The notes beneath the pieces were generated by a model. The model had not been told where the DNA came from. It saw nothing but the letters and a program-made list of their open reading frames with translations, and did no database searches. The translations under genes and the position numbers were made by a program. This document shows, one piece after another, positions 1 to 8,293 of a stretch of DNA of 8,293 nucleotides. Positions within the stretch are counted from its first letter, which is position 1. Every line of letters begins with the position of its first letter. This stretch comes from Naegleria gruberi (lineage: Eukaryota): assembly GCA_000004985.1 (NCBI GenBank), contig GG739075.1; one strand, given 5' to 3'.

Positions 1-221
1 CCCATAAATTCAATCGGAGTAAATTCATCATTTTTAGAACATTCCCATCGATTGGTTAAATATTTCATTTTGTAAAATTGTTGATTCCTAAATTTACATT
101 TCAACAATTCAAGTAATTGCTCCAAAGATGATGAAACAATTTTATAATTATTCGAATCATCATGATCACTACTATATTGAATATTAACGTCAGAGAAATT
201 TGGTTTCATTTTTTTTAACAT
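1..221 (-). CDS. Hypothetical protein, N-terminal part of a minus-strand gene that runs off the left edge of the window. Reverse-complement reading gives MLKKMKPNFSDVNIQYSSDHDDSNNYKIVSSSLEQLLELLKCKFRNQQFYKMKYLTNRWECSKNDEFTPIEFMG... The L-x2-LL-x2-L ... W region has only weak F-box-like character.
   Basis: On the minus strand there is an in-frame TAG stop (rc of 254..256), then ATG (rc of 219..221) and a second ATG (rc of 207..209). The frame stays open to position 1, at least 73 codons. It is transcribed divergently from the RNR small-subunit gene and is not in the supplied ORF track, probably because it has no stop within the window. No confident homology was recognised by eye. Confidence 0.35.
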   Translation of the reverse strand, partial: MLKKMKPNFSDVNIQYSSDHDDSNNYKIVSSSLEQLLELLKCKFRNQQFYKMKYLTNRWECSKNDEFTPIEFM

Positions 222-260
222 CCAGATTTCTAATTCCTTCTTTCTATTATTATGCTAACA

Positions 261-295
261 AAATCACGAAATTTTGTGGGAAACAAATCACGAGA
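261..295 (+). promoter_or_regulatory. Tandem repeated motif AAATCACGA(A/G)A, two copies 24 bp apart. The cores are CACGAAA (265..271) and CACGAGA (289..295). They match the yeast SCB (Swi4 cell-cycle box, CACGAAA). The reverse complement, TTTCGTG, is E2F-like.
   Basis: The 9-mer aaatcacga is read directly at 261..269 and again at 285..293. The position fits a G1/S-regulated R2 gene promoter. This is established knowledge for yeast and metazoan RNR genes, but only an inference for this organism. Confidence 0.3.
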
Positions 296-754
296 TGAAA
301 AACAATGAATGCTGTCATGGAAAATTAGTTTTCCATTCCCTACATTGGAAGGTTAGGGGAATCAAGATAAATGCAGAATGATTAGTCAGTCAAAGAATGA
401 GTTGCCTGATCATGGTTTGTTTATTGAATGTTATTTTGTAATATGTGAAATAGGTTAAATTGTAGTAAAATCATGCAGTAATGTGTTCATTTGGAGCATG
501 TTGAACAACTATTTACCTATCTTCTGAATTGTTTCAGGAGTATATTCCAGTGCAATGGAATTCATGGGATTTTCAAATTCAATTTTTGGCAATCAATTAA
601 ATGACTAGATTTGGAGGTATGGAATAATACATCCTTTGAGTGCGTACATTCTAACACCACTCAATACATGCTATTTATCCTCATCCCTATTAAATAACAT
701 GTAACGGTAACATTTTCATAAAGAAGAAGAAATTTTGGAGGGAAATAAAATCAC

Positions 755-761
755 TATAAAA
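755..761 (+). promoter_or_regulatory. TATA box candidate, TATAAAA in the context cacTATAAAAttg, for the RNR small-subunit gene.
   Basis: A canonical TATAAAA lies 52 bp upstream of the ATG at 813, which implies a TSS near 785..795 and a very short leader. Confidence 0.4.
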
Positions 762-812
762 TTGAACCACTGATCAATTACTATGAGAATTATATGAAAA
801 AAACAATTGAAA

Positions 813-1394
813 ATGAATCATTTAGAACCTAAACTCTTTGAACAATACAAACAATTAGAAAAAGAAGAGGAAATCCTCAAAGAAAATCCTCATCGTTTTG
901 TTCTCTTTCCACTTCATTATCCTAAAATGTGGGAAATGTACAAAAAGACAATGGCTTCATTCTGGACAGTGGAGGAGGTTGATCTTCACACTGATATAAC
1001 TGAATGGGAAAAACTCAACTCTAATGAACAACATTTCATCAAGACAGTGCTGGCCTTCTTTGCGGCCAGTGATGGAATTGTCAATGAAAATCTATGTCAA
1101 CAATTCATGGCACAAGTTCAAGTACCAGAAGCAAGATGTTTCTATGGATTTCAAATTGCCATTGAAAATATTCATGCTGAAATGTATAGTACTCTCATTG
1201 AAACTCTGATTAAAGACCAAAGAGAAAGAAATCGTCTATTTCATGCCATTGATACAGTACCATCAGTTCAAAAGAAAGCTAACTGGGCATTGAAATGGAT
1301 TAATTCTGAGAATTTGTTTGCTGAAAGATTGTTGGCATTTGCATGTGTGGAGGGAATTTTCTTCTCTGGAAGTTTTTGTTCAATTTTCTGGTTA
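813..1394 (+). CDS. RRM2: Ribonucleotide-diphosphate reductase small subunit (R2/RRM2 family, class Ia, di-iron/tyrosyl radical subunit). This is the 5' partial CDS, 194 codons, truncated by the assembly gap.
   Basis: The translation is [58 protein letters not shown]...[16 protein letters not shown]...[30 protein letters not shown]...[10 protein letters not shown]...[24 protein letters not shown]. It matches the conserved eukaryotic R2 core (human RRM2: [89 protein letters not shown]) almost residue for residue. The iron-ligand and radical-site context is present. The track ORF 807..5990 begins at a TTG; the first ATG in frame is at 813, with an in-frame TGA at 795..797. The frame runs straight into the N run at 1395. 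Confidence 0.9.
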
Positions 1395-4300
1395 NNNNNN
1401 NNNNNNNNNNNNNNNNNNNNNNNNNNNNNNNNNNNNNNNNNNNNNNNNNNNNNNNNNNNNNNNNNNNNNNNNNNNNNNNNNNNNNNNNNNNNNNNNNNNN
1501 NNNNNNNNNNNNNNNNNNNNNNNNNNNNNNNNNNNNNNNNNNNNNNNNNNNNNNNNNNNNNNNNNNNNNNNNNNNNNNNNNNNNNNNNNNNNNNNNNNNN
1601 NNNNNNNNNNNNNNNNNNNNNNNNNNNNNNNNNNNNNNNNNNNNNNNNNNNNNNNNNNNNNNNNNNNNNNNNNNNNNNNNNNNNNNNNNNNNNNNNNNNN
1701 NNNNNNNNNNNNNNNNNNNNNNNNNNNNNNNNNNNNNNNNNNNNNNNNNNNNNNNNNNNNNNNNNNNNNNNNNNNNNNNNNNNNNNNNNNNNNNNNNNNN
1801 NNNNNNNNNNNNNNNNNNNNNNNNNNNNNNNNNNNNNNNNNNNNNNNNNNNNNNNNNNNNNNNNNNNNNNNNNNNNNNNNNNNNNNNNNNNNNNNNNNNN
1901 NNNNNNNNNNNNNNNNNNNNNNNNNNNNNNNNNNNNNNNNNNNNNNNNNNNNNNNNNNNNNNNNNNNNNNNNNNNNNNNNNNNNNNNNNNNNNNNNNNNN
2001 NNNNNNNNNNNNNNNNNNNNNNNNNNNNNNNNNNNNNNNNNNNNNNNNNNNNNNNNNNNNNNNNNNNNNNNNNNNNNNNNNNNNNNNNNNNNNNNNNNNN
2101 NNNNNNNNNNNNNNNNNNNNNNNNNNNNNNNNNNNNNNNNNNNNNNNNNNNNNNNNNNNNNNNNNNNNNNNNNNNNNNNNNNNNNNNNNNNNNNNNNNNN
2201 NNNNNNNNNNNNNNNNNNNNNNNNNNNNNNNNNNNNNNNNNNNNNNNNNNNNNNNNNNNNNNNNNNNNNNNNNNNNNNNNNNNNNNNNNNNNNNNNNNNN
2301 NNNNNNNNNNNNNNNNNNNNNNNNNNNNNNNNNNNNNNNNNNNNNNNNNNNNNNNNNNNNNNNNNNNNNNNNNNNNNNNNNNNNNNNNNNNNNNNNNNNN
2401 NNNNNNNNNNNNNNNNNNNNNNNNNNNNNNNNNNNNNNNNNNNNNNNNNNNNNNNNNNNNNNNNNNNNNNNNNNNNNNNNNNNNNNNNNNNNNNNNNNNN
2501 NNNNNNNNNNNNNNNNNNNNNNNNNNNNNNNNNNNNNNNNNNNNNNNNNNNNNNNNNNNNNNNNNNNNNNNNNNNNNNNNNNNNNNNNNNNNNNNNNNNN
2601 NNNNNNNNNNNNNNNNNNNNNNNNNNNNNNNNNNNNNNNNNNNNNNNNNNNNNNNNNNNNNNNNNNNNNNNNNNNNNNNNNNNNNNNNNNNNNNNNNNNN
2701 NNNNNNNNNNNNNNNNNNNNNNNNNNNNNNNNNNNNNNNNNNNNNNNNNNNNNNNNNNNNNNNNNNNNNNNNNNNNNNNNNNNNNNNNNNNNNNNNNNNN
2801 NNNNNNNNNNNNNNNNNNNNNNNNNNNNNNNNNNNNNNNNNNNNNNNNNNNNNNNNNNNNNNNNNNNNNNNNNNNNNNNNNNNNNNNNNNNNNNNNNNNN
2901 NNNNNNNNNNNNNNNNNNNNNNNNNNNNNNNNNNNNNNNNNNNNNNNNNNNNNNNNNNNNNNNNNNNNNNNNNNNNNNNNNNNNNNNNNNNNNNNNNNNN
3001 NNNNNNNNNNNNNNNNNNNNNNNNNNNNNNNNNNNNNNNNNNNNNNNNNNNNNNNNNNNNNNNNNNNNNNNNNNNNNNNNNNNNNNNNNNNNNNNNNNNN
3101 NNNNNNNNNNNNNNNNNNNNNNNNNNNNNNNNNNNNNNNNNNNNNNNNNNNNNNNNNNNNNNNNNNNNNNNNNNNNNNNNNNNNNNNNNNNNNNNNNNNN
3201 NNNNNNNNNNNNNNNNNNNNNNNNNNNNNNNNNNNNNNNNNNNNNNNNNNNNNNNNNNNNNNNNNNNNNNNNNNNNNNNNNNNNNNNNNNNNNNNNNNNN
3301 NNNNNNNNNNNNNNNNNNNNNNNNNNNNNNNNNNNNNNNNNNNNNNNNNNNNNNNNNNNNNNNNNNNNNNNNNNNNNNNNNNNNNNNNNNNNNNNNNNNN
3401 NNNNNNNNNNNNNNNNNNNNNNNNNNNNNNNNNNNNNNNNNNNNNNNNNNNNNNNNNNNNNNNNNNNNNNNNNNNNNNNNNNNNNNNNNNNNNNNNNNNN
3501 NNNNNNNNNNNNNNNNNNNNNNNNNNNNNNNNNNNNNNNNNNNNNNNNNNNNNNNNNNNNNNNNNNNNNNNNNNNNNNNNNNNNNNNNNNNNNNNNNNNN
3601 NNNNNNNNNNNNNNNNNNNNNNNNNNNNNNNNNNNNNNNNNNNNNNNNNNNNNNNNNNNNNNNNNNNNNNNNNNNNNNNNNNNNNNNNNNNNNNNNNNNN
3701 NNNNNNNNNNNNNNNNNNNNNNNNNNNNNNNNNNNNNNNNNNNNNNNNNNNNNNNNNNNNNNNNNNNNNNNNNNNNNNNNNNNNNNNNNNNNNNNNNNNN
3801 NNNNNNNNNNNNNNNNNNNNNNNNNNNNNNNNNNNNNNNNNNNNNNNNNNNNNNNNNNNNNNNNNNNNNNNNNNNNNNNNNNNNNNNNNNNNNNNNNNNN
3901 NNNNNNNNNNNNNNNNNNNNNNNNNNNNNNNNNNNNNNNNNNNNNNNNNNNNNNNNNNNNNNNNNNNNNNNNNNNNNNNNNNNNNNNNNNNNNNNNNNNN
4001 NNNNNNNNNNNNNNNNNNNNNNNNNNNNNNNNNNNNNNNNNNNNNNNNNNNNNNNNNNNNNNNNNNNNNNNNNNNNNNNNNNNNNNNNNNNNNNNNNNNN
4101 NNNNNNNNNNNNNNNNNNNNNNNNNNNNNNNNNNNNNNNNNNNNNNNNNNNNNNNNNNNNNNNNNNNNNNNNNNNNNNNNNNNNNNNNNNNNNNNNNNNN
4201 NNNNNNNNNNNNNNNNNNNNNNNNNNNNNNNNNNNNNNNNNNNNNNNNNNNNNNNNNNNNNNNNNNNNNNNNNNNNNNNNNNNNNNNNNNNNNNNNNNNN

Positions 4301-5986
4301 NNNNNNNNNNNNNNNNNNNNNNNNNNNNNNNNNNNNNNNNNNNNNNNNNNNNNNNNNNNNNNNNNNNNNNNNNNNNNNNNNNNNNNNNNNNNNNNNNNNN
4401 NNNNNNNNNNNNNNNNNNNNNNNNNNNNNNNNNNNNNNNNNNNNNNNNNNNNNNNNNNNNNNNNNNNNNNNNNNNNNNNNNNNNNNNNNNNNNNNNNNNN
4501 NNNNNNNNNNNNNNNNNNNNNNNNNNNNNNNNNNNNNNNNNNNNNNNNNNNNNNNNNNNNNNNNNNNNNNNNNNNNNNNNNNNNNNNNNNNNNNNNNNNN
4601 NNNNNNNNNNNNNNNNNNNNNNNNNNNNNNNNNNNNNNNNNNNNNNNNNNNNNNNNNNNNNNNNNNNNNNNNNNNNNNNNNNNNNNNNNNNNNNNNNNNN
4701 NNNNNNNNNNNNNNNNNNNNNNNNNNNNNNNNNNNNNNNNNNNNNNNNNNNNNNNNNNNNNNNNNNNNNNNNNNNNNNNNNNNNNNNNNNNNNNNNNNNN
4801 NNNNNNNNNNNNNNNNNNNNNNNNNNNNNNNNNNNNNNNNNNNNNNNNNNNNNNNNNNNNNNNNNNNNNNNNNNNNNNNNNNNNNNNNNNNNNNNNNNNN
4901 NNNNNNNNNNNNNNNNNNNNNNNNNNNNNNNNNNNNNNNNNNNNNNNNNNNNNNNNNNNNNNNNNNNNNNNNNNNNNNNNNNNNNNNNNNNNNNNNNNNN
5001 NNNNNNNNNNNNNNNNNNNNNNNNNNNNNNNNNNNNNNNNNNNNNNNNNNNNNNNNNNNNNNNNNNNNNNNNNNNNNNNNNNNNNNNNNNNNNNNNNNNN
5101 NNNNNNNNNNNNNNNNNNNNNNNNNNNNNNNNNNNNNNNNNNNNNNNNNNNNNNNNNNNNNNNNNNNNNNNNNNNNNNNNNNNNNNNNNNNNNNNNNNNN
5201 NNNNNNNNNNNNNNNNNNNNNNNNNNNNNNNNNNNNNNNNNNNNNNNNNNNNNNNNNNNNNNNNNNNNNNNNNNNNNNNNNNNNNNNNNNNNNNNNNNNN
5301 NNNNNNNNNNNNNNNNNNNNNNNNNNNNNNNNNNNNNNNNNNNNNNNNNNNNNNNNNNNNNNNNNNNNNNNNNNNNNNNNNNNNNNNNNNNNNNNNNNNN
5401 NNNNNNNNNNNNNNNNNNNNNNNNNNNNNNNNNNNNNNNNNNNNNNNNNNNNNNNNNNNNNNNNNNNNNNNNNNNNNNNNNNNNNNNNNNNNNNNNNNNN
5501 NNNNNNNNNNNNNNNNNNNNNNNNNNNNNNNNNNNNNNNNNNNNNNNNNNNNNNNNNNNNNNNNNNNNNNNNNNNNNNNNNNNNNNNNNNNNNNNNNNNN
5601 NNNNNNNNNNNNNNNNNNNNNNNNNNNNNNNNNNNNNNNNNNNNNNNNNNNNNNNNNNNNNNNNNNNNNNNNNNNNNNNNNNNNNNNNNNNNNNNNNNNN
5701 NNNNNNNNNNNNNNNNNNNNNNNNNNNNNNNNNNNNNNNNNNNNNNNNNNNNNNNNNNNNNNNNNNNNNNNNNNNNNNNNNNNNNNNNNNNNNNNNNNNN
5801 NNNNNNNNNNNNNNNNNNNNNNNNNNNNNNNNNNNNNNNNNNNNNNNNNNNNNNNNNNNNNNNNNNNNNNNNNNNNNNNNNNNNNNNNNNNNNNNNNNNN
5901 NNNNNNNNNNNNNNNNNNNNNNNNNNNNNNNNNNNNNNNNNNNNNNNNNNNNNNNNNNNNNNNNNNNNNNNNNNNNNNNNNNNNNN
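1395..5986. other. Assembly gap: 4,592 consecutive N. It hides the 3' half of the R2 gene and about 3 kb or more of unknown content.
   Basis: An uninterrupted run of n. The three ORF-track 'proteins' of ~1,500-1,700 aa (807..5990 +, 1300..6039 -, 1318..6042 +, 1343..6013 +, 1392..5999 -) are poly-X artefacts of translating N. Confidence 1.
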
Positions 5987-6010
5987 TTAAACTTAACATT
6001 AAACTTAACT
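5987..6010. repeat. Short tandem direct repeat, two copies of a 12-bp unit (ttaaacttaaca / ttaaacttaact), immediately abutting the gap edge.
   Basis: The 11-mer ttaaacttaac occurs at 5987..5997 and again at 5999..6009. It is followed by a (GAT)3 microsatellite at 6011..6022. Confidence 0.6.
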
Positions 6011-6169
6011 TGATGATGATGGTGTTGCTGCGATGGCAATGATAAAGATTGAGAGTTTAATAATATAAATCACATGTTTTATAATCCATGATTGAGAAGA
6101 TTGGGTGGGCGGGAAGAAGATTAGATTTATGGAATTTTAATTAAATGAACAAGTAAATGCTAAGTTCAT

Positions 6170-6265
6170 AATGAAATGGTGGTGAAGGAATTAATGATGG
6201 AAATTGATGATGAGAATGGGATGAACATGATTTGATGGAATTGGATGGATTTAGAATTGGAAAAT
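6170..6265 (+). repeat. Strand-asymmetric purine-rich low-complexity tract with only one C in ~95 nt. It is built from degenerate GGAAT / GATGG / AATGG-like units.
   Basis: The sequence aatgaaatggtggtgaaggaattaatgatggaaattgatgatgagaatgggatgaacatgatttgatggaattggatggatttagaattggaaaatc is read directly. It lies just 3' (in the minus sense) of the stop of the minus-strand exon, so it is probably 3'UTR. Confidence 0.4.
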
Positions 6266-6667
6266 CAAAACATATTGAGTTTCAGAAGTGGATATTGACT
6301 GTTTGTGAACACATGTTGATAAAATCATTTCATTCTTCAAATGTGAAATAACAGTTGAACCTTTTTTACATTCATCAAATGATGGTTTACAAATATTGAT
6401 AGAAATCCATGGATTTCCTTTTATGTAAATATCTGCAATATCACCACTGTCTTCAACATTTCCTTTTAAATCTGTTACTAAATAATTTTGTAATGTTTCA
6501 TTATTTGGACTATTATATTGGAATAATCCAACAAAATAAATAAAATCTTTAAAATAGGTTAAAGAATTAATTCCATTTTGGGAAGGATTTGAAGATTTTT
6601 GATTTTCTGTTAGAATTGTTCCTGTTTTGAAAGTTCTTGCATAATGACATAATATTTCAAGAATTAT
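6251..6667 (-). CDS. Probable terminal coding exon of an unannotated spliced minus-strand gene, hypothetical protein. The open frame has no ATG; the stop is TAA, rc of 6251..6253. The true 5' (acceptor) boundary is uncertain. The first AG after a poly-pyrimidine tract on the minus strand would put the exon start near 6635.
   Basis: The minus-strand frame is open for 138 codons between TAA (rc of 6668..6670) and TAA (rc of 6251..6253): IILEILCHYARTFKTGTILTENQKSSNPSQNGINSLTYFKDFIYFVGLFQYNSPNNETLQNYLVTDLKGNVEDSGDIADIYIKGNPWISINICKPSFDECKKGSTVISHLKNEMILSTCVHKQSISTSETQYVLIFQF*. In ~68% AT sequence the expected random open length is ~13 codons, so 138 codons is very unlikely by chance. The track missed it because it has no Met. 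Upstream on the minus strand is a T10 polypyrimidine run (rc of 6681..6690) followed by the first AG (rc of 6636..6637), a plausible 3' splice site. ATTAAA poly(A)-signal candidates lie on the minus strand ~110 and ~190 nt downstream of the stop. Confidence 0.4.
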   Translation of the reverse strand: MILEILCHYARTFKTGTILTENQKSSNPSQNGINSLTYFKDFIYFVGLFQYNSPNNETLQNYLVTDLKGNVEDSGDIADIYIKGNPWISINICKPSFDECKKGSTVISHLKNEMILSTCVHKQSISTSETQYVLIFQF

Positions 6668-7262
6668 TTATGGAATTGGAAAAAAAAAATTTAGTTAATT
6701 TTTAATTAAATATTAATAGCCATTTAGTTAGATACTAATTCAATGACTTGTACATTGAAAGAAGCACTAGTTCAACACCATGATTCATGTCTCTTTTCAA
6801 ATCCAAACCAGGTGAAACAAATTTCAATTCTGAAAATCATTTGAAAGTCATATTATCAAAGAATCAGTGTTTAATTCTTGAAAAAGATATGCTTAAAAAA
6901 TGGTATAAGAAATTTACATTCCTTCCAAAGATTGTTTCTGAAAAAATGGAATTTTTACAACGAACTATTGTAGTATGTTTTACAATACTTTTTAAAGATA
7001 TTAAACAATGATAGTTTACTATTGTATTGAGCAAGGGAGGTTCAGATTCTTTTGAAATATAGACAACACTTCCACCAGCAATATTTAAATTAATTATTCA
7101 GAGAATAAAGTCTGGAAGAGGATCACTTAGATTGTAATTGTTTTCAATGTTAAATTTCAAGAAACAAGTTTGGAAAGTGGTCTAATAAACTGTCGTGTGG
7201 CTATACTGGAACAACCAATCTGTACCCAAGTTCTGTTTTGGAATGTATTGGCAATAAAAAAA

Positions 7263-7469
7263 ATGAAACAAGCTCAGCAATTATTGTTGATGGTTGTTAT
7301 CATGTTCATCATCTACTTTATCAATACAACAACAATGTTTGTGAATTCAACAGCTAGTCAATGTACAGGTCCATATGATACACACGAAAGTGGAACTAAT
7401 ACTATTACACCTCGAGATTCTATTGAGAAATCTGTATTAAAATCCATGAATACACAAATCTCACATTAA
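7263..7469 (+). CDS. Small hypothetical protein of 68 aa with a hydrophobic N-terminal segment that could be a signal peptide or signal anchor. It may be the first exon of a larger gene.
   Basis: An ATG at 7263 in A-rich context (aaaaaaaATGa) is in frame with the track ORF 7170..7469, which itself starts at a TTG. The product is MKQAQQLLLMVVIMFIIYFINTTTMFVNSTASQCTGPYDTHESGTNTITPRDSIEKSVLKSMNTQISH*. It has a 14-residue hydrophobic core, two N-x-T/S sites and a TAA stop at 7467..7469. The ~100-codon open frame is only marginally significant for this base composition. Confidence 0.3.
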   Translation: MKQAQQLLLMVVIMFIIYFINTTTMFVNSTASQCTGPYDTHESGTNTITPRDSIEKSVLKSMNTQISH

Positions 7470-7701
7470 AAGAAATCCTAAACATTACAAAATAACTGGT
7501 CCTACCAATTTATCATCAAGTCAATCAAGAACTTTATTTACTGGAATTAAAAAGGAGAAATGTGTTGCCTGTAGATTAAATTGTAAAGATTTAAATGTTT
7601 TTAGTAAATGTAATGAAAAATACTATTATTATGGATGCAGAAAGAACCATGTTATAATAGAAAGAATGAAGACGAAACTGTTATTCAAACCGCCATTGTA
7701 A
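7450..7701 (+). CDS. ATG-less cysteine-rich open frame. It is a possible internal exon or the frameshifted continuation of the 7263 gene. The motif C-x2-C-x3-C-x8-C-x7-C-x3-H looks like a zinc-binding motif.
   Basis: Frame +1 relative to the 7263 ORF is open for 84 codons from 7450 to the TAA at 7699..7701: IHTNLTLKRNPKHYKITGPTNLSSSQSRTLFTGIKKEKCVACRLNCKDLNVFSKCNEKYYYYGCRKNHVIIERMKTKLLFKPPL*. It overlaps the end of the upstream ORF by 20 nt. It has no initiator Met except late in the frame. The Cys/His spacing is read directly; the family is not assigned. Confidence 0.22.
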   Translation: MHKSHIKRNPKHYKITGPTNLSSSQSRTLFTGIKKEKCVACRLNCKDLNVFSKCNEKYYYYGCRKNHVIIERMKTKLLFKPPL

Positions 7702-7873
7702 TTTGTATTGAAAAGAATTCATGCAAATTGAAGAAAGTTAATGCAATTAATCCTCAACAATATTTACAAATTTATATGCAAACTGTTTCACAATCACCTT
7801 ATTCTCCAAAAGATTATTAGAGCACAATTCTAAAATTGAATAAGTTTACAATTATTTCGAATAACAATAAAAA

Positions 7874-8263
7874 ATGCCCAAACATTCCTTCACTGATTTG
7901 TTAATTGTTGCAATAAGTGATGATCATCATACTTCCGATGATGATGATGATAATGATGATGAACATGATTGTGATAAATTAATATTTAAACATTTTCAAC
8001 AAATTTCCTCTGCCAGAATTGAAAAAAACAAATCAATTTATAAGCATCTATTATTATTAGAAAACCGATTAGAAACCATTTCCACATTCATTGAAAAATA
8101 TCCATTTCCTGATAATGATTGTAAATTGGCAATTTTTAAAGCAGTGAGTAAAAATGGATTATTTCTGGAAGCAGCTTCTGCAAATTTGAGAAATGATGAG
8201 GAAATTGTAATGAGAGCTGTTAAAAAAAATGTAAATGCTATAGAGTTTGTGAGTGAAGAATGA
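7874..8263 (+). CDS. Hypothetical acidic protein with a poly-Asp tract and a C-terminal DUF4116-type repeat. The TGA stop at 8261..8263 may instead lie inside an intron, because a GTGAGT donor starts at 8249.
   Basis: The ATG at 7874 is in A-rich context (aataaaaaATGc). The 129-aa product is MPKHSFTDLLIVAISDDHHTSDDDDDNDDEHDCDK...DCKLAIFKAVSKNGLFLEAASANLRNDEEIVMRAVKKNVNAIEFVSEE*. The segment KAVSKNGLFLEAASANLRNDEEIVMRAVKKNVNAIEFVSEE matches the DUF4116 repeat consensus (AV.qNG.aL.yAs.eLknD.eiV..AVkqNg.Al.fas.e). A 130-codon open frame is significant for this composition. Confidence 0.5.
   Translation: MPKHSFTDLLIVAISDDHHTSDDDDDNDDEHDCDKLIFKHFQQISSARIEKNKSIYKHLLLLENRLETISTFIEKYPFPDNDCKLAIFKAVSKNGLFLEAASANLRNDEEIVMRAVKKNVNAIEFVSEE
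7937..7976 (+). repeat. Imperfect (GAT)n trinucleotide microsatellite, coding poly-Asp (DDDDDNDDEHDCD) inside the 7874 CDS.
   Basis: The sequence gatgatgatgatgataatgatgatgaacatgattgtgat is read directly. Confidence 0.6.
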
Positions 8264-8293
8264 GAAGTGATAGAGAATTTGGAAGAGGATGAT

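Follow-up and report, generated by a model that had tools for sequence, protein, structure and literature searches.

Gene content of the window

The window, by which we mean the whole 8,293-nt stretch of DNA that was analyzed, is on sequence grounds nuclear DNA of Naegleria gruberi in the standard genetic code. A ciliate-type genetic code was considered and dropped, since the RNR small-subunit gene can be read without interruption in the standard code, CAA being Gln. Outside a long run of N the window is AT-rich, with a G+C content of ~28-32%. The genes and the gap lie as follows:

813..1391, plus strand: first 193 codons of the RNR small subunit (Pfam PF00268, E = 1.5e-70)
1394..5986: N-run of 4593 bases, which truncates the RNR small-subunit gene past codon 193
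6254..6667, minus strand: stop-to-stop open frame of 138 codons (IILEILCHYARTFKTG...QYVLIFQF), from translation and a stop-to-stop scan
7263..7820, plus strand: small gene whose N-terminus is signal-peptide-like (MKQAQQLLLMVVIMFIIYF...) and which then becomes Cys-rich, from ORFs and GC3 periodicity
7874..8293, plus strand: DUF4116 (PF13475) gene (Pfam E = 3.2e-14 on 7874..8260)

The RNR fragment matches 'predicted protein [Naegleria gruberi]' (XP_002680453.1, NAEGRDRAFT_31365) at 100% identity; this is a complete protein of 338 aa with no X that is recorded on a scaffold of 695,587 nt. Since the database protein is complete while the copy in the window runs into N, either the N-run hides sequence or the window is a redundant small scaffold. 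In the second case it would plausibly consist of two contigs, of 1.4 kb and 2.3 kb, that mate pairs have linked, an option made plausible by the N. gruberi assembly being Sanger-only, with 1,977 scaffolds (PMC9928731). The 8.3-kb piece, two contigs around 4593 N, looks like a low-coverage mate-pair mini-scaffold. This question bears on the sequence quality across the whole window. A second RNR small-subunit paralog of N. gruberi (P0002, 88% identical) is found on a different scaffold. On the other side of the RNR gene, an ORF with an ATG start (MKPNFSDVNIQYSSDHDDSNNYK...; 3..254, minus strand) is divergent from it and exits the left edge of the window; this ORF has no Pfam match and no matching annotated N. 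gruberi protein.

We compared the window with the RNR locus of Naegleria lovaniensis (L001, PYSW02000045.1). The RNR gene alone was common to both, and neither flank was similar by tblastn, tblastx, or blastn, so the gene order around the RNR small-subunit gene differs on both sides between N. gruberi and N. lovaniensis. The missing similarity of the flanks says little, since the pangenome paper omitted N. gruberi from its synteny analysis for being too distant (PMC9928731). The block to the right of the N-run, which holds the frame of interest, is 2307 nt long and has a G+C content of 28%, compared with 35% genome-wide (PMC9928731).

A 138-codon open frame on the minus strand

The frame and its immediate surroundings comprise the following elements:

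6251..6253, minus strand: TAA stop closing the open frame, from translation
6668..6670, minus strand: in-frame TAA, upstream bound of the open frame
6668..6740, minus strand: tract of 15% G+C directly upstream of the frame
6680..6689, minus strand: T10 run (A10 on the plus strand), called a polypyrimidine tract in the initial annotation

Translation and the stop-to-stop scan agreed with the initial annotation on the extent of the 138-codon frame, its TAA end, its peptide, and its being the longest stop-to-stop frame past the gap. The frame had also been described as start-less, and an early Met is indeed missing, with the first in-frame ATG at codon 114 and not at ~117 as had been given. The in-frame codon directly upstream is TAA (6668..6670), and thus the frame cannot simply be extended in the 5' direction. 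The tract of 15% G+C that begins there is compatible with a promoter or 5' flank, or with an intron.

The peptide, which includes GNPWISINICKPSFDECK, has an abundance of I, S, N, L, T, and K against only two Ala and one Arg, an extreme composition of the kind expected from translated AT-rich DNA. Its four cysteines are at positions 7, 93, 100, and 119. No hydrophobic segment suggesting a signal peptide or membrane segment was found in the 138 residues (maximum Kyte-Doolittle average over 19 residues, 0.93). AlphaFold2 run on the 138-aa sequence without an alignment gave a pLDDT of 33 and was uninformative.

Two pairs of short direct repeats containing (G)GAATTGGA flank both ends of the frame, one at 6232..6245 and 6667..6680 (13/14 identical) and the other at 6254..6282 and 6673..6701 (22/29 identical). 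These repeats are probably coincidence since, by our own estimate, chance alone would give about six such 14-mers in the block. Furthermore, the plus strand has a strong GC skew of +0.48 to +0.54 across 5987..6400, and the minus strand past the stop of the frame is therefore C-rich and G-poor (CATCATCATCAAG..., CCCGCCCACCC). This C-rich stretch could be a 3' UTR or a local effect of composition.

Coding signal of the frame

In DNA of 25-28% GC, the length of an ORF on its own is weak evidence. A frame of at least 138 codons was found in 44 of 3000 dinucleotide-preserving shuffles of the 2307-nt block (1.5%), in which the longest frame averaged 86 codons. The length of 138 codons is thus by itself moderately unusual and not decisive. 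Roughly a hundred frames of this length would, by our own estimate, occur by chance across the 41-Mb genome, which speaks for the view that the frame is a chance opening in AT-rich noncoding DNA and that there is no gene. The same view draws on the lack of a start codon, homolog, or annotation, and on an amino acid composition typical of translated AT-rich DNA. It also draws on codon usage. The log-odds score was +9 bits over the 138 codons, and a frame on the plus strand that contains stops scored +10, the training set of the model being limited to two N. gruberi gene fragments and three N. lovaniensis genes.

The distribution of G+C over codon positions argues otherwise. In the 138-codon frame it is 0.32/0.32/0.12 for positions 1, 2, and 3 (chi-square p = 9e-5). 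The counts of G are 28/15/6, with the maximum at position 1, a pattern that the window's RNR and DUF4116 genes also show. As a null, we took 1215 ORFs of at least 100 codons from shuffled sequences and measured GC3 minus GC1/2 in each. The depletion in the frame was -0.196, which none of the 1215 chance ORFs equaled (mean +0.004, sd 0.053). Because the null mean is +0.004, the GC3 depletion is not a by-product of picking a stop-free frame. This depletion discriminated well here. The signal was also mapped in 45-nt bins:

6335..6695 (approximate limits), minus strand: zone of 3-base periodicity in the phase of the frame

Within these limits, G+C is found at 10/120 (8%) of the coordinates with remainder 2 modulo 3, which are the third codon positions, and at 38/120 and 39/120 in the other two phases. 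The periodicity follows the phase of the sole open frame, each of the other five frames having 7-15 stops, and it fades outside ~6335..6695. It is absent in the last ~27 codons (6254..6334). Scans for tandem repeats, tRNAs, and Rfam families found nothing in the frame that would account for it. The frame had been called far longer than expected by chance. By the shuffles its length is only moderately unusual, and its coding character is supported by the length together with the GC3 depletion. The 138-codon frame probably is, or until very recently was, coding sequence, and we regard a chance opening as quite improbable.

Searches for homologs

Pfam searches with the 138-aa sequence, with and without a 9-codon upstream extension, returned only noise of 12-14 bits from unrelated families, the cut-offs being 25-27. 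A word-indexed search of 5.8 billion protein clusters gave no match to the frame and no self-match in N. gruberi, indicating that the frame belongs to no annotated N. gruberi model. The RNR fragment served as a control; it recovered its own annotated model at 100% identity, while the 138-aa frame recovered none. A full HMMER search of 1.84 billion representatives yielded a single match (P0121, E = 2.9e-5). P0121 was rejected as a homolog, as its pairwise BLASTP comparison with the frame gave E = 0.06 and 22% identity. The match is an artefact, since P0121 has ~14 tandem repeats of 67 aa that each score weakly.

No PDB sequence matched the 138-aa frame at E up to 10. An exact 38-mer of the frame was not found in viral contigs, and scans of JGI metagenomes and IMG/VR with back-translated motifs gave nothing confirmed. 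These searches agree with the earlier statement that the protein has no recognizable similarity: no true match came from Pfam, PDB, the cluster search, HMMER, or the metagenome and viral loci. To call the frame a candidate lineage-specific gene, as had been done, is fair, for it is unannotated and without a detectable relative.

Broken genes in the neighborhood

The other two coding-like segments in the block are also irregular. The DUF4116 gene, about 1.2-1.6 kb from the 138-codon frame, is interrupted by an in-frame TGA (8261..8263). When the reading is shifted by one base at 8261, it continues as ...VSEELRSDREF..., the Pfam score rises from 52.7 to 65.9 bits, and the match spans the full profile and enters a second repeat. 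This gain shows that the DUF4116 gene carries a real 1-nt frameshift, which is either a sequencing error or the mark of a pseudogene. The small gene at 7263..7820 is split over three frames (7263..7469, 7450..7698, and 7617..7820), with GC3 periodicity in frames 0, 1, and 0 in turn. The split could be due to introns or to indels. This gene has no Pfam match and is unannotated.

A further minus-strand frame upstream of the 138-codon frame, at 7183..6738, is open for ~145 codons save three TGA and one TAG. It has its third codon positions in common with a 74-codon ORF on the plus strand (6787..7011), and a weak periodicity was seen within it at 6947..7126. It contains, in the stretch 7097..6867, the motif NIAGGSVVYI, which recalls the GGA[ILV] repeats of PMP and beta-helix proteins. 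The frame at 7183..6738 has no Pfam match, no homolog, and a negative coding score. When eight neighboring ORFs, including the ORF upstream of the RNR gene, were joined into one query, no annotated N. gruberi model was matched.

That all three coding-like segments within 2.3 kb are broken suggests either thinly covered, error-prone sequence or a cluster of young pseudogenes. In the second case, the 138-codon frame would be what is still open of a longer or rearranged gene in decay, as its neighbors would be too. Such a history would fit the breaks in all three segments (a start-less frame, a frameshifted DUF4116 gene, and a gene at 7263..7820 in three frames), the nearly open frame upstream on the same strand, the failure of any annotated protein to match the ORFs of the block, and the low G+C content of the block relative to the genome (PMC9928731). 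The breaks are, however, equally explicable as sequencing errors, and the upstream frame has a negative coding score and no Pfam match. Moreover, stops accrue fast in an AT-rich frame, about 7.5% of codons. Given 138 intact codons with a strong GC3 signal, any inactivation must have been very recent. We consider a decaying remnant in a pseudogene patch unlikely.

How the frame may begin: splicing

The initial annotation regarded the frame as probably the terminal exon of a spliced gene. In the form considered here, the acceptor AG would be inside the frame and a short exon bearing the ATG would be upstream. There is no early in-frame ATG and an in-frame TAA stands directly upstream, as a terminal exon would have it. 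Between 6735 and 6600, the minus strand has AGs only at 6637-6636, 6623-6622, and 6608-6607, each of which is 30-60 nt into the frame and within the periodic zone. The first of these lies 43 nt beyond the T-run, and the AG before it is at 6736-6735, which leaves an AG-free stretch of 97 nt (6734..6638, minus strand). This stretch holds the T10 run and CTAAC-like motifs, features that would suit an intron end. The T10 run followed by an AG had been placed before the frame; the run does precede it, at 6689..6680, and the first AG is inside the frame, at codon 11. At a local G content of ~5%, an AG-free stretch of this length is insignificant (~0.14 by our own estimate).

We enumerated models by combining each upstream ATG with each GT donor and with the AG acceptors in the region of the frame. 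Six models with a single intron keep the frame open, with introns of 112-172 nt and products of 121-141 aa. Their donors are GTGTTG, GTACAA, GTCATT, and GTTGAA, and a donor that starts with GTA is present in one model alone (GTACAAGT). The elements of this model are:

6754..6788, minus strand: hypothetical first exon of 35 nt, ATG AAT CAT GGT ... = MNHGVELVLLS- (formal model)
6636..6753, minus strand: hypothetical 118-nt intron, aat/GTACAAGT ... TGCAAG/aac (formal model)
6636..6637, minus strand: first AG after the AG-free stretch, candidate 3' splice site with the exon from 6635 (sequence)
6635..6251, minus strand: hypothetical exon 2 of the GTA-donor model (formal model)

Its product would be a protein of 139 aa beginning MNHGVELVLLSITFKTG.... 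As a formal candidate the model is not absurd, and it is without positive support.

As a yardstick, six introns were reconstructed from the annotated N. lovaniensis genes of the RNR locus. They are 45-158 nt long, their donors are GTATGT (three times), GTAAGT, GTACAA, and GTATTA, and their acceptors, AAG, CAG, or TAG, lack an obvious polypyrimidine tract. The lengths of the model introns are within or near this range, the donor GTACAA is that of one N. lovaniensis intron, and AAG acceptors occur there, which is to the credit of splicing. No donor in the models, in turn, matches the GTATGT or GTAAGT of four of the six reconstructed introns. The ATG of the hypothetical first exon overlaps, in a CATG palindrome, the ATG of the 74-codon ORF on the plus strand. 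In addition, the coding-phase periodicity extends 30-60 nt upstream of the AGs, to ~6695, albeit over few codons; the counts of G+C by codon position are 8/5/1 in the bin 6605..6649 and 2/5/0 in the bin 6650..6694.

The same enumeration on the neighboring plus-strand gene gave 6767 formal solutions. Therefore, GT..AG rescues come free in this AT-rich DNA, and such a rescue of a start-less frame is worthless unless transcript data accompany it. N. gruberi is also intron-poor, which counts against a spliced gene. With AGs inside the frame, weak donors, and formal models that are trivially frequent, the frame can no longer be called a probable terminal exon, and we regard this origin as rather unlikely.

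How the frame may begin: a one-base indel

An intronless gene with a single-base indel had been named as the alternative to splicing. Two ATGs lie close to the 5' end of the frame and out of register with it:

6648..6650, minus strand: ATG one base out of frame (sequence)
6640..6642, minus strand: ATG out of frame in the opposite direction (sequence)

The out-of-frame ATG had been given as 6641..6643; its actual position is 6642..6640, and the one at 6650..6648 had gone unmentioned. Deleting one base after the ATG at 6650 would produce an intronless reading frame of 133 aa (MHYARTFKTG...), and adding one base after the ATG at 6642 (for example, caag to caaag) would produce one of about 130 aa (MQRTFKTG...). 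Since the neighboring DUF4116 gene has a demonstrable 1-nt frameshift, a single-base indel is at least as likely as splicing. An indel near the start is further favored by the periodicity, which is in the phase of the frame from the bins 6605..6649 and 6650..6694 onward, and by the passage of the gene at 7263..7820 through frames 0, 1, and 0. The alternative has thus proved at least as good as the reading to which it had been secondary.

We tentatively favor a small intronless gene with a one-base indel at its start, the indel being an artefact or a very recent mutation. The frame would then be the genuine coding sequence of an unannotated gene that, to judge from the searches, is restricted to N. 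gruberi. Transcription would run leftward from the tract of 15% G+C at 6668..6740, and translation would start at the ATG at 6650 or at 6642, which a single-base insertion or deletion has put off register. The predicted product is a soluble protein of ~130-140 aa with a high content of Ile, Ser, and Asn, four cysteines, and neither signal peptide nor membrane segment. The indel may have arisen as an error where the Sanger draft is thinly covered, or it may be a genuine and very recent frameshift; if it is genuine, the frame is a young pseudogene. The position of the start codon, the indel, and the expression of the sequence are what we infer here, on top of an open frame, a periodicity, and a neighboring frameshift that are present in the DNA as it stands, and of the lack of any homolog or annotation in the searches.

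Several observations weigh against the intronless gene. The proposed indel is ad hoc. Neither ATG is in the A-rich context of the three clear start codons of the window. Any clean copy on the 695-kb RNR scaffold is likewise unannotated, and the homolog searches were empty and lend no backing to expression. The periodicity is missing from the last 27 codons and the amino acid composition is extreme. Finally, the codon-usage score is only weakly positive and is not separated from that of one plus-strand frame.

Comparison with known systems

The locus represents no new kind of element but an ordinary gap in the annotation of a protist draft genome from 2010. The 138-codon frame, on a scaffold of the N. 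gruberi draft, is in our view a candidate for an orphan gene or for a recently formed pseudogene. That it is a functional gene or coding exon, born in the N. gruberi lineage, young, possibly de novo, unrelated to anything in sequenced organisms, and missed by the 2010 annotation, is possible if somewhat unlikely. The finding matters little beyond annotation hygiene. If the frame is expressed, it would be one more species-restricted small protein in a genome full of 'predicted proteins' and a minor data point on how orphan genes appear in AT-rich heterolobosean genomes.

Among known families, the first six residues of the frame, IILEIL, which follow 'PIP-stop', are superficially like the core of an F-box. 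This core is LPxEIIxxIL. An F-box was rejected, since neither an F-box (PF00646/PF12937) nor an F-box-like Pfam match was found at E = 10, even when the upstream stop was read through. Beta-helix receptor kinases with Chlam_PMP repeats came into consideration through a 1102-aa gene near the RNR gene of N. lovaniensis (L001, 14329..17740). Chlam_PMP (PF02415) and beta-helix proteins were also rejected, as there was no Pfam match and the right-hand block was unlike the N. lovaniensis locus by tblastn and tblastx.

The DUF4116 gene has in common with the frame the block in which it lies, a low GC3 (0.18 compared with 0.12 in the frame), the lack of annotation, and a broken reading frame. Unlike that gene, the 138-aa frame gave no match to DUF4116 at E up to 10. 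The two lie on opposite strands with ~1.2 kb between them, so the frame does not belong to the DUF4116 gene.

A close comparison is with the orphan predicted proteins of N. gruberi and of other protist draft genomes. The 138-codon frame differs from these in being absent from the annotated N. gruberi set and in having no in-frame start codon, and for want of the latter it fails as a gene model unless a splice or an indel correction is allowed. In other respects it resembles them: it has no relative even in N. lovaniensis or in databases containing N. fowleri, and, like them, it is short, AT-rich, intron-poor, devoid of Pfam domains, and visible only through ORF length and coding statistics.

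What the first reader, a model, noticed from the sequence alone, without database searches (positions are those of the whole stretch)
7263..7701. Membrane/secretory-type N-terminus followed by a cysteine-rich frame, with the frames offset by +1
A 68-aa ORF with a 14-residue hydrophobic segment and N-glycosylation sequons stops at 7469. A second open frame, overlapping it by 20 nt in the +1 frame and lacking a start Met, carries KCVACRLNCKDLNVFSKCNEKYYYYGCRKNH, a C-x2-C…C…C…C-x3-H arrangement typical of a zinc-binding or disulfide-rich module. Either this is one gene whose exons are joined by a small intron, or a draft-assembly frameshift splits a single ORF, or they are two unrelated chance frames. 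If real, a secreted or membrane-anchored Cys-rich protein would be the most novel-looking product here.
Basis: partly seen in the sequence, partly recalled or inferred. Interest (0 to 1): 0.5.

Follow-up and report, generated by a model that had tools for sequence, protein, structure and literature searches.

The report
Frameshifted secreted cysteine-rich gene remnant

Summary
ORF 7263-7469 (68 aa) and the +1 open frame 7450-7701 exist as described. By length alone they are not beyond chance. By homology they are real.

The window is Naegleria gruberi. An exhaustive phmmer search with the Cys-rich frame found a small family in N. gruberi, N. fowleri, N. lovaniensis, Willaertia magna and metagenomes. 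Its members run: signal peptide, (A/S)TxSxC(R/T)xP motif, variable linker, F..TGPT..R..F.G motif, then a C-terminal domain with 8 invariant Cys.

A family HMM built without this locus hits three window pieces in collinear order:
- frame 0, 7263-7466
- frame +1, 7450-7641
- frame 0 again, 7641-7820

So this is one gene with two frame breaks. Intact relatives have no introns. No GT-AG intron keeps both conserved motifs. The second break is a missing CAGA unit, present in a ~97%-identical metagenome contig.

That contig carries its own lesions: a 280-nt deletion and an invariant Cys changed to Gly. The window has an invariant Gly changed to Val. Substitutions are 4 nonsynonymous to 1 synonymous, at a noncoding-like density.

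Best reading: a decaying pseudogene (about 0.62). The rival is an intact gene split by assembly errors (about 0.3). The zinc-finger reading is rejected. The family has no Pfam, PDB-sequence or fold match.

The parts
7263..7466 (+). Piece A, frame 0. ATG start, signal-peptide-like hydrophobic core (residues 7-20), conserved post-signal motif VNSTASQCTGP (7341-7373) and the start of the variable linker. It ends at a premature TAA, 7467-7469.
   Evidence: for the sequence. The family alignment shows V.AT.S.C(R/T).P straight after the hydrophobic segment in all full-length members. The family HMM, built without this locus, matches HMM positions 5-62 with E=9e-6.
7450..7466 (+). Zone of frame break 1, frame 0 to frame +1. 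The window has one extra nucleotide (or lacks two) somewhere in this 17-nt stretch, which contains an AAA run at 7456-7458.
   Evidence: The zone is bounded by the +1-frame stop TGA 7447-7449 and the frame-0 stop TAA 7467-7469. The family alignment runs through it without missing conserved residues. No usable GT-AG intron exists.
7450..7641 (+). Piece B, frame +1. Linker end, conserved NPKHYKITGPTN (7474-7509), ..R..F.G, and Cys 1-5 of the 8-Cys domain (CVACRLNC...C...YYYYGC; Cys codons at 7561, 7570, 7582, 7609, 7636).
   Evidence: phmmer of this frame against 1.84 billion representatives gave 11 hits, the best at E=8e-10. The family HMM matches positions 102-173 with E=1e-23.
7638..7641 (+). 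Frame break 2, frame +1 back to frame 0. The window has one CAGA unit where the near-identical contig L002 has CAGACAGA, a 4-nt loss. With it restored the protein reads GCRQKEPCY, which matches the family's invariant GC-x4-PC spacing.
   Evidence: Window versus L002 alignment.
7641..7820 (+). Piece C, frame 0. KEPCYNRKNEDETVIQTAIVICIEKNSCKLKK... carries Cys 6-8, then a C-terminal tail and stop TAG 7818-7820.
   Evidence: ORF 7635-7820. The family HMM matches positions 168-221 with E=1e-9. It is 93% identical to P0121 from L002.
7698..7700 (+). GTA (Val) at a position where all other family members, including the L002 allele (GGA), have Gly in the (G)IC motif.
7278..7557 (+). 280 nt absent from the related contig L002. 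They encode the signal-peptide core, the TASQCTGP motif and the TGPT motif. The window form is therefore ancestral, and L002 carries an independent disabling deletion.
   Evidence: blastn of window against L002 places the junction at GCTCAG|AAATGTG. The L002 ORF is P0121, MKQAQ|KCVACR....

Best explanation
Window 7263-7820 (+) is a single-exon Naegleria gruberi gene. It belongs to a small uncharacterised family restricted to Naegleria and Willaertia, with some environmental sequences.

Intact members are proteins of 210-400 aa built as follows:
- a cleavable signal peptide
- a conserved (A/S)T-x-S-x-C-(R/T)-x-P motif at the mature N-terminus
- a variable linker, often basic
- an F-x-x-TGPT...R..F.G motif
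- a C-terminal domain of about 60 residues, C-x2-C-x3-C...C...YYYYGC-x4-PC...GIC-x5-C, with 8 invariant cysteines

Because the proteins enter the secretory pathway, the cysteines are inferred to form four disulfides rather than bind zinc.

In this window the gene is broken twice. A +1-nt shift lies within 7450-7466. A 4-nt (CAGA) loss lies at 7638-7641. As written, the sequence can only give a 68-aa signal-peptide stub.

Most likely this copy is a pseudogene drifting neutrally. The allele in a ~97%-identical environmental strain is disabled by different lesions, and each allele has lost a different invariant residue.

Shown: the identity of the three frames as one family member, the absence of introns, and the lesions relative to L002. 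Inferred: secretion, disulfide bonding, and that the frame breaks are real mutations rather than assembly errors.
For: 1. **Organism.** The RNR small-subunit fragment 813-1394 is 100% identical to N. gruberi NAEGRDRAFT_31365.
2. **Homologues.** Exhaustive phmmer with the 83-aa +1 frame gave 11 hits at E<=1e-3. They come from N. gruberi, N. fowleri, N. lovaniensis, W. magna and metagenomes. A profile search added more members.
3. **Layout.** The alignments show the shared layout and 8 invariant Cys. Every member has exactly 8 Cys from the CxAC motif onward.
4. **Three pieces, one gene.** A family HMM built without this locus hits only the three pieces, in collinear order.
5. **No introns in relatives.** The P0124 gene is 654 nt for 217 aa. 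P0122, P0126, P0128 and P0139 are contiguous metagenome ORFs.
6. **No usable intron.** No GT-AG intron joins frame 0 to +1 while keeping both motifs.
7. **Lesions relative to L002.** L002 aligns at 94% (6579-7281) and 98% (7556-8293) identity. It has the extra CAGA that restores GCRQKEPCY. It lacks 280 nt (7278-7557) and has the invariant Cys changed to Gly. The window has the invariant Gly changed to Val.
8. **Substitution pattern.** Window versus L002 in 7558-7820 shows 5 changes in 263 nt, 4 nonsynonymous to 1 synonymous. The adjacent DUF4116 coding sequence shows 0 in 420 nt (Fisher p=0.008). The upstream noncoding stretch shows 8 in 251 nt.
9. **No annotated product.** No N. gruberi protein matching this locus was returned, and the simple ORF products are not in the 15-billion-protein collection.
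Against: - The reference sequence cannot be checked against reads. The neighbouring DUF4116 gene also has two 1-nt deletions relative to L002 (8260, 8281) with no substitutions in 420 nt. That pattern would also fit local indel errors in the reference assembly.
- If those are errors, frame break 1 (a single nucleotide next to an AAA run) could be one too.
- Frame break 1 cannot be compared with L002, because L002 lacks that segment.
- Once both frames are corrected, all 8 domain Cys and the N-terminal Cys are intact in the window allele, and no in-frame stop occurs.
- The substitution counts are small (5 sites), and their excess could lie mostly on the L002 lineage.
- There is no expression data.
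Confidence: 0.62

Rival explanations
1. This is an intact, functional family member in the living strain. On this view the two frame breaks, and the two 1-nt deletions in the neighbouring DUF4116 gene, are errors of the reference assembly.
For: - After two minimal corrections the ORF is complete, with all 9 expected Cys, both motifs and no internal stop.
- Break 1 needs only a 1-nt change beside an AAA run.
- The adjacent DUF4116 gene is an uninterrupted 1069-aa ORF with 23 repeats in L002. In the window it carries two single-T deletions but no substitution in 420 nt, which is an error-like pattern.
Against: - The N run in the window is a mask, not an assembly gap. The annotated RNR protein continues normally past 1394. 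There is therefore no sign of a low-coverage contig end here.
- Loss of a whole CAGA repeat unit is a typical replication-slippage mutation rather than a base-calling error.
- The window allele has Val at an otherwise invariant Gly.
- The L002 allele is independently disabled, and the locus changes at noncoding-like density with 4 nonsynonymous to 1 synonymous substitutions.
- No gene model for the locus was found.
Confidence: 0.3
2. This is a spliced gene, with the frames joined by one or two small introns.
For: N. gruberi does have spliceosomal introns (established knowledge). Fourteen GT...AG combinations formally join frame 0 to frame +1 without a stop.
Against: - Every such intron removes either the conserved TASQCTGP motif or the conserved NPKHYKITGPT...F.G motif. 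Both are encoded in open frame and match the family.
- The only GT dinucleotides in 7380-7480 are at 7390 and 7434. The nearest AG (7472) gives the wrong phase from 7434.
- Break 2 is a deficit of 4 nt inside the invariant GC-x4-PC spacing, so there is nothing to splice out.
- Relatives have no introns.
Confidence: 0.02
3. This is an intracellular zinc-binding module (HIT, MYND or another zinc finger) fused to a membrane anchor.
For: A C-x2-C pair is invariant (CVAC), and cysteines are spaced at short intervals.
Against: - No zinc-finger or any other Pfam family matches the window frames or any of 17 family members.
- All full-length members start with a signal-peptide-like segment followed by a (-3,-1) cleavage-type motif.
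- The domain has an even set of 8 invariant Cys.
- There is no PDB sequence or fold match to zinc fingers.
Confidence: 0.02
4. The frames are unrelated chance open frames in AT-rich intergenic DNA.
For: Frame lengths alone are not significant. An open stretch of at least 83 codons occurs in 54% of simulated 2.3-kb sequences. The first word-index protein search found nothing.
Against: One search was a false negative. The exhaustive search and the profile searches give E-values down to 1e-23, with three collinear pieces and 8 of 8 invariant Cys.
Confidence: 0.01

Closest known systems
Unnamed family of hypothetical proteins in Naegleria and Willaertia: N. gruberi NAEGRDRAFT_59834 (XP_002669905.1) and NAEGRDRAFT_63246; N. 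lovaniensis C9374_011957 and C9374_002114; N. fowleri FDP41_002008, FDP41_006351 and FDP41_000344; W. magna ABK040_001764
   Same: It shares the signal peptide and the (A/S)TxSxC(R/T)xP motif. It also shares the F..TGPT..R..F.G motif and the 8-Cys C-terminal domain with identical Cys spacing classes. The gene layout is single-exon. Identity to full-length members after frame correction is 23-37%.
   Different: The window copy is interrupted by two frame breaks and has Val for the invariant Gly. Its linker (about 65 residues) is shorter than in any intact member. It lacks the arginine- and lysine-rich amphipathic repeats of one subfamily.
P0121, a 93-aa ORF on ENA metagenome contig ERZ929261 k127_18364 (L002), which is the same locus in a closely related strain
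   Same: The locus is orthologous: 94% (6579-7281) and 98% (7556-8293) nucleotide identity, with the same flanking 74-aa ORF and DUF4116 gene. Protein identity is 93% over the Cys-rich domain.
   Different: L002 keeps the CAGACAGA and so stays in one frame. It has lost 280 nt (signal peptide and both N-terminal motifs) and has Gly for the fifth invariant Cys. The window keeps those parts but has the two frame breaks.
Zinc fingers of the HIT and MYND types
   Same: Only a C-x2-C pair and a high cysteine density.
   Different: There is no HMM match and no conserved His. The proteins carry a signal peptide and have 8 invariant Cys.
Lineage-specific small secreted cysteine-rich proteins in general, such as the saposin-like naegleriapores of Naegleria (from my own knowledge, not tested beyond Pfam)
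   Same: These too are secreted, small, stabilised by disulfides, restricted to one lineage and present as several paralogues in a bacterivorous amoeba.

Membership tests
Naegleria/Willaertia secreted 8-Cys family (unnamed; NAEGRDRAFT_59834-like) | N-terminal hydrophobic signal segment followed directly by V-x-(A/S)-T-x-S-x-C-(R/T)-x-P | tested here: met
   The window has LLLMVVIMFIIYFI...VNSTASQCTGP (7263-7373). It aligns to the family and matches HMM positions 5-62 at E=9e-6.
Naegleria/Willaertia secreted 8-Cys family (unnamed; NAEGRDRAFT_59834-like) | F/Y-x-x-TGPT...R-x-x-F-x-G motif before the Cys domain | tested here: met
   HYKITGPTNLSSSQSRTLFTG in frame +1 (7483-7545).
Naegleria/Willaertia secreted 8-Cys family (unnamed; NAEGRDRAFT_59834-like) | Eight invariant Cys in the pattern C-x2-C-x3-C...C...YYYYGC-x4-PC...GIC-x5-C | tested here: met
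   All eight codons are present: 7561, 7570, 7582, 7609 and 7636 in frame +1, and three more in frame 0. They are contiguous only after a 4-nt correction.
Naegleria/Willaertia secreted 8-Cys family (unnamed; NAEGRDRAFT_59834-like) | One uninterrupted, intron-less ORF | tested here: not met
   There are two frame changes, at 7450-7466 and 7638-7641. Relatives are uninterrupted. The locus is therefore a disrupted copy, not an intact member.
Naegleria/Willaertia secreted 8-Cys family (unnamed; NAEGRDRAFT_59834-like) | Invariant Gly in the G-I-C motif | tested here: not met
   The window has Val (GTA 7698-7700). All 17 family sequences in A2, including L002's P0121, have Gly.
Naegleria/Willaertia secreted 8-Cys family (unnamed; NAEGRDRAFT_59834-like) | Actual secretion and disulfide bonding of the product | not testable with these tools
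   Inferred from the signal-peptide-like N-terminus, the (-3,-1) motif and the even number of invariant Cys. No experimental data were found.
Zinc finger (HIT, MYND or other) | Match to a zinc-finger profile with conserved Cys/His ligands | tested here: not met
   No Pfam zinc-finger hit at E<=1 for the window frames or for 17 family members. No His column is conserved.
Spliced (intron-containing) gene | A GT-AG intron whose removal gives one ORF that keeps the conserved family motifs | tested here: not met
   An enumeration of all GT...AG pairs found 14 stop-free joins, each deleting a conserved motif. Break 2 is a deficit of nucleotides.
Processed or unitary pseudogene | Disabling lesions plus relaxed constraint (nonsynonymous-to-synonymous ratio near neutral, noncoding-like divergence, loss of invariant residues) | tested here: inconclusive
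   There are two frame breaks, Gly to Val, 4 nonsynonymous to 1 synonymous changes, and 5/263 versus 0/420 substitutions (p=0.008). The L002 allele has independent lesions. The counts are small, and the reference sequence could not be verified against reads.

The most novel reading that the evidence does not exclude
The family this locus belongs to could be a new class of secreted effector or antimicrobial pro-protein of heterolobosean amoebae, including the pathogen N. fowleri. It would combine an 8-Cys domain that has no detectable sequence or structural relative with a second element in one subfamily. That element is an acidic pro-piece followed by arginine- or lysine-rich amphipathic helices resembling cationic antimicrobial peptides. 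On the same reading, the window copy might be intact in the living strain, with its frame breaks being assembly errors. It would then be an unannotated functional gene.
Probability: 0.15. Interest if true: 0.55.

Novelty: new member of a known kind. Interest (0 to 1): 0.3.

Why it matters
For this locus the practical value is annotation. An apparently empty stretch of about 0.6 kb in N. gruberi is a disrupted copy of a real gene family, and the 'zinc-finger-like' pattern is an artefact of reading past a frameshift.

Comparing two nearly identical strains, each with different disabling lesions, gives a small clean example of ongoing gene death in a lineage-specific family.

The family itself may deserve a look. 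It is secreted, has an 8-Cys domain, and has no Pfam, PDB or fold relative. It is present in N. fowleri, and some members carry linkers that resemble antimicrobial peptides. That interest belongs to the intact paralogues, not to this copy.

Tried and rejected
- **Word-index protein search with the three frames joined.** It found nothing. This proved to be a false negative, because the exhaustive search found the family. The profile word-index search also missed several of its own query members. Negative results from that tool are therefore weak.
- **Exact look-ups of window ORF products and of P0001, P0002 and P0127.** None is on record, so the N. gruberi reference locus with its gene calls could not be fetched.
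- **Synteny with N. lovaniensis downstream of the RNR gene (L001).** There is no similarity to the window tail. The 207-aa neighbour there is unrelated.
- **The P0124 locus (L003).** It is not syntenic either.
- **JGI metagenome scan with the frame-corrected protein.** No relative was found.
- **Pfam on the window frames and on the family; PDB sequence profile search.** No match.
- **Literature.** No paper mentions the locus tags or the metagenome project. One search gave no N. gruberi intron statistics.
- **tRNA and tandem-repeat scans.** Nothing relevant.

Full report
**1. What is in the sequence**

The window is AT-rich (about 28% GC). It carries a run of N from 1395 to 5986.

At the finding, ATG 7263 opens a 68-codon ORF that ends at TAA 7467-7469. 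It has a 14-residue hydrophobic run and two N-x-S/T sequons. A second frame, +1 relative to the first, is open from 7450 to TAA 7699-7701. It contains KCVACRLNCKDLNVFSKCNEKYYYYGCRKNH.

A third ORF follows immediately, back in frame 0, at 7635-7820 (61 aa). The minus strand has no comparable open frame here.

Length alone proves nothing. Open stretches of at least 83 codons occur in 54% of Markov-simulated sequences of this size and composition.

**2. Organism**

The partial ORF 813-1394 is a ribonucleotide reductase small subunit (Pfam PF00268). It is 100% identical to N. gruberi NAEGRDRAFT_31365.

That annotated protein continues normally beyond residue 194. The N run is therefore a mask on the window, not an assembly gap.

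Downstream, 7874-8293 starts a DUF4116-repeat gene.

**3. Homology**

A word-index search with the three frames joined found nothing. This turned out to be a false negative.

An exhaustive phmmer search of 1.84 billion representatives with the 83-aa +1 frame gave 11 hits at E<=1e-3, the best at 8e-10. The hits are hypothetical proteins of N. gruberi, N. fowleri, N. lovaniensis and Willaertia magna, plus metagenome ORFs. A profile search added seven more members.

Aligned, the members share one layout:
- a signal-peptide-like N-terminus
- V.(A/S)T.S.C(R/T).P
- a variable linker
- F..TGPT..R..F.G
- a C-terminal domain with 8 invariant Cys: C-x2-C-x3-C...C...YYYYGC-x4-PC...GIC-x5-C

Every member has exactly eight Cys from the CxAC motif onward.

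**4. The three window frames are one gene**

I built a family HMM without the window and without P0121. It hits exactly three of the 160 open stretches in the window, in collinear order:

| Window piece | Frame | HMM positions | E-value |
|---|---|---|---|
| 7131-7466 | 0 | 5-62 | 9e-6 |
| 7450-7698 | +1 | 102-173 | 1e-23 |
| 7617-7817 | 0 | 168-221 | 1e-9 |

**5. How the pieces are joined**

Relatives have no introns. P0124 occupies 654 nt for 217 aa in N. lovaniensis. Several full-length members are contiguous ORF calls on metagenome contigs.

*Break 1.* The shift must lie between the +1-frame stop at 7447-7449 and the frame-0 stop at 7467-7469. I enumerated all GT...AG pairs. None joins the frames while keeping both the TASQCTGP motif and the NPKHYKITGPT motif.

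*Break 2.* An ENA metagenome contig (L002) aligns to window 6579-7281 at 94% and to 7556-8293 at 98% nucleotide identity. It has the same flanking genes. It reads GGAGGCAGACAGAAAGAACCA where the window reads GGATGCAGAAAGAACCA. The window therefore lacks one CAGA unit. Restoring it gives GCRQKEPCY, the family's invariant GC-x4-PC spacing.

A deficit of nucleotides cannot be an intron. Both joins are frameshifts.

**6. Real decay or assembly error?**

*Evidence for decay:*
- The L002 allele is disabled by different lesions. It has a 280-nt deletion (window 7278-7557) that removes the signal peptide and both N-terminal motifs. It also has the fifth invariant Cys changed to Gly.
- The window allele has the invariant Gly of GIC changed to Val.
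- Of five substitutions between the alleles in 7558-7820, four are nonsynonymous.
- The substitution density is 5 in 263 nt. That is like the upstream noncoding stretch (8 in 251) and unlike the adjacent DUF4116 coding sequence (0 in 420, Fisher p=0.008).
- Loss of one unit of a two-copy tandem repeat is a typical slippage mutation.
- No annotated N. gruberi product for the locus was found.

*Evidence for error:*
- The DUF4116 gene in the window also carries two single-T deletions relative to L002 (8260, 8281) with no substitution. In L002 that gene is an intact 1069-aa ORF with 23 repeats.
- Break 1 is a single base beside an AAA run.
- After correction the window ORF has every conserved Cys and no stop.

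I put a real pseudogene at about 0.62 and an intact gene split by errors at about 0.3. Only reads can decide.

**7. What the family is**

No member matches any Pfam model. The family profile matches no PDB sequence.

The inferred mechanism for intact members is as follows. The protein enters the ER co-translationally. The signal is cleaved after the (-3,-1) V-x-A/S site. Four disulfides form in the 8-Cys domain. The protein is then secreted. The function is unknown.

A zinc-finger role is rejected. The 'x3-H' is out-of-frame read-through and no His is conserved. The proteins carry signal peptides, and no zinc-finger model matches.

**8. Verdict**

It is not an intron-containing gene, not a zinc finger and not chance.

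The locus is a disrupted copy, probably a pseudogene, of an existing but uncharacterised amoeba-specific family. It is of modest interest in itself.

Noticed in passing
window 7874-8293 (L002 1049-4258): The DUF4116-repeat gene that starts at 7874 stops at TGA 8261-8263 in the window. Relative to the near-identical contig L002, a T is missing at 8260 and another at 8281. In L002 the ORF runs for 1069 aa with 23 DUF4116 repeats. There are no substitutions in 420 nt but two frameshifts. Either the reference has local indel errors or this gene is also freshly broken.
   Followed up: partly
window 1395-5986: The 4592-base N run is a mask, not an assembly gap. The annotated N. gruberi RNR protein (NAEGRDRAFT_31365, 338 aa) continues with normal sequence past the point where the window turns to N.
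   Followed up: yes
window 6787-7011 (+); L002 211-435: A 74-aa ORF (MSLFKSKPGETNF...FKDIKQ) is identical at protein level in the related strain. The only two nucleotide differences are synonymous, while the flanking noncoding DNA differs more. It has no Pfam match. It may be a real small gene or an exon.
   Followed up: partly
window about 6260-6650 (-): This is the longest open stretch in the unmasked tail, at 138 codons on the minus strand (...NSPNNETLQNYLVTDLKGNVEDSGDIADIYIKGNPWISINICKPSFDECKKG...). It has no in-frame ATG near its start and no Pfam match. It may be an exon of an unidentified gene.
   Followed up: partly
window 1-230 (-): A minus-strand ORF starts near 230 (MLKKMKPNFSDVNIQYSSDHDDSNNYKIV...) and runs off the window start. 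It has no Pfam match.
   Followed up: partly
family members P0129, P0130, P0140, P0141, P0142, P0144 (not in the window): One subfamily carries, between the N-terminal motif and the TGPT motif, an acidic stretch followed by arginine- or lysine-rich amphipathic repeats. An example is FRRFRRFFRRVGRVFRRIGRFIGRVLKGVFKLF, with hydrophobic moment up to 1.19 and net charge +8 to +9 per 18 residues. These resemble cationic antimicrobial peptides with an anionic pro-piece. The window copy lacks them.
   Followed up: partly
window 7099-7262 versus L002 520-705: The region just upstream of the ATG differs from the related strain by indels of 2, 6 and 17 nt and by a cluster of substitutions at 7109-7141. 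Natural indel polymorphism between these strains is therefore common.
   Followed up: no
(tool behaviour): The word-index protein search missed P0121, which shares a 26-residue exact match with the query. In profile mode it also missed several sequences that were part of the query alignment. Its negative results should not be taken as absence.
   Followed up: yes
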